From an uncultured delta proteobacterium (GTDB taxonomy: Bacteria; Desulfobacterota; Syntrophia; Syntrophales; UBA2185), in assembly GCA_963695875.1 (NCBI GenBank), contig CAVOID010000003.1, positions 96,001 through 160,000 on the forward strand: a DNA stretch of 64,000 bases, written 5' to 3'. Both the position numbers and the translations under genes were made by a program. The notes beneath the pieces were generated by a model. The model was given only the letters and a program-made list of their open reading frames with translations. It had not been told where the DNA came from and ran no database searches. Of this stretch, positions 1 to 64,000 are shown one piece after another (position 1 is the stretch's first letter; each line of letters begins with the position of its first letter).

Positions 1-953
1 ATGACGCAATAACAAAAGCCCTCGCCCAGGTTCAGGGCTCTTATAGTATTGTAATGCTGACCAAAGATAAGGTCATTGCTGCACGTGATCCGCGTGGCTT
101 CCGTCCATTATGCCTCGGAGAGCTCAACGGCGGGTGGGTCATTGCTTCCGAGACCTGCGCCTTCGACCTGATAGGCGCCAGATACCTGCGTGATGTAAAA
201 CCTGGCGAGATCCTGATAATTGACCAGAAAGGAGTAAGAAGCCTTACACCGTATCCTCAGGTGAGGTATGCACACTGTATCTTTGAGCTGATATATTTTG
301 CTCGGCCAGACAGCCAGGTCTTCGGACAAAATGTGTATATGTGCCGGAAACGACTCGGACACAGCCTGGCAAAGGAATGCAGGCCGGATGTGGATATTGT
401 TATGCCGTTTCCCGATTCCGGCACCTACGCCGCTCTGGGTTATGCGGAAGAGAGCGGCATCCCCTTTGAGATGGGTATGATCCGCAACCATTATGTGGGA
501 CGTACGTTCATTCAGCCGTCCCAGCCAATGAGGGACTTTAGTGTGAGGGTAAAATTGAACCCGGTGCGCCCTTTGCTTTCCGGGAAACGGGTCCTTATTG
601 TAGAGGATTCCATCATCAGGGGAACAACAAGCCGTAACCGTGTACGTAATCTCCGGGAGAGTGGTGTCAGGGAAATTCACATGGTTGTTAGCTGTCCGCC
701 AACACGTCATCCCTGTCCATACGGAATTGATTTTTCATCTAAAGGTGAGCTAATCGCCGCGCAGAGAGAATATGTTGATGCTGTTCGACGGTTTATAGGA
801 CTGGATAGTTTACATTACCTTTCTTTAGAAGGTATGGTCGAAGCGACAGGCATGGATTGCGACAGTTTCTGCCTTGCCTGCTATACGGGTGATTACCCCT
901 TGCCGCCTCCGGCGGATTTCGGGAAGTTCTGTTTCGAAACTGGGAAAACATAA
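1..953 (+). CDS. purF: Amidophosphoribosyltransferase, 5' end outside the window
   Basis: ARDPRGFRPL, CIFELIYFARPDS, PRPP-binding VEDSIIRGTTS, Fe-S cysteines in CPYGID and CLAC. Confidence 0.96.
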   Translation, partial: DAITKALAQVQGSYSIVMLTKDKVIAARDPRGFRPLCLGELNGGWVIASETCAFDLIGARYLRDVKPGEILIIDQKGVRSLTPYPQVRYAHCIFELIYFARPDSQVFGQNVYMCRKRLGHSLAKECRPDVDIVMPFPDSGTYAALGYAEESGIPFEMGMIRNHYVGRTFIQPSQPMRDFSVRVKLNPVRPLLSGKRVLIVEDSIIRGTTSRNRVRNLRESGVREIHMVVSCPPTRHPCPYGIDFSSKGELIAAQREYVDAVRRFIGLDSLHYLSLEGMVEATGMDCDSFCLACYTGDYPLPPPADFGKFCFETGKT

Positions 954-1020
954 CTATATCCCGGTCTTGTAATATTACTATTTTAGTATTACCATTATCC
1001 TGTTACTAAAAAGTGCTGAA

Positions 1021-1070
1021 CAGGAAAGTAAAACATAAGAGTGACGTCACTCATTACGTTTTACTTCCTG
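1021..1070. terminator. Long near-perfect inverted repeat between convergent genes, probable bidirectional terminator
   Basis: caggaaagtaaaacataa-gagtgac|gtcactc-attacgttttacttcctg, lying between the stops of purF and the TIM-barrel gene. Confidence 0.55.
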
Positions 1071-1106
1071 TATGGTCCGAATCTGAATGTGGTTGTTTTA
1101 TGTGTA

Positions 1107-1938
1107 CTATGCCAATTTCAGTTTCTTGAAGGATTCCACCTGCCCTCGGATACCCCTTTCAGTGGGCAGGCGCTCTATACTTGACGCTCCAAAGAAACCG
1201 GCAATGCCCGGCATGCGTCTTAAAGCCTTTCCGACACTATCGGGTTCGTCAAACGGCCCTCCATGGCAAATTACAATAATATCTTTGCGAACCTTGCGCC
1301 CGACCTCTGCGATCTCCATAACCCTAGCAATTGCATCATCCAAAGTCAGAGCAACGGCTGCCCCGATGCTTCCCGAAGTTGTAAGCCCAACGTGAGCTAC
1401 CAGTTGATCAGCGCCGGCCTTGGCCATTTCTTTGGCCTGGTCTGGTGTCAAATACGTAAGGGGAGGTAAACATGTCAAGTCCGTGTGCCAATCTGATGGT
1501 TTCTATTTCCTTGTCGTAACCCATGCCGGTGGCTTCCAGGTTGGCGCGGAAGTTACCATCAATCAGGCCAACGGTAGGGAAGTTTTGCACTCCGGAAAAA
1601 CCAATGTCTTTTAGCTGTTTAAGGAATACCGGCATCAGGCGAAATGGATCAGTGCCGCAAACACCGGCCAACACCGGAGTGTCCTTGACTACTGGCAGCA
1701 CTTCAGATGCCATTTCAACGACAATGGCGTTAGCGTCACCATAAGACATTAAACCAGCTAAAGAGCCCCGACCAGCCATACGGTAACGTCCAGAATTGTA
1801 AATGATTATGATGTCAGCTCCGCCAGCTTCAGCGAATTTAGCTGAGATGCCGGTGCCGGCACCACAGCCGACGATGGGCTTACCCGCCTTTATTTGGGAA
1901 TGCAGGCGTTTTAATATTTCTTTACGAGGGATTGCCAT
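1107..1938 (-). CDS. TIM-barrel protein of the PEP-hydrolase-like / Tm-1 C-terminal family (one frameshift near 1460)
   Basis: [25 protein letters not shown] and [12 protein letters not shown] in ORF 1408-1938; HGGP and [11 protein letters not shown] in ORF 1107-1478. Confidence 0.88.
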
Positions 1939-1971
1939 GGAAATTATCTCCTTTCCTTTTTTAAAATATTG

Positions 1972-3183
1972 TTACTTTTTAAGCATTTTTAGGAGTACAT
2001 CGGCCACTTTCTCAGAGAATTCAGGATCATTGATGTTATGGTTAATCTCAAGGTACGGGATGCCCGGTTTCAAATTCTTTTTGATGGTATCGAAGCAGGC
2101 CCGATCAGCCTCGGGATCCCAGAAAGTACCTCCCTCGCTATCCAGCATGGATACGCCTTTAAGCGGAACAAGAACAGCAACCGATGCCGTGGCAGCGTTG
2201 GCCGCGGCAGCTAACATCTCACCCATACGAATGTTTTCCTCGACATTCGTACGCAGCAGGGTAACATTGGGATTCCACTTGTAGAGATTGCGCCCCCTGT
2301 ACTTTTCGGGAACCGTTTCTATACCCCAGAAATTAGCCATATCCACGCAACCTGGAACAAGCACAGCAGGGATGCCGGTACGTGATGCGGCTAAGCAACG
2401 CTCAGGTCCGGCATTAAATACACCGCCACACACCTCGTCGGCCAATTCAGTGGTGGTGATATCCATAGAGGCCGTAATATAGCCATCGGTTATGAGGCTT
2501 TCCATTGTCTTTCCCCCGCTGCCAGTTGCGTGAAAGACGAGTACTTCATAGCCATTCTTCTCAAGGATGCCGCGCGCATGGTCGACGCACTTTGTGGTGT
2601 TGCCGAACATTGATGCCACAACCAATGGTTTTTCCTCAGCCGCCTTGGGCCTTTTTACCTTTACCATTCCTGCGATGGCACCGGCTGCATTCGCATAGAT
2701 GACTCGGCTGATCCTATTGATGCCCGCCACGTCCACGATGGAAGGAATGAATGTTATATCTTTTGTACCGGTATAAGCACTGACATCGCCTCCTCCCACC
2801 GTGGAGACCATGACCTTCGGTACGCCCACCGGCAGTGTTCGCATGGCAGCCGTTATAATCGACGTACCTCCGGTACCCCCCATACCTATGATTCCGTCAA
2901 GCTTGCCCTGTTCATAAAGCTTGCGTACTATTACCGCCAACCCGGTAGCCATGACCTTCATCGCCTCATCCTTATGATCACCTGAGGCTAAGTAGGAAAG
3001 ATCTCCGCCACCGGCTTTTGCGACTTTTTGACGGCCGATATCAGGCTTAAAGGCCGGTTTCCCCTGAACACCGAAATCGACCACCAAGGTTTCGATGTTC
3101 TGCTTTTCAATCAATTCCTTTATGAAGGCGTATTCCTTGCCTTTCGTGTCGAGTGATCCTACTATGACAACTGATTTTGACAT
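1972..3183 (-). CDS. UPF0261 / Tm-1-like ATP-binding domain protein
   Basis: GSLDTKGKE, GGTGGT, SIVDVAGINRIS, SMFGNTT, VFHATGSGG, DMANF, HNINDPEF. Confidence 0.9.
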   Translation of the reverse strand: MSKSVVIVGSLDTKGKEYAFIKELIEKQNIETLVVDFGVQGKPAFKPDIGRQKVAKAGGGDLSYLASGDHKDEAMKVMATGLAVIVRKLYEQGKLDGIIGMGGTGGTSIITAAMRTLPVGVPKVMVSTVGGGDVSAYTGTKDITFIPSIVDVAGINRISRVIYANAAGAIAGMVKVKRPKAAEEKPLVVASMFGNTTKCVDHARGILEKNGYEVLVFHATGSGGKTMESLITDGYITASMDITTTELADEVCGGVFNAGPERCLAASRTGIPAVLVPGCVDMANFWGIETVPEKYRGRNLYKWNPNVTLLRTNVEENIRMGEMLAAAANAATASVAVLVPLKGVSMLDSEGGTFWDPEADRACFDTIKKNLKPGIPYLEINHNINDPEFSEKVADVLLKMLKK

Positions 3184-3601
3184 ATTACCCCCCTCCTTTT
3201 TTTGTTATTCGATTGTTTGTTCAGATTACCGATTAAATATCGCGGCAACATCTTTTGGGCCGAGTAGATCAGGTTTATTATTGTAATTAACAGGTTACAT
3301 GTAATATTTTCTGCTATAGATAGCGGTAAAGTGGGAAATTTTTACTATATTAGAATTTGTAGCAGATAATAATATCAATTTCCACTCAAATACTTGCGTC
3401 TTTGCAATATTTAGATTTAATTATTACCGTTGCTGAGGATTACTGATTGAAAGTTTGTATCTCTTAGTATCTCCCACAAATTAACGACTAAAGGAAGACA
3501 TGCTCATTCAGTATGGAAGTGATGAGAAGGTATCGTTTGTATGAAGAGGGGTTACTGTATGCGATATGCCTTATGCAGCATCTATCTGTAACACGTAGAT
3601 G

Positions 3602-4705
3602 CTAAAAGGGCTGCATATCGAGCGGCTGTACCGGCTCAGTAAAATAGCGATGGAATGAAGTGGGTAGCAGGCGATAGTCCGCCTCCAGTGCTCCGGGCGG
3701 GAAGGGCCGGGAGTTTTTCGTATGCCAGAAGAGCATGGGTCCATGACCGTCGCTCCGCGCATCTGCAATGAATGCCGCGCAGGCCTTACCTGTGTAAGTA
3801 CCATCAAGTGCAATCCCATCGCTTTCCAGAAGAAGTGCCACTGCCACCATGGCTTCTGGAGTAAACACGCCGTATTTTTCGCCAAAATATTCATGGCACA
3901 TCGTGAGTTCCTCCGGCTCTACCTTACACAATGGGAAGGATGGTTCCAGTTCACAGAGTAGCTCATTGGTTTCACGAAAAAGGATGCGGCATTTGTCCAT
4001 ATCGGCCACGTGGGTGGGCACCACGCGTACAGCACGAAGATGTGTCTTGACCCCTGCTGCCTTTAATCCAAGCAACAGCCCAGCGGTCGTTCCCATGGTG
4101 CCAAGAGCAAGGAAGATACGGGATGGCAGGGGAATCTCGCCTGCGGCGATCTGTTCGGCCAGTTCAAATCCTGCGTTCACGTAGCCGATCGCTCCTACTG
4201 GCGAAGAACCGCCGAGCGGTATGATATAGGGCTCTCTACCATCGGCAACCTCATAATGTCGAACGGCCTCCTCAAATGCCTGCACGTGTTCCTGGTAGGT
4301 GTCGTGGTGAAAGAGTTCAGCTTTGCTATAAAGATCCATGAGCAGATTGTCCCGTACTGCATGGGAATTAGGTTGTTGGTAGAGCATAAGCACGGCCTGC
4401 AATCCCACTTGTTTTGCATAGAGCGCTGTAGCCAAGGCATGATTCGATCCGGCCCCGCCGGAGGTGATGATCTTCTTTGCACCACGCTTCTGTGCATCCG
4501 CCAGCAGGAATTCTAACTTTCGCACCTTGTTGCCTCCGTAAGAGCGGCTGCTCAGGTCATCACGTTTGATGTACAGGTTGTTTCTATTTATACGTCGACA
4601 GAGACCCGTAAGCTTTTCCGCGGGCGTCGGAAAGTCGCCAAACGCTAGCCGGGGCAGTCTCTTGGCAAGGAGAGGATATCTTTCAAACAGGGGGATCATC
4701 ATGCC
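3602..4705 (-). CDS. PLP-dependent D-cysteine desulfhydrase / ACC-deaminase family enzyme
   Basis: KRDD..GGNKVRKLE (PLP lysine), SNH, and LDGTYTGKA, which has Thr where true ACC deaminases have Glu. Confidence 0.85.
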   Translation of the reverse strand, partial: GMMIPLFERYPLLAKRLPRLAFGDFPTPAEKLTGLCRRINRNNLYIKRDDLSSRSYGGNKVRKLEFLLADAQKRGAKKIITSGGAGSNHALATALYAKQVGLQAVLMLYQQPNSHAVRDNLLMDLYSKAELFHHDTYQEHVQAFEEAVRHYEVADGREPYIIPLGGSSPVGAIGYVNAGFELAEQIAAGEIPLPSRIFLALGTMGTTAGLLLGLKAAGVKTHLRAVRVVPTHVADMDKCRILFRETNELLCELEPSFPLCKVEPEELTMCHEYFGEKYGVFTPEAMVAVALLLESDGIALDGTYTGKACAAFIADARSDGHGPMLFWHTKNSRPFPPGALEADYRLLPTSFHRYFTEPVQPLDMQPF

Positions 4706-5502
4706 ATCAGTTCTCCTCGGCAGATCATCCAAAAATCGTCTGAGAGATTTCTGTCTGCAAGATACTTATAAGGCATGGTAAAATAGCCTTTAATACCCCA
4801 TGATGTTCCCCAAGAATTGCGTACGATGAACCGCTGCCGGGAATCATTGTAGCCAACGGCCATTACTGCATGCCCGCCCATTACCTGCTCGCTGCGTTTT
4901 GGCATATTCACTATGCCGGTACGCGCCACCTCCGGAGATTCGAAACTCTCATACACTGTGAATCCAAAGACAAACGGGAACCCTTCGGCCAGGCATGCGC
5001 GCATCTCGTCCAGCGTGAGAATGCGGTGATAAGAGATTATCTGGTGCTTCAAGGCTTCCTTATAGCATGCAGCACTCGGCTTTACAGTGAATTTACTTAT
5101 CTTATAAGGCCATCTCTTCTCTGAACACACGCCTTGTTTAGCGAGGGTCTTGATTCCGTCACGGAGCATGGCGCCGGAGTCGGATTTGATAGTATGTTCA
5201 AGGGCACGCTCATTGTAGTAAATAAAGAGCCTGCTGAAATCCATAAAAGGGACCTTATCCTTTCGTTCCAGAAATTCCAATGCCCCTGCAAGGGCATTGG
5301 CTGTGCAACTGCCCAATTGTCCCTGGTCTTCGATTTCTGAACAAAGCCTTCTCAGGTCTACGGAAGGGGGCAGCTTGGCAGGTATGCGGAGTATAGCACT
5401 GAGCAGATAGTCGCGCTGATCCGGTACATCAGGCACCCATCCATAGCCTAGTTTCTTAATTTTACTCTTCTTTGATTTAGATACTCCTTTCTTTGCTGCC
5501 AT
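4699..5502 (-). CDS. Papain-family (C1) cysteine peptidase, xylellain-like
   Basis: DQGQLGSCTA (catalytic Cys), GGHAV (His), RNSWG (Asn), N-terminal GWVPD..DQRD. Confidence 0.93.
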   Translation of the reverse strand: MAAKKGVSKSKKSKIKKLGYGWVPDVPDQRDYLLSAILRIPAKLPPSVDLRRLCSEIEDQGQLGSCTANALAGALEFLERKDKVPFMDFSRLFIYYNERALEHTIKSDSGAMLRDGIKTLAKQGVCSEKRWPYKISKFTVKPSAACYKEALKHQIISYHRILTLDEMRACLAEGFPFVFGFTVYESFESPEVARTGIVNMPKRSEQVMGGHAVMAVGYNDSRQRFIVRNSWGTSWGIKGYFTMPYKYLADRNLSDDFWMICRGELMA

Positions 5503-5765
5503 AAGTACCTCCTTTTGGATGTAGATTCATGACTCTATTAAACCAAAACATCTTCTAAACCCAGGATTTCTTCGCACTGTAAAAAATCTCTCTGGTCAAA
5601 CATAATATGAAATATATACCGAGTTCTAAATGATTAAACAATATTTGAAGCAACCTTATAGTGTTTCTTAAAAAGTGCAATACTGAAAAAATACAGTTAT
5701 AATACGAGCATAAACCCGTATTACAGGAGAATAACAGAGAATGGCTATCTTTCAAACATGGTGGA

Positions 5766-6619
5766 TTATGCTAATTCAACCATGTATTCGACAATAAACT
5801 TTATTGCTTCTGCTGCACCTAACGGTAAAGAAATGTCCTGCTCACGCGGAACTTTGTAATCACGAGGATTAATTCGAATCAGAGTCGCGTTATGGGCTCT
5901 CGCCGCCTGTTCTGAGAGGTTGCGAACCGTTGAAACCGCGTTTCCCGCTCCGATTTCAACAATCGCAATATGTAAGCCTTTGGTAGATACTTCCTGGAGC
6001 CATCTGAGGAGTCTTCCCCTCTGAAGATCTGTTCGTCTGTGCATTCCACGACCAGTCACCGAACATCAGGATATTGGGCCGGGCGTATCTCGCCGCAGTT
6101 TCTGCAGCGGGGAAGGGGTTCCAGCGCCTCAAACATTTCTTCGTCTACATTCACATTGATTTCGCTCGCATCCCAGATATCATCGCTGCACGGCCGAATG
6201 CACTGAAAATAATGGATGGATCCGTGACATTCTTCGATCTGGCTGTCGTCATATCCGGCCTTCTGAAACTGTCCGTCTACGTTGGATGTAAAGACGAAAT
6301 ATCCTCCGTTTTTCTGTCGAGCTATGTCGAGCAATTGTGTGAACCCGGTGTGGGGTGCGGTTCTTCTGTAAAGGTTGAGGCGGTGTCCGTAAAACGCCCA
6401 TGCCAGTTTGGGATCGCGGTGAAACCAATGGGGGTTTGCCATCTCGACAAAGGATTTGCCCAGTTTTGCTATTGGTGGATATGCTTTCCAGAATCCTTCA
6501 TTGCCTCTGAAGTCCGGCAGTCCTGAATCAACGCCAATACCGGCTCCCGCAGATATCAGAAGCGCATCCGCATTTTTCAGTATTTTTGCAGCCTTTATCA
6601 AACTCTTTCTGAATGTCAT
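5766..6619 (-). CDS. Sir2-family NAD-dependent deacylase (two indels near 6030-6090)
   Basis: GAGIGVDSGLPDFRG, TSNVDG, HGS, zinc cysteines; ARPNILMFGD restored by shifting frame; EIGAG and RINP in ORF 5766-6059. Confidence 0.88.
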
Positions 6620-6673
6620 CGGCTAACAAAGAAAGTCAAAATAGAATTTAGGTCGAATTGGCGATTTATTCAG

Positions 6674-6710
6674 AAAACAAAAGGGGCTCTTGATTTCTCA
6701 GAGCCCCTTT
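6674..6710 (-). terminator. Rho-independent terminator
   Basis: Minus strand aaaggggctctgagaaatcaagagccccttttgtttt, a GC stem plus U tract downstream of the Lys/Glu-rich ORF. Confidence 0.8.
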
Positions 6711-6747
6711 CGAATGATTTCTTATACGAAGATAAGGATGAAGTAAG

Positions 6748-6977
6748 TTATTTCTTTCGGTTCTTCCTTCTTCATCTTCTTCCTTCTTCTCTTCCTTCTT
6801 CTCTGCCTTCTTAGCCTTCTTGGCCTTCTTTACCTTCTTCTTCTCTTCCTTAGCCGGCTTCTTCTCTTCCATCTTCTTCTCTTCCTTTGGTGCTGCCGCC
6901 GGAGCCTGTGCGAAGCAGAGACCGGTCATAGAAAGTGCAAAGAGAATAGAAATAATAATTGACATCAGTTTCTTCAT
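6748..6977 (-). CDS. Small exported Lys/Glu/Ala-rich low-complexity protein (3' end probably affected by indels)
   Basis: Strong RBS (aggaggtg), signal peptide MKKLMSIIISILFALSMTGLCFA, KEEKK and KKAKKA repeats; a TAA at 6748 precedes the terminator whereas the called ORF runs through it. Confidence 0.7.
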
Positions 6978-7014
6978 TCATTTCACCTCCTTTCGGTTAG
7001 TTTTCTTCTAATTT

Positions 7015-7030
7015 AGCAAGATCTATTCCA
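7015..7030 (-). promoter_or_regulatory. Sigma-54 (-24/-12) promoter
   Basis: Minus strand TGGAATAGATCTTGCT, GG-N10-GC, about 40 bp upstream of the start at 6977. Confidence 0.7.
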
Positions 7031-7106
7031 CAATAAAAATAAATAAAAACTATCAGTGATAATAATATGTTACTAAAATGTCAGAATGGAATATGCCTTC
7101 TCCACT

Positions 7107-7143
7107 GAGGAAGTATTCCCCTTCCTTTGGGGAATAATTCCCT
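7107..7143. promoter_or_regulatory. Tandem palindromic sites, probable upstream activator sequence for a sigma-54 activator
   Basis: gaggaa-gta-ttcccc (7107-7121) and ggggaa-taa-ttccct (7129-7143), 22 bp apart and about 80-110 bp upstream of the -24 element. Confidence 0.55.
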
Positions 7144-7168
7144 AACGGGAAGGTGACATTGATGTTAA

Positions 7169-7682
7169 TCATGACCACTTGTTGTGATGAATTCTTGAGG
7201 AATCAAATCGAACTGCAGGAGGTTTATCTTCTGCAGGATAACCGATGGGAATAATAGCTAGCGGTATTACATTATCAGGAATATTCAGGAGTTTTCTTAT
7301 GCCATCAACACGTTCTGTTCTTGGGTAGATACCAAGCCAGACTGTTCCCAATCCTTTCGCCTGGGCGGCAATAAGAATATTTTCTGTCGCTGCGGAACAA
7401 TCCTGTATCCAGAAATCCTTATGGACCTCTAGTTTTAGGTCCCCGCAAACCAGAATTGCCACTGAGGCCGTATTCAGTGCCTGAGAGTACGGATGGATCT
7501 TGGGAATTTCATCGAGGATTTTCCGGTCTTTGATAACAATGAAATGCCAGGGCTGTTCGTTGCCAGCCGATGGAGCACTCATGGCAGCTTCCAATATTTC
7601 TTTCACAACACTGTCAGGCACCTGTTTGTTTGTGTATTTACGAATGCTCCTTCTTGAAAGAATTGTCTTCCATCGCGTCCAT
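7169..7682 (-). CDS. Nitroreductase family protein (indel near the 5' end)
   Basis: ILSRRSIRKY, AMSAPSAGNEQPWHF, DCSAATENIL, GLGTVWLG. Confidence 0.9.
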
Positions 7683-7714
7683 TTACATCACCTCATTTCT
7701 TTCTATAAATTTAT

Positions 7715-8104
7715 CTATCGGCGGCCGTTACAATCAGATTTGCCTTTGCCATAACTCCCTGTCTCTTCGCTTTTGAGAGTGCCCCCTTCAAAAGTGAGAA
7801 CGTAAATGAAATCATTTTCCCCACAATTATAATACCACTTTTCAACCGGTTTCTTTTTTTCCTTCGATAAGTACGTGCGTTTGGCATCACTGCTCTCATC
7901 TTTCTCCTTTTCGACTGTCCTGTAATGCTTGCCTTTTTTAACCTTTACCTTTTCCTTCGAGGTAGGTTTGCCGCATTCCGAGAGTACCTTCACCTTCGAG
8001 TCTCCGACACTGACAAAACCGTCACCGCATCTAAAGGCAAAACAATCAACACTTCCTGATATAAAGGATGCTACGAACAATATTAAAATAATTTTTTTTG
8101 TCAT
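7715..8104 (-). CDS. Exported DUF2845-like protein
   Basis: Signal peptide, FRCG..FVSVGDS..VL..CGKP, VEKWYYNCG. Confidence 0.7.
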   Translation of the reverse strand: MTKKIILILFVASFISGSVDCFAFRCGDGFVSVGDSKVKVLSECGKPTSKEKVKVKKGKHYRTVEKEKDESSDAKRTYLSKEKKKPVEKWYYNCGENDFIYVLTFEGGTLKSEETGSYGKGKSDCNGRR

Positions 8105-8254
8105 AAAGGATTATCTCTCCTAATCTCTGATTACGCTCAGTACTTGAAAAGAGGCATCATATAATTTGAGAGCAGTGGCAGATCGTTTTCAAAGCATACC
8201 CATGCATCTGCCATTCGTTACAAAGCATTTAAGTTATTGCCTTGCACTAAGGCA

Positions 8255-8419
8255 TTAACTTTTCCTGCTGGTCTTGGTCGTAAACAGGGAGATCTGCTGT
8301 TTTACCTTCTTGCTTTTGCATTTCGGACATGTGACTTTGCCTTTATCATGTTCGCTGAAACTCTGTATCAATGAAAACTCTTTTTTGCAGGCTTCGCAGA
8401 GATACTCATACGTTGGCAT
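8255..8419 (-). CDS. FmdB-family zinc-ribbon protein, 54 aa (absent from the ORF track)
   Basis: Read manually: MPTYEYLCEACKKEF...VTCPKCKSKKVKQQIS; RBS ggaggtg. Confidence 0.88.
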   Translation of the reverse strand: MPTYEYLCEACKKEFSLIQSFSEHDKGKVTCPKCKSKKVKQQISLFTTKTSRKS

Positions 8420-8583
8420 GTTTCTCACCTCCATATTAGAATTATTGATATTGCTATTTTTGATTTATATTTTAATTAAATAGGATATATTGTCAAGCAT
8501 TGTAGATGAAAAAATAAAAAATATTGCATGTCTTTCGTCATAACATTCTTCTCATACAAGCCGAAAGGAGCTCTCAAAATACT

Positions 8584-9040
8584 ATGTCCAGGATATTAAT
8601 TATATATCACTCGCAGACAGGAAACACTGAAAAGATGGCTTATGCTGTCACAGACGGCGCCAGGATAATTGAAAATACGGAGGTTGTCCTGAAAAGAGCG
8701 CAGGATGCTACCCTCGATGATCTTTTAGGATCGGACGGATTAGCTATCGGTACACCGGAAAACTTTGGTTATATGTCAGGCATGGTCAAGGATTTTTTTG
8801 ACAGGACATTTTATCCCGCCCAGGATCAAGTTTTCAGAAAACCGTATGTCGTTTTTATCAGTGCGGGTAACGACGGCACCGGTGCTCTCAGAGCCATCGA
8901 GCGTATCGCGCAGGGCTACAAATTTAAAATGGTGTATGAACCTGTCATCTCCAGAGGGAAAGTTAACCGAGGATGACCTTGCAAAGTGTCGTGAACTGGG
9001 AAGTGTTCTCGCGGCCGGATGTCAGGCGGGAATTTATTAA
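8584..9040 (+). CDS. Flavodoxin-like / NAD(P)H-dependent FMN-binding protein (frameshift near 8960)
   Basis: YHSQTGNTEKMA, GTPENFGYMSGMVKDFFDR, SAGNDGTGA, C-terminal CRELG. Confidence 0.85.
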
Positions 9041-9054
9041 AGTCAGTCTTAAGA

Positions 9055-10081
9055 CTACTCTTTGCGGCTCAATGACCACCTTGAGAGAATCTCCACCTTC
9101 CGCAACGAGCTGGAACCCGATCCCGGTTTTTTCCAGAGGCAATCGATGGGTGATCATCTTATTTACGGGCACACGGCCGGATCTGATAAGCTCTATGGCA
9201 ACTGCAGCATCTAGGGGGCTGTTTCCATATGACGGCATCATCTTTATTTCATTGCGCCAGAAATCATTTATGGGCACGGGCAACTCTACCCCGGGTTCCG
9301 TTGTGGCAAAGCATAGGATCGTTCCACCGCGATCCACGGACTTCAGGGCCTGCGTGAAAGCGGAAAGAACCCCGGCACAGACAACGACAAGATCGGCAAG
9401 TCTCCCATTATTGATCTGCCGGACACGCTCAGGGATGTCTTCTGAGGCGTGCATGACAGCATCCGCTCCGAATTCCCTCGCCATTTGCAGCCGATAGTCG
9501 CTGATATCCGTAGCAATAATACGTCCCGCCCCAAGGCTGCGAGCCACGAGCAGGTGGAGAAGTCCTGATATGCCACTGCCCAGAATGAGTATGGATTGAC
9601 CCGGCTGCAGATTTGCCACTCTCTGACCGCGGACGACACAGGCCAGCGGCTCGATGAAAACACCCTCTTCAAAGGAAACCCCAGCCGGTAGCAGAAACAC
9701 TCCGCGATCCACATTGAGCGCAGGCACTCTGATGTATTCGGCAAAGCCGCCGGGGTCATAATTTGTCGTGTGCAATGTCTCACAGGCTGTGTGATATCCG
9801 CTGAGGCAGTAGTGACAGGTATTGCAGGGGATATGGTGGGAAACGAAAACTCTGTCACCAATTTTATAACGCGACACTCCTTTCCCTGTCTCTGTTATCT
9901 CACCAGCGATTTCATGGCCTAAAACCAACGGCGCCTTCCGAATACGATACCACTCCATAACATCAGAGCCACATATACCGCTCGCTACAACCTTAACCAG
10001 AATCTCACCGGGGCCGATCTTGGGCGTTGGCATCTCTTCCAGCCTCACGTCCCTGTTGTTATAGTACATTGCCACACGCAT
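9055..10081 (-). CDS. Zinc-dependent (MDR) polyol/alcohol dehydrogenase
   Basis: GICGSD, GHE, CxxCxxC-x7-C, GSGISG; the true stop is probably TAG at 9055 because the called tail overlaps the convergent gene. Confidence 0.88.
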
Positions 10082-10103
10082 CTTGCTTGACCGCTTTATC
10101 AAA

Positions 10104-10904
10104 TTATTTCTTCACCTTCTTGAGATCGTTAAACAACTTCCATGCTTCTTTCGCCGTACTATTTTCATGAATGATGGCTCGCAAAGCCCTTATCATGGCT
10201 ACCGGATAGGGATTCTGCCATACATTTCTCCCAAGATTTATACCTATCGCGCCTTTTTGCATGCCGTCATAGACAAACTCCATGACTTCAAGCTCAGTTT
10301 CACACTTTGGACCACCTGCCATGACTACGGGAACAGGGCAGCCACATACTACTTTGTCGAAGTCTTTACACCAGTAGGTTTTAACCACCCTCGCTCCAAG
10401 TTCGGCAGCGATCCGACAGCTCAGTGCAAGATATCTGGCATCCCGCTTTTCCAACTCCTTACCTACCGCCGTAACCGCCATTACGGGTATGCCGAAATCC
10501 TCACACTCGTTGACCAGCCCTGATAGGTTAGCCAATGATTCACGTTCATAGTCGCTGCCTACAAAGATAGAGATTCCTACAGCTGCTGCATTGAGGCGGA
10601 TAATCTCCTCTATGGAGGTGGTAATGCTTTCATTTGCCAGGTCCTTGCCGACCACACTGGTGCCTCCGGATACCCTGAGAATGACCGGTTTGCTCCCTGC
10701 GGGATCCACTGCCGAGCGTAATACACCCCTGGTTACAAATAGGGCATCACAATAGGGAAGGAGCGGCTTTATGGTTTCCCCCGGTTTCTCTAAACAGGAT
10801 GTCGGTCCCTGGAAATACCCGTGGTCTATAGGAAGGAAAAAACAACGGCCATCAGCCTGAATTAGTTGTGACATGCGGTTCTTCATTCCCCAATCCATAT
10901 TCAA
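10104..10904 (-). CDS. lsrF: LsrF-like class I aldolase/thiolase (DhnA family)
   Basis: MDWGMKNRMS, IDHGYFQGPT, RIAAELGARVVKTY (Schiff-base Lys), MAGGPK, GRNVWQ. Confidence 0.85.
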   Translation of the reverse strand: MNMDWGMKNRMSQLIQADGRCFFLPIDHGYFQGPTSCLEKPGETIKPLLPYCDALFVTRGVLRSAVDPAGSKPVILRVSGGTSVVGKDLANESITTSIEEIIRLNAAAVGISIFVGSDYERESLANLSGLVNECEDFGIPVMAVTAVGKELEKRDARYLALSCRIAAELGARVVKTYWCKDFDKVVCGCPVPVVMAGGPKCETELEVMEFVYDGMQKGAIGINLGRNVWQNPYPVAMIRALRAIIHENSTAKEAWKLFNDLKKVKK

Positions 10905-11129
10905 TTCCTCCTAAAACTGTTTTGGTATTATATATTAAAGGGATATTCTGCTTGACAAATATATTTTAATTATTAAATATTTTCAACACAAAGCTTAAAA
11001 ATACTTCGTTTACTGTCAGCGACTTACTCAAAGAGCAGAGAATTTGTCGTTTCGATCTGCGCCTTCACGGGAAGGATGAAAAATCCTTTAAAAGAGAGGA
11101 TGCAGTAAATCAGGGAAGAAGGGGATCGT

Positions 11130-11558
11130 ATGAAAAAGATACTCCTGGCTATTCTTCTAATTTACGGCTGTATTGGTCCGGTTATGACGCAAAGGGAAGC
11201 TATCGGTGGGAACACATCGTCGCCAGATAAGGTTCAGAAAAGCCTTGTCTTCAGGGACTCCGCAAAATCGATTGAAATAATTACCGGGCAGGAGTTTGCC
11301 ATTGAGCTGGATGCAAACGCAACGACGGGTTATCAATGGCAATTGGCCAAACCGCTGAACAAGCGCATCATAGAACTGTTAAGTACTGAATACCGGGTAT
11401 CTGAAACCGGTCTCGTTGGGGCCGGAGGTAAAGAAGTGTGGAAATTCAGTGCTGTAAACCAGGGGAAAACAATGATTTCCATGAAGTACATCCGGCCGTG
11501 GGAAAAAGATGTTCCCCCTGAAAAGAACGTTCAATTCCGGGTAGTGATCCGTCATTGA
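11130..11558 (+). CDS. Chagasin-family (I42) cysteine-peptidase inhibitor, probable lipoprotein
   Basis: NATTGYQW, GAGG and YIRPWE inhibitory loops; signal ending in YGC. Confidence 0.88.
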   Translation: MKKILLAILLIYGCIGPVMTQREAIGGNTSSPDKVQKSLVFRDSAKSIEIITGQEFAIELDANATTGYQWQLAKPLNKRIIELLSTEYRVSETGLVGAGGKEVWKFSAVNQGKTMISMKYIRPWEKDVPPEKNVQFRVVIRH

Positions 11559-11635
11559 CAGCGCAAGCGTAGATAGGGCAAAATATACTAATTCGAACGC
11601 GGAGCCCAATATAAATATTGTCCATTGAGTTAGCG

Positions 11636-12781
11636 ATGACACTTTTTCTCCTCACCTTTTTCTTAGTATATGGAGGGGCGCATCTATACCTCTTTGCTAA
11701 GATAAAGGCTGTTCTACATCTCAGCACCGGGGTCAACATATGCCTGATAACCTTTATGGTGATCATGATCCTCGCCCCTATCGCTGTACGGATATCCGAA
11801 CGATACGGCTATGAAACAGTTGCACGTTTCATGTCTTACACAGGTTATATATGGATGGGGGTGTTGTTCCTATTCTTTATTTCCTCCCTGTTGTTTGATC
11901 TCTACCGCCTCCTGACGTACACAGCTGCTCTTATTCTCCACAGGGATCTTTCTCATCTGACTCTTTCACCTCTGTATGCCATTATGGTACCCATGCTCAT
12001 TTCTTTAGGCATCAACACGTATGGCTATTTCGAGGCAAAAACAATCAGAATAGAAAAAATGACTATTCAATCTTCCAAAATCCCCGAAGCAGCGGGACGG
12101 ATCAGGATCGTGCAGATGTCCGACGTGCATATTGGACTCATTGTGCGGGATGAACGTCTGCAACGGATCGTGGAAGAGATAAAAAAAGCGGACCCAGACA
12201 TACTGGTAGCAACAGGTGACCTCCTGGATGGACAGATCAATCGTCTTGAGGAACCGCTAGCCCTTCTACGGGATATAAATCCCCGCTACGGTAAATTTGC
12301 CATCACAGGTAATCATGAATTCTTTGCCGGTATAGACCAGGCTCTTGCTTTTTTACGGAATGCAGGCTTTGTGGTCCTCCGGGGAGAGGGTCTGAATGTG
12401 GCGGGAGTGGTTAATATCGCCGGCGTCGACGATCCGACCGGAGTCAGGTTTGGTCTGGCCCGACCGGTTTCGGAGAAGGCTCTGCTATCAGGACTTGCCG
12501 GGCAGTACTTCACCGTCCTCCTCAAGCACCAGCCGGTTGTGGATAACGACGCGGTCGCGTATTTTGATTTGCAGCTCTCAGGGCATACACATGGGGGACA
12601 GATTTTCCCCTTCAACTTCGTCACAAAGCGCTTTTTCCCCCTTAATAGAGGATATTTCACCCTCCCGAATCACTCGCGTTTATACGTAAGCCGGGGCGCA
12701 GGCACATGGGGGCCGCCTATCCGCTTTCTCTCACCTCCGGAAATCGCGGTGATTGATCTGGTCCACGACAGAAAGTACTGA
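11636..12781 (+). CDS. Membrane-anchored metallophosphoesterase (YkuE/YaeI-like)
   Basis: Hydrophobic N-terminus, SDVH, GDLLD, GNHE, LLKHQP, SGHTHGGQ. Confidence 0.9.
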   Translation: MTLFLLTFFLVYGGAHLYLFAKIKAVLHLSTGVNICLITFMVIMILAPIAVRISERYGYETVARFMSYTGYIWMGVLFLFFISSLLFDLYRLLTYTAALILHRDLSHLTLSPLYAIMVPMLISLGINTYGYFEAKTIRIEKMTIQSSKIPEAAGRIRIVQMSDVHIGLIVRDERLQRIVEEIKKADPDILVATGDLLDGQINRLEEPLALLRDINPRYGKFAITGNHEFFAGIDQALAFLRNAGFVVLRGEGLNVAGVVNIAGVDDPTGVRFGLARPVSEKALLSGLAGQYFTVLLKHQPVVDNDAVAYFDLQLSGHTHGGQIFPFNFVTKRFFPLNRGYFTLPNHSRLYVSRGAGTWGPPIRFLSPPEIAVIDLVHDRKY

Positions 12782-12839
12782 ACAATTTTAAAAATCACCT
12801 CAATTACTTTAGAAATGAAGGAGTTTTAAGGAGGTCTCA

Positions 12840-12935
12840 ATGGAAAATAAGAAAAAAATCGCGTGGAAATTTTTATGGTTTCTGGTGGGTATAGCCGCCG
12901 TAACATCCATCCTGTTTCTATTAGTTGGTCGGTGA
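12840..12935 (+). CDS. 31-aa single-pass membrane microprotein (absent from the ORF track)
   Basis: RBS taaggaggt, MENKKKIAWKFLWFLVGIAAVTSILFLLVGR, terminator downstream. Confidence 0.65.
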   Translation: MENKKKIAWKFLWFLVGIAAVTSILFLLVGR

Positions 12936-13009
12936 TCACAGACCGGGAAGGGAACACTATAGTCGCGACAAAATAATAGCTAAATAACAACGTTATAATA
13001 CCTAATCAT

Positions 13010-13034
13010 AAGCCGGATGCCCTCCGGTTTTTTT
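13010..13034 (+). terminator. Rho-independent terminator
   Basis: aagccggatgccctccggttttttt. Confidence 0.75.
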
Positions 13035-13324
13035 ATTTCAATTGATTTCATCCACGGGTCTTTACCGTTACCATGAATCGAAGGTTAAGTATTGTTGAAT
13101 AGAGAGAGGGAATAAAAAGGCTGCCTGCACAATCGAAAAATCTTACCCTCTATCTGGAATGCAGGCTAAGTTATCGGGATCCTGGCAAGAACGAGTGCGA
13201 GAAGCCCTCTGGTTCAAAAGGAATGGAGAAGGAAAAGAAAAATCCTTCAGAGAACTTGAAAACAGAAAAAACATGGTTATACTAATAACAAGTATCAATA
13301 TGAACATGAGGATATAGGTATTAT

Positions 13325-15073
13325 ATGGAAAAAGACATAGATGTCAATGAGATACAAAAAGACTTAAGCGAATATATCTCAAAGAAGTATGGGAAAAAAT
13401 TACATATTGCCGGATTCGGACCGGTTCCGGAGACGTCTAAGGATAAAGGTGAAGACGCGGAGAAGCAGACCAGGACGGGGGTTGAATCTATACATTTCGA
13501 CATGAAGCCGGGGGAATTAAAGGCCTACCTTGATGAGTATATGGTCAAGCAGGATGAAGCAAAGCAAGTCCTGGCTACGAAAATTTGTACTCATTTTAAT
13601 CGGATCAAGAGATTTGAGCTGAACCGTAAGAAAAAGCGGCCGGATACAATCGGGGAGATCAAGAATAACATTATTATGGTCGGTCCGACAGGTGTAGGCA
13701 AGACCTTCCTGGTTAGACTAATCGCTAACAAGATTGGAGTTCCCTTTGTCAAGGGCGATGCCACAAAATTCAGCGAAACAGGATATGTCGGCGGTGATGT
13801 AGAAGATCTGGTGCGAGACCTGGTTTATGAAGCCAAAGGAGATATCGAACTCGCCCAGTACGGGATCATATACCTGGATGAGGTAGACAAAATTGCCTCA
13901 TCGCACACCCTGATTGGGCCGGACGTATCCCGCTCCGGCGTCCAGCGTGCCCTGCTGAAGCCCATGGAAGAAACTGAGGTGGAGCTTAAGGTGCCCCATG
14001 ACCCGATTTCTCAGATGGAGGCCATACAGGAATATCAAAGAACCGGGAAGCGCGAAAAGAAGAAAATCAGCACCAAACATATACTGTTCATCATGAGCGG
14101 GGCGTTCAACGGGCTGGATGCAATCGTCAAAAAGCGGCTCAACCGCCAGGGGATCGGCTTTGGAGCAGAGATCCAACAAAAAGATGAACATACCGAGTAT
14201 CTGAAGCATTTGAAAGCAGAGGATCTGATTCAGTACGGTTTCGAGTCGGAATTCATCGGCAGATTACCGGTGGTAACTGTCTTTGAACCCCTGGAGGTGG
14301 AGGATCTTTATAAGATTCTGCGCAATCCCAAAAGTCCTATCATCATCGGGAAGAAACGTGACTTCAAGGCCTATGGCATTGATCTCCATTTTGAAGATGA
14401 AGCTCTCCATAACATCGCGGAAAACGCCTGCATGGAACGGACTGGGGCCCGTGGTCTGGTGAGCGCCGTGGAACGCGTCCTCATGAAGTTCGAACACACG
14501 CTGCCCTCCACGCATATCCGTCATCTCATTGTCACGAGTGATATGGTGGACGATCCGCATGGAGAGCTCCATAAAATCCTCACTTATCCCGATGACCCGG
14601 AAAGGGAAGCAGCCTTTCAGTGCCTGCTGACACAGGAAGAGGTGGGCTTGGAAAGATATATCAGGGAGAAGGCGCCTGGCTGGCAGCAGTCTTACGGAAC
14701 CAATTTCTCTGATGCTAGAATTAAGCTCATCACCAGGCATACTTTGGAACAACAGACAGATGTGGAAATTACGATTGAAGAAATGCAAGCTATCCAGCAG
14801 TTAGTTCAGGATTTTGCCAAAAAATTCTCCGCCCGGAACGAACTGGAAATATCGTTCACCGACGGAGCCATAGACTATTTAGCAGAAAAGATCTGGAAGG
14901 AACCTCAGGACCTTTCAGCATACCTGAAGTCAGCGCTGCAAAATTATGACCATGGGCTGAAACTTATTAAAGAAAAGACCGGAAAGCGGCAATTCCTCAT
15001 TCCTGCGGAAGGAGTGGAGAACCCTGGGCAATTCTTGAACAGCTTAATTCAGGAAGCTTACCGGAAGACGTGA
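13325..15073 (+). CDS. ClpX-like AAA+ ATPase lacking the N-terminal zinc domain and carrying a long C-terminal extension
   Basis: GPTGVGKT, DATKFSETGYVG, IYLDEVDKI, IGF loop (QGIGFGA), EFIGRLP, TGARGL. Confidence 0.85.
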   Translation: MEKDIDVNEIQKDLSEYISKKYGKKLHIAGFGPVPETSKDKGEDAEKQTRTGVESIHFDMKPGELKAYLDEYMVKQDEAKQVLATKICTHFNRIKRFELNRKKKRPDTIGEIKNNIIMVGPTGVGKTFLVRLIANKIGVPFVKGDATKFSETGYVGGDVEDLVRDLVYEAKGDIELAQYGIIYLDEVDKIASSHTLIGPDVSRSGVQRALLKPMEETEVELKVPHDPISQMEAIQEYQRTGKREKKKISTKHILFIMSGAFNGLDAIVKKRLNRQGIGFGAEIQQKDEHTEYLKHLKAEDLIQYGFESEFIGRLPVVTVFEPLEVEDLYKILRNPKSPIIIGKKRDFKAYGIDLHFEDEALHNIAENACMERTGARGLVSAVERVLMKFEHTLPSTHIRHLIVTSDMVDDPHGELHKILTYPDDPEREAAFQCLLTQEEVGLERYIREKAPGWQQSYGTNFSDARIKLITRHTLEQQTDVEITIEEMQAIQQLVQDFAKKFSARNELEISFTDGAIDYLAEKIWKEPQDLSAYLKSALQNYDHGLKLIKEKTGKRQFLIPAEGVENPGQFLNSLIQEAYRKT

Positions 15074-15145
15074 GTATAGAGGGATTAAATTGATTCATTA
15101 CCCAGTAGCTTGTAAGAATCAGCATGCCTTGAATAATGCTTCCGG

Positions 15146-16697
15146 TCACGGCAACAGAAGCTGATTGTCCCGCGATCTTGATTCCCCTATACTGGTAACA
15201 TAAATTGCCGGCTGTCCGAGAACAGGGCACTTTGCCTCACAAATCCCGCAGCCGATACAGAGCTCAAGGTCGACTCTGGGTTGTTTTAATATAATCTCCT
15301 TTCCCTCTCTGTTTCTGACCTTTACCTGTTCAAACCAGATAGACTTCTTCGGGGTGGGGCAGACCTCTTCACAGACGATGCAAGGTGTGGCATGGGCATG
15401 GGGGAGGCATCTTCCCTTATCAATCATGGCAAGACCTAATTTGACTTTCGTTTTCTCTGAAAGCTCTAATCTCTTTATCGCACCTGTAGGACAGACTTGC
15501 CCGCAGAGGGTGCATCGGTATTCACAGTATCCGATGCGAGGAACAAGGACAGGTGACCATATCCCCTCGATGCCCGCTTCAAGGAATGTCGGTTGGAGGC
15601 CGTTGGTAATGCAGACCTTCATGCATTCTCCGCATTTTATGCATCTCCTCAGAAATTGCTTTTCTTCGAGGGCGCCCGGTGGTCTGATTAATTTAGGATC
15701 GGGAACCCCCGCCTTGACGATAGGTGTGATCCTCAATAGCGGGACCGCGATAAGCCCGGATATAATCGAACCGATCATCCGCCTTTTGCCGAGGTCCATT
15801 CCTGCAACGGGTTGATGTTTCATGAAACCGAAATAGACTGCATTTTGAGGACAGAGATCGTCACAGTTCATACAGACAAGGCATTCAGAATTTCTCCAGT
15901 TTTCCTTCAAGATCAGGAGCGGCATTCCCCTGACAGACAGATGAACAAGCTCCACACTCATTACAACCTTCGCTCACTGACCTTCTAAGGAGGGCATATC
16001 GGGATAGTATGCCCAGAAAAGCACCCAAGGGGCAGAGATGCTTGCACCAGAAACGTCTCTCCAGAAGATTCAATCCCAGAACAAGAAGAAACAGCAGTCC
16101 TATAAAGGCGCTCTGGAGGTAAAAGGGCTGCTGGAATGGGAGAAAAAGTTTCTTAAAGAGCGAGTAGATGAATTCGGAGATATTAACGAGGAAAGGAATG
16201 TTTGTATTATAGACCGCATCAAATATGGAAGTCGTCGCATAGCTGGTTAATGGATAAACTGCCAGCGAAAGAGAGCGGATCAGAAGAGAAATGGGATCAA
16301 CAATCCCGATGAGCTGAAGTGAGAAAAGGGACGAGGTGAGGAGAAAAATCAGGATATAATACTTGAACCGGTACCAGTTTATGGCTGCTGTTTTGCCTCG
16401 TTGTCTTTTCAGGGTACCCACCATGTTGTTCAGGGTTCCCAGGGGACATACCCAACCACAGAAGACCCTCCCCAGGAGCACCGTTGCGATGATCACGAAA
16501 GTGGCGAGGAAAAATGTTTGATACCAATTGCGGCCGGCTAGGATCGTTGTGATGAAAATCAGCGGGTCCGCATCTAAAAATATCTTTACGGGGTAGCCGA
16601 GATCATTGGCCCCTTTCGCTTCGGTCTGAAGAAAGAGCCACAAAAAAAGCAGTAAAAAAAGAGCCTGCGTAGCTATGCGAATTCTTTTGATCATCAA
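15146..16697 (-). CDS. Membrane polyferredoxin (NapH/MauN-like part fused to a NapG/MauM-like 4Fe-4S domain), one frameshift near 15900
   Basis: GRVFCGWVCPLG, RFWCKHLCPLG, IRPPGA, several CxxCxxCxxxCP motifs. Confidence 0.85.
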
Positions 16698-17596
16698 ACA
16701 TTAATCTTCTTGATTTTCAATTTTGACAGGTCCATCGTACCGAGTCCTGCCTTGTATCCCGCTACTACATAACCGATGTTCGCTCCCTTCAAGCCGAAGA
16801 GCGTGGCCCCAAAAGCGTCAACTGCCACCTGATCCGTTCCCGCAATGACCGTATTAAGTTGTTTCACATCTGCAAGGTCCCCGCCCTGCGGTCCATTTGC
16901 GGTCAGGATACGCACCGCATCAAGTACGATAAGGGCGGGCTTGATGGTCATGGCAACATCGACGAGACTCCCCTCGATCTTCTGGTGTATCCTGCCTCGC
17001 GATCCACCCATGATTCCCATCCAGTTCTTCATTCCGAGGGTAAGGGTGGAGAGGCTGTGTGCCTTTGCGATCGGGATATTGATGATCTTGTCTGCCTCAA
17101 TTATCTCCGTATAGAGAGGCCATGATTTAAGGGCAATGCCCGGTAACTTCAGTTCTCGAAATTTTCTTTCATCTACATAGCTGATAATGCCACCCACTGC
17201 TGAAGCAGCATCGGCAATACCGCTCTGTTTATAACACCGCCTTGGATCTACAACGCTGCGGTCAAAGACCTTAACCTGTTTTGCTCCCACCTCATAGCAC
17301 AGCCTGACAACTGCAGATACAACCTCCGGGTTTGTGGTTGCCGCATATTCAGGTATTCTATCCCATCCGATGTTTGGCTTGACAACAACAATATCTCCTT
17401 TCGATATAAATCTTTTCATTCCACCCAGGCCATCAATGGCAGCCTTCGTTATCTTTGTGGGTGAAATGCCGTGGGCGACGACAAGGTCTGTCTTCTCGGC
17501 AGCCTCCAGGGCACCGAGGAATGTGTCCGCAGCACCCGGGACGGCGAACGCTACGCCGGTTACAATGGCGGCTTTGAGAAAATCTCTTCGATCCAT
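16694..17596 (-). CDS. DUF362-family protein with a Tat signal
   Basis: MDRRDFLK twin-arginine signal, VVKPNIGW, TNPEVV, TLGMKNWMG, DQVAVD. Confidence 0.85.
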   Translation of the reverse strand: MDRRDFLKAAIVTGVAFAVPGAADTFLGALEAAEKTDLVVAHGISPTKITKAAIDGLGGMKRFISKGDIVVVKPNIGWDRIPEYAATTNPEVVSAVVRLCYEVGAKQVKVFDRSVVDPRRCYKQSGIADAASAVGGIISYVDERKFRELKLPGIALKSWPLYTEIIEADKIINIPIAKAHSLSTLTLGMKNWMGIMGGSRGRIHQKIEGSLVDVAMTIKPALIVLDAVRILTANGPQGGDLADVKQLNTVIAGTDQVAVDAFGATLFGLKGANIGYVVAGYKAGLGTMDLSKLKIKKINV

Positions 17597-17948
17597 AGGT
17601 ACTCAATCAAAAAATGTAAACAAGTTGTCATTAATTATGATTGTATTACTGACGACAGGAGTAATCTATTACTTTTACCTTGATCTGTCCAACAATTTTC
17701 CCAAGTTGAAGGAAGGATGCCCAGTCACGGCCTTCCACCAGCTTGATATGTGTCGCATCAACCCCCACCTGGTTGAAGGTCGGATCACCCGTAAGATGTT
17801 TCATTCCCTTACCATTCATCAGCAATCCGGACATAAAAAGTAGTGGCAAAAAACCCATTTCATATTTATACTTGTATTTCAATGGCATTAAGAATGACGT
17901 CATCAGGTAAATAAAGCATCCTTCTGAAATAAATTCGGGGACAATAAT

Positions 17949-19751
17949 ATGAAAAAACAACATAAATTTTCTGTCTGGTATGTCCTTATAGGTATTTGGG
18001 CGGTTTTGCTGATCCAGAGTTATATCGCCTCCATGTTTGCCGTTCAGACTATTCCGTACAGCCAGTTTTTAAACTTCCTCAAGGCGGGAAAGATTGTTGA
18101 AGTCGCCATAACGGCCAATCAGATTCAGGGCAAGATGAAAGTTGAAGGTGGCGCTCCCGATGACACAAAGACCTTCAAAACCATACGTGTTGACCCGGAG
18201 TTGTCCACCATCCTAGATCAGTACAAAGTCGTTTTCAAAGGGGAAATAGAATCTACTTTTCTCCGTGACCTCTTTTCGTGGGTCTTCCCCTTAATACTTT
18301 TTGTCGGCATCTGGTACTTCTTAATGAAGAAAATGGGGGCTCAGCAGGCGGGTTTCATGACCATCGGCAAAAACAAGGCAAAGATATATATGGAAAATGA
18401 ATTGAACGTTACCTTCAAAGACGTTGCCGGTGTTGACGAAGCTAAGCAGGAGCTGATCGAAGTTGTCGAATTCTTGAAAAACCCGGGGAAATTTACCGAA
18501 CTGGGAGGCAGGATACCCAAGGGCATCCTTCTCGTGGGTCCCCCGGGAACGGGGAAAACCCTCCTGGCCAAGGCCGTCGCCGGTGAAAGCGGCGTGCCTT
18601 TCTTCAGCCTCTCCGGATCGGAATTTGTAGAGATGTTCGTGGGACTGGGAGCGGCACGGGTGCGTGATCTTTTTGTCCAGGCCAAAGAGAAGGCCCCCTG
18701 TATCATCTTTATCGATGAACTCGACGCCCTGGGAAAGGCCCGTGGCATCGGGACATTTGGGGGACACGATGAACGGGAACAAACGCTAAATCAGCTTCTG
18801 GCGGAAATGGACGGTTTCGATCCGAAGGTAGGAGTCATTCTCATGGCCGCAACGAACAGGCCGGAAATTCTGGACCCCGCCCTCCTCAGGCCCGGCCGGT
18901 TCGATCGCCATGTCCTTGTGGACCGCCCCGATAAGACCGGACGGATGGAGATCCTGAAGGTTCACCTGAGAAATATAAAAGCAGTGGAAGACCTTGACTT
19001 GGAGAAACTGGCGAACATGACCCCGGGCATGGTAGGTGCGGACCTCGCCAACCTGGTCAATGAAGCGGCGCTCCTCGCCGTCAGAAGAGAGAAGAAAGAG
19101 GTGGGGATGCCCGAATTCGAGGAGGCTGTCGAAAGGGTTGTGGCGGGACTCGAAAAAAAGAACCGTTTGATAAATCCCGATGAGAGGAAAACCGTGGCCT
19201 ATCACGAGATGGGTCATGCCATTGTGGCCTTATCTCTCCCCGGTACCGATCCGGTCCAAAAGATCTCCATAATACCTCGCGGCATTGCCGCCCTCGGTTA
19301 TACCATGCAGGTTCCTACAGGGGATCGCTTCCTCATGAAGAAGACCGAACTCCTCAACAAGGTCGCCTCCCTCCTTGGAGGCAGGGCGGCGGAAGAAATC
19401 ATATTCGGAGATATATCCACTGGCGCCCATAACGATCTCGCGAGGGCTACGGACATCACAAAGAGCATGATCAAAGAATACGGCATGAGTGACAGATTGG
19501 GTCAGGTGTACTTCGCTCACGAGAAGCGACAGCAGTTCCTCGATATAGGCATGCGGGAGACTGGTGACTACAGCAACGCCACGGCAGAAGCCATCGACGA
19601 AGAAATAAAAACGATTATCAGCACGGAATATGCAAAGGCACTCGAGATTCTCAGAAGCAAGAAGGATATCCTGCAAAAAGGTGCCGAATTGCTGCTTGAA
19701 AAAGAAAAGATAGAAGGGGCGGAGATAAAGGCTTTGATGGCAAATCAATAA
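17949..19751 (+). CDS. ftsH: ATP-dependent zinc metalloprotease FtsH
   Basis: Two TM helices, [35 protein letters not shown]. Confidence 0.96.
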
Positions 19752-19862
19752 AAGACCAATCGAGAAGCTTTCAATTACATCGCTGGCAGCTTTTCGTTTG
19801 ACAGGCATAAAGACTTCCTCTATACTCCGCACCTCAAACGACGATAGTGAAAGGATTAAGCA

Positions 19863-20201
19863 GTGGCTAAAAAAGAAGCAACTGATGAAATTATCTCCGG
19901 AGATGGTATTAAAACGTCTGAGGGAGTTGTGCTCTGTTCCTGTAGTTTAGCGTGCCGTGTATGCGGAACTTCGGATCTTTTCGAATGGCCGGAAAATAAA
20001 ATAAGCCCTGAAGATGTGGAAGGTATAGATTCGCTAGGTCTTATAATAGCTGTAGCGCACAGCAAGAACTGGATTGCGCAACGTGTTGTTAATGTTCAAG
20101 AAGGAAAACGTTCACTGTTCGTGTTATGCCCGACCTGTCTGGCGCTGTTCTTCTCAGCCACGACAACACCGGCCGGTGCTGATGTAAAAGAGAAATCTTA
20201 G
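19863..20201 (+). CDS. Hypothetical protein with two CxxC motifs
   Basis: 112-aa ORF with CRVC and CPTC; purine-rich sequence upstream. Confidence 0.55.
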   Translation: MAKKEATDEIISGDGIKTSEGVVLCSCSLACRVCGTSDLFEWPENKISPEDVEGIDSLGLIIAVAHSKNWIAQRVVNVQEGKRSLFVLCPTCLALFFSATTTPAGADVKEKS

Positions 20202-20400
20202 TATTCGGTCCGGTGACATTCCTTTAATAAAATGCCCATAGATATGGCACAATCCCTGATCGCCTGCTGGTAGCTTCCAATCCATATTAAGACAATCCCC
20301 CCTGTACTGCATAATACAATATTACTCCTCACACCTACAGAAGGCAGACGAGGGAGGAGTATTGACATTTTATGCATTAATGATGATACTATAAAAAAGA

Positions 20401-20967
20401 ATGTCGAGAATAACAATGACCTTTGATGAAATGATTATACGGTGCCTCAATTGTGGCACAAAGAACCGTATACCGAAGGACCGTCTTCATGACCGTCCGA
20501 CATGTGGCAGATGCCATGCCTATCTTGACGACATGATTATCAGGTGTCTTGCTTGCGGTACAAAAAATCGGATGCCTGAGGATCGCCTCGATCAGCAACC
20601 TGTATGCGGAAAGTGCGGAGTCCCCATTATCATCAGTGACGATAAGGGGCATACCATGGACATCACTGATGAAACATTTTCCAAGGAAGTCCTCTTGTAT
20701 TCGGGCCCCGTCCTGATGGATTCCTGGGCACCATGGTGTGCACCATGCCGCATGGTAGGACCGATTCTGGATGAGCTTGCGTCCAAATATGCAGGTGGTG
20801 TCAAGATTGTTAAACTGAATGTGGATGAAAATCCCGTTACAGCATCGAAATACAACATTCAAAGCATACCCACGATGCTTTTATTTAAGGGCGGATCGCT
20901 TGTCAATAGATTGGTCGGCGCCCTTCCTAAAGAAGAAATCGAGCGGCATCTGCTTTCGATCATGTAG
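20401..20967 (+). CDS. trxC: Thioredoxin 2-like protein with a duplicated N-terminal zinc finger
   Basis: Two copies of IIRCxxCGTKNRxPxDRLxxxPxCGxC followed by a WAPWCAPC thioredoxin domain. Confidence 0.85.
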   Translation: MSRITMTFDEMIIRCLNCGTKNRIPKDRLHDRPTCGRCHAYLDDMIIRCLACGTKNRMPEDRLDQQPVCGKCGVPIIISDDKGHTMDITDETFSKEVLLYSGPVLMDSWAPWCAPCRMVGPILDELASKYAGGVKIVKLNVDENPVTASKYNIQSIPTMLLFKGGSLVNRLVGALPKEEIERHLLSIM

Positions 20968-20990
20968 ACACGAGGTTCTCCCTGTGAGCG

Positions 20991-21965
20991 TTACTTAAAA
21001 AGCAAAACAAACTGCTCAAAGACGTCTCTATGGAAGTGATCAATCATCTCCTCTTTCATTATTCTCAGGGCGTTAAAGGGTTCAAGTTTTTGTCTATAAG
21101 GACGGTCGGAAGTCAGTGCGTCAAACACGTCGGCTATGGAACATATCTTTCCATATAGATGAATATCGTCTCCTTTGAGGCCGTACGGATAACCCTTACC
21201 ATCGTATCTTTCATGGTGCTGCAACACAATCTTCTTACATTCGGGAGTCAATTGCTTGGTCTCATGGAGAACTTTGTACCCCATGTTGGGGTGCTGTTTC
21301 ATCGCGTTCATTTCCTCTATCGTTAGTTTACCCGGCTTATTGATAATAGCCGTATCCACCTGTACTTTTCCCAGATCATGAAGGAAAAACCCGGCTCCCA
21401 ATTCATGCATGTCATGAGCCGTCGATTTGTTAAAAAGCGATTTTGAGAGCGAAACAGCCAGGAAACCCACATTTACGGAGTGCGTATAGGTATAAAAATC
21501 ATGGGATGTAATGCTCAACAGATATAAGGATGTTTTATCATCAGTAAGAATCAGATCGACAACTTCAGCAATACCTTTTTTTGCATCGCGAATGTTTTCA
21601 GCGGTGGGATTTTCGAGCAGGTTGCTTATCAATGTGAAGGAATGGGCCTGCACTGCTTTTGCTTTTTCCAGAGGCGGCAATTTTGCATCATGGATTGCCT
21701 CCATGAGTTCATCAGGCACTATTGTTCTGGATAATGGTCTTAAGGTCTGCTCAGATTCAGTATCAAGTTTCTCTTTTGCCTCGGAAAAAGTGCTCCTTTT
21801 TGTATCGACGATGATTTCCGCGAGGCCGTAATCATAAATCTTTTTTATCTGGTCTCTGGATTTAATTAAAAATTCATTCTTAACAAAGGGGTGGGATAGC
21901 CATGATACAGGCAAAATAACATACATGCCGATTTTTATGTTTTCCGTCTTGACAGTTCTTTGCAT
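20991..21965 (-). CDS. HD-GYP cyclic-dinucleotide phosphodiesterase with a DUF3391-like N-terminus
   Basis: YTYTHSVNV, LHDLGK, HHERYDGKGYP, ADVFDALTSDRPYR. Confidence 0.93.
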   Translation of the reverse strand: MQRTVKTENIKIGMYVILPVSWLSHPFVKNEFLIKSRDQIKKIYDYGLAEIIVDTKRSTFSEAKEKLDTESEQTLRPLSRTIVPDELMEAIHDAKLPPLEKAKAVQAHSFTLISNLLENPTAENIRDAKKGIAEVVDLILTDDKTSLYLLSITSHDFYTYTHSVNVGFLAVSLSKSLFNKSTAHDMHELGAGFFLHDLGKVQVDTAIINKPGKLTIEEMNAMKQHPNMGYKVLHETKQLTPECKKIVLQHHERYDGKGYPYGLKGDDIHLYGKICSIADVFDALTSDRPYRQKLEPFNALRIMKEEMIDHFHRDVFEQFVLLFK

Positions 21966-22041
21966 AACATTACCGATGATAATGATCTTCAAACGTGGAA
22001 GACCATCGTTCCTACTTATCATTATCGGCATTCTTATGCAT

Positions 22042-22584
22042 TTACCTGAGCATCTTTTCCCGTTTCTCCAGTTCAACCTCCAAACTTTTTAAAAGCTGAA
22101 TATCGTTCTTAAGCTGCTCTATATCTTTCTTAAGCTGATCATTTTCCTGAACTAATTTCGTCGTTTCTTCCAGCAATTGCTTGTTGTCCTTCTTTATCTG
22201 TTCATTTTCCTTAAGGATCTTGGCCTTTTCCTCCTTGGTAATCTCGATCAATTGCTTTTCAGCGTTGTACTTTTCCATACCATCAATAAGACGGATCAAT
22301 ATCTCAGAGAGTCCCCGCCACCTGCTGCGCGGATATTTTTTCAGCAATTCATCAAATGCCTCTCTGGCCTTCACATAATCTGCCGCCTTATCACGGTTCC
22401 CTAAATATGACATGCCTCTAGAAAAGATATCTGTATCGGAAGGAGATCTTTTGAACCATCCTTTTTCAAAATCCGGCGACGGATTCGTCGGAGGGGTGGG
22501 TAGTGAAGCACATGCCCCCAATAGGACAAAAAGCACACAAACTAGATATTTACAATATATTCCCCACGTCTTCCTGTTTGACAT
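22042..22584 (-). CDS. Lipoprotein with a TPR-like hairpin and long C-terminal coiled coil
   Basis: Lipobox LGAC, KAREAFDELLKKYPRSRW, heptad-rich tail ending LKSLEVELEKREKMLR. Confidence 0.8.
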   Translation of the reverse strand: MSNRKTWGIYCKYLVCVLFVLLGACASLPTPPTNPSPDFEKGWFKRSPSDTDIFSRGMSYLGNRDKAADYVKAREAFDELLKKYPRSRWRGLSEILIRLIDGMEKYNAEKQLIEITKEEKAKILKENEQIKKDNKQLLEETTKLVQENDQLKKDIEQLKNDIQLLKSLEVELEKREKMLR

Positions 22585-23884
22585 AGTTGCTTCCCGGTAG
22601 TGTCTTCGCATATTCCTTCAACTCCGCAGCTTTCTTAGCCATATCTAAAGGCCCCTGAAAATGTGTCCCATTGTCGGTAACTATAGCGATAGTCATGGTT
22701 ATGAGGGGAAACATCTGCTGGTTCCCTTGTCTGTCTTTTCCAATGATAAATCCCTTCTGCCTGTCTTTCTCACTGTAAAACCTCATACTACGGCGATCAA
22801 ACTCATCAATTATGTTCTGACATTTCTGCTCTGTCGCTCCTGGGTCAGAAACGATAATAAAATCGTCACCGCCAACATGTCCTACAAAGTCGCCCCCATT
22901 ATCCGTCGTCTGCACCTGGTTAATCAGGATATGGGCCACTTCCTTAATTACCTCGCTGCCCCATGCATAGCCATATTTATCAGCAAAGGGTTTGAAATTA
23001 TCGAGGTCTACATGACAAAGCGAAAACAGTTTTTTTTCCGAAACCCGCCTTTCAATCTCCTTCTCAATCGCCAGATTTCCCGGCAAACCGGTTAGAGGAC
23101 TTGCATCAAGGAGGAGCGTCTCCAGTACCTTGAGGCGTTCCGTCATGAAACTGAAAGCGTCTGCGAGGCTGCCGATTTCATCATTGCGGTTTATATTTAA
23201 ATTGTACTCGAACTGCCCCTCGGCAATCTGTTCTGTAGCCTCTTCGAGCTTCTTGAGAGGTCTCGAAATATTATACGTGATAAGTAAGGCTAAAGCCAAT
23301 CCCACAAACAAGCCTATCACGCTAAGTGTAATCGTCATTCTGGAAGCTTCTGTGCCCCGTATTTTAATTAGGTTCATTCTTGCATCTATATTATTTTCGG
23401 CTTTCATGCGGATTGCACGTAAAGATGTAGCTATCTCTTCAATGGTTTTTTTACACTCTGTTTCAGAAAATTTGATGGCATCCTCTACCAGATTGTCATT
23501 AACCAGGGATACCTCTTGATTAAAAAAGTCGTCATATCGGTTATGCAGTAATGACAGCTGCGACAGGGTCTTAGCGATATCGGGGATATTATTCTTTTTA
23601 AAATTCTCGAGGCCAACATTAAATTCCTGGCTTCGCGACCAGAAAAGTTCCGCTATTGACGGGTCTTTAAGAATAAGATATTTTTTTTCTGCGCTTTCCT
23701 GTGCAAGCAGTGCATCCATCATAATCTTGCTGTTATCTACGATGAAAAAATCCTGATCGATGATAACATAAGCCAATTCATTCAAATTCTGGAGGCTGAA
23801 AATCGCGTAGGCGCTTACCATGATGGTAAGTAGAGCCATAGCCAGGTAACCTGCAAGCAACTTTCGGCTTATCGTAAGTTTCAT
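22550..23884 (-). CDS. Membrane sensor with TM-periplasmic domain-TM-HAMP-GGDEF architecture (GGDDF variant)
   Basis: Two TM helices, HAMP (ISRPLKKL..DEIGSLA), SPLTGLPGN, DLDNFK, HVGGDDF. Confidence 0.92.
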   Translation of the reverse strand: MKLTISRKLLAGYLAMALLTIMVSAYAIFSLQNLNELAYVIIDQDFFIVDNSKIMMDALLAQESAEKKYLILKDPSIAELFWSRSQEFNVGLENFKKNNIPDIAKTLSQLSLLHNRYDDFFNQEVSLVNDNLVEDAIKFSETECKKTIEEIATSLRAIRMKAENNIDARMNLIKIRGTEASRMTITLSVIGLFVGLALALLITYNISRPLKKLEEATEQIAEGQFEYNLNINRNDEIGSLADAFSFMTERLKVLETLLLDASPLTGLPGNLAIEKEIERRVSEKKLFSLCHVDLDNFKPFADKYGYAWGSEVIKEVAHILINQVQTTDNGGDFVGHVGGDDFIIVSDPGATEQKCQNIIDEFDRRSMRFYSEKDRQKGFIIGKDRQGNQQMFPLITMTIAIVTDNGTHFQGPLDMAKKAAELKEYAKTLPGSNYVKQEDVGNIL

Positions 23885-24059
23885 TATTCATGCCCAATAG
23901 AATCGATTCTAATTTTTTTGTGTACCACATCCTTGCAATTTCCGCAAAGTAGAAATATAAATTTTTAGTTTACACTTTCCCGACCGAATGTTTATTGCCC
24001 CCTTTATTAAGTTTTGATATATTATAGTAAAATATCGTTACGAAGTGGAGGCTACACCG

Positions 24060-25367
24060 ATGATCTATAATGAGGAATTCGAAACATTACCCCGCGAAGT
24101 TTTGGAAACCCTGCAGTTCAAGAGATTACAACAAGTTATTCAACGTGTCTATCATACGGTTGGCTTTTACAGGAAAGCTTTTGATAAAGCCAGCGTCAAT
24201 CCGGATGATATCAAGACCCTATCTGACTTAAAGCGGCTTCCATTCACAACGAAGCAGGATTTGAGAGATAATTACCCTTTTGGTTTATTTGCGGTACCGA
24301 TGAGCAGCATTGTAAGGCTACACGCTTCCTCCGGTACAACCGGCAGAGCGATAGTCGTTGGATACACAAAACGGGATATCGATACGTGGTCCGAACTGAT
24401 GGCCAGATGTTTCGTAGCCGCAGGTTTGACCAAAAATGACATTATCCACAACGCTTACGGATACGGCCTGTTCACCGGTGGTCTCGGCGCCCATTACGGT
24501 GCTGAAAAACTGGGGGCCAGTGTCATCCCCATGTCAGGCGGCAATACAAAAAGACAGCTTATGATCTTACAGGACTTCGGCCCTACTGCCATCTGCTGTA
24601 CGCCTTCCTACGCGTTGAATCTGGCGGAACAAAGTACGGCCATGGGTATTGACATGAAATCGCTCAAGCTTCGTGTCGGTATCTTTGGTGCCGAGCCGTG
24701 GAGCGAAAAGATGCGGGACGAAATAGAAAATAAGCTGAATCTTACCGCGCTGAATATCTACGGCCTGTCGGAGATAATGGGTCCCGGAGTCGCTATGGAG
24801 TGTTTAGAAGGTCGCCATGGCATGCACGTATTTGAGGATCACTTTATTGTGGAGGTGATCCATCCGGAAACCGGCGAGTTATTGCCTTACGGAGAAGAAG
24901 GGGAGCTGGTCTTCACGACTATCACAAAGGAAGCATTCCCCCTCGTCCGGTATCGCACCAGGGACATATCACGACTGATTGCCGAACCCTGCCGCTGCGG
25001 CAGAAGTCATATCAGAATGGACCGGGTGACAGGCAGAAGTGATGATATGCTGATTATCAGGGGTATCAACGTATTCCCATCCCAGATTGAGGCTATTCTA
25101 GTCGGCATTACAGGACTCGAGCCGCACTATCAGCTCATTGTGGAAAGGGCCGGTACCTTGGACACCCTGGAGGTTCAGGTTGAAGTGAGCGAAAAGATTT
25201 TTGCAAATGCAGATGAGGTTCGCTCCCTGCAAAATTTAGAAAGGAATCTCACCAAAGACTTGAAGGACTATCTCGGTGTTTCCGCCAAGGTAAAATTAGT
25301 CGAACCCAAGTCCTTGCAACGTTTCGAAGGAAAGGCCAGCCGGGTAATCGATAAACGAAAAATATAG
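24060..25367 (+). CDS. paaK: Phenylacetate-CoA ligase family protein
   Basis: [42 protein letters not shown]. Confidence 0.92.
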
Positions 25368-25418
25368 GCGGAAATCCCAGACATTCTATTGTCGAGGAAT
25401 TCATAAGGAGGAGTACAT

Positions 25419-25850
25419 ATGAAGGTAGAACAGATATCCATATTCCTGGAGAATAAACCGGGGGCTCTTGAAAGTGTCACACGGCTATTGAAAGATAATA
25501 ATATTAACATCAGAACCCTGTCACTGGCGGATACTTCTGATTTCGGAATTCTCCGACTAATCGTCAACGATGTCAATACAACACTGAAGGTACTCAATGA
25601 AAACGGCTTGAGAGTGAGCAGGACGACCGTGGTGGCAGTGGAGGTTCCTGACCGTCCAGGTGGTCTTCACAGCATCCTTGAAGTGCTGGCGAAAAACTCC
25701 ATCAATGTTGAATATCTGTACGCATTTGTCGAAAAAAGCGGTGAAAATGCTGTGATCATCTTCCGTTTCGATTCTCCTGATAATGCCATTGATGTCCTTC
25801 TCAAAAATGGATTTACTGTTCTGCCCGGTGAGAAGCTGTATTCTTTTTAA
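25419..25850 (+). CDS. Tandem ACT-domain protein
   Basis: [32 protein letters not shown]; a common paaK neighbour. Confidence 0.88.
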
Positions 25851-25940
25851 ATGTAATGATCTCGTAAGAAAAGCTATAAACGGGGCTAAAAGTCGACGAA
25901 TTCGCAAAACATAATACTCTGTTCAGAAGGAGGTGCTGTC

Positions 25941-26642
25941 ATGAAGATACAAACCCGTTCACTTAATTCGATGGTGGAAGAACAGTTGGTTAAATGGAAA
26001 AGCGAGACCACAGAGCGGAAAGCCGTAAAGGCCAAGCCCGGTCCGGTGATTACCATTTCCAGAGAGCCGGGCACCGGTGGCAGTGAGATCGCCAGGAGGC
26101 TCGCGGAACAGCTTAAAATGGATCTGGTGGGTGCCCAAATCATCCAGAAAATAGCGGAAAGTGCTGATATGAGCACAAAAGTTATTGAATCCCTCGATGA
26201 GAAGGAAATCTCTCGACGGGATGACTGGTTAAGCTCTTTGTTCGAGACCCGTCACCTGTGGGTAGATAGTTATCTCCGTCATCTTACCAAGGTTATCGGG
26301 ACATTCGGAAGACAGGGCAATGTCATCATCGTGGGCAGGGGAGCGCAGTATATACTGCCCCCTGAGGACACATTCAGGTTGCGTTTTATTGCCCCTATGG
26401 AAATTAAAATCCAGAATGTAATGCGCGATTATGGCTCCACCAAGGAAGATGCGGAAAAATATGTCATAAAAACAGATTCAGACCGACGCGCATACCTGCG
26501 AAAATACTTCAACGCAGACGTGACGGACCCCTCACATTACGACATGGTCATCAATACAGGGAAACTCGGTATAGACGGTACCGTCGAAGCAGCCAAAGCA
26601 GCATTTGGCATATGGAAGAAGAAGTTCGACACTGTTCCTTGA
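25941..26642 (+). CDS. Cytidylate kinase-like family protein
   Basis: ITISREPGTGG, IIVGRGA, YDMVINT. Confidence 0.85.
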   Translation: MKIQTRSLNSMVEEQLVKWKSETTERKAVKAKPGPVITISREPGTGGSEIARRLAEQLKMDLVGAQIIQKIAESADMSTKVIESLDEKEISRRDDWLSSLFETRHLWVDSYLRHLTKVIGTFGRQGNVIIVGRGAQYILPPEDTFRLRFIAPMEIKIQNVMRDYGSTKEDAEKYVIKTDSDRRAYLRKYFNADVTDPSHYDMVINTGKLGIDGTVEAAKAAFGIWKKKFDTVP

Positions 26643-26675
26643 CGAAACGGAGGTTTATGTTTTTTCGCGAAAGCC

Positions 26676-28112
26676 CTATCCCTTGATGCAGCCTAAGGCC
26701 CGGAGTTTTGCTACCTTCTTGGAGATGCCTGCTTTGTGTACGACTTCGACTACCTGATCCAAATCCTTGTAGGCCTCCGGTATCTCCTCGCTGAGTGTTC
26801 CTTTCCCGGTTGCCATGATGATGATACCCTTGTCGGCAAGCTCCTTCGCTATTGCCCTTCCCCTGCTGGCTTTTTTTGCCTGGGTGCGGCTCATGACACG
26901 TCCGGCGCCATGACAGGTGCTCCCGAAGGTTTCTGCAAAGGCCTTCTCTGTCCCGGCGAGCACGTACGAGCCTGTTCCCATATCGCCGGGGATTAGTACC
27001 GGCTGACCTATCTTGCTGTATTGCGCCGGAAGCGCCGGATGGCCGGGAGGGAAGGCCCGCGTCGCACCTTTCCTGTGTACGCAAAGTTTCACCTCTTTGC
27101 CGTCGAGGATGAACGTTTCGATCTTGGCAATATTGTGGCAGACATCGTATAGCAATCTCATGCCTAATTCACGGGGGCCCTTTTTTAAGGTATGCTCGAA
27201 GGTCTCCCGCGTCCAATGCATCATCATCTGACGGTTGGCCCAGGCATAATTGGCGGCACAGGCCATGGCGGCAAGGTATTCCTTTCCACGGGGCGAATCC
27301 AGATACGCGCAGGCCAACTGCCTGTCCGGGAGGGGAATCTCCATCTCACCGAGATGTTTAACCATCCTGGCCAGGTAGTCATCACAGACCTGATAGCCAA
27401 GCCCCCGGGAACCGCTGTGTATAAGGACGGCGATCTGGCCCATTTCAAGGCCAAAGGCGGCAGCAGCCGTCTTATCGAAGATCTCCTCGACAACCTCAAT
27501 CTCCAGAAAATGGTTACCCGATCCGAGCGTGCCCAATTGCTCTCTTCCCCGCTCGATTGCTCTGGCGCTGACCATGTCGGGATCGGCGCCTGCTATTTTC
27601 CCCCTGTCTTCAGTCGCTTCCAGATCCTCATGCGTGCCATAACCTTGCTCGACGGCCCATTTGGCACCTTCGATCAGAACCTTCCTTTCTTCTTTGGGTG
27701 AGAGTTTAAGGTCACCTTTCGAACCTACACCGGTAGGGATATTATGAAACAACGCACCTATCAGGTCCTTTAAGCGATCCCTGATATCTTCAAATGCAAG
27801 GCGGGTCGTTACCAGCCTGCATCCGCAGTTGATGTCATAGCCGACGCCGCCCGGGGAAATGATGCCGTCTTGAAGACCGAAAGCCGCGACGCCTCCTATC
27901 GGGAAACCATATCCCCAGTGAATATCAGGCATTGCCAGGGAATATTTCACAATCCCGGGCAGATGCGCAACATTAGCCACCTGCTTCGGGCTCTCATCAG
28001 AACCCATTTCCCTTATGAGGCGCTCGCTCGAATAAATAATTCCGGGAACCCTCATGCCGCCGCTTTGGGGAATCATCCATCGGCAATCATCGATTTTCTT
28101 GAGTCCAGTCAT
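26676..28112 (-). CDS. rtcB: RNA ligase RtcB
   Basis: MPDIHWGYGFPIG, GYDINCG, GSGNHF, HSGSRG, HN, HRKGAT, HGAGR. Confidence 0.96.
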   Translation of the reverse strand: MTGLKKIDDCRWMIPQSGGMRVPGIIYSSERLIREMGSDESPKQVANVAHLPGIVKYSLAMPDIHWGYGFPIGGVAAFGLQDGIISPGGVGYDINCGCRLVTTRLAFEDIRDRLKDLIGALFHNIPTGVGSKGDLKLSPKEERKVLIEGAKWAVEQGYGTHEDLEATEDRGKIAGADPDMVSARAIERGREQLGTLGSGNHFLEIEVVEEIFDKTAAAAFGLEMGQIAVLIHSGSRGLGYQVCDDYLARMVKHLGEMEIPLPDRQLACAYLDSPRGKEYLAAMACAANYAWANRQMMMHWTRETFEHTLKKGPRELGMRLLYDVCHNIAKIETFILDGKEVKLCVHRKGATRAFPPGHPALPAQYSKIGQPVLIPGDMGTGSYVLAGTEKAFAETFGSTCHGAGRVMSRTQAKKASRGRAIAKELADKGIIIMATGKGTLSEEIPEAYKDLDQVVEVVHKAGISKKVAKLRALGCIKG

Positions 28113-28153
28113 AATGTTCTCGTCATAGCCTAAACTTGGATTTACTCCAGAGA

Positions 28154-28255
28154 GCTCCGTAAAAAGATTCAGAGACAGGGTGCGCACGGTTCGATAAGCT
28201 CACCGTGACGGGATGAAGCGCAACGCAGCATATTGACTTTTTTACGAAGCCGTCA
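28154..28255. repeat. Extragenic palindromic (REP/MITE-like) element
   Basis: Terminal inverted repeats gctccgtaaaaag and cttttttacgaagc; internal hairpin cacggttcgataagctcaccgtg; abuts the archease stop codon. Confidence 0.65.
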
Positions 28256-28669
28256 AACATCAAATATCACCCTTCCCACCCACATATCCGGCGTTTCTTT
28301 GACCGTCACCTGGTGATAAGTCACGGCCTTGATTTCCGTATTTATCCTGTGTTTCGAAGGATCAAATCGCTCCCCCAGTACTTTCCCCTCTAGATGCCGC
28401 GCATCGATCTTCAGTACGGGGTACTCTTTCAGCAAGAGTCCCTCGCCATTAAACATATAGAGAATTTCGCGCAGATAGTTCACGAGCAGGTCTTCCCAGC
28501 CTTCACCCTCGACAACAATCTTCCTTTCCACTATCGAAGATACGCGTTTCAGGTCTGTGATAATATCAAAAATGGCAAAGGCCGCATTGGCAAACAAGTC
28601 TGCCACCGTTTTGCCGTATATTTCCACCCCCAAATCCGCCGTATGATCAAACAGCTTGTATCTATGCAT
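28253..28669 (-). CDS. Archease (RtcB activator)
   Basis: DHTADLG, EIKAVTYH, C-terminal IFDV. Confidence 0.93.
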   Translation of the reverse strand: MHRYKLFDHTADLGVEIYGKTVADLFANAAFAIFDIITDLKRVSSIVERKIVVEGEGWEDLLVNYLREILYMFNGEGLLLKEYPVLKIDARHLEGKVLGERFDPSKHRINTEIKAVTYHQVTVKETPDMWVGRVIFDV

Positions 28670-28712
28670 TGTCAGAATTAGTCTACCACAAACACTGCTT
28701 TCATTTCCAGAA

Positions 28713-31235
28713 TCACGTCACATCTTCCTGGTCGCCCGTGTCTAATTCCAGCTCGTTCACGGCTTCTTCCATTTCATCTTCCACAGCGAGTCCATTTTCT
28801 CTTGCTTCTATTTCCCTCTCGGCCCGGGCCACACCGACCAGTTTTTCCTCGGGATCAATCTCGATCAGCCTCACACCTTGGGTACTCCTGTGAAGGAGAG
28901 GCACTTCTTCAACCTTCAATCGTATGATCTTTCCGGCATTGCTTATCAGCACTATGTCTTCATCGCCCGTAACCTGGAGAACCCCCGAGACATTTCCTAC
29001 CTTGGTAACTGTTTTAAGATTGATGACTCCCTGACCTCCCCTGTTCTGCTGCCGATATTCCTCCACAGCCGTTCGCTTGCCGTAGCCGTTTTCGGAAACG
29101 GTTATAATTGAATTGCCCTCCGTCGGAATCTCCATCCCGACCACGGCATCGTCATCATCCATGCGGATTCCAATAACGCCTCGCGCTGTTCTTCCCATAT
29201 CCCGCACATCTTCTTCATGGAAACGGATTGATTGCCCTTTTCGCGTCCCCAAAAAGATGTCCTGATCACCCATCGTCAATTGAACGTCGATGAGATCATC
29301 CCCCTCATCTATTGTGACGGCAATAATCCCTCCGGATCGCGGATTGGAATAAGCCTCCAGCTCCGTCTTCTTGATTATGCCCCGTTTCGTAACCATGACC
29401 ACGGACTTGCCCTCAGTGAACTCTTTGACCGGGAGGACGGACGCAACCCGTTCCTCCGGCGACAGATTGACGAGATTGACGATGGCCTTTCCTTTCGACG
29501 CCCGCCCGGCCTGGGGTATCTGGTAAACCTTCAGCCAGTAAACGCGCCCCACGTTCGTAAAGATCAGGATATATTGATGAGTAGAGGCGATAAATATCTT
29601 CTCGACAAAATCCTCCTCTTTGGTCCCCATACCGACTTTTCCCTTGCCGCCCCGCCGCTGGCTCCTGTAGAGGCTGACGGGGTTCCTTTTTATGTAACCA
29701 TAGTGAGACACTGTCACCACCATATCCTCTTCCACAATCATATCTTCGATATCAATATCTTCCACGCGCTCAACGATCTCTGTGCGTCTCTCATCACCAT
29801 ACTTTTTCCTGATCTCCTCCAACTCCGCCACGATGATATCAAGGACTTTCTGCGGATCGTCCAGGATGCCCTGCAATGTCTTGATCAGCCGGGAAAGTTC
29901 CGCGTATTCATCATCGATCTTGTCCCGTTCGAGACCTGTCAATCTCTGCAGACGCATGTCCAGGATGGCCCGCGCCTGGATCTCCGTAAGACCAAACTTC
30001 TCGCAAAGCGCCTGCGCGGCTTCCTGGGGGTTTTTTGATTTCTTGATGAGCTGAACCACAGCATCGATATTGTTGAGGGCAATGATCAGCCCTTCCAGGA
30101 TATGGGCCCTCTCTTTCGCTTTGCGAAGCTCAAAGATTGTTCTCCTGGTGATGACCTCCCTGCGGAAGTCCACAAATTTCTGAAGAACCTCCTTCAGATT
30201 GAGAACCCTCGGTTGGTTGCGGTCAATCGCCAGCATGATTACCCCGAAGTTCGTCTCCATCTGCGTATGCTTATAGAGCTGGTTGAGGATCACGCCGGAA
30301 GGTTCATCCTTCTTCAGGTCTACAACGATCCGGATGCCATCCCTGTCCGACTCGTCCCGAAGATCGGAGATTCCTTCCATCCTCTTCTCTTTCACCAGCT
30401 CGGAAATCTTTTCGATCAGATTTGCTTTGTTCACGAGGTAAGGGAGTTCCGTAATGATGATACTCTCCCTGTCATTCCTCGCGTTCCTCTCGATGATCGC
30501 CCTCGCCCTCATGCGGATGGAGCCCCTTCCCGTCCTGTACGCGGAGATAATTCCATCCCTGCCGTTAATGAACCCGGCTGTCGGGAAATCGGGGCCTTTG
30601 ATATGGAACATCAGTCCTTCGATCGTGATCTCCGGATTGCGGATCAAGGCAATCGTCCCGTCGATGAGCTCGCTTAAGTTATGCGGCGGGATGTTAGTGG
30701 CCACACCCACGGCAATCCCGGAAGTGCCGTTCAGCAGAAGCGCGGGAAGTCGCGCGGGCAGGACCGTCGGTTCCTGCATGGAGGCATCGTAATTGGGTAC
30801 AAAATCAACCGTTTCCTTTTCCAGGTCGGCGAGCATTTCCTCTGCGAGCCTCGCCATCCTTATCTCCGTGTATCTCATCGCCGCAGGCGGGTCTCCGTCG
30901 ACGCTGCCGAAATTTCCCTGCCCATCAATCAGGGGGTAACGCATGGAGAAGTCCTGTGCCATCCGGACGAGGGTGTCATAGGCAGCGGTATCGCCGTGGG
31001 GGTGATACTTACCGATGATATCCCCGACGATCCTGGCAGATTTCTTATAAGCCTTGTTCCAGACATTCCCCATTTCCGACATGGCGTAGAGAACCCGGCG
31101 ATGGACCGGCTTCATACCGTCCCGGACGTCCGGTATAGCACGGCCGATGATCACGCTCATGGCGTAATCCATGTAGGATTTTTTCATTTCATCTTCGATA
31201 TTGATGGGTATGTTCTTCTGGAAAAGCTCCTCCAT
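28713..31235 (-). CDS. gyrA: DNA gyrase subunit A
   Basis: [24 protein letters not shown], GyrA box QRRGGKG, C-terminal pinwheel repeats. Confidence 0.98.
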
Positions 31236-31493
31236 AATTTTCAAGCCCTCATTGCGTATTTTTGCTTAAAAAAACACTTGTAATATCAACCATTAATATA
31301 GTAGACATTTTGAGAGAATTTATACCATTTTTTGTCGAATAAGTCGCGTTATTTTTTAATTTTTTGACGGGTCAAAATGCAGCAAAATCTCACACGATAT
31401 CCCTAAAAGTTGAGAGGGAAAGGCAACGTGAGTCAGAGAGGTGAACCCTGCACAAAACCATAGATTAATCCTCTTTAAGGATAAGGAGCCCCC

Positions 31494-31518
31494 ATCAATC
31501 AGGGTTTCCCTGATTGAT
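31494..31518. promoter_or_regulatory. Perfect 11-bp inverted repeat upstream of the efflux operon, candidate operator
   Basis: atcaatcaggg-ttt-ccctgattgat. Confidence 0.5.
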
Positions 31519-31633
31519 CGATACGTGAATTAGCGTTAACCAAAATAATAATTATTTTATTACAGGAAAACCCAACTATCACCGCTGGTTCGTGTGGACG
31601 CAACGGACACCGGTAGAGTCCCGAGGTGAGGAT

Positions 31634-33148
31634 GTGAGATGCGATTTAGTTCTAAGATTGGCAGCTTCAATAGCGATGACAGTTTGGGCATTGGCCGGTT
31701 GCGCGGTCGGTCCCGATTTCCGGACGCCCCCGGCCCCGACAACAAATGTCTATACGGCAGAGGAGCTGCCTGCCAAAACCGCCGCCGCAACGGGTCTGGC
31801 TGGTACAGCGCAACGATTCGCCTCCGGTCAGGACATACCTGGGGAGTGGTGGACGCTATTTCAATCCGACACACTTGACCGGTTGATCCGGCAGGCGCTG
31901 GCAGACAGTCCGACGCTTGCAGCGGCGAAGGCAAAGCTGCGCGAGGCCGAAGAGAACCGGCGGGCCGGATTGGGGGCGCTTTTCCCCAGCATAGACGCTA
32001 ACGCCTCCGCCAGCCGTCAGAAAATATCGGGAGCATCAATCGGTCAGCCGGATGCCGATATCGGTACCTTCAATCTTTTCAATGCGTCCGTCAATGTCTC
32101 GTATGCCCTCGATCTCTTTGGCGGCACACGGCGGGCTCTGGAATCATTGCAATCGCAGATCGACTACCAAAAGTTTCAACTAGAGGGCGCATATCTCACA
32201 CTTACGTCCAATATCGTTACAACAGCGGTGCGGGAGGCTTCTCTGCGCGCCCAGATTATAGCAACGCAGAAGATTCTGGCCTTCCAGGAGAAGCAGCTTG
32301 GTGTGGTGGAAAGTCAGTTCCGGCTCGGCGGCGTATCACGCTCCGATGTACTCGCGCAGAAGACGCAACTTGCACAGACGCAGGCGACACTGCCGCCACT
32401 GGAAAGAGATTTAGCGCAGACGCGTCACCTGCTGGCGGTACTCACCGGCAGATTGCCAAATGAAGCGGCAGGACTTCCTGAGTTCAGCCTCGAGGAGATT
32501 GAACTGCCGGAAGAGCTGCCTGTGAGCCTGCCATCATCCCTCGTGCGTCAGCGTCCGGATATCGCCGCCTCAGAAGCGCTCTTTCACGCGGCATGCGCGG
32601 AGGTAGGTGTAGCAACGGCATACCTCTATCCGCAAATAACACTGACCGGTAGTTACGGCTTTGCAGCGGCCAATGCCGGCGATCTATTCAACAGTAACTC
32701 AGTCGTTTGGAATCTCGGCGCGGGGTTGTTGCAGCCCATCTTCCATGGGGGGACTCTAACTGCCAAGCGCCGCGCCGCTATTGCCGCTTACGATCAAGCC
32801 GCGGCGCAATATCGCGTCACAGTATTACAGGCATTTCAGAACGTGGCCGATGTACTGCGCGCCCTGGAGGCGGACGCGCGCTCCCTGAAGGCGCAGGCGG
32901 ACGCGGATGCGGCCGCGCGCGACACCCTCGACCTTACACAGAAGGAGTTCCAATTCGGCGCCGTGAGTTATCTCTCTCTGTTGAATGCCGAGCGCCAGTA
33001 CCAGCAGTCACAGATCGGCCTGATTCAAGCTCAGGCTGCGCGCTATGCCGACACGGCGGCGCTGTTCCAGGCCCTCGGCGGCGGGTGGTGGAATCGTGCT
33101 ATGGATAACAGTACGGCTCAAGGACAAAAGGAGAGTAATGCTAAATGA
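31634..33148 (+). CDS. RND efflux outer-membrane lipoprotein (NodT/OprM family)
   Basis: Lipobox LAGC-AVGPDF, WWTLF, RQRPDI, LFQALGGGWW. Confidence 0.93.
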   Translation: MRCDLVLRLAASIAMTVWALAGCAVGPDFRTPPAPTTNVYTAEELPAKTAAATGLAGTAQRFASGQDIPGEWWTLFQSDTLDRLIRQALADSPTLAAAKAKLREAEENRRAGLGALFPSIDANASASRQKISGASIGQPDADIGTFNLFNASVNVSYALDLFGGTRRALESLQSQIDYQKFQLEGAYLTLTSNIVTTAVREASLRAQIIATQKILAFQEKQLGVVESQFRLGGVSRSDVLAQKTQLAQTQATLPPLERDLAQTRHLLAVLTGRLPNEAAGLPEFSLEEIELPEELPVSLPSSLVRQRPDIAASEALFHAACAEVGVATAYLYPQITLTGSYGFAAANAGDLFNSNSVVWNLGAGLLQPIFHGGTLTAKRRAAIAAYDQAAAQYRVTVLQAFQNVADVLRALEADARSLKAQADADAAARDTLDLTQKEFQFGAVSYLSLLNAERQYQQSQIGLIQAQAARYADTAALFQALGGGWWNRAMDNSTAQGQKESNAK

Positions 33149-34276
33149 AGAAGCGGATGTTAATCATGCTGGTGGCCGTCGGCCTTCTTGTTCGGCGCCG
33201 TTTTTGGTTACAAGGCCTTCCAGGCGCAGATGAACAAAAGATTCATGGCGTCCCATCAGATGCCGCCGGTAACCGTCTCCGCGATAAAGGCGGAAGTCCA
33301 TCCCTGGCAGCCGCAGCTCAAGGCTGTGGGCAGCCTGCGCGCTGTGCGCGGGGTAGATGTAACCAGCGAGATTTCCGGTCTCGTACGGACCCTGCATTTC
33401 AAAGCGGGTGATGAGGTCCGGGAGGGTCATCTTCTTGTCCGGCTCAACGCCGATGCGGATCTAGCACAGCTGCGTTCTCTTGAAGCTGCGGCCGAATTGG
33501 CCAACACGGTCTATGAGCGCGATAAAAAGCAATTCGCCGTGCAGGCCATAAGCCAGGCGACGCTGGACGCTGACGCCGCCGATCTCAAGAGCAAACGTGC
33601 CCAGGTGGCGCAACAGAGGGCAGTGGTCGACAAAAAGACCATTCGCGCACCCTTTGCGGGCCGGCTTGGCATCAGCACTGTGAACCCCGGCCAGTATATG
33701 AATCCGGGAGACAAGATCGTCACCCTTCAATCACTATCATCCGTCTATGTCGACTTTTTTCTGCCGCAGCAGGAGCTTTCGCGCGTTTCACTCGGGCAGA
33801 AAGTTGTCGTTTCCTCCGACACTTATCCCGGCCGTACTTTCACCGGCAAGATAACGACTATCAATCCAAAGGTGGAAACGGATTCACGCAACGTCCAGGT
33901 CGAGGCAACCATCAACAATCTCCGGCACGAGCTTTTCCCGGGAATGTATGTATCGGTCGAGGTTAAGGCCGGGAAGGAGGAACGTTATCTGACCCTGCCA
34001 CAGACTGCCGTGACTTACAACCCTTATGGGGAAACCGTATACATTATCGAGGAGAGCGGGAAGGGCCCGGACGGCAGCCCGATTTTGACAGCCAAGCAGA
34101 CCTTTGTAGCCTTGGGCCCCACTCGCGGTGATCAGGTGGCAGTTCTTAAGGGAATCAAGGAAGGAGATATCGTGGTTACAAGCGGCCAACTCAAGCTTAA
34201 GTCCGGCAGCACGGTAATTATCAACAACCAGGTGCGGCCGAGCAATGACGCAGCCCCCCAGCCGGTAGACGAGTAG
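33145..34276 (+). CDS. RND periplasmic adaptor (MexH/MexV-like), indel near 33185
   Basis: AVGSLRAVRGV, IRAPFAGRLG, LFPGMY, VVTSGQLKL; N-terminus in ORF 33145. Confidence 0.9.
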
Positions 34277-34291
34277 CGTGGAAGGTGCCAG

Positions 34292-37200
34292 ATGCGCTTC
34301 ACTGATCTGTTCATACGACGTCCGGTGCTTGCCACCGTCGTCAGCCTGCTGATTCTCGTACTGGGACTGCGCTCCATAGGATTGCTCCAGGTGCGGGAAT
34401 ATCCGATGACGCAGAACGCGGTGGTCACCGTTGCGACTTTCTATACTGGCGCCGACCCATCTCTGGTCGCAGGCTTTATTACCACCCCTCTGGAAAATTC
34501 CATTGCCCAGGCCAACGGTATCGACTATCTGACTTCTTCCAGCACGCAGAGCCAGAGCATAATCCAGGCAAGCCTGCGTCTGAACTATGATCCAAACAAG
34601 GCGCTAACCGAGATTAATACCAAGGTCAATGCCGTGCTTAATCAATTGCCGAAAGATTCGCAGCAGCCGGTGCTGTCCGTGGCTATCGGCGAGACCATCG
34701 ATTCGATGTATATCAGGCTTTTATAGCAAGATACTCCCGACAAACAAGATCACCGACTATCTGATCCGCGTAGTGCAGCCAAAGCTCCAGGCCGTCGACG
34801 GTGTGCAGACTGCCGAGGTTCTCGGCAAACGCACATTTGCACTCAGGGCGTGGCTCGATCCCAGGAAAATGGCTGCCTACGGTGTGACAGGCACGGACAT
34901 AAGCAACGCCCTCGCTAACAACGACTTTATTTCCGCCGTGGGGCGCACACAGGGGCAGATGGTTACTGTGGATCTAACCGCCGATACAAGCCTGCACTCG
35001 GTGGATGAGTTTCGCAATCTTGTAATCAAGTCACTAAACGGTGCGATCGTCCGTCTGGGCGATATTGCCAACGTCACCCTCGGCTCGGAGGACTACGATA
35101 CGGCGGTGTCCTTTGATGGCGACAGCGCCGTCTACATCGGTATTCAGGTGGCGCCAACCGCGAATCTGCTCACGGTGATCGACGGCGTGCGCAAGGCATT
35201 TCCTCCGATAGAGCAGCAGTTGCCCGAAGGGCTCAACGGACGCATTGTCTATGACGCCACCAAGTATGTGAACAGTTCGATTAATGAAGTTATCAGCACA
35301 TTGGTAAAGTCTTTCGTAATCGTGACCGTGGTTATTTTCCTTTTCCTGTGCTCGGTGCGGTCGGTTATTATTCCCACGATCGCGATGCCACTTTCGCTGA
35401 TCGGGGCATTCTTCATCATGCTGGTGCTCGGCTACACCATCAACCTGCTGACACTGCTCGCTCTGGTGCTGGCGATCGGCCTTGTCGTGGACGACGCGAT
35501 AATCGTCGTGGAAAACGCGCACCGCCACATAGAGGACGGCGCGGAGCCCATGCAGGCGGCGATTCAAGGCACGCGCGAACTTGCCGGACCTATAATCGCG
35601 ATTTCCGTGGTGCTGATCGCGGTGTATGTACCGATCGGGTTCATGGGCGGTCTCACCGGGGCTCTGTTTACCGAGTTTGCTTACACACTGGCAGGTACCG
35701 TGGCCGTGTCGGCGATCATCGCTCTCACGCTTTCACCGATGATGTGCTCGCGCCTTCTCGAAACATCAGGAGATTGTGAGCGGCACCGCTTCATGGGTTT
35801 CGTCGACCGGCAATTCAGACGAATGCGCAGCGGCTATGAACGCCTGTTGCGAGGCGCCCTCAACTACCTGCCGGTGACGGGAGTATTCGCATTGATCATC
35901 CTGGCCAGCAATTATTTTCTGTTCACCACCTCAAAAAGCGAACTCGCACCGCAGGAAGATCAGGGGATCATCATCTCACTTATCACCGCGGCTCCTAATG
36001 CTTCACTGCAGCATACGCAACTCTATTCGAAGGAGCTATACAAGATCATCAGCAGCTACCCGGAGACTGATCATGTGTTTCAGCTTGACGGCATCAGCGG
36101 GCTCAACAGCGGCGTCGCAGGCATGGTCATGAAGCCATGGGACGAGCGCAAGCGCACATCCATGGAGTTGCAGCCCGACGTACAGAGACGGCTTGGTGAG
36201 CTCTCGGGCGTGCAGGCAGTTGCTTTCCTTCGTCCGCCGCTGCCCGGGGCAGGAAGAGGCCTGCCTGTGCAGTTTGTGATCGGCACTACGGAATCATATG
36301 AACGGCTGGACGAAGTGTCGCAGGCATTGATAGCCAAGGCCAGGGCAAGCGGCGTGTACGCCTTCGTGGATACCGATCTGAAAATCGACAAGCCGCAGAC
36401 AACAGTCGAAATCAATCGCGACAAGACAGCCCTCTTGGGCCTTACGATGCGCGACGTCGGTGGATCGCTGGGATGGATGCTGGGAGGCGGCTATGTCAAT
36501 TACTTCAGCCTTGCCGGGCGATCATACAAGGTCATTCCCCAGGTGATGCAGCGTGACCGGCTTAATGCCGGACAATTGCCCGACTATTACATCAATACCG
36601 CAAGCGGCGTGCCTGTTCCGGTGTCGACCGTCACACGTCTCAAGACGGAGGTTGTACCGGAAGCGATAAACCATTTCCAGCAGCTGAACGCGGCGACAAT
36701 CTCGGCAGTGCCAGCCCCTGGAATCACCCTGGGTGAAGCATTAGATACTCTTAGAAACCTGGCGAAGGATGTTCTTCCCCAGGGCTACAGTATCGATTAC
36801 AGCGGCCAGTCGCGGCAGTTTATGCAGGAGTCAAGCGCCCTGATCGTCACATTCTTTTTTGCACTGATCATAATTTTTCTCTCCCTGGCGGCCTTGTTCG
36901 AAAGCTTCCGCGATCCCTTCATCGTGCTTGTGAGCGTGCCTATGTCTATCTGCGGAGCGATGATCTTCATCAGCCTTGGTGTTGGCCAGGCGAGTCTGAA
37001 CATTTACACAGAGGTGGGTCTGGTGACGCTGATCGGTCTTATCAGCAAGCACGGCATACTGATCGTCCAGTTCGCCAACGATCTGCAGCGTGAAGGGAAA
37101 GGCAAGCGTGAGGCCGTGGAGATGGCCGCGGGTATCCGCCTGCGTCCGATACTGATGACTACGGCGGCGATGGTCCTGGGCGTACTGCCGCTGGTAACGG

Positions 37201-37373
37201 CCTCCGGCGCGGGCGCGGTGGGCCGTTTCAACATGGGGCTGGTCATCATGACTGGTATTGCAATCGGTACGCTTTTCACCCTGTTCGTGGTGCCGGCGAT
37301 GTATATGTTTCTTGCTACTGATCACGCCAAGAAGCGGGCGGGTGAAGGAGGGCAATTAGAGGCCGGTAGATGA
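34292..37373 (+). CDS. RND efflux permease (AcrB family, MexW/MexI-like), frameshift near 34715
   Basis: FIRRPVLA, IGLVVDDAIIVVEN, GLISKHGILIV, RLRPILMTT. Confidence 0.93.
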
Positions 37374-37446
37374 AGCCGCGGAGTCATTCGTATTTAAGCT
37401 GTCTCTCCGGGTATGATTATTTAAATATGTCTGAGGAGCCTCTGAC

Positions 37447-38197
37447 GTGAGCGTTAGATATCTGTTAACAGTCCATTCTCTGCATTTCATTCTTTGGCTG
37501 CGCGCTTTTCTACACCACAAAGAAACCCATAGATACAATCTATTATGTCACAGGAAAAGCACCGTCCGATAGCCTCATAGTTATGCTTCCCGGAGGTGGG
37601 GATGAACCTGCTGATTTTATGAGAAACGGATTCATCAAGGCGATACAAGACTCCGGAATCCACGCTGATGCAATCGCAGTGGATGCGAATCTTGGATACT
37701 ATTTTAAAAGAAATCTCCTTCCTCGTCTCCATGAAGACGTCATTATTCCCGCCAGGCAGAAAGGATATAAAAATATCTGGTTATTAGGCATATCCATGGG
37801 TGGATTAGGCGCGATGATCTATGCAAAACATTATCCCGATCACATAAACGGATTAGTCCTGCTCGCGCCATTTCTAGGATATCCGGGAGTGGTCAATGAG
37901 ATTGCCGATGCCGGCGGGCTTTCCAGATGGTCTCCACAGGAGCCGATAGACAAAGACGATTACGAGCATGATCTCTGGAAATGGCTGAAGGGTTATACAA
38001 GACCTGAAGAAAACCATCCCCGCCTTGTGATCGGATACGGCACAGAAGATAAATTCGCCGCAGGATCTGCTCTGCTCGCGGAAGTCTTGCCAAAGGATCA
38101 GGTATACATAGTACAGGGCAGACATGACTGGGAAACCTGGGGCAGGATATTTGATTTGATCTTGAAGTCGGGAGCTATCTCCGGCAGTGACAGATAG
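37447..38197 (+). CDS. Alpha/beta hydrolase, probable lipoprotein (indel in the signal region)
   Basis: GISMGG nucleophile elbow, GRHDW; FFGC lipobox in frame upstream of the called ORF. Confidence 0.75.
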
Positions 38198-38306
38198 GGC
38201 AGCCCTGTAGATAGTATCCACGGAATTTTCCAATATTGTCTTTGAAAATCCCGTCCATTTCTTTATAATATATCTCCGGAACACATCTTTTTTGAAGGAG
38301 GAAGCC

Positions 38307-40106
38307 ATGGCGGAAAAATTCGTCGGTGAAAGAAATCTCAGGTTTTTGCTATATGAGGTCTTTGATGCATCCTCTCTAATTAAATATCCCCGCTATGCTG
38401 AGCACAGCCGGGAGGTCTTCGATATGATTATCGAAACAGCCCTGAAGCTGGGGAGGGATCTTTTCAAACCTACCTTGCGGGAGATGGACAAAAATCAGCC
38501 GGAATTTGTTGACGGCCGTGTAAAGGTTCATCCAAAGGTAAGAGAGATCATGAGGATTTGTGGCGACGGCGGCTGGATATCTGCCACAGCTCCCGCGGAA
38601 CTGGGCGGACAGCAACTCCCCTCCATGGTAGGCTATATCCCCATGTTCATCTACTCCGCGGCGAATTACGCGGCCAGCGTCTATCCCTACCTCACCGCCG
38701 GCGCCGCACATCTCATTTATTCTTTTGGTACGGAAGAACTGATCAATACCTATATTCCCAGCATGTATGCCGGCCAGTGGCAGGGTACGATGGCCCTCAC
38801 AGAGCCTCAGGCAGGAAGTTCATTATCTGACATCACCACTGTCGCCGCACCCACCGACCACGGGTATCACTTAATGCGGGGGCAGAAGATTTTTATCTCA
38901 ACAGGCGATCATGATGGCGTAGAAAACGTCGTGCATCTCCTCCTCGCGCGGATTGCAGGCGCGCCGGCCGGCGTGAAAGGCATTTCGCTTTTCGTCGTCC
39001 CAAAAATGCGGCCTGATGGAAATGGCGGCCTTGTCTCCAACGATGTCCATGTGACGGGTATCTACCATAAAATGGGATACCGCGGGGCGCCCATCACGCA
39101 CTTGAGTTTCGGCGATAACGGTGATTGCAGAGGCTCTCTCGTCGGACAGCCTAACCGGGGACTGCCCTACATGTTTCAGTTGATGAATGAGGCCCGCATC
39201 GCAGTGGGAATTGCGGCTACGGGTATCGCCTCCGCCGCCTATTATACGGCACTGGAATATACCCGGGAAAGGCCACAGGGAAGGCCGCTATCAACCAAAG
39301 ATCCTTTGTCTCCTCAGGTGCCCATCATCGAGCATGCTGATGTAAAACGGATGCTTCTCTTCCAGCGTGCCGTCGTTGAGGGCTCCCTTTCGCTCCTCAT
39401 GCAGTGCGGTAAATATGTCGATCTGGAGAAAGTTCTCGAAGGGGATGAGAAAGAGAAATACAACCTCCTCCTGGAAATCCTCACACCTGTGGCCAAGACC
39501 TATCCTGCAGAGATGGGAATCCTTGCCGTAAGCCAGGCCCTCCAGTGTCTCGGAGGCTACGGCTACTGTGATGAGTTCCCCCTGGAACAGCTCTATCGCG
39601 ATGCACGCATCCATCCCATCCATGAGGGAACTACAGGGATCCAGGGGCTCGACCTCCTTGGTCGCAAGGTGACGATGAAGAATGGAAAGGCAGCCATACT
39701 CCTCATCAAGGAGATGGGAGAAACTATCGCCTCGGCCAAAGAGGATCCGGAGCTGAAGCCTTATGCCCTGGAACTCGAAAAGGCGGCAGGAAAACTGCAG
39801 AAGGTAACGGCACATCTGATCGGTCTTGCCATGCAAGGAAAGATGGATCTATTCCTGGCAGACGCAACTATTTATCTGGAGTTCTTCGGCATCATAACGA
39901 TTGGCTGGCAGTGGCTCCTCCAGGCATTAGCCACACAGAAGGCCCTGCGTGAAAATCCTGCCGGAGCGGATATGAATTTCTACCAAGGGAAGCTTTATAC
40001 GTTCCGGTATTTCTTCCAATATGAACTTCCCAAAATCGAGGGCCTTGCCAAAAGCCTTCTGGCAAGCAACCGGCTGACCGTCGAGATGAAAAAAGATTTC
40101 TTCTAA
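38307..40106 (+). CDS. Acyl-CoA dehydrogenase, about 600-aa type
   Basis: TMALTEPQAGS, GQKIFIS, GISLF, MNEARI, LGGYGY, IHEGTTGIQ. Confidence 0.93.
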   Translation: MAEKFVGERNLRFLLYEVFDASSLIKYPRYAEHSREVFDMIIETALKLGRDLFKPTLREMDKNQPEFVDGRVKVHPKVREIMRICGDGGWISATAPAELGGQQLPSMVGYIPMFIYSAANYAASVYPYLTAGAAHLIYSFGTEELINTYIPSMYAGQWQGTMALTEPQAGSSLSDITTVAAPTDHGYHLMRGQKIFISTGDHDGVENVVHLLLARIAGAPAGVKGISLFVVPKMRPDGNGGLVSNDVHVTGIYHKMGYRGAPITHLSFGDNGDCRGSLVGQPNRGLPYMFQLMNEARIAVGIAATGIASAAYYTALEYTRERPQGRPLSTKDPLSPQVPIIEHADVKRMLLFQRAVVEGSLSLLMQCGKYVDLEKVLEGDEKEKYNLLLEILTPVAKTYPAEMGILAVSQALQCLGGYGYCDEFPLEQLYRDARIHPIHEGTTGIQGLDLLGRKVTMKNGKAAILLIKEMGETIASAKEDPELKPYALELEKAAGKLQKVTAHLIGLAMQGKMDLFLADATIYLEFFGIITIGWQWLLQALATQKALRENPAGADMNFYQGKLYTFRYFFQYELPKIEGLAKSLLASNRLTVEMKKDFF

Positions 40107-40115
40107 GAAAGTATC

Positions 40116-41111
40116 TCAAGACGGAATAAAATCTTCCTGCCTGACAACCCTCAGACGAATGGCATCGGCAGGGCAGATACGTGAACAGACCCCGCACCCG
40201 ATGCATAACTCCACTTCTACTTCTGCTATGTTTGACGTGTTCACACTTATGGCGTCCATGGGACAGTCATCCACGCAAATGCCACAGCCAGTGCAGGCGC
40301 TTCCTTCAACAACCGCCTGATAACGGCTGGGAACGATCATGCCCCTGCTTTCGGCTTTCTTCGCATATGGCAAGCCGATGCAGCAACAATCACAACAATT
40401 ACAGATAACCGTCCCTATGCCGGCTTTATTCTCTGTGAGATGAACGAGACCGGCTTCCTCCGCCCTCCGGAGGATCGCTTTGGCCTCCTCAGAATCTATC
40501 TTGCGTCCCGTACCGCGCTTGATTGCGTAATCCGCGCCCCTGTTAATCTGGAGGCAGACGTCAAGCGGTTTATCACATTTGCGCATAATCGTGCGGCATG
40601 GGCAGTTTGTAACAGCAAGGACAGATGCCTTCTCGACGATTCTGGCGGCGTCTTCATATGCGAGAACCTGACTTCTCGTTTCGATCTTTTCGTTGATCGG
40701 GACAACCCGGAAGAAAGGGGGTGCCTTCATGGCGGTCAACGCGGCCGGGATTTGCGGGTATTCCTCTTCCATAAATTGCCGCCAGAGATCAATCAACACT
40801 CGTGGCGCTTCGGCCCAGAGGGTAGAAGAGTCATGGAACTGTATTATATGTCTTGGCAGGCGGTAGGTGGTCTTTCCTTCCTTGATGGCTTCAAAGACCA
40901 GACCCTTATGGAATAGAAGCCGGACCATGCTGCTGATTGCTTCCGAAGTTCTTCCCAAATGCTGAGATAGTTCTTCTGTAGTCGCCGGCAAGACATTAAG
41001 TAACTCAGCCTCCTCAGGGGTACAAACGATCTTCCAGATCTCCGGAACAATGCGGGATTGTTCCGTACCAACCTTCTTCGACAGTTCCTTATATATATCA
41101 AGGTGTGACAT
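40116..41111 (-). CDS. 4Fe-4S dicluster protein with an N-terminal helix-turn-helix-like region
   Basis: CPCR, ICNCCDCCC, two C-terminal CxxCxxCxxxCP motifs. Confidence 0.85.
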   Translation of the reverse strand: MSHLDIYKELSKKVGTEQSRIVPEIWKIVCTPEEAELLNVLPATTEELSQHLGRTSEAISSMVRLLFHKGLVFEAIKEGKTTYRLPRHIIQFHDSSTLWAEAPRVLIDLWRQFMEEEYPQIPAALTAMKAPPFFRVVPINEKIETRSQVLAYEDAARIVEKASVLAVTNCPCRTIMRKCDKPLDVCLQINRGADYAIKRGTGRKIDSEEAKAILRRAEEAGLVHLTENKAGIGTVICNCCDCCCIGLPYAKKAESRGMIVPSRYQAVVEGSACTGCGICVDDCPMDAISVNTSNIAEVEVELCIGCGVCSRICPADAIRLRVVRQEDFIPS

Positions 41112-41324
41112 AGGCTCCTCCTTCCTTTCCCTTCATTTATGAATTGGAGCTATTGTAAAGGTCTTTATTCTTTACATCAACTACTTTATTTAAAATCCTC
41201 CCTTCCAGACCCTTTAGTGTTATTCCTCAACCATACCCTGCTAATTAACTTTACATAATAGATTTCTTTTGCAAATCGTGGTAACAGGGAGCAAGTAAAA
41301 GGCATCATTAAAAACACGCACACT

Positions 41325-41726
41325 ATGAAATGGAAAAGCGCAAATCCGCAAACATGGCTTAAACTCATCAGTGCAATTATCCTGCTGGTTGGTTTGGGTA
41401 GTGCTGTCTTGATTTATCAAACAGCTGAGACTGATTTGAGCAGTGCATTAGGTTATGACATTGCAGGTCAATCTGTCTATCCAATTATGCCCGAAAATTC
41501 CAAGATGTATAAACATGATTTGGAACTCTATGGCGGAAAGGCGGCTGTGCTTGCGGATGAGTTCAGGCGTTGGTTTGTTGGGTTATGGCATGGAAAATCC
41601 CTCGCATTCACAGTAGCCTTCATTAGTATTTTTATATCCTTTGGCTTTTTCTTTGCTGCCAATTACATGCCACCCCGCTTAAAATCCGATGTCCGCAGTG
41701 AAAACAATCGGAACGGGACCGACTAA
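41325..41726 (+). CDS. Hypothetical two-TM membrane protein
   Basis: 133-aa ORF with two hydrophobic helices flanking SKMYKHDLELYGGK. Confidence 0.7.
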   Translation: MKWKSANPQTWLKLISAIILLVGLGSAVLIYQTAETDLSSALGYDIAGQSVYPIMPENSKMYKHDLELYGGKAAVLADEFRRWFVGLWHGKSLAFTVAFISIFISFGFFFAANYMPPRLKSDVRSENNRNGTD

Positions 41727-41897
41727 AAATATAATGGCTCGTCTCCTTTTCCATCAACAATATCCTAATAGAAAGTCTTCAGGGCCTTTACATCTGCCAG
41801 ACAAGGTACCACGATCCCATGGCGGAAAGGTGAACGGTGCTACACAATATAAATCTAAAACAAGTATGAGCAAGAAACATTGTTTGAGGTACTTTCT

Positions 41898-42822
41898 ATG
41901 ATCAAGATCACTGGATGATTTTTCAAGGATTGCACGGGAAAAGGGACCTAAGAAGGCTGGCTGTTCTTGCCCCTGAAGATGAGGACTTCATGCTTGCGGT
42001 GAAAACGAGCTGGCAGATGGGGTACATCGAACCTGTTCTCATCGGAAATACGGAAAAGATGGAACAGGTAGCTGAAAAAGTCGAATTCGACATAGGCAGA
42101 TTCGAAAAGATCGTCGGTGACGACAGGCAGGCCATTGCCGATCTCGGCATAAACATGCTCTTTACAGGAAGACTGGCAATCGTAAGCAAAGGGCAGATCC
42201 CCACCTCTTACATCTACCGCTCGATCATCAGGGAAGAAAGTAGAGCAGGTTCAGGCATGACCGTGAGCGTCGTCACGTTCTGGGAGGTTCCGGGACTCGA
42301 TCATCTGGTTGCCTTCACGGATACGGGCGTCAGCATCAAGCCGGATTTGCAAGACGAAGGCCGAGATTCTCAAGAACGCCCTTTTTGTCTATCGTCTTCT
42401 GGGATACCCGAAACCGCGGATCGCCGTCCTTTCCGGCCAGAGGGAGATCGGAGGTACGCTTGACTCTTACCGGGATTTCGAGCTGCTCAGGAAAGCCGCT
42501 CTCGCGGGGGACTTCGGGGATTGTGAGATTGTTGATGCGACTTCGTTTACGGAAATATTTCTTGGTGGCAGAGGCCGTCCGGTTAATGACGGCGGCATGA
42601 ATATGGAGAGGATGCCGCACATCCTTCTCGTTCCCTGCCTCGATACAGGCAACATCATCTGCAAGCTTGACTTCTTCCTCGATGTGACCCGCATGTTCCC
42701 TCGTTGCAACGTCCAGGGGGCCCGTGTGCATCCCGGCCCGATCCGACTCCAGTGATAATATCGTGGAGCAGCTCGCCATGTGCGTCGTGGTGGCGGACAG
42801 GATGAAAGGGGAGGTGAAGTGA
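41898..42822 (+). CDS. Phosphate butyryl/acyltransferase-like protein 1, divergent (several indels)
   Basis: Reconstructed across ORFs 41915 and 42309 plus a third frame: SKGQIPT, FTDTG, LLVPCLDTGNIICK, PARSDS. Confidence 0.75.
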
Positions 42823-42823
42823 G

Positions 42824-43739
42824 ATGCTGAAATCGTTCAGAGAGGTTCTTGAAGCTGCGAGAGAAGGGGGCGCAAAGAGACTGGTGACTTCTTTTGTGGA
42901 TCAAGCAGGACATTGACCTCCTCTGCAAGGCTGCGGGCGCCGGCCTCATCATTCCCTGTCTGGTCGGTGACGGTAAAACGATAGAAGGAATGATCAAGGA
43001 CACTCCGCTGGCATCGCTGGAACATGAGATCATGGATGAGAAAGAGCCGGACAAGGCGCTGAGTGCAGCGATAAATCTCGTCAGGGAAGGCCGTGCCGAT
43101 ATGCTCATGCAGGGCGCTGTTAATCACCAGACGCTGATGGACGCCGTCATGGATGCAAAGAACGGTCTTAGAAAGGGAAAGCTTGTGAGCTACATTTCAG
43201 TCTTTCAGTTGCCGAGGCCGGAGAAGCTGATCCTCGTGACCGATACATTCATCAACAACAGGCCGACTCTTGCCGAAAAACAACTCATCCTTGAACATGC
43301 CCTCCGGCTCGCGGGTATACTGGGAATCGAAGCGCCGAAGGTCGCGGCTCTTGCCGCCATCGAGCAGATAAACCTCAATATACCCTCGACACTGGATGCA
43401 GCGATACTCTCCAAGATGTCGGAAAGGAAACAGTTCGGAAAGGCTATAGTTGAGGGACCTCTCGACATAGACTGTGCCCTGAGCGAGGCCGCGGCGGGAA
43501 GAAAAGGGCTCCGGAGCGTTGTGACCGGAAATGTGGATATATACCTTGTCCCGGAAATCGATACGGGCCATCTCCTGGCTGAAGCCCTCGTCTTCTTCGG
43601 AAAGATGGAGACCGCAGGGGCGATCATGGGAACGACAAATCCGGTGATCCTGAATCTGCCTTTCGTCTCGGAAGAAGACAGGATGGTGGAGATTGCGATT
43701 GCAGCCTTGATGTGCAAAAAGGGGAGAAACGATGCATAA
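42824..43739 (+). CDS. Phosphate butyryl/acyltransferase-like protein 2, divergent (indel near 42900)
   Basis: PKVAALAAIEQIN, STLDAA, EGPLDIDCA, YLVPEIDTG. Confidence 0.8.
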
Positions 43740-44806
43740 AGAACATCGCCTGCTCGTTATCAACGTCGGCTCTACTTCAACAAAAGTCGCATGGTTCAAG
43801 GGAAACGCCCCCATAGATCCTCGAAACAATCCGGTACAGCAGTGAAGACTTGACCCGTTATTCTTCTCTTGAAGAACAGCTTTCTCTTCGTGAAAAGGAC
43901 CTCCTTGAATTCCTGAAGAAGAACGGAATCGGCCTGGAAGAAGTGGACATGATTGTCAGCCGCGGAGGTCTTGGCAGGCCGGCGCCGGCGGGTGCTTACG
44001 AAATTGATGAAGCCATGTGCAGTGATCTTCTGGAGGGAAAATTCGGGAAACACCCTTCAGCCCTGGGGCCGGCCATGGCCCTGAATTTCTCCAGAAAATA
44101 CGGGATACCGGCCATCGTGATCGATCCGCCGAGCACGGACGAATTTCAGCCTCTGGCCAGGTTTTCCGGTCTTCCGGAAATTGAGAGGAAAAGCGCCCTT
44201 CACGCGCTGAATCAGAAGGCGGCAGCCCGTCGTCTTGCCGGAGAATTGCGGAAAAAATACGAGGAAATGAATCTCATCGTGGCCCATCTGGGCGGGGGTA
44301 TCACTGTCGGCGCCCATCAGAAGGGCAGGGTAATCGATTGCACCCATGGGCTTGCGGAGGGTCCTTTCACACCGGAGAGGGCCGGTAGTCTTCCCACAGC
44401 AGACCTGCTTGACATGGCCTTTTCAGGCAAGTTTGATAAAAGACAACTTCTGCGCCGCCTTGTTGGTCAGGGCGGCCTTTTCGCCTATCTTGGTACAAAC
44501 GATGTTGAGAAGGTACAGGAGATGATCAGGGCGGGAGACGAAAAGGCAAAGCTGGTGTATGAGGCCATGGCCTATCAGGTGGCCAAGGAGATCGGTGCGA
44601 TGAGCGTTGTCCTGAAGGGTGAAATCGATGGGATCATCCTGACAGGGGGTCTGGCAAACTCCGAGATTATGACAGGCTTGATCAGGGAGCGTGTCCGGTT
44701 CATTGCACCTGTATTCGTCTATCCCGGTGAGGATGAGATTTCAGCGCTCGCCGAAGGCGGCCTCAGGGTGTTGCGCAAGGAAGAAATTCTAAAAAGATAT
44801 TCGTAA
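43732..44806 (+). CDS. buk: Butyrate kinase (indel near 43820)
   Basis: INVGSTSTK, SRGG, HALNQKA, AHLGGGIT, GPFTPERAG, LTGG, YPGEDE. Confidence 0.92.
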
Positions 44807-44823
44807 GGAGTACCGAATTCCGG

Positions 44824-47237
<2,414 letters not shown>

Positions 47238-47309
47238 TTATATATTCCTCTGGCCCCTCTCTAGAAAATTCACTACCTCACCTATGGCTTCGCGATGACA
47301 AGGTGTCGT

Positions 47310-48439
47310 TTATTGTACTTTTAACGGCATTATAATGCACATATAATCATCATTATTGACAGATCTTATGACCCCCGGCTTCATACCCGCGCCTATTTCA
47401 AATGCAACCTCCCCTTCATCAATAACCTCTATGGCATCAATCAAATACTTGACATTATAACCAACTGAAATGTCCTTGTCATGATAAGCAACTTCAATCT
47501 CTTCTTTTGCTTCTCCCACGTCCGGGTTTGTCGACTCCAGCACCATTTTACCATCCGCTAACGCGATGATCACTCCGCTGTATCTTTCGCTCGATACAAC
47601 ACTCATTCTTCGAAGTGCATGTAGTAGTGCATCCTTTTCAAATTTTACCACAACACCCTTTTCCGTTGGCATGACCCGTTTGTAGTCCGGATATTCCGCA
47701 TCCACCAGGCTGACCCGGAGCATGGTACTATCCGTTTTGACGATGCACATCCCCTGACGTACCCCAACAAAAATTTCCTCCGGCGCATCTTCAATAAGCC
47801 TTCTGATTTCACTCAATCCTTTTCTGGGAATGATAATCCCCTTTTCAAGCTTCAGAAAATCTGCCTCCCCATATCCGCATTGGCCATGGCCAGGCGATGT
47901 CCATCTGTTGCAACCATTCTTATTCTATTTTTACCGGCGTCATTGACAGTTTCAAAAAAGACGCCACTCAAATTTTTCCTCATCTCATCGCCGGACATGG
48001 CAAAAGACGTTTTCTTAATTAATCCCTCAATTAATTGTCCCTTTATATTATGAAAACTTACTTCACTACGGTCATCAAGAACACTTGGAAAATCATCCGC
48101 AGGCAAACCGGAAATCTTATAAATTATTTTCTGAGACGTTACGGTCACTCTGTGATTTTCACTTGACTCAAACTGAACGATATCCCCCTGAATCTCTCTG
48201 ATCATTTCATACAGTTTTCTTGCGGAGACGGTAATATCACCTTCAGTTAATATTTCCGCATCGTAATCGGCAACCAATCCGATCTCCCTGTCTGTCGCCA
48301 CAATTTTGATCTTATTATTACCGGTCCTGATGAGAATGTTGTTAAGGATCGGCATGGTAGTTTTTTTCTCGACGATACTAAGCGTCTTTTGGATGCCTTC
48401 CAGAAAGGTACTTCTTTGCACTGTAAATTTCATTGTCAC
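47310..48439 (-). CDS. dnaN: DNA polymerase III beta clamp (frameshift near 47860)
   Basis: TMPILNN, VATDGHRLA, IIPRKG, YPDYKRV, IIMPL. Confidence 0.95.
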
Positions 48440-48585
48440 GTCCTTTCTAAGATATTTTTATTTATATATATAAATTAATAGTAATAGTAATAGGGCCTGT
48501 TACGATTGTTGATCAATATATTTACCTAACTCTTCCTGCATACATATCTAAGATAAGACTGTTAATGAAAAGGGCTAACAAACTG
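48440..48585. other. oriC: Chromosomal replication origin oriC (unwinding region)
   Basis: dnaA-dnaN intergenic; minus strand TGATCAACA ATCGTAACA GGCCC TATTACTATTACTATTA then an AT-only run, i.e. DnaA-box-like pair, GC spacer, DnaA-trios, AT cluster. Confidence 0.85.
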
Positions 48586-49942
48586 TTAAGCTTTGTTTTG
48601 TAAAATCTCCTCAATGTCCTGAACAATCTTTTTCAAATTCATGTCTTCTTCCAGGGCCTTTTTTATTTTGTTATTGGCATAAATAACAGTTGAGTGATCC
48701 CGTTGACCGATTTTGTCTCCGATGTCAGGGAATGATGCAGCTCGTCATTTTTCTTGACAGATACATAGCAATTTGTCTTGCTAATACAAGATTTTTATTT
48801 TTCTTCTGTGATTTGATATCCGATAATTTAATGTTGAGTTTAGAAGCTACGGTTTTTAGAATTTCATCAATCGTCACTTCTTCTTTCTCGATCCGCTTGA
48901 GAATCTTTTTTAAAACCTCTTTGGTAAGGTTCATATCGATTTCTTTACCTGTCAGTGAAGAAAAGGCAGAAATCCTTATTAGATAGCCTTCAAGTTCTCT
49001 GATGTTGGATTCCACCTGGGATGCCACATAGTAGGCCACATTTTGTGGGAGAACCATTTTGTTTTCCTGGGCCTTCTTTTCCAATATTGCGATCTTTGTT
49101 TCTATTTCCGGCGGATGGATGTCGGCAATGAGGCCCCACTCGAACCGGGAACGTAATCTATTTTCCATGTTTGGTATGTCTTTGGGAAATTTGTCGCTCG
49201 TGACGACGATTTGTTTACCTGAATCATGCAGGGTGTTAAAGGTGTGAAAAAATTCCTCCTGAGTCTTTTCCTTTCCGGCAACGAACTGAATGTCATCCAT
49301 CAGGAGACAGTCGATGTTTCTATATTTTTCCCGGAACTTCGGCATTCTGTCATACCTTATCGAATTGATCAATTCGTTCATGAACTCTTCTGCTGAGACG
49401 TACACAACGTTCATATCCGGATGGACTGAAAGCGCATGAAGCCCGATGGCATTAAGAAGGTGTGTTTTTCCGAGACCGACTCCGCCATAAATAAAGAGAG
49501 GATTATAATTCTTAGCCGGTTGTTCTGCTACAGATACGGATGCTGCATGAGCAAATTGGTTGCATGGTCCGACTACAAATCTTCCAAAACTGTAATGCGG
49601 ATTCAACGACTGATTGATCCCTGATCGAACCGGCTTTTTGGGAGCGCGTGTTTTTTCCTGGTGGTCTCCTTGACGACGACCTGAGCTTTGGCTTTTTTTA
49701 GCTTCCTGGGCAATCTGAATATCAACTTTAAGATCGATACCTGCTATTGATGCAAGGGCCTCCCTGATGACAGGGTGGTAATTTTCGATAAGCCAGTCTT
49801 TAAAAAACTTATTGGGAACATTCAAAGTAATGTTGCTCCCCTCCATAGAGGATATTTTGATCGGTCTAATCCATGTCTCAAAGTTCTGTGGACTAACCTT
49901 TTCCTTAATGAATTGAAGACTTTTTTCCCAGAGTATATCCAA
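48586..49942 (-). CDS. dnaA: Chromosomal replication initiator DnaA (frameshift near 48740)
   Basis: NPLFIYGGVGLGKTHL, LLMDDIQF, RLRSRFEWG, NIRELEG, RQIAMYL; RDHSTVIYA restored in the shifted frame. Confidence 0.97.
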
Positions 49943-49965
49943 AACAGTGTGCCTTATAAACAGGG

Positions 49966-49985
49966 TTATCAACACCTGTTGATAC
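49966..49985. promoter_or_regulatory. Inverted pair of DnaA-box-like 9-mers in the dnaA promoter region
   Basis: TTATCAACA (49966-49974) and TGTTGATAC (49977-49985). Confidence 0.65.
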
Positions 49986-50003
49986 TTTATATTACAAAGA
50001 AAT

Positions 50004-50861
50004 TTATTTGTCTATGCTGTTCATCAGCAATGTCACCAATCGATTTAGTTCCTCTGCTGACTTAAACTTGATTTCTATAGATCCTTTGTTTTTATGCCGG
50101 CGAATATGGATCTCCGACATTAACTTGGATGAGAGATTGTTTTCCAGATCGCGAAGAAAGGGGTCCTTTTTTTTGGCTTTCGTCTCCGTTGGCGCTTTTT
50201 TCAGTTTTTGAATCAGACTTTCCGTTTCTCTTACGCTGAGAGTCTTTTTCCGGATGACGTGAAAAATTCTATTTTGTTCTGCCGGTGTATCAATCATAAG
50301 CAGGGCTCGCGCGTGACCGGGGGTTATGGTTCTATTGATCAAGGCCGACTTGATTTCCGCAGGCAGTCTTAAGAGCCTTATGGTGTTGGCAATAGTGGAG
50401 CGGTCCTTTCCAACCCGGGCAGAGAGTTCATCCTGTGAGAGGCCGAATTTGTTAATAAGCGTCTGGTAAGCGTCGGCTTCTTCGAGGGCGTTCAATCCTT
50501 CTCTCTGAACATTTTCTATGAGCGATAATTCTGCTGCCTCCGAATCGGGAGCATCTCTGACGATTATGGGCACTTCTTTGAATCCGGCTTCCTGAGAGGC
50601 CCTCCACCGCCGTTCCCCTGCTATGATCTCATAGCCGGCGTCGGTTCTTCGCACAACAATGGGCTGAATAATACCGTTTTTCTTAATGGATGCTACAAGT
50701 CGTTTCTGCTCCCGGTCATTAAAGTCCTTGCGGGACTGAAACCGGTTGGGAGAAAGCTCTTCAATCCCGCACATGATGAATGAGGGCCTTGTGCTGACAT
50801 CATCAAGAAGGTCGGGGAACATGGCCCCGAGCCCCTTACCGAGGGAACTTTTTGGCGGCAT
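50004..50861 (-). CDS. parB: Chromosome partitioning protein ParB
   Basis: LGKGLGA, GIIQPIVV, IIAGERRWRA, ENVQRE, GKDRSTIANTIRLL. Confidence 0.95.
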   Translation of the reverse strand: MPPKSSLGKGLGAMFPDLLDDVSTRPSFIMCGIEELSPNRFQSRKDFNDREQKRLVASIKKNGIIQPIVVRRTDAGYEIIAGERRWRASQEAGFKEVPIIVRDAPDSEAAELSLIENVQREGLNALEEADAYQTLINKFGLSQDELSARVGKDRSTIANTIRLLRLPAEIKSALINRTITPGHARALLMIDTPAEQNRIFHVIRKKTLSVRETESLIQKLKKAPTETKAKKKDPFLRDLENNLSSKLMSEIHIRRHKNKGSIEIKFKSAEELNRLVTLLMNSIDK

Positions 50862-51632
50862 CTAAATCCTCCCGTTGGTCATGATTTCTCGTGCGAGCTC
50901 CATGTACGAAATAGCTCCACGTGATTTTAGATCGTAGAGAATGATAGGAAGACCATGGCTAGAACTTTCAGACAATCTGACATTCCTGGGGATAATTGTG
51001 TTAAACACTTTATTCCCTAAATGTTTTCTCACATCCTCACTGACCTGATGGGACAGCAAATTTCTCGTATCAAACATTGTAAGCAGGATACCACCTAGAG
51101 CCAAGGAAGGATTTAGTCTTGTCTTAACTAGCTTAACCGTATTGAGCAAATAACCGAGACCTTCCATAGCAAAATATTCGCACTGGAGGGGAATTATCAA
51201 ACTATCAGCTGCGACGAGGGCATTTACCGTTAAAAATCCCAGAGATGGAGGACAATCAAGGATTATGAAGTTATATGCCAAATCCAGATTCTTTAACAGA
51301 GTGCGGAGCTTTTTTTCCCGATCTTTAAGATTTACAAATTCTACCTCAATCCCTATCAGATCCTGATTGGCGGGGACAACATCAAGGTAGGGTAACATTG
51401 TGCCAACAATTACTTCTTTCAGGGGAATCTTGCCGATGAGGGAATGATAAAGATTTTTTTTAGTGATCAGATTCTTGTCTATCCCCATGCCGCTGCTGGC
51501 GTTTCCTTGGGAGTCGCAATCGATGAGCAGTGTCTTCGTTTCCACCGCCGCCAGAGACGCTGCAAGATTGATGGCTGTGGTTGTCTTGCCAACTCCTCCT
51601 TTTTGATTAGCTATGCATATGATTTTACGCAT
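50862..51632 (-). CDS. parA: Chromosome partitioning ATPase ParA/Soj
   Basis: NQKGGVGKTT, DCPPSLG, PLQCEYFAMEG, IPRNVRLSE. Confidence 0.96.
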   Translation of the reverse strand: MRKIICIANQKGGVGKTTTAINLAASLAAVETKTLLIDCDSQGNASSGMGIDKNLITKKNLYHSLIGKIPLKEVIVGTMLPYLDVVPANQDLIGIEVEFVNLKDREKKLRTLLKNLDLAYNFIILDCPPSLGFLTVNALVAADSLIIPLQCEYFAMEGLGYLLNTVKLVKTRLNPSLALGGILLTMFDTRNLLSHQVSEDVRKHLGNKVFNTIIPRNVRLSESSSHGLPIILYDLKSRGAISYMELAREIMTNGRI

Positions 51633-51749
51633 GATTTAATAGAACATACAAACGTCTTTTGCAGTCATAAATTTTGTGTGAAACATTAGCATAAAAAGGC
51701 ATGTTTGAGAAGGAATATTTGCCTTTTTTGTGAGGCAATCTTATCACAT

Positions 51750-52418
51750 TTATAAAGGACGTTTTTCGTAAATGATAATTCTTCGAAAATCACCCGTTAT
51801 AGGTAATGTTATTTCATGGCTCGAGATATATTCTAATCCCAAATTTTGAGACATCTCGGCAGCTTCTGTTAGTTCTTCAGCCGCTTTTTTGCCTTTCATC
51901 GCAATTAAGGTCCCGTTCCCGGACAGAAAGAAGGCACTCATCTGAAGGACTTGAGGTAGTTTAAAAGTGGCCCTTGTTGAGACTACATCAAAACACGCTC
52001 TATAGGAGTCATCCTTCATTAGGTTTTCGGCCCTATTGTGGATTACTGAGATATCTGTAAGGCTTAAACTGCGGATTATGTGCTTCAGAAAAGAGGTCTT
52101 CTTGCGTGATGACTCGAGGAGAGAAACCTTCATTGAATTCAGGACAATCTTCAAAGGGATGCCCGGAAATCCGGCCCCCGATCCTATATCCAGAAGCCGG
52201 CCTGTTTTATTCTTTATGAACGGCAGCGGAGTCAGGGAATCAATGAAATGCTTTATCGGTATGTCGAGGGCTGATTTTACAGAGACCAGATTGATCTTTT
52301 CATTCCAGCCAAGAAGCTCGTTGTAATATGTTGTAAATTGAGAAATCTCTCTTGCCCCCAGGGCTATTCCAAGGGCGTTTGCTCCAGTGGCAAGTATTTT
52401 GGATATATCCCGTTCCAT
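51750..52418 (-). CDS. rsmG: 16S rRNA m7G527 methyltransferase
   Basis: WNEKINL, HFIDSL, DIGSGAGFPGIPL, AMKG. Confidence 0.94.
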   Translation of the reverse strand: MERDISKILATGANALGIALGAREISQFTTYYNELLGWNEKINLVSVKSALDIPIKHFIDSLTPLPFIKNKTGRLLDIGSGAGFPGIPLKIVLNSMKVSLLESSRKKTSFLKHIIRSLSLTDISVIHNRAENLMKDDSYRACFDVVSTRATFKLPQVLQMSAFFLSGNGTLIAMKGKKAAEELTEAAEMSQNLGLEYISSHEITLPITGDFRRIIIYEKRPL

Positions 52419-52507
52419 CGCCCACTTGTCGCAGAGGTTGCCATACATGTCAATCTTTTCTTATTTTGTGGTAGAATTAATTTCCGTTATCTAATAAATA
52501 CGGTGAA

Positions 52508-53257
52508 GTGAGCAGACAAATGCACAATAGAGTAAAAACTGAAAACATCACCATTGTTCTGAACAAGCCAAAATATCCGGGCAATGTCGGATCTGTGGCG
52601 AGGTGTGTGAGGAATATGGGGATTGAAAAAATCTCTGTTGTGGGAAATAGAGACCTTGCTGTAGAGGATATGAAACAGATGGCAACACATTTTGCCGCGG
52701 GGATTGTGGCTCGAATTCAGCACTTCGAGCGGCTGGACGAAGCCTTGGCAAAATTCAACTATATTGTCGGTGCAACATCAAGGAGAGGATCAGGAAGAGG
52801 ACCCGTTGTGTCGCCACGGGAGATGGCGGAACGTATGATGGACATATCCCAGGACAATGAGGTAGCACTGCTCTTCGGGCCGGAAGATACGGGACTTTCC
52901 AATGATGACTTGCGGTTCTGCCATCTTCTAGTAACCATCCCCACGTCAAAACGCTCTAAATCCATTAATCTGTCTCATGCTGTTATGATACTATGCTATG
53001 AGATTTTCGCGGCCCATATGGAACCACTGGAGGCATTTACACCACGTCTTGCTGAATCGACGGAGCTTGAGGGAATGTATGAACAAATGAAGGCGCTGTT
53101 AACGAAGATTGGATTCCTTAATCCCCAAAACCCCGACTACTGGATGATGCACATACGCCGTTTCCTTGGGAGGACCAGTCTCTTGTCCAAAGATGTCAAG
53201 ATCATCCGGGGCATCTGCCGGCAGTTGGACTGGTACATGAGAAACAAAAAAACTTGA
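52508..53257 (+). CDS. trmJ: TrmJ/LasT-family SPOUT RNA methyltransferase
   Basis: PGNVGSVAR, LFGPEDTGLSN, SINLSHAV. Confidence 0.82.
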   Translation: MSRQMHNRVKTENITIVLNKPKYPGNVGSVARCVRNMGIEKISVVGNRDLAVEDMKQMATHFAAGIVARIQHFERLDEALAKFNYIVGATSRRGSGRGPVVSPREMAERMMDISQDNEVALLFGPEDTGLSNDDLRFCHLLVTIPTSKRSKSINLSHAVMILCYEIFAAHMEPLEAFTPRLAESTELEGMYEQMKALLTKIGFLNPQNPDYWMMHIRRFLGRTSLLSKDVKIIRGICRQLDWYMRNKKT

Positions 53258-53309
53258 CTTTCCATCGACAGAAAACTATTACTCATCGAAATTCCATGGG
53301 GGTATTATC

Positions 53310-54470
53310 ATGAAAAAGCACTTTTCCTTCACCGGGGCAAGAAAAATTGTCTTCGGCAACGGTTCCTTGGAGACGCTGTCAGACCATATTAGTGAACTGA
53401 AGGCTGCCCGTCCCCTGATTGTCCTTGATAGAAATCTGGCCAAGACAGGCATTAAGGAAAAGGTCTTAGATATTCTTGGTAAAGGCGGTCTTAAGGCGGC
53501 CCTATTCGACCAGAAGGTTGAAGCCGAACCAAAGCTGGAGGTAGCCGACGAAGGGGTTAAAGCCGCCCAGAGGGGGAAGTGTGATATTGTCGTGGGCATT
53601 GGTGGGGGAAGTGCCATGGATGTCGCAAAAGCCATTGCCGTTCTGGCAGCCAATAATGGAAGGGCGAAGGACTATTTAGGGCTTAATAAGGTTCCCGGCC
53701 CCGGACTCCCCAAGATCATGATTCCTACAACTGCGGGGACAGGGAGCGAGGTTACCTTTACGGCTGTTTTTATCCGGCAGAACCTGAAGAAAAAAGAAGG
53801 CATGAACAGTCCGTTCCTGTATCCCGAATTGGCTCTTCTCGATCCGACTCTTACCCTCTCTCTCCCCTCCGTTTCAACCGCATCCACGGGTATTGATGCC
53901 CTGTGTCATGCCATAGAATCCTACACATCAATTAATGCTTCGCCGATGAGCGAGGTGCTTTCCCTGGAGGCCATTGGCTTGATTGCTTCGAACCTGCGAA
54001 CATGCGTCCATGACGGCAGCAACCTGGAGGCGAGGGAGAAGATGCTTCTCGGAAGTCTGTATGCGGGTTTAGGACTTGCTAACGCCGGGGTTGGTGCGGT
54101 CCATTCCCTCTCCTATCCTTTGGGTGGGAAATACGGCGTTTCGCACGGTCTGGCCAATACTATCATGCTGCCCCATGTGATGGCTTTCAATCTGCCGGGT
54201 GCTTTGGAGAAATTCGTTGTCATCGCGGAAGTGATGGGAGAGGTTGTTGATGATATGCCTCTCCGCGAAGCGGCATATCTCGCAGTGGAAGCGGTACAGT
54301 CCCTGATTGAGGATTGCGGTATCTACACTACCCTCGAGGATTTGAACATACCCGAGGAAGCATTGCCTGAGCTTGCTGAGGTGGCTATGACTGTTACGAG
54401 GCCCTTGGAGAACAACCCCCGTAAAGTGACTATAGAGGATGCCATAGAGATATACGGTGAGGCGTACTGA
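53310..54470 (+). CDS. Iron-containing alcohol dehydrogenase family protein
   Basis: GGGSAMD, PTTAGTGSEVT, DALCHAIES, VHSLS, SHG. Confidence 0.92.
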   Translation: MKKHFSFTGARKIVFGNGSLETLSDHISELKAARPLIVLDRNLAKTGIKEKVLDILGKGGLKAALFDQKVEAEPKLEVADEGVKAAQRGKCDIVVGIGGGSAMDVAKAIAVLAANNGRAKDYLGLNKVPGPGLPKIMIPTTAGTGSEVTFTAVFIRQNLKKKEGMNSPFLYPELALLDPTLTLSLPSVSTASTGIDALCHAIESYTSINASPMSEVLSLEAIGLIASNLRTCVHDGSNLEAREKMLLGSLYAGLGLANAGVGAVHSLSYPLGGKYGVSHGLANTIMLPHVMAFNLPGALEKFVVIAEVMGEVVDDMPLREAAYLAVEAVQSLIEDCGIYTTLEDLNIPEEALPELAEVAMTVTRPLENNPRKVTIEDAIEIYGEAY

Positions 54471-54560
54471 AGCAAAAAAACAAGCACGAAATACAAAATT
54501 ATAATCCGTCATTCTTAGAGCGAGTCTGTTTAGAATTTAGGGATTAGAGTTAAGAATTTA

Positions 54561-55775
54561 ATGGAGGAAAATATGGCCGGTGCGGAACTTATCGGAAAAG
54601 AAGAAATAAAAGAAATTATGGATGTACTGGAAACAGGTATCCTTATGAGATACGGATTTGACAAGGAAAGGAAAGGCGTCTTCAAGGTACGGCAATTCGA
54701 GGAGGAGTTTTCGCGATATTGCGACGCAAAATATGCCTTGGGTGTAACATCCGGTTCCACAGCACTTAAAGTGGCCCTTACGGCAATGGATGTAGGGCCG
54801 GGGGATGAGGTCATCGTACCGGCATTCACCTTTATCGCTTCTTATGAGGCGGTTTTGGAAGTCGGAGCGATACCGATAGTGGCTGACATTGATGAAACCC
54901 TGAACCTGGATCCCGACGATATTGAAAAGAGGATCACCCCCTATACAAAGGCCGTTATTCCCGTACACATGTGCGGTGCTCCGGCACGTATCGACAAAAT
55001 CATGGCTGTAGCCAGAAAGCATAAGCTTCTTGTCCTTGAGGATAATGCCCAGGCCAGTGGCGGGAGCTATCGCGGGAAAAAACTGGGAACATTTGGTGAT
55101 ATGGGTATCTTCAGCTTTGACTATTACAAAACGGTTACCACCGGCGAAGGAGGAATGGTCTTGACAGATAGCAAAGATTATTATCTCCGTGCCGAGTGGT
55201 ATCACGATCATGGTCATGACCACAACCCCAATGTCAGCAGAGCACTTGAGGGGCGAACCATTCTGGGGTTTAACTACCGGATGAACGAGATCCAGGGAGC
55301 CCTTGGCCTCGCCCAGTTGAGGAAACTTGATACTATTATTGCTGAACAGAAAAAAAATAAACAGGCAATCAAGGAAGTCCTTCGCAAAGTCAAGGGCATT
55401 AAATTCCGGGATATACCTGATCCTGATGGTGATACGGCAACCTTTCTTGCCTTCAATCTGCCCGATGAGGGTACTGCATCGAAGTTTCAGAAGGCGCTCG
55501 GCAGCGAGGGAGTCGATACGGTCTGTTTCAAGAACAATTTGTGGCACTATCTTCCCAACTGGGAGCATTTTCTGGCAAGGGCGACGGCGAATTCAAAAAA
55601 ATATCCCTTTACAGACCCGTCGTATAAAGGAAAAGTCAACTATGACAGATCAACCATTCCCCGGGCGGAGGATATCCTTTCCCGGACCCTTGTGATAGCA
55701 ATAACAGTCAAGATGCCTGAAGAGAAATTTTTGAGAATCAAAGGCGGTATTGAGAAAGCGGCTAAAGGCCTATAG
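54561..55775 (+). CDS. DegT/DnrJ-family sugar aminotransferase, KdnA-like
   Basis: SGSTAL, EDNAQA, SFDYYK, GEGG; DHGHDH, FRDIPDPDGD and N-terminal G.ELIG..E recall KdnA. Confidence 0.85.
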   Translation: MEENMAGAELIGKEEIKEIMDVLETGILMRYGFDKERKGVFKVRQFEEEFSRYCDAKYALGVTSGSTALKVALTAMDVGPGDEVIVPAFTFIASYEAVLEVGAIPIVADIDETLNLDPDDIEKRITPYTKAVIPVHMCGAPARIDKIMAVARKHKLLVLEDNAQASGGSYRGKKLGTFGDMGIFSFDYYKTVTTGEGGMVLTDSKDYYLRAEWYHDHGHDHNPNVSRALEGRTILGFNYRMNEIQGALGLAQLRKLDTIIAEQKKNKQAIKEVLRKVKGIKFRDIPDPDGDTATFLAFNLPDEGTASKFQKALGSEGVDTVCFKNNLWHYLPNWEHFLARATANSKKYPFTDPSYKGKVNYDRSTIPRAEDILSRTLVIAITVKMPEEKFLRIKGGIEKAAKGL

Positions 55776-55795
55776 GCCTATAGGGAGAAGGATTC

Positions 55796-56767
55796 ATGAT
55801 CATCGTCACCGGCGGAGCCGGATTTATCGGGAGCGCCTTTGTCTGGAAACTGAATACAGAAGGCATCAACGACATCGTGATCGTCGATGACCTCGGACAG
55901 ACGGACAAATGGAAGAATCTCGTAAACCTGCGTTATGCTGAGTACATCCACAAAGACGTGTTCCTCCGGATGCTCCGCAGCGAACAGGCGCCTTTCCAGC
56001 CCAGGGCAATCATACACATGGGGGCCTGCTCATCAACGACGGAACGCAATGCCGACTATTTAATGGACAATAATTATCACTATACATGCCGCCTCGCCGA
56101 ATGGGCACTCGCTCGCGGCATTCGCTTCATCTATGCGAGTTCTGCCGCCACGTACGGGGATGGATCCAAGGGGTTTTCCGATGAGAATGCACGTACGGAA
56201 ACACTTCACCCGATCAATATGTACGGGTATTCCAAGCAGCTCTTCGACCTCTGGGTTTTGAGGAATAAGGTGGAGAATAAGATGGTCGGGATAAAATTTT
56301 TCAATGTCTTCGGTCCCAACGAGTATCACAAGGGTGACATGCGGAGTGTTGTTCATAAGGCCTTTGAACAGATCAGGGACACAGGAAAAGTCCGACTCTT
56401 CAAGTCTTATAAGCCTGAATACGCCGATGGCGGACAGATGCGTGATTTTGTCTATGTCAAGGATTGCGTCGATATCATGTGGTGGTTGTATGACCATCCG
56501 GAGGTCAACGGCATATTCAATCTGGGGACCGGTAAGGCCCGGACATGGAATGACCTGATCCATGCCGTTTTTTCAGCCATGAATATCAAGCCCAAAATTG
56601 AGTATTTCGAAATGCCGCCGGAGATCCGTGATCAGTACCAGTATTTTACAGAGGCGAAGATGGACAAACTCCGTGCAACGGGATGCCCGATTAATTTCCT
56701 GCCAATGGAAGAGGCAGTACAGGACTATGTCGTAAATTACTTGCAGAAACCGGATCCTCATCTATGA
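55796..56767 (+). CDS. hldD: ADP-L-glycero-D-manno-heptose 6-epimerase
   Basis: [47 protein letters not shown]. Confidence 0.94.
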
Positions 56768-57533
56768 AAGTCGTCTGCATCATACCTGCCCGCTATGACT
56801 CCTCCCGCTTTCCCGGGAAGCCCCTTGCCGATCTGTGCGGCAAACCGATGATCCAGCATGTCTATGAACGGGTAGTGCAGAGCAAAGACGGTTTCCTATG
56901 CCGCCGTGGCCACGGATGATGAAAGAATTTTGACCGCTGTGCAAAGCTTCGGCGGCCATGCCATCATGACCTCAGCAACTCACAGATCGGGCACGGACCG
57001 GATCGCCGAAGCAGTCATCCAACTTGATCTTGCAATGCTTCCGATATCGTTGTGAATATCCAGGGAGATCAGCCCCTCTTTGAACCGTTCACAGATTGAT
57101 GAAGTGGCGAAACCGCTCCTAGATGATCCGACGATCCCCATGTCCACCCTGATCTATAAAATTGTGAGGGAAGAAGAGATTACTCATCCCAACGCGGTAA
57201 AGGTCGTCTTTGACAACGACCATTTTGCCATCTATTTTTCCCGGGCGACGATTCCGTATGTTCGGGATAAAGGGACAAGGCGTCATACTACAAGCACCAC
57301 GGCATCTATGCCTACAGGAGGCATTTCTCGAAACCTTTACTCGACTCCCCGAGGGAGTACTTGAAAGACTGGAGGCACTCGAACAACTGAGGGCGATGGA
57401 GCATGGTTACAGAATTAAGGTTGTGGAGACATTACACGACTCTGTGGAGGTCGATACCCCCCAGGAACTCAAGAGGGTGAGAAGACTCATCAAGAGTCGT
57501 GATTCAGTGAGAAAAAGGACGAACAATGATTGA
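56764..57533 (+). CDS. kdsB: CMP-Kdo synthetase (several indels)
   Basis: Read manually: [44 protein letters not shown]. Confidence 0.9.
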
Positions 57534-58463
57534 TATTGCTTACTTGAAGAGGATCAACCTGGTATCCAAACCCATTGGCCAAAGGATTGTAGCTGCACTA
57601 TTATTGTATTCCCAATTATCGTATTTTTGCCAAAGTGGATATTCAGATTGAAAATATCGATCGTATTCCGCGTGATGAGAATGTGATTTTTGCCATGAAT
57701 CACACGGATCGCTTCAACTACTGGCCCTTTCAGTATAAGCTCTGGAGCTATGAAATGTTTCCCGTATACCACGGCCTGGGTGAAGGGGAAGTATTACAGA
57801 AATGCCCTTCTCGCGAAGGGGCTTGATCTCTGCAACTGCGATCCCCGTGCCATCCATGAAGTATCTGATTGAAGAGTTCTACAGGAAAAAATTTAAGACA
57901 AGGCCTGACGGCAACCTCTACAGGGCAATTAAAGACGTGATTGACGGCAGATATGAGAAGATCGAACAATATCCCGGGATGGCCGCCGAGGCGGTAAGTG
58001 CGATGGGGGAGCAGTTTGTCGAATTTATCAGCGGCTACTATGATCTCATCATGGAGGGTGTGGCAGCCCTGAGCTGGAAGGCCTTGTGCGAGAAAGGACT
58101 CAATCTCATCATTTTTCCGGAAGGCACACGGGGTACCACGCTTGGTGAAGGACGAACCGGCCTAGCCCAGGTGGCACTCGCCACGGGAAAAAGATCGTTC
58201 CTGTCGGCTGCAATAATTCGGATGCTCTCTACACCGGGAGCCTTCCCTTTGCAAAGAGCGGCGTTATCACTTACCGGATAGGTGAACCCCTCTCTCTGGA
58301 TAACCGGCTCAAAGAATTTCGCATAGAAGAGAAATTCACACTTCTGTCTAAAGAATCACAGCTGAAATACAAGAAACATTTCGAACAGGTTACAGCGATC
58401 GTCATGGAAAGCATCAACCAGCTTTTAGACGAGAAGTACCGCCGAGCGTTTACCGGTACTTGA
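57526..58463 (+). CDS. PlsC-like lysophospholipid acyltransferase (several indels)
   Basis: AMNHTDRFNYWP and IFPEGTRG across ORFs 57635 and 57802. Confidence 0.75.
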
Positions 58464-58490
58464 TGTTAGAATTACTCCCATCATTTCAAA

Positions 58491-58736
58491 CTAAGTCTTA
58501 TATTTGACGGTTGTAGAGGGATGCGTTATTTTTCGTTCGTGATCCATCATTATTTTTAGCTCTCTAATGTCATCATTTAACTTCGAGAACGCCTTCTCGT
58601 ACTCGCCCTTGCACTCAGAATTTAAAGACGGATTCATCAACACCAACTTCATGCCGGTTCTAATTATCTCGGCTTCTTCGAGTGAACGTTTCAAGTGTTC
58701 CATCTTTTTCAATCCAGTGCGTCCTTCTATCGTCAT
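58491..58736 (-). CDS. Small hypothetical helical protein
   Basis: 81-aa ORF with charged amphipathic composition and no recognised motif. Confidence 0.45.
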   Translation of the reverse strand: MTIEGRTGLKKMEHLKRSLEEAEIIRTGMKLVLMNPSLNSECKGEYEKAFSKLNDDIRELKIMMDHERKITHPSTTVKYKT

Positions 58737-58858
58737 AAATTTCTTGCCGTTTTGCAAAAAGCAGGAATCGAAAATGTTACTTCAATCTTTTAGTATTATT
58801 TTTTCGCTTCCTGCAGAATTTCATAGACCAAATCCGGTCTTGTAACCTGCACATAAAA

Positions 58859-59041
58859 TCATTTGAGTCTTATACAGTCTTTTTTCCACAGACAATCCTC
58901 CGCACATGTGTTCCTCGTATGAAAACATGGCGAATAGCCTTCTCTTAGCTGAATATCCCGGATGATGTCCCCCTTTTTGCGGCCACCATTCGAGTCAACA
59001 CCCCAGGTCTTTGCAATTTTACGAATCTCTTGAATATTCAT
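58859..59041 (-). CDS. 60-aa protein with a Rho-N/SAP-like helical start and four cysteines
   Basis: RBS aaggagg; MNIQEIRKIAK..KKGDIIRDIQLREGYSPCF..C...CLWKKDC. Confidence 0.8.
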   Translation of the reverse strand: MNIQEIRKIAKTWGVDSNGGRKKGDIIRDIQLREGYSPCFHTRNTCAEDCLWKKDCIRLK

Positions 59042-59155
59042 TTCATGATCCTCCTTTTCATTCGAGCGATTTTCTTTCCGCAAACAATCGGTTTTTAAGC
59101 AAGGTTCTTGTTAAAAGGCATGCTGATTAGCCGTTATTTTGAATTTACAGGAAAT

Positions 59156-59171
59156 TGCACTAACTATGCCA
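59156..59171 (-). promoter_or_regulatory. Sigma-54 (-24/-12) promoter
   Basis: Minus strand TGGCATAGTTAGTGCA, GG-N10-GC. Confidence 0.7.
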
Positions 59172-59294
59172 TATTGGAAGGATAAAGGTAGGCAGTACTG
59201 TATAAACAGAAAAAACCCGCCAATTATAGCTACTTAGACAAAAGAGACTGGCGCTGCATCGCTTTATTGGAATAATGCAAGTAACTGAAATGAA

Positions 59295-59321
59295 TGTCAA
59301 TTAATTGACAATTTTATGACA
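59295..59321. promoter_or_regulatory. Palindromic activator-binding candidate sites
   Basis: Perfect 16-bp palindrome TGTCAATTAATTGACA plus overlapping TGACAATTTTATGACA, about 125-150 bp upstream of the -24 element. Confidence 0.55.
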
Positions 59322-59350
59322 ACCCGTCAGCTATGCCATTGGCGGGACAA

Positions 59351-59393
59351 TAAACAGGAAGAGCGCCCATTCGCTTAAAATGGACGCTCTCCC
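59351..59393 (-). terminator. Probable terminator of the ilv operon
   Basis: Stem gagcgtccatt / aatgggcgctc just downstream of the ilvD stop. Confidence 0.6.
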
Positions 59394-59426
59394 GATAAAG
59401 CACAGGTGAGTTGTATTATAACAGTA

Positions 59427-61090
59427 TCAGTCTTTCAAGATGGCGCCGGTGCTGGCTGAGGTAACCATTCTGGCATACCGGACGAGGTAACCGCTGTTAA
59501 TCGCCGGTGGCTGGGGTCTGAATTTCGCCTGTCTTCGCTTTAATTCCTCCGGGTTGACCTTGAGGGTAATTGTCTTTTTCGGAATATCGATGGCGATAAC
59601 ATCACCCTCCTTTACTAGGCCGATGGGGCCTCCTTCAGCAGCCTCCGGAGAGATGTGTCCGATAGCGGCGCCGCGTGTACCACCGCTGAACCTTCCATCC
59701 GTCAGTAGGGCCACCGTCGTATCGAGTCCCATCCCGGCTATTGCTGATGTCGGTCCCAGCATCTCCCGCATACCGGGTCCTCCTTTCGGACCCTCATAGC
59801 GGATTACGACAATATCTCCCGGTTTGATCTTCCCGCCGAGGATGGAAGCAATCGCATCGTCTTCGGCATCGAAGATGCGGGCCTTGCCTTCATTGACGAG
59901 CATATTTTCTGCGACAGCGGACTGCTTCACCACGGCACCGTCAGGCGCCAGATTTCCTCTGAGGATGGCAATGCCCCCTTCTTTCGTATATGGTTTGTCC
60001 AGAGGCCTGATGACCGAATTGTTTAGTACCCTGGCGTCTTTCAGATTCTTGCCCACGGTTTTCCCTGTCACCGTCATGGCATTCAGATTAATGACACCGA
60101 GTTGACTTATTTCCTTCATTACAGCCTGGACACCGCCTGCCATGTCCAGGTCTTCTAAGTGGTGCTGTCCTGCGGGACTTAGTTTGCAGATATTGGGCGT
60201 TTTTTTGCTGATCTCATTGAACATGTCCAAATCCAGCTTGATTCCCGCTTCATGGGCAATGGCAGGAATATGCAGGACCGTATTGGTCGAACACCCCAGG
60301 GCCATGTCCACGGCGATGGCATTTTTAAAGGCTTTCAAAGTGGCTATATTCCTCGGACGGATGTCTTTCTTGAGGAGTTCCATGATTTTCATGCCGGCCT
60401 GCTTTGCCAGGCGCTGCCGGGCCGCTTGAACAGCGGGTACCGTGCCATTTCCGGGAAGGCCGAGACCAAGGGCCTCGGTGACGCAGTTCATGGAATTTGC
60501 CGTGTACATACCGGAACAGGATCCACAGCCCGGGCAGGCACAGTCTTCCAGAGCCTTGAGATATTGCTCCTTCATCTGGCGGGATTTTACCTTTCCCACG
60601 CCCTCGAAGACGCTGATGAGGTCCACAGTTTTCCCTTCCAGGGTTCCTGCCATCATAGGACCACCGCTGATGAAGATAGTAGGGATGTTCAGGCGCAGTG
60701 CCGCCATCAGCATTCCGGGGATGATCTTATCGCAGTTGGGGATCATGACCAGGGCATCAAAGGGATGGGCCATGACCATAACCTCGATGGAATCGGCAAT
60801 GAGCTCCCGGCTGGCAAGGGAGTATTTCATGCCGGTATGCCCCATGGCAATGCCGTCACATACGCCGATGACGGGAAATTCGACAGGTGTGCCCCCCGCC
60901 ATGCGGATGCCCTGACTTTCACATCTTCGGTTATGATATCTAAATGAATATGGCCGGGGACGATTTCATTGGCGGAGTTCACCACGCCGATCAACGGCTG
61001 TGCGATTTCTTCATCGGTATACCCCATGGCCTTGAACAGAGATCTGTGGGGTGCCCGCTCCAATCCTTTTTTCATCAGGTCGCTTCTCAT
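59427..61090 (-). CDS. ilvD: Dihydroxy-acid dehydratase (frameshift near 60915)
   Basis: [50 protein letters not shown]. Confidence 0.96.
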
Positions 61091-61129
61091 GCTTTCCTCC
61101 TGCTTTCCTCCTGTTTTTTTACAATGCCG

Positions 61130-62177
61130 CTATTTTTTTCTCCGTTCCGGCCTTAAAGATCGAACTACTGCACCTGCCAGCCACATCTCGCTGTTTTTCA
61201 TGGTGTCGAGTTCCTTCTGCAGTTTCTCCCTGTAGTCGGGAGCAGAGTTGACTTCCAGGACAATCGCGGTTTCTTTGCCGGAGGCCACTCTGTCATATAA
61301 TGCATCGAAAACAGGTGCTACAGCATCACGGAACCTATTTTTCCAGTCCAAGGGCGCCTCGCTGGGCCGTTGTACTGCAATTGGCATACATCCAGTCCAT
61401 GCCGTTTTGAGCGACGAGCGGCATGAGGCTCTGGGTCAGCTCTTCGACGGTTTCATTGAAGGCTTCGCTCGGACTGTGGCCGTGTTTGCGAAGGACATTA
61501 TACTGGGCTTCCAGGACACCGGCCAGACATCCCATGAGGACGCCACGCTCACCTGTGAGATCGCTGTAAACTTCTTTTTCAAAGGTGGTCGGGAACAGAT
61601 ATCCCGAACCGATGGCAATACCAACGGCAAGGGTTCTTTCCAGAGCCTTTCCCGTGTAATCCTGGAAAACGGCGTAGCTGGAATTGATGCCGCTACCGGC
61701 AAGAAAGTTGTCGCGCACGGTGCGTCCTGCACCTTTTGGCGCTACCAGAATAACATCGATGTCGGCGGGAGGAATCACACCGGTCTGCTCTTTGTAAACG
61801 ATGGAGAATCCGTGAGAAAAATAGAGGGCCTTCCCTTTCGTCAGGTGTGGTTTGAGTTCCGGCCACATGGCCTTCTGGCCCGCATCGGACAGCAGGTACT
61901 GGATAATGGTGCCGCGTTTGGCCGCTTCTATTGGCGGAAACAGGGTCTCACCGGGGATAAAGCCTTCATCGATGGCCTTTTGCCAGTTGTATTCTCCCTC
62001 GCCGACGATACAGCGGATTCCGTTATCTTTCATATTCAAGGCCTGTCCCCGTCCCTGAACACCGTAACCGATGACGGCAACTATTTCATCTTTAAGCACC
62101 TCCCGTGCCTTTTCCAGTGTAAATTCCTCAGAGGTGACAACCTCTTCCATGACTCCGCCAATGTTGATTTTTGGCAT
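61130..62177 (-). CDS. ilvC: Ketol-acid reductoisomerase (frameshift near 61355)
   Basis: IGYGVQG, FSHGF, VAPKG, SDLTGERGVLMG, MDWMYANCSTTAQRGA. Confidence 0.95.
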
Positions 62178-62257
62178 ATAAAGTACCTCCTCACTTTGAT
62201 GATTAAATTATTAAAAGTGCGATATAGCTTGTACTTTAAAACACTCTTGATCTGCGA

Positions 62258-62743
62258 TTATTTATGACGCTCCAAGGCGATAACTCCCGTTCTCGTAAAA
62301 TCATCCATACCCATTTTTTCTAAGAGAGCCAGGGCATTATCGATGTCTTCTTTATCGCCCGTGACTTCCAGAATACAGATATCAGCATCCATGCTTACAA
62401 TTTTCCACTTGAGTGTGTCAATAGTTTGCATGATTTTTCCTTGATTCGCCTCCGTAAATTTCATCCTGACCAGTATCATTTCCCTACAGGCTGAATCACT
62501 GCGCGTCAAATCCTTGACTTCGAGGACATCGATGATTTTGGTCAGCTGCTTTTCAAGTTTGATGACGGTTTCCCGATTACCGAGGGTTGTAATAATGATT
62601 CTGGTAATATCAGGATTCCTGGTGATGTTTGCCGAGATGCTTTCAATGTTGAACCCCCGTCCGCTGAAGGTTCCGGCAATCCTTGCCAGGACGTCAGGTT
62701 TGTTGTTCACTAGGATTGAAATCGTGTTTTCTTTAATTTCCAT
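62258..62743 (-). CDS. ilvN: Acetolactate synthase small subunit
   Basis: [42 protein letters not shown]. Confidence 0.92.
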
Positions 62744-62802
62744 AATAAGTTGAATCCTCTCTCAATATTTTTTGATGTGAAACCCTTGAAAATATGTGGT
62801 GT

Positions 62803-62865
62803 GTGCCATTCCGCGGGGAGAAGCAACGAGGAATCTTTAAGATCCCTTCCTTCCGTCGGTACAAG
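62803..62865. repeat. Degenerate REP-like element between ilvB and ilvN
   Basis: gccattccg..gaagcaacgaggaatct..agatcccttc resembles GTCATT-type extragenic palindromes. Confidence 0.3.
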
Positions 62866-62935
62866 GATTTGTACTTTAGATCGAAATGACACAGTGCGCG
62901 TTTTTCAAAGGGCACTAAATATCTTTTAATATGTC

Positions 62936-64000
62936 TTACTTGCTCAAGACCATCTCTGTCAGCGCCGCACCTGGTGAAACCATAGGATATACACCTTCCT
63001 CTGGTTCGACATGGAAATCCATTATCACTGTCTTTGAGCGTATCAAGACCTTGTTGTAATGTGGCCTCTACCTCTTCGGGACGGGTTGCCCGCAGGCCGA
63101 CAGCATCGTAGGCTTCAGCCAGTTTCACAAAATCAGGGACATTGCGTATATTACTATGAGAATACCGTTTCCCATAAAATAACTCCTGCCACTGGCGAAC
63201 CATGCCCAGGAAGCCATTGTTCAATATGACTATTTTAACCGGAAGGTCGTAATTGACAGCCGTTGCCAGCTCCTGAATGTTCATCTGAATACTTCCGTCA
63301 CCGGCAATATCCACAACAACCCTGTCAGGACAAGCAACCTGTGCACCTATTGCTGCCGGGAAATCCGAAGCCCATTGTACCCAGACCGCCCGACGAAATG
63401 AAGGAGTTCGGATAATCAAAATGATAGAATTGTGCAGCCCACATCTGGTTCTGTCCCACCTCTGTCGTTATGATTGCCTTGCCCTTTGTGAGGCGGTACA
63501 GTGTATCAACCACGTGCTGGGGTTTTATTTTGTCACCCTGGCAGTATGTCATGGGTGCGTGCTTTTTCCATGCCGCTATTTGATCGAGCCATGCCTTTGT
63601 CTGTGCTTCGGGGATTACAAATTTATCATCGGCAATCCACTTGTTGAGAAGCTGTAATACAGGCTTACAGTCACTGGCAATCGACAGATGTGTCTTTACA
63701 AATTTGTCGATTGACGCCGGATCAATGTCAATGTGGATAACCTTGGCATGCGGCGCAAAGGCATCCAGCTTTGAAGTGACACGGTCGTCAAACCGCATGC
63801 CGAGGGCAATCATCAGGTCGCAATTACTGATGGCCATGTTAGCATAATAGGTGCCGTGCATCCCCGGCATGCCAAGCCAGTGGGGGTCTGTGGCAGGAAA
63901 TGCCCCGAGCCCCATCAATGTTGAGGTAATGGGGATGTTTAGCGCTTTCACAAATGTTCTCAATTCATCCCAGGCCCGGCCTAGCATTACACCACCACCC
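62936..64000 (-). CDS. ilvB: Acetolactate synthase large subunit, 5' end outside the window (two frameshifts)
   Basis: [33 protein letters not shown], ThDP motif [11 protein letters not shown]. Confidence 0.95.

Follow-up and report, generated by a model that had tools for sequence, protein, structure and literature searches.

In the stretch of DNA analyzed here (64,000 nucleotides, referred to as the window), we have detected a membrane-bound sensor nucleotide cyclase of the GSU1937-type 'Hypr GGDDF' family, with the architecture of that family, a conserved catalytic core, and conserved Ala, Trp and Ser changes in its base pocket. The two residues that read guanine in c-di-GMP-specific cyclases (Asn335 and Asp344, PleD numbering) are absent, and Ala301 and Ser310 are found instead. 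Based on its family and its residues, we propose with moderate confidence that the enzyme is active, that Ser310 admits ATP, and that its product would be 3',3'-cGAMP, possibly with side products.

Among cyclic-dinucleotide synthases, GGDEF enzymes are the most abundant, and nearly all of them carry the annotation of c-di-GMP cyclases. Work on the Hypr enzymes showed that one residue can redirect the GGDEF fold to cGAMP. Here, the second base-reading residue has been lost repeatedly, only where the guanine-specifying Asp was already gone, and the sugar-edge position is fixed as hydrophobic in two unrelated families. Should this amount to a further change of specificity, a sensor that is widespread in Syntrophales would signal with something other than c-di-GMP, and the rules for annotating GGDEF proteins would need a second diagnostic position; if the Asn is merely dispensable once the Ser is present, the Hypr mechanism would be refined.

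Domain layout and active-site residues

The ORF (Table 1) begins with MKLTISRK, a start common to its orthologues, and no second catalytic domain accompanies the GGDDF domain. PF05227 and PF12729 are annotated on many of the orthologues in precomputed records. The cyclase domain matches PF00990 with 49.2 bits (cut-off 23.8), over profile positions 5–99 of 161 only, and passes TIGR00254 with 52.2 (cut-off 37.4). A GGDEF fold is predicted for it (AF2, pLDDT 93.6, pTM 0.89), with an inserted beta-hairpin at about residues 379–393. Foldseek returned 137 matches at E ≤ 1e-3, the best listed being all GGDEF diguanylate cyclases (TMq 0.58–0.72), with 3bre_A as the best match (E 8e-12, TMq 0.67). An Rfam scan of the window gave no match at the gathering score, and scans for promoters and terminators gave no more matches than expected by chance.

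Table 1. Features of the cyclase gene and its neighbors, with positions in the window
Feature	Position	Strand	Basis or remark
Sensor nucleotide cyclase ORF, 444 aa	22550..23884	(-)	TM, periplasmic 4HB/CHASE3-like domain, TM, HAMP, GGDDF domain
TM1, about residues 9-32	23789..23860	(-)	Kyte-Doolittle, 19-residue window, >1.6
Periplasmic sensor domain, about residues 33-181, four-helix-bundle or CHASE3-like	23342..23788	(-)	PF12729 E 9.4e-5, below Pfam cut-off
TM2, about residues 182-206	23267..23341	(-)	Kyte-Doolittle hydropathy
HAMP domain, residues 202-252	23129..23281	(-)	PF00672, 51.3 bits, cut-off 25
GGDDF-type GGDEF-fold domain, residues 263-444	22553..23098	(-)	PF00990, AF2, Foldseek
Ala301 codon GCT, PleD Asn335 / GacA Asn339 position	22982..22984	(-)	DNA reading and alignment
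Trp308 codon	22961..22963	(-)	Arg/Lys in rest of GGDDF subfamily
Ser310 codon AGC, PleD Asp344 / GacA Ser348 position	22955..22957	(-)	DNA reading and alignment
GGDDF motif, residues 338-342	22859..22873	(-)	DNA reading
Lipoprotein gene, lipobox LLGAC	22042..22584	(-)	Probable start Met10 of listed ORF 22042..22611
DUF3391-HD-GYP phosphodiesterase gene, motif RPYR (Rxx[K/R])	20991..21965	(-)	Probable start Met38 of listed ORF 20991..22076

The signature stretch of the cyclase reads DLDNFKPFADKYGYAWGS, followed by GGDDF. When the ORF is aligned by HMMER to DgcR (6zxm), a cyclase of solved structure, Ala301 falls under the Asn, Tyr306 under the His and Ser310 under the Asp of NDxxGHxxGD, and Asp293, Lys298 and Asp302 are retained. 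A previous sequence-only reading of this DNA had claimed that Ala and Ser replace the Asn and Asp, which the DNA and the alignment to DgcR confirm, and that these replacements are not noise. The latter also holds, since the codons GCT and AGC are each two base changes away from those of Asn (AAY) and Asp (GAY), and since both residues are kept among homologues and orthologues. We likewise agree with it that the metal-binding Asp of DxD (Asp293), the Lys (Lys298) and the acidic GGDDF loop are kept, and that RxxD is missing from the I-site position, which reads NGGD (residues 329–332). The domain also departs from canonical cyclases at the fourth motif position, where Asp replaces the general-base Glu, and in GRN, whose phosphate-binding Arg is a Ser. 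NRR has become N-L-A, with which the cross-dimer Arg, reported for 94% of cyclases (PMC6456294), is gone.

For the solved Hypr domain from Geobacter, PMC6456294 describes Ser348 as reading the Watson–Crick face of the base and Asn339 as reading its sugar face, bearing out the view that both altered positions are guanine-reading ones. The same source states that Ser/Thr Hypr enzymes require GGD-type motifs. Ser310 and GGDDF agree with this rule, and the replaced cross-dimer Arg agrees with a second Hypr rule of that source. Asp-to-Ser is the Hypr signature; the Asn339 contact and the GGDE[F/Y] motif with its Glu base, as in GacA-type enzymes, are missing from the cyclase (Ala301, fourth-position Asp).

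The GGDDF subfamily and its characterized relatives

Ala301 and Ser310 occur together in 119 of the 120 best homologues (the remaining one was unmatched by the regular expression). The Ala/Val, Trp and Ser set is retained in all 30 same-order orthologue loci, at 56–100% identity, with Ala in 29 and Val in 1 at position 301 and Ser in 30/30 at position 310. The conservation on which the earlier reading depended is thus found at both levels. Of the 151 genomes sampled from the order, 76 have an orthologue, and the cyclase is a widespread, vertically inherited Syntrophales sensor.

Judged from its residues, the domain is a member of a large GGDDF subfamily (621 clusters at 50% identity, E ≤ 1e-30) rather than a canonical GGDEF domain with two point changes. 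Members differ systematically from canonical domains in His to Tyr/Phe, GRN to GSN, NRR to N[LI]A and the fourth motif Glu to Asp, and also have the inserted beta-hairpin, which carries an invariant Arg. The catalytic core appears to be under selection, with ten residues (D293, K298, D302, H336, G338, G339, D340, D341, R385 and K427) invariant in 93 diverse members and GGDDF present in 120/120 of the best homologues.

In a FastTree phylogeny of the domain (163 rows, including a Geoalkalibacter representative, P0135, and leaving out the G. sulfurreducens protein P0414), one clade (support 98) unites the HAMP-linked proteins that combine Tyr306 with Ser or Asn at position 310, and the Ala/Val-Ser clade is nested inside it (support 96). 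Common descent with the Geobacter proteins is supported by the former clade and by a full-length collinear alignment to P0414. In the Ala/Val-Ser clade, Trp308 is found in 18 of 19 rows, and H291, P299, A/V301, W308, E315, V316, T398 and M415 are each present in at least 80% of the 19 rows, unlike in the Asp-type consensus, suggesting that the pocket has been remodeled rather than has decayed. Among 150 subfamily representatives, Asn301 has been lost in 17 of 42 Ser-type, 2 of 32 Asn310-type and 0 of 76 Asp-type members, the last of which indicates that the Asn is needed when guanine is read. The substitutes vary over the Ser-type lineages (Gly, Ser, Thr, Ala, Val), and therefore a simple relaxation of constraint fits as well. 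In an unrelated GAF-GGDEY family, the Asn position is occupied by Val in 120/120 members and the partner position by Ser (63), Thr (54) or Gly (3), so that Val is paired with Ser or Thr in 117 of 120. The sequence-only reading had spoken of a distinct cyclase subclass; as the double change is conserved and marks a clade, this stands in the sense of sequence, but the evidence does not extend to any particular product.

By sequence, the closest characterized relative of the ORF is GSU1937, a TM-HAMP 'Hypr GGDDF' protein of Geobacter sulfurreducens with reported synthesis of cGAMP and c-di-GMP and many deltaproteobacterial homologues (PMC8835794). As this source presents GSU1937 as the sole G. 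sulfurreducens GGDEF protein besides GacA with the Hypr serine, P0414 is likely GSU1937 or its strain equivalent. The ORF and P0414 are collinear over 438 residues (35% identity, 153/438; E 1e-83) and share two TM segments, a periplasmic helical domain, HAMP, an LDASPLTxLPGN linker and the GGDDF domain, as well as the Ser at the Asp344 position, a Tyr where canonical domains have His, GSN as the ending, and the absence of RxxD. While the TM-HAMP input, GGDDF and the Ser at the specificity position of GSU1937-type proteins are all present in the ORF, their base-pocket set of Asn, Lys and Ser is not, with Ala301 and Trp308 in the first two places. P0414 itself has N-Y-K-S plus GGDDF; the sugar-edge Asn is kept in 115 of 118 regex-matched Geobacteraceae-like homologues, and the residue two positions before the Ser is usually Lys, in contrast to the Trp of the ORF and its clade. 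Ala/Val, Trp, His291 and Pro299 are features of this clade and not of GSU1937-type proteins.

Deletion of GSU1937 was shown to weaken a cGAMP reporter, and a GacA-GSU1937 fusion (F4) gave cGAMP and c-di-GMP synthase signals that were abolished by a GADDF mutation, but in E. coli neither wild-type GSU1937 nor any of three other fusions showed activity, and variant GGDEF motifs are described as usually inactive (PMC8835794). A single, weakly active, artificial GSU1937 fusion is the only biochemical support for the whole GGDDF subfamily. Since GSU1937 keeps the Asn and the Lys, its activity is not automatically transferable to the ORF, and since the ORF has lost a second base-reading residue relative to this Geobacter protein, for which cGAMP synthesis is reported, its product may differ.

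The Rec-GGDEF proteins GacA (GSU1658 / Gmet_1914) and Bd0367 are Hypr cGAMP synthases in which a Ser-to-Asp change restores c-di-GMP specificity (PMC6456294, PMC9140294), so that this position sets specificity in the GGDEF fold. The ORF resembles them in the Ser at the Watson–Crick position, the GGD-type third residue and the replaced cross-dimer Arg, and its domain has the same fold as the Hypr domain 6d9m (Foldseek E 4.4e-10, TMq 0.63). On the other hand, GacA keeps Asn339, the His and, in GGDEF, the Glu that acts as general base, whereas the ORF has Ala, Tyr and GGDDF. GacA also has an RxxD I-site and receives its input from a soluble Rec domain; the ORF lacks the I-site, receives its input from a membrane sensor and contains an additional beta-hairpin.

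Second-messenger context and possible products

We propose that the protein would act as a dimeric inner-membrane sensor, in which the periplasmic four-helix bundle signals through HAMP to the cyclase domain and is probably modulated by a co-encoded periplasmic lipoprotein. The cyclase domain has most likely kept its ability to form a cyclic dinucleotide from two purine NTPs. Ser310 would let it accept ATP besides GTP, as in GacA and GSU1937, and a small hydrophobic residue in place of the sugar-edge Asn would remove a hydrogen bond to guanine N2/N3, which may shift its preference further toward adenine. The product would be 3',3'-cGAMP, possibly with c-di-AMP or c-di-GMP as side products, and an HD-GYP enzyme, where encoded alongside as it is here, would degrade the signal.

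The genome (82.6% complete) encodes a c-di-GMP network of 6 canonical cyclases, 7 HD-GYP proteins, 9 PilZ matches and one GEMM-I riboswitch. The earlier reading had looked to GEMM-Ib riboswitches for a trace of cGAMP, which the genome did not provide at this completeness, as position 20 of its sole GEMM-I riboswitch is G and not A as in GEMM-Ib. The cGAMP-type RxxQ/N signature is absent from all 7 HD-GYP proteins, each of which carries Rxx[K/R]; this absence carries no information, since cGAMP is degraded by V-cGAP-type enzymes as well, and these have RxxR (bioRxiv 10.1101/600031). Within the 82.6% of the genome covered, riboswitch and HD-GYP signatures thus give no evidence for cGAMP signaling. 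In the 151 genomes sampled from the order, the orthologue is not associated with GEMM-I riboswitches (both in 28, orthologue only in 48, riboswitch only in 47, neither in 28). Position 20 was typed in the 24 top-scoring and 23 lower-scoring matches, with roughly 110 others not read singly and six loci without a regex match left unclassified. A pattern scan for A20, which misses variants whose P1 pair is not G-C or that lack GACGYAAAG, gave 20 matches against 38 in the reversed control, and only the 5 coinciding with Infernal matches count. Riboswitches with A at position 20 are rare in the order (7 in 6 genomes) and have no usable association with the orthologue, and GEMM-Ib was rejected as a product marker; in one such genome (G148), no Ser-type GGDEF was present among the 7 canonical-type matches fetched. 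The variant families RF03167 and RF03168 were also set aside, their matches in relatives carrying the canonical contact nucleotides in the alignment.

An unlikely alternative to cGAMP synthesis is that the Ala/Val and Ser(Thr) pair defines a specificity class apart from Hypr, namely an adenine-preferring c-di-AMP synthase or an enzyme with a non-standard substrate or another product. Reasoning from the contacts in PMC6456294, a hydrophobic sugar-edge residue could not satisfy the N2 amino group of guanine, which adenine does not have. The pairing of a hydrophobic residue with Ser/Thr is seen in two GGDEF families that are unrelated, each of which keeps it strictly, the clade has its own conserved changes in the pocket region (H291, P299, W308), and both the missing GEMM-I association and the lack of a cGAMP-type HD-GYP protein point in the same direction. 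Against a c-di-AMP synthase, the genome already encodes the c-di-AMP synthase DAC, and no ydaO c-di-AMP riboswitch was found in it (82.6% complete); pyrimidines are disfavored for the GGDEF fold by the Goldilocks argument of PMC6456294, and our searches found no receptor or product evidence for such a class. Extended to both families, the hydrophobic sugar-edge residue with Ser/Thr could be a convergent, selected signature (Syntrophales HAMP-GGDDF Ala/Val-Trp-Ser clade, GAF-GGDEY) of enzymes with a product spectrum undescribed for the GGDEF fold, with c-di-AMP as the physiological product or another messenger, read by non-GEMM-I receptors, a proposal that we consider doubtful.

We also regard it as improbable that the domain is catalytically dead and serves as a nucleotide-binding or scaffolding sensor, e.g., regulating the adjacent HD-GYP enzyme or other partners. 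The loss of both base-reading residues, the canonical His, the GRN Arg, the fourth-position Glu and the cross-dimer Arg would fit such a role, as would the usual inactivity of variant motifs and the silence of wild-type GSU1937 in E. coli in PMC8835794. However, GGDEF domains that have degenerated into receptors have usually lost the metal and catalytic motif, and D293, K298, D302 and GGDD are invariant across the 93 members and the 120 homologues; the domain lacks an I-site for binding a dinucleotide, the HD-GYP partner is missing from 19 of 30 orthologue loci, and a subfamily member has motif-dependent activity (PMC8835794). An ordinary diguanylate cyclase, with guanine read by other residues and both substitutions neutral, would agree with the full c-di-GMP network, the c-di-GMP-type RPYR motif of the adjacent HD-GYP enzyme and the c-di-GMP made by the GSU1937 fusion (PMC8835794), but is very improbable in view of the Ser-to-Asp effect in GacA and Bd0367 (PMC6456294, PMC9140294) and of the Asn never being lost in Asp-type subfamily members.

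The co-encoded lipoprotein

The conserved partner of the cyclase is the downstream lipoprotein rather than the HD-GYP gene. Operon conservation, also raised by the sequence-only reading, holds for the lipoprotein gene, which follows the cyclase in 28 of 30 orthologue loci (and in 5/5 loci with 5-kb flanks), but not for the HD-GYP gene, which follows it in just 11. The lipoprotein gene shares about 35 nt with the end of the cyclase gene, and its product consists of a TPR-like part and a C-terminal coiled coil. Unlike here, the Geobacter-related loci have no lipoprotein or HD-GYP gene directly downstream, and one of them (L012) shows no more than a weak HD match, at a downstream distance of about 0.7 kb.

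In the YfiBNR system, the canonical c-di-GMP cyclase YfiN/TpbB (DgcN), a TM-HAMP-GGDEF protein, senses the periplasm and is regulated by way of an outer-membrane lipoprotein. The present arrangement, in which a HAMP cyclase of the membrane has a periplasmic sensor and an adjoining lipoprotein gene, resembles this system by analogy only; no YfiR-like gene was seen at the cyclase locus, and the lipoprotein is unrelated (TPR-like plus coiled coil). The best NCBIfam match of the ORF is DgcN/YfiN, with 53.7 bits, far under the cut-off of 325, and the structure 7a7e is among the top fold matches of the cyclase domain (Foldseek).

A complex prediction of the periplasmic domain with the mature lipoprotein scored 0.60, the best of 3 controls scoring 0.01, which lends weak support to a predicted interaction between the two. 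Of 80 solved complexes, 58 attained the mark used, as did 2 of 110 mismatched pairs, but a score of ≤0.60 was found in only 7 of those 80 and in both of the mismatches that had attained the mark. Between runs, at least 96% of the contacts are the same, with a partner pLDDT of at least 81.

Substitutions in the guanine pocket and their conservation

The sensor cyclase of the window belongs to the GSU1937-type GGDDF lineage and carries a distinct, conserved pocket variant, and we consider this finding real. Its Ala301 and Ser310 align with the Asn and Asp of NDxxGHxxGD in solved cyclases (HMMER; best 6zxm_A, E 1.6e-8), as the sequence-only reading had proposed, and Tyr306 aligns with the His. 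That reading was also right that the residues are not indel noise, each codon lying two substitutions from any Asn or Asp codon, and that an RxxD I-site is absent, the position reading NGGD. In Pfam, HAMP matches at 51.3 bits and GGDEF at 49.2 bits, the latter only along positions 5-99 of the 161-position profile. A periplasmic domain of ~150 residues, with a weak four-helix-bundle match in Pfam, lies between two hydrophobic stretches (roughly residues 9-32 and 182-206).

Coordinates of the cyclase gene, its motif codons, the GAF-GGDEY proteins and the GEMM-I riboswitch of the same genome (G000)
Feature	Coordinates	Strand	Remark
Sensor cyclase ORF	22550..23884	-	444 residues
Ala301 codon GCT	22984-22982	-	DNA reading
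Ser310 codon AGC	22957-22955	-	DNA reading
GGDDF, GGC GGT GAC GAT TTT	22873-22859	-	DNA reading
GAF-GGDEY family member, 353 aa	L202:420-1481	+	genome G079 or G106 of same order (L202/L203 pair)
GAF-GGDEY family member	L203:312-1370	-	genome G079 or G106 of same order (L202/L203 pair)
Sole GEMM-I riboswitch of G000	L001:1501-1588 = C10:148409-148496, outside window	-	G at position 20

A search of the cyclase domain against 1.84 billion representatives gave 27,303 matches at E<=1e-3, of which 621 reach E<=1e-30. Among these, the top 150 cover the whole domain and form a GGDDF subfamily, with a first motif DLDNFKxxNDxYG[YF]xxG[D/N/S], an invariant GH[IV]GGDDF, N[LI]A in place of NRR, GSN in place of GRN, and an extra inserted hairpin carrying an invariant Arg (R385). 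The subfamily is predicted to have the GGDEF fold, because the AlphaFold2 model of the window domain (93-row alignment) reaches a pLDDT of 93.6 and its best Foldseek matches are all diguanylate cyclases (TMq 0.58-0.72). A separate, degenerate GGDEF-like domain (PF00990 28.8 bits, profile positions 5-104), lacking DxD and GGDEF motifs, is fused to the C-terminus of an ABC-type ATPase outside the window in the same genome (L009, G000 contig C3:270682-272034, + strand).

In a FastTree phylogeny of 163 domains (the 150 representatives, 12 orthologues and the window protein), one clade (support 98) united the HAMP-linked proteins that have Tyr306 together with Ser or Asn at position 310, and within this clade the window protein falls into a nested Ala/Val-Ser clade of 19 rows (support 96). 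Residues H291, P299, A/V301, W308, E315, V316, T398 and M415 are specific to the latter at >=80% of rows; outside it, position 308 is Arg or Lys. Of the 151 genomes sampled from the same order, 110 match the window protein at E<=1e-30, 76 of them at E<=1e-90, mostly through full-length orthologues with few partial or split ones. The 30 best orthologue loci (56-100% identity, the cyclase's own genome among them) all have Trp308 and Ser310, with Ala301 in 29 and Val in one, and GGDDF in 29 and GGDDY in one. The double change proved to be conserved among database homologues as well, Ala and Ser occurring together in 119 of the 120 best (69-100% domain identity; those with names are Syntrophales or Syntrophaceae). 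Conservation in both sets argues that the double change is old, fixed and vertically inherited, and not decay in a single genome.

The nearest known protein and the coupling of positions 301 and 310

One study (PMC8835794) describes GSU1937 of Geobacter sulfurreducens as a GGDDF protein of TM-HAMP architecture that carries the Hypr serine, with 'many homologues within Deltaproteobacteria', and as the only Ser-type GGDEF of its species besides GacA. In the same study, a cGAMP reporter fell when GSU1937 was deleted, and motif-dependent signals of cGAMP and c-di-GMP synthesis came from one chimeric fusion; neither the wild type nor three further fusions showed activity in E. coli. Through a Geoalkalibacter representative and then a homologue search with a Geobacter sp. 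orthologue, we reached a 436-aa G. sulfurreducens protein (P0414) that reads DLDNFKAFNDHYGYIKAS and GHVGGDDF and is 35% identical to the window protein across 438 residues (E 1e-83). We infer that it is GSU1937, because that study gives GSU1937 as the only other Ser-type GGDEF of that species. Orthologues in two Geobacter records are named 'nucleotide cyclase, HAMP and GGDEF-related domain-containing'. The pockets differ, however: the sugar-edge position is Asn in 115 of 118 regex-matched Geobacteraceae-type homologues, whereas the window protein has Ala, and position 308 is mostly Lys in place of Trp.

Among the 150 representatives, Asn301 was lost in 17 of 42 Ser-type proteins, at several separate places in the tree and in favour of Ala, Val, Gly, Ser or Thr, in 2 of 32 Asn310-type proteins, and in none of the 76 Asp-type proteins. 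While examining relatives carrying riboswitches with A at position 20, we met a GAF-GGDEY family unrelated to the window clade and present in 5 of the order's 151 sampled genomes. It reads DIDNFKxVVDxxGHLLG[ST], retains both the canonical His and the Glu of the motif, and has TEKD in place of RxxD. In all of its 120 best homologues the Asn335 position is Val; the Asp344 position holds Ser (63), Thr (54) or Gly (3), and 115 have GGDEY. These counts, together with the window clade, show that a hydrophobic sugar-edge residue goes with Ser/Thr in two independent lineages. A literature search of main article texts found no description of this pairing, nor any characterisation of the GAF-GGDEY family.

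Evidence on the product

The sequence-only reading had proposed a scan of the genome for GEMM-Ib riboswitches. In the cyclase's own genome (2.86 Mb, 82.6% complete), the sole GEMM-I match (81 bits), on a contig other than the window's, has G at position 20 and so is of the c-di-GMP type. Downstream of that riboswitch lie a DsbC-like gene and genes resembling prepilin genes. Its syntenic counterpart (L198:1408-1495), in the only other genome of the genus, carries A at position 20. In that genome, the seven PF00990 matches comprise five canonical proteins, one Asn-Asp GGDDF and the orthologue of the window cyclase, the only Ser-type GGDEF. As a pointer to the product this is weak evidence, because it amounts to one G-to-A difference, confined to a single lineage. 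Across the order, GEMM-I matches occur in 75 of 151 genomes, and among the matches typed at least 7 riboswitches, in 6 genomes, have A at position 20. Presence of the orthologue and of GEMM-I did not correlate across the 151 genomes (both 28, orthologue only 48, riboswitch only 47, neither 28).

A weak GEMM-I-like match in the cyclase's own genome (L170:1501-1573, - strand; G000 contig C3:359224-359296, outside the window; RF03167 31.3 bits, gathering score 59) could represent either a divergent aptamer or a chance match. GEMM-I variants in genomes G149 and G079 (L199:1602-1685 and L200:2148-2224, both - strand) have A at position 20 and a first P1 pair of C-U/G-G. The ORFs that they precede, of 344 aa in one case and 517 aa in the other, both start by eye with a signal-peptide-like hydrophobic stretch; one variant scores best against RF03167, even though it lacks the 'GGC' set of contact nucleotides.

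All seven HD-GYP proteins of the genome carry Rxx[K/R], including the cyclase's neighbour (RPYR, aligned to RPYK of PmGH), and none has RxxQ/N, the cGAMP-specific HD-GYP motif (bioRxiv 10.1101/600031). A DAC domain is present, a ydaO riboswitch was not found in this 82.6% complete genome, and there are six canonical GGDEF proteins and nine PilZ matches. This survey of markers thus shows the window cyclase to be the only Ser-type GGDEF of its genome; together with the riboswitches, it does not identify the product. The most likely mechanism, to which we give about even chances, is an active cyclase that would sense the periplasm, accept ATP and make cGAMP-like products. A product shifted still further seems unlikely to us, and so, to the same degree, does a dead sensor domain. 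A plain c-di-GMP cyclase is the least probable reading, and distinctly improbable.

Gene neighbourhood and the putative lipoprotein partner

Synteny around the cyclase gene is conserved. Of the operon whose conservation was in question, the lipoprotein gene held up, following the cyclase in 28 of 30 loci and in all five long-flank loci; the HD-GYP gene did not, being found in 11 of 30 and two of five. The lipoprotein gene overlaps the end of the cyclase gene, and its product combines a TPR-like part with a coiled coil and has a lipobox whose Cys is invariant. When the mature lipoprotein was co-folded with the periplasmic domain, the score was 0.60 against 0.01 for the best control, with runs agreeing in >=96% of contacts and partner pLDDT >=81. 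Among solved complexes, 58 of 80 reach that mark, and among mismatched pairs 2 of 110 do; only 7 of the 80 solved complexes, and both passing mismatches, scored 0.60 or less. The models thus lend weak support to a pairing of the two.

Upstream, genes for a PaaK-like ligase and an ACT protein are divergent from the cyclase; in the window (24045-25850, + strand) these are a phenylacetate-CoA-ligase-like gene (AMP-binding and AMP-binding_C_2) and, after it, a gene for an ACT-pair protein. Three of the five long-flank loci (L010, L021, L030) have ORFs there that match in size and orientation. Downstream, a thioredoxin-2 gene is convergent with the cyclase operon (20401-20967, + strand), its product having two N-terminal zinc-ribbon copies (PF21352 matched twice), and related loci have a convergent ORF of similar length at this position, as matched by length and orientation.
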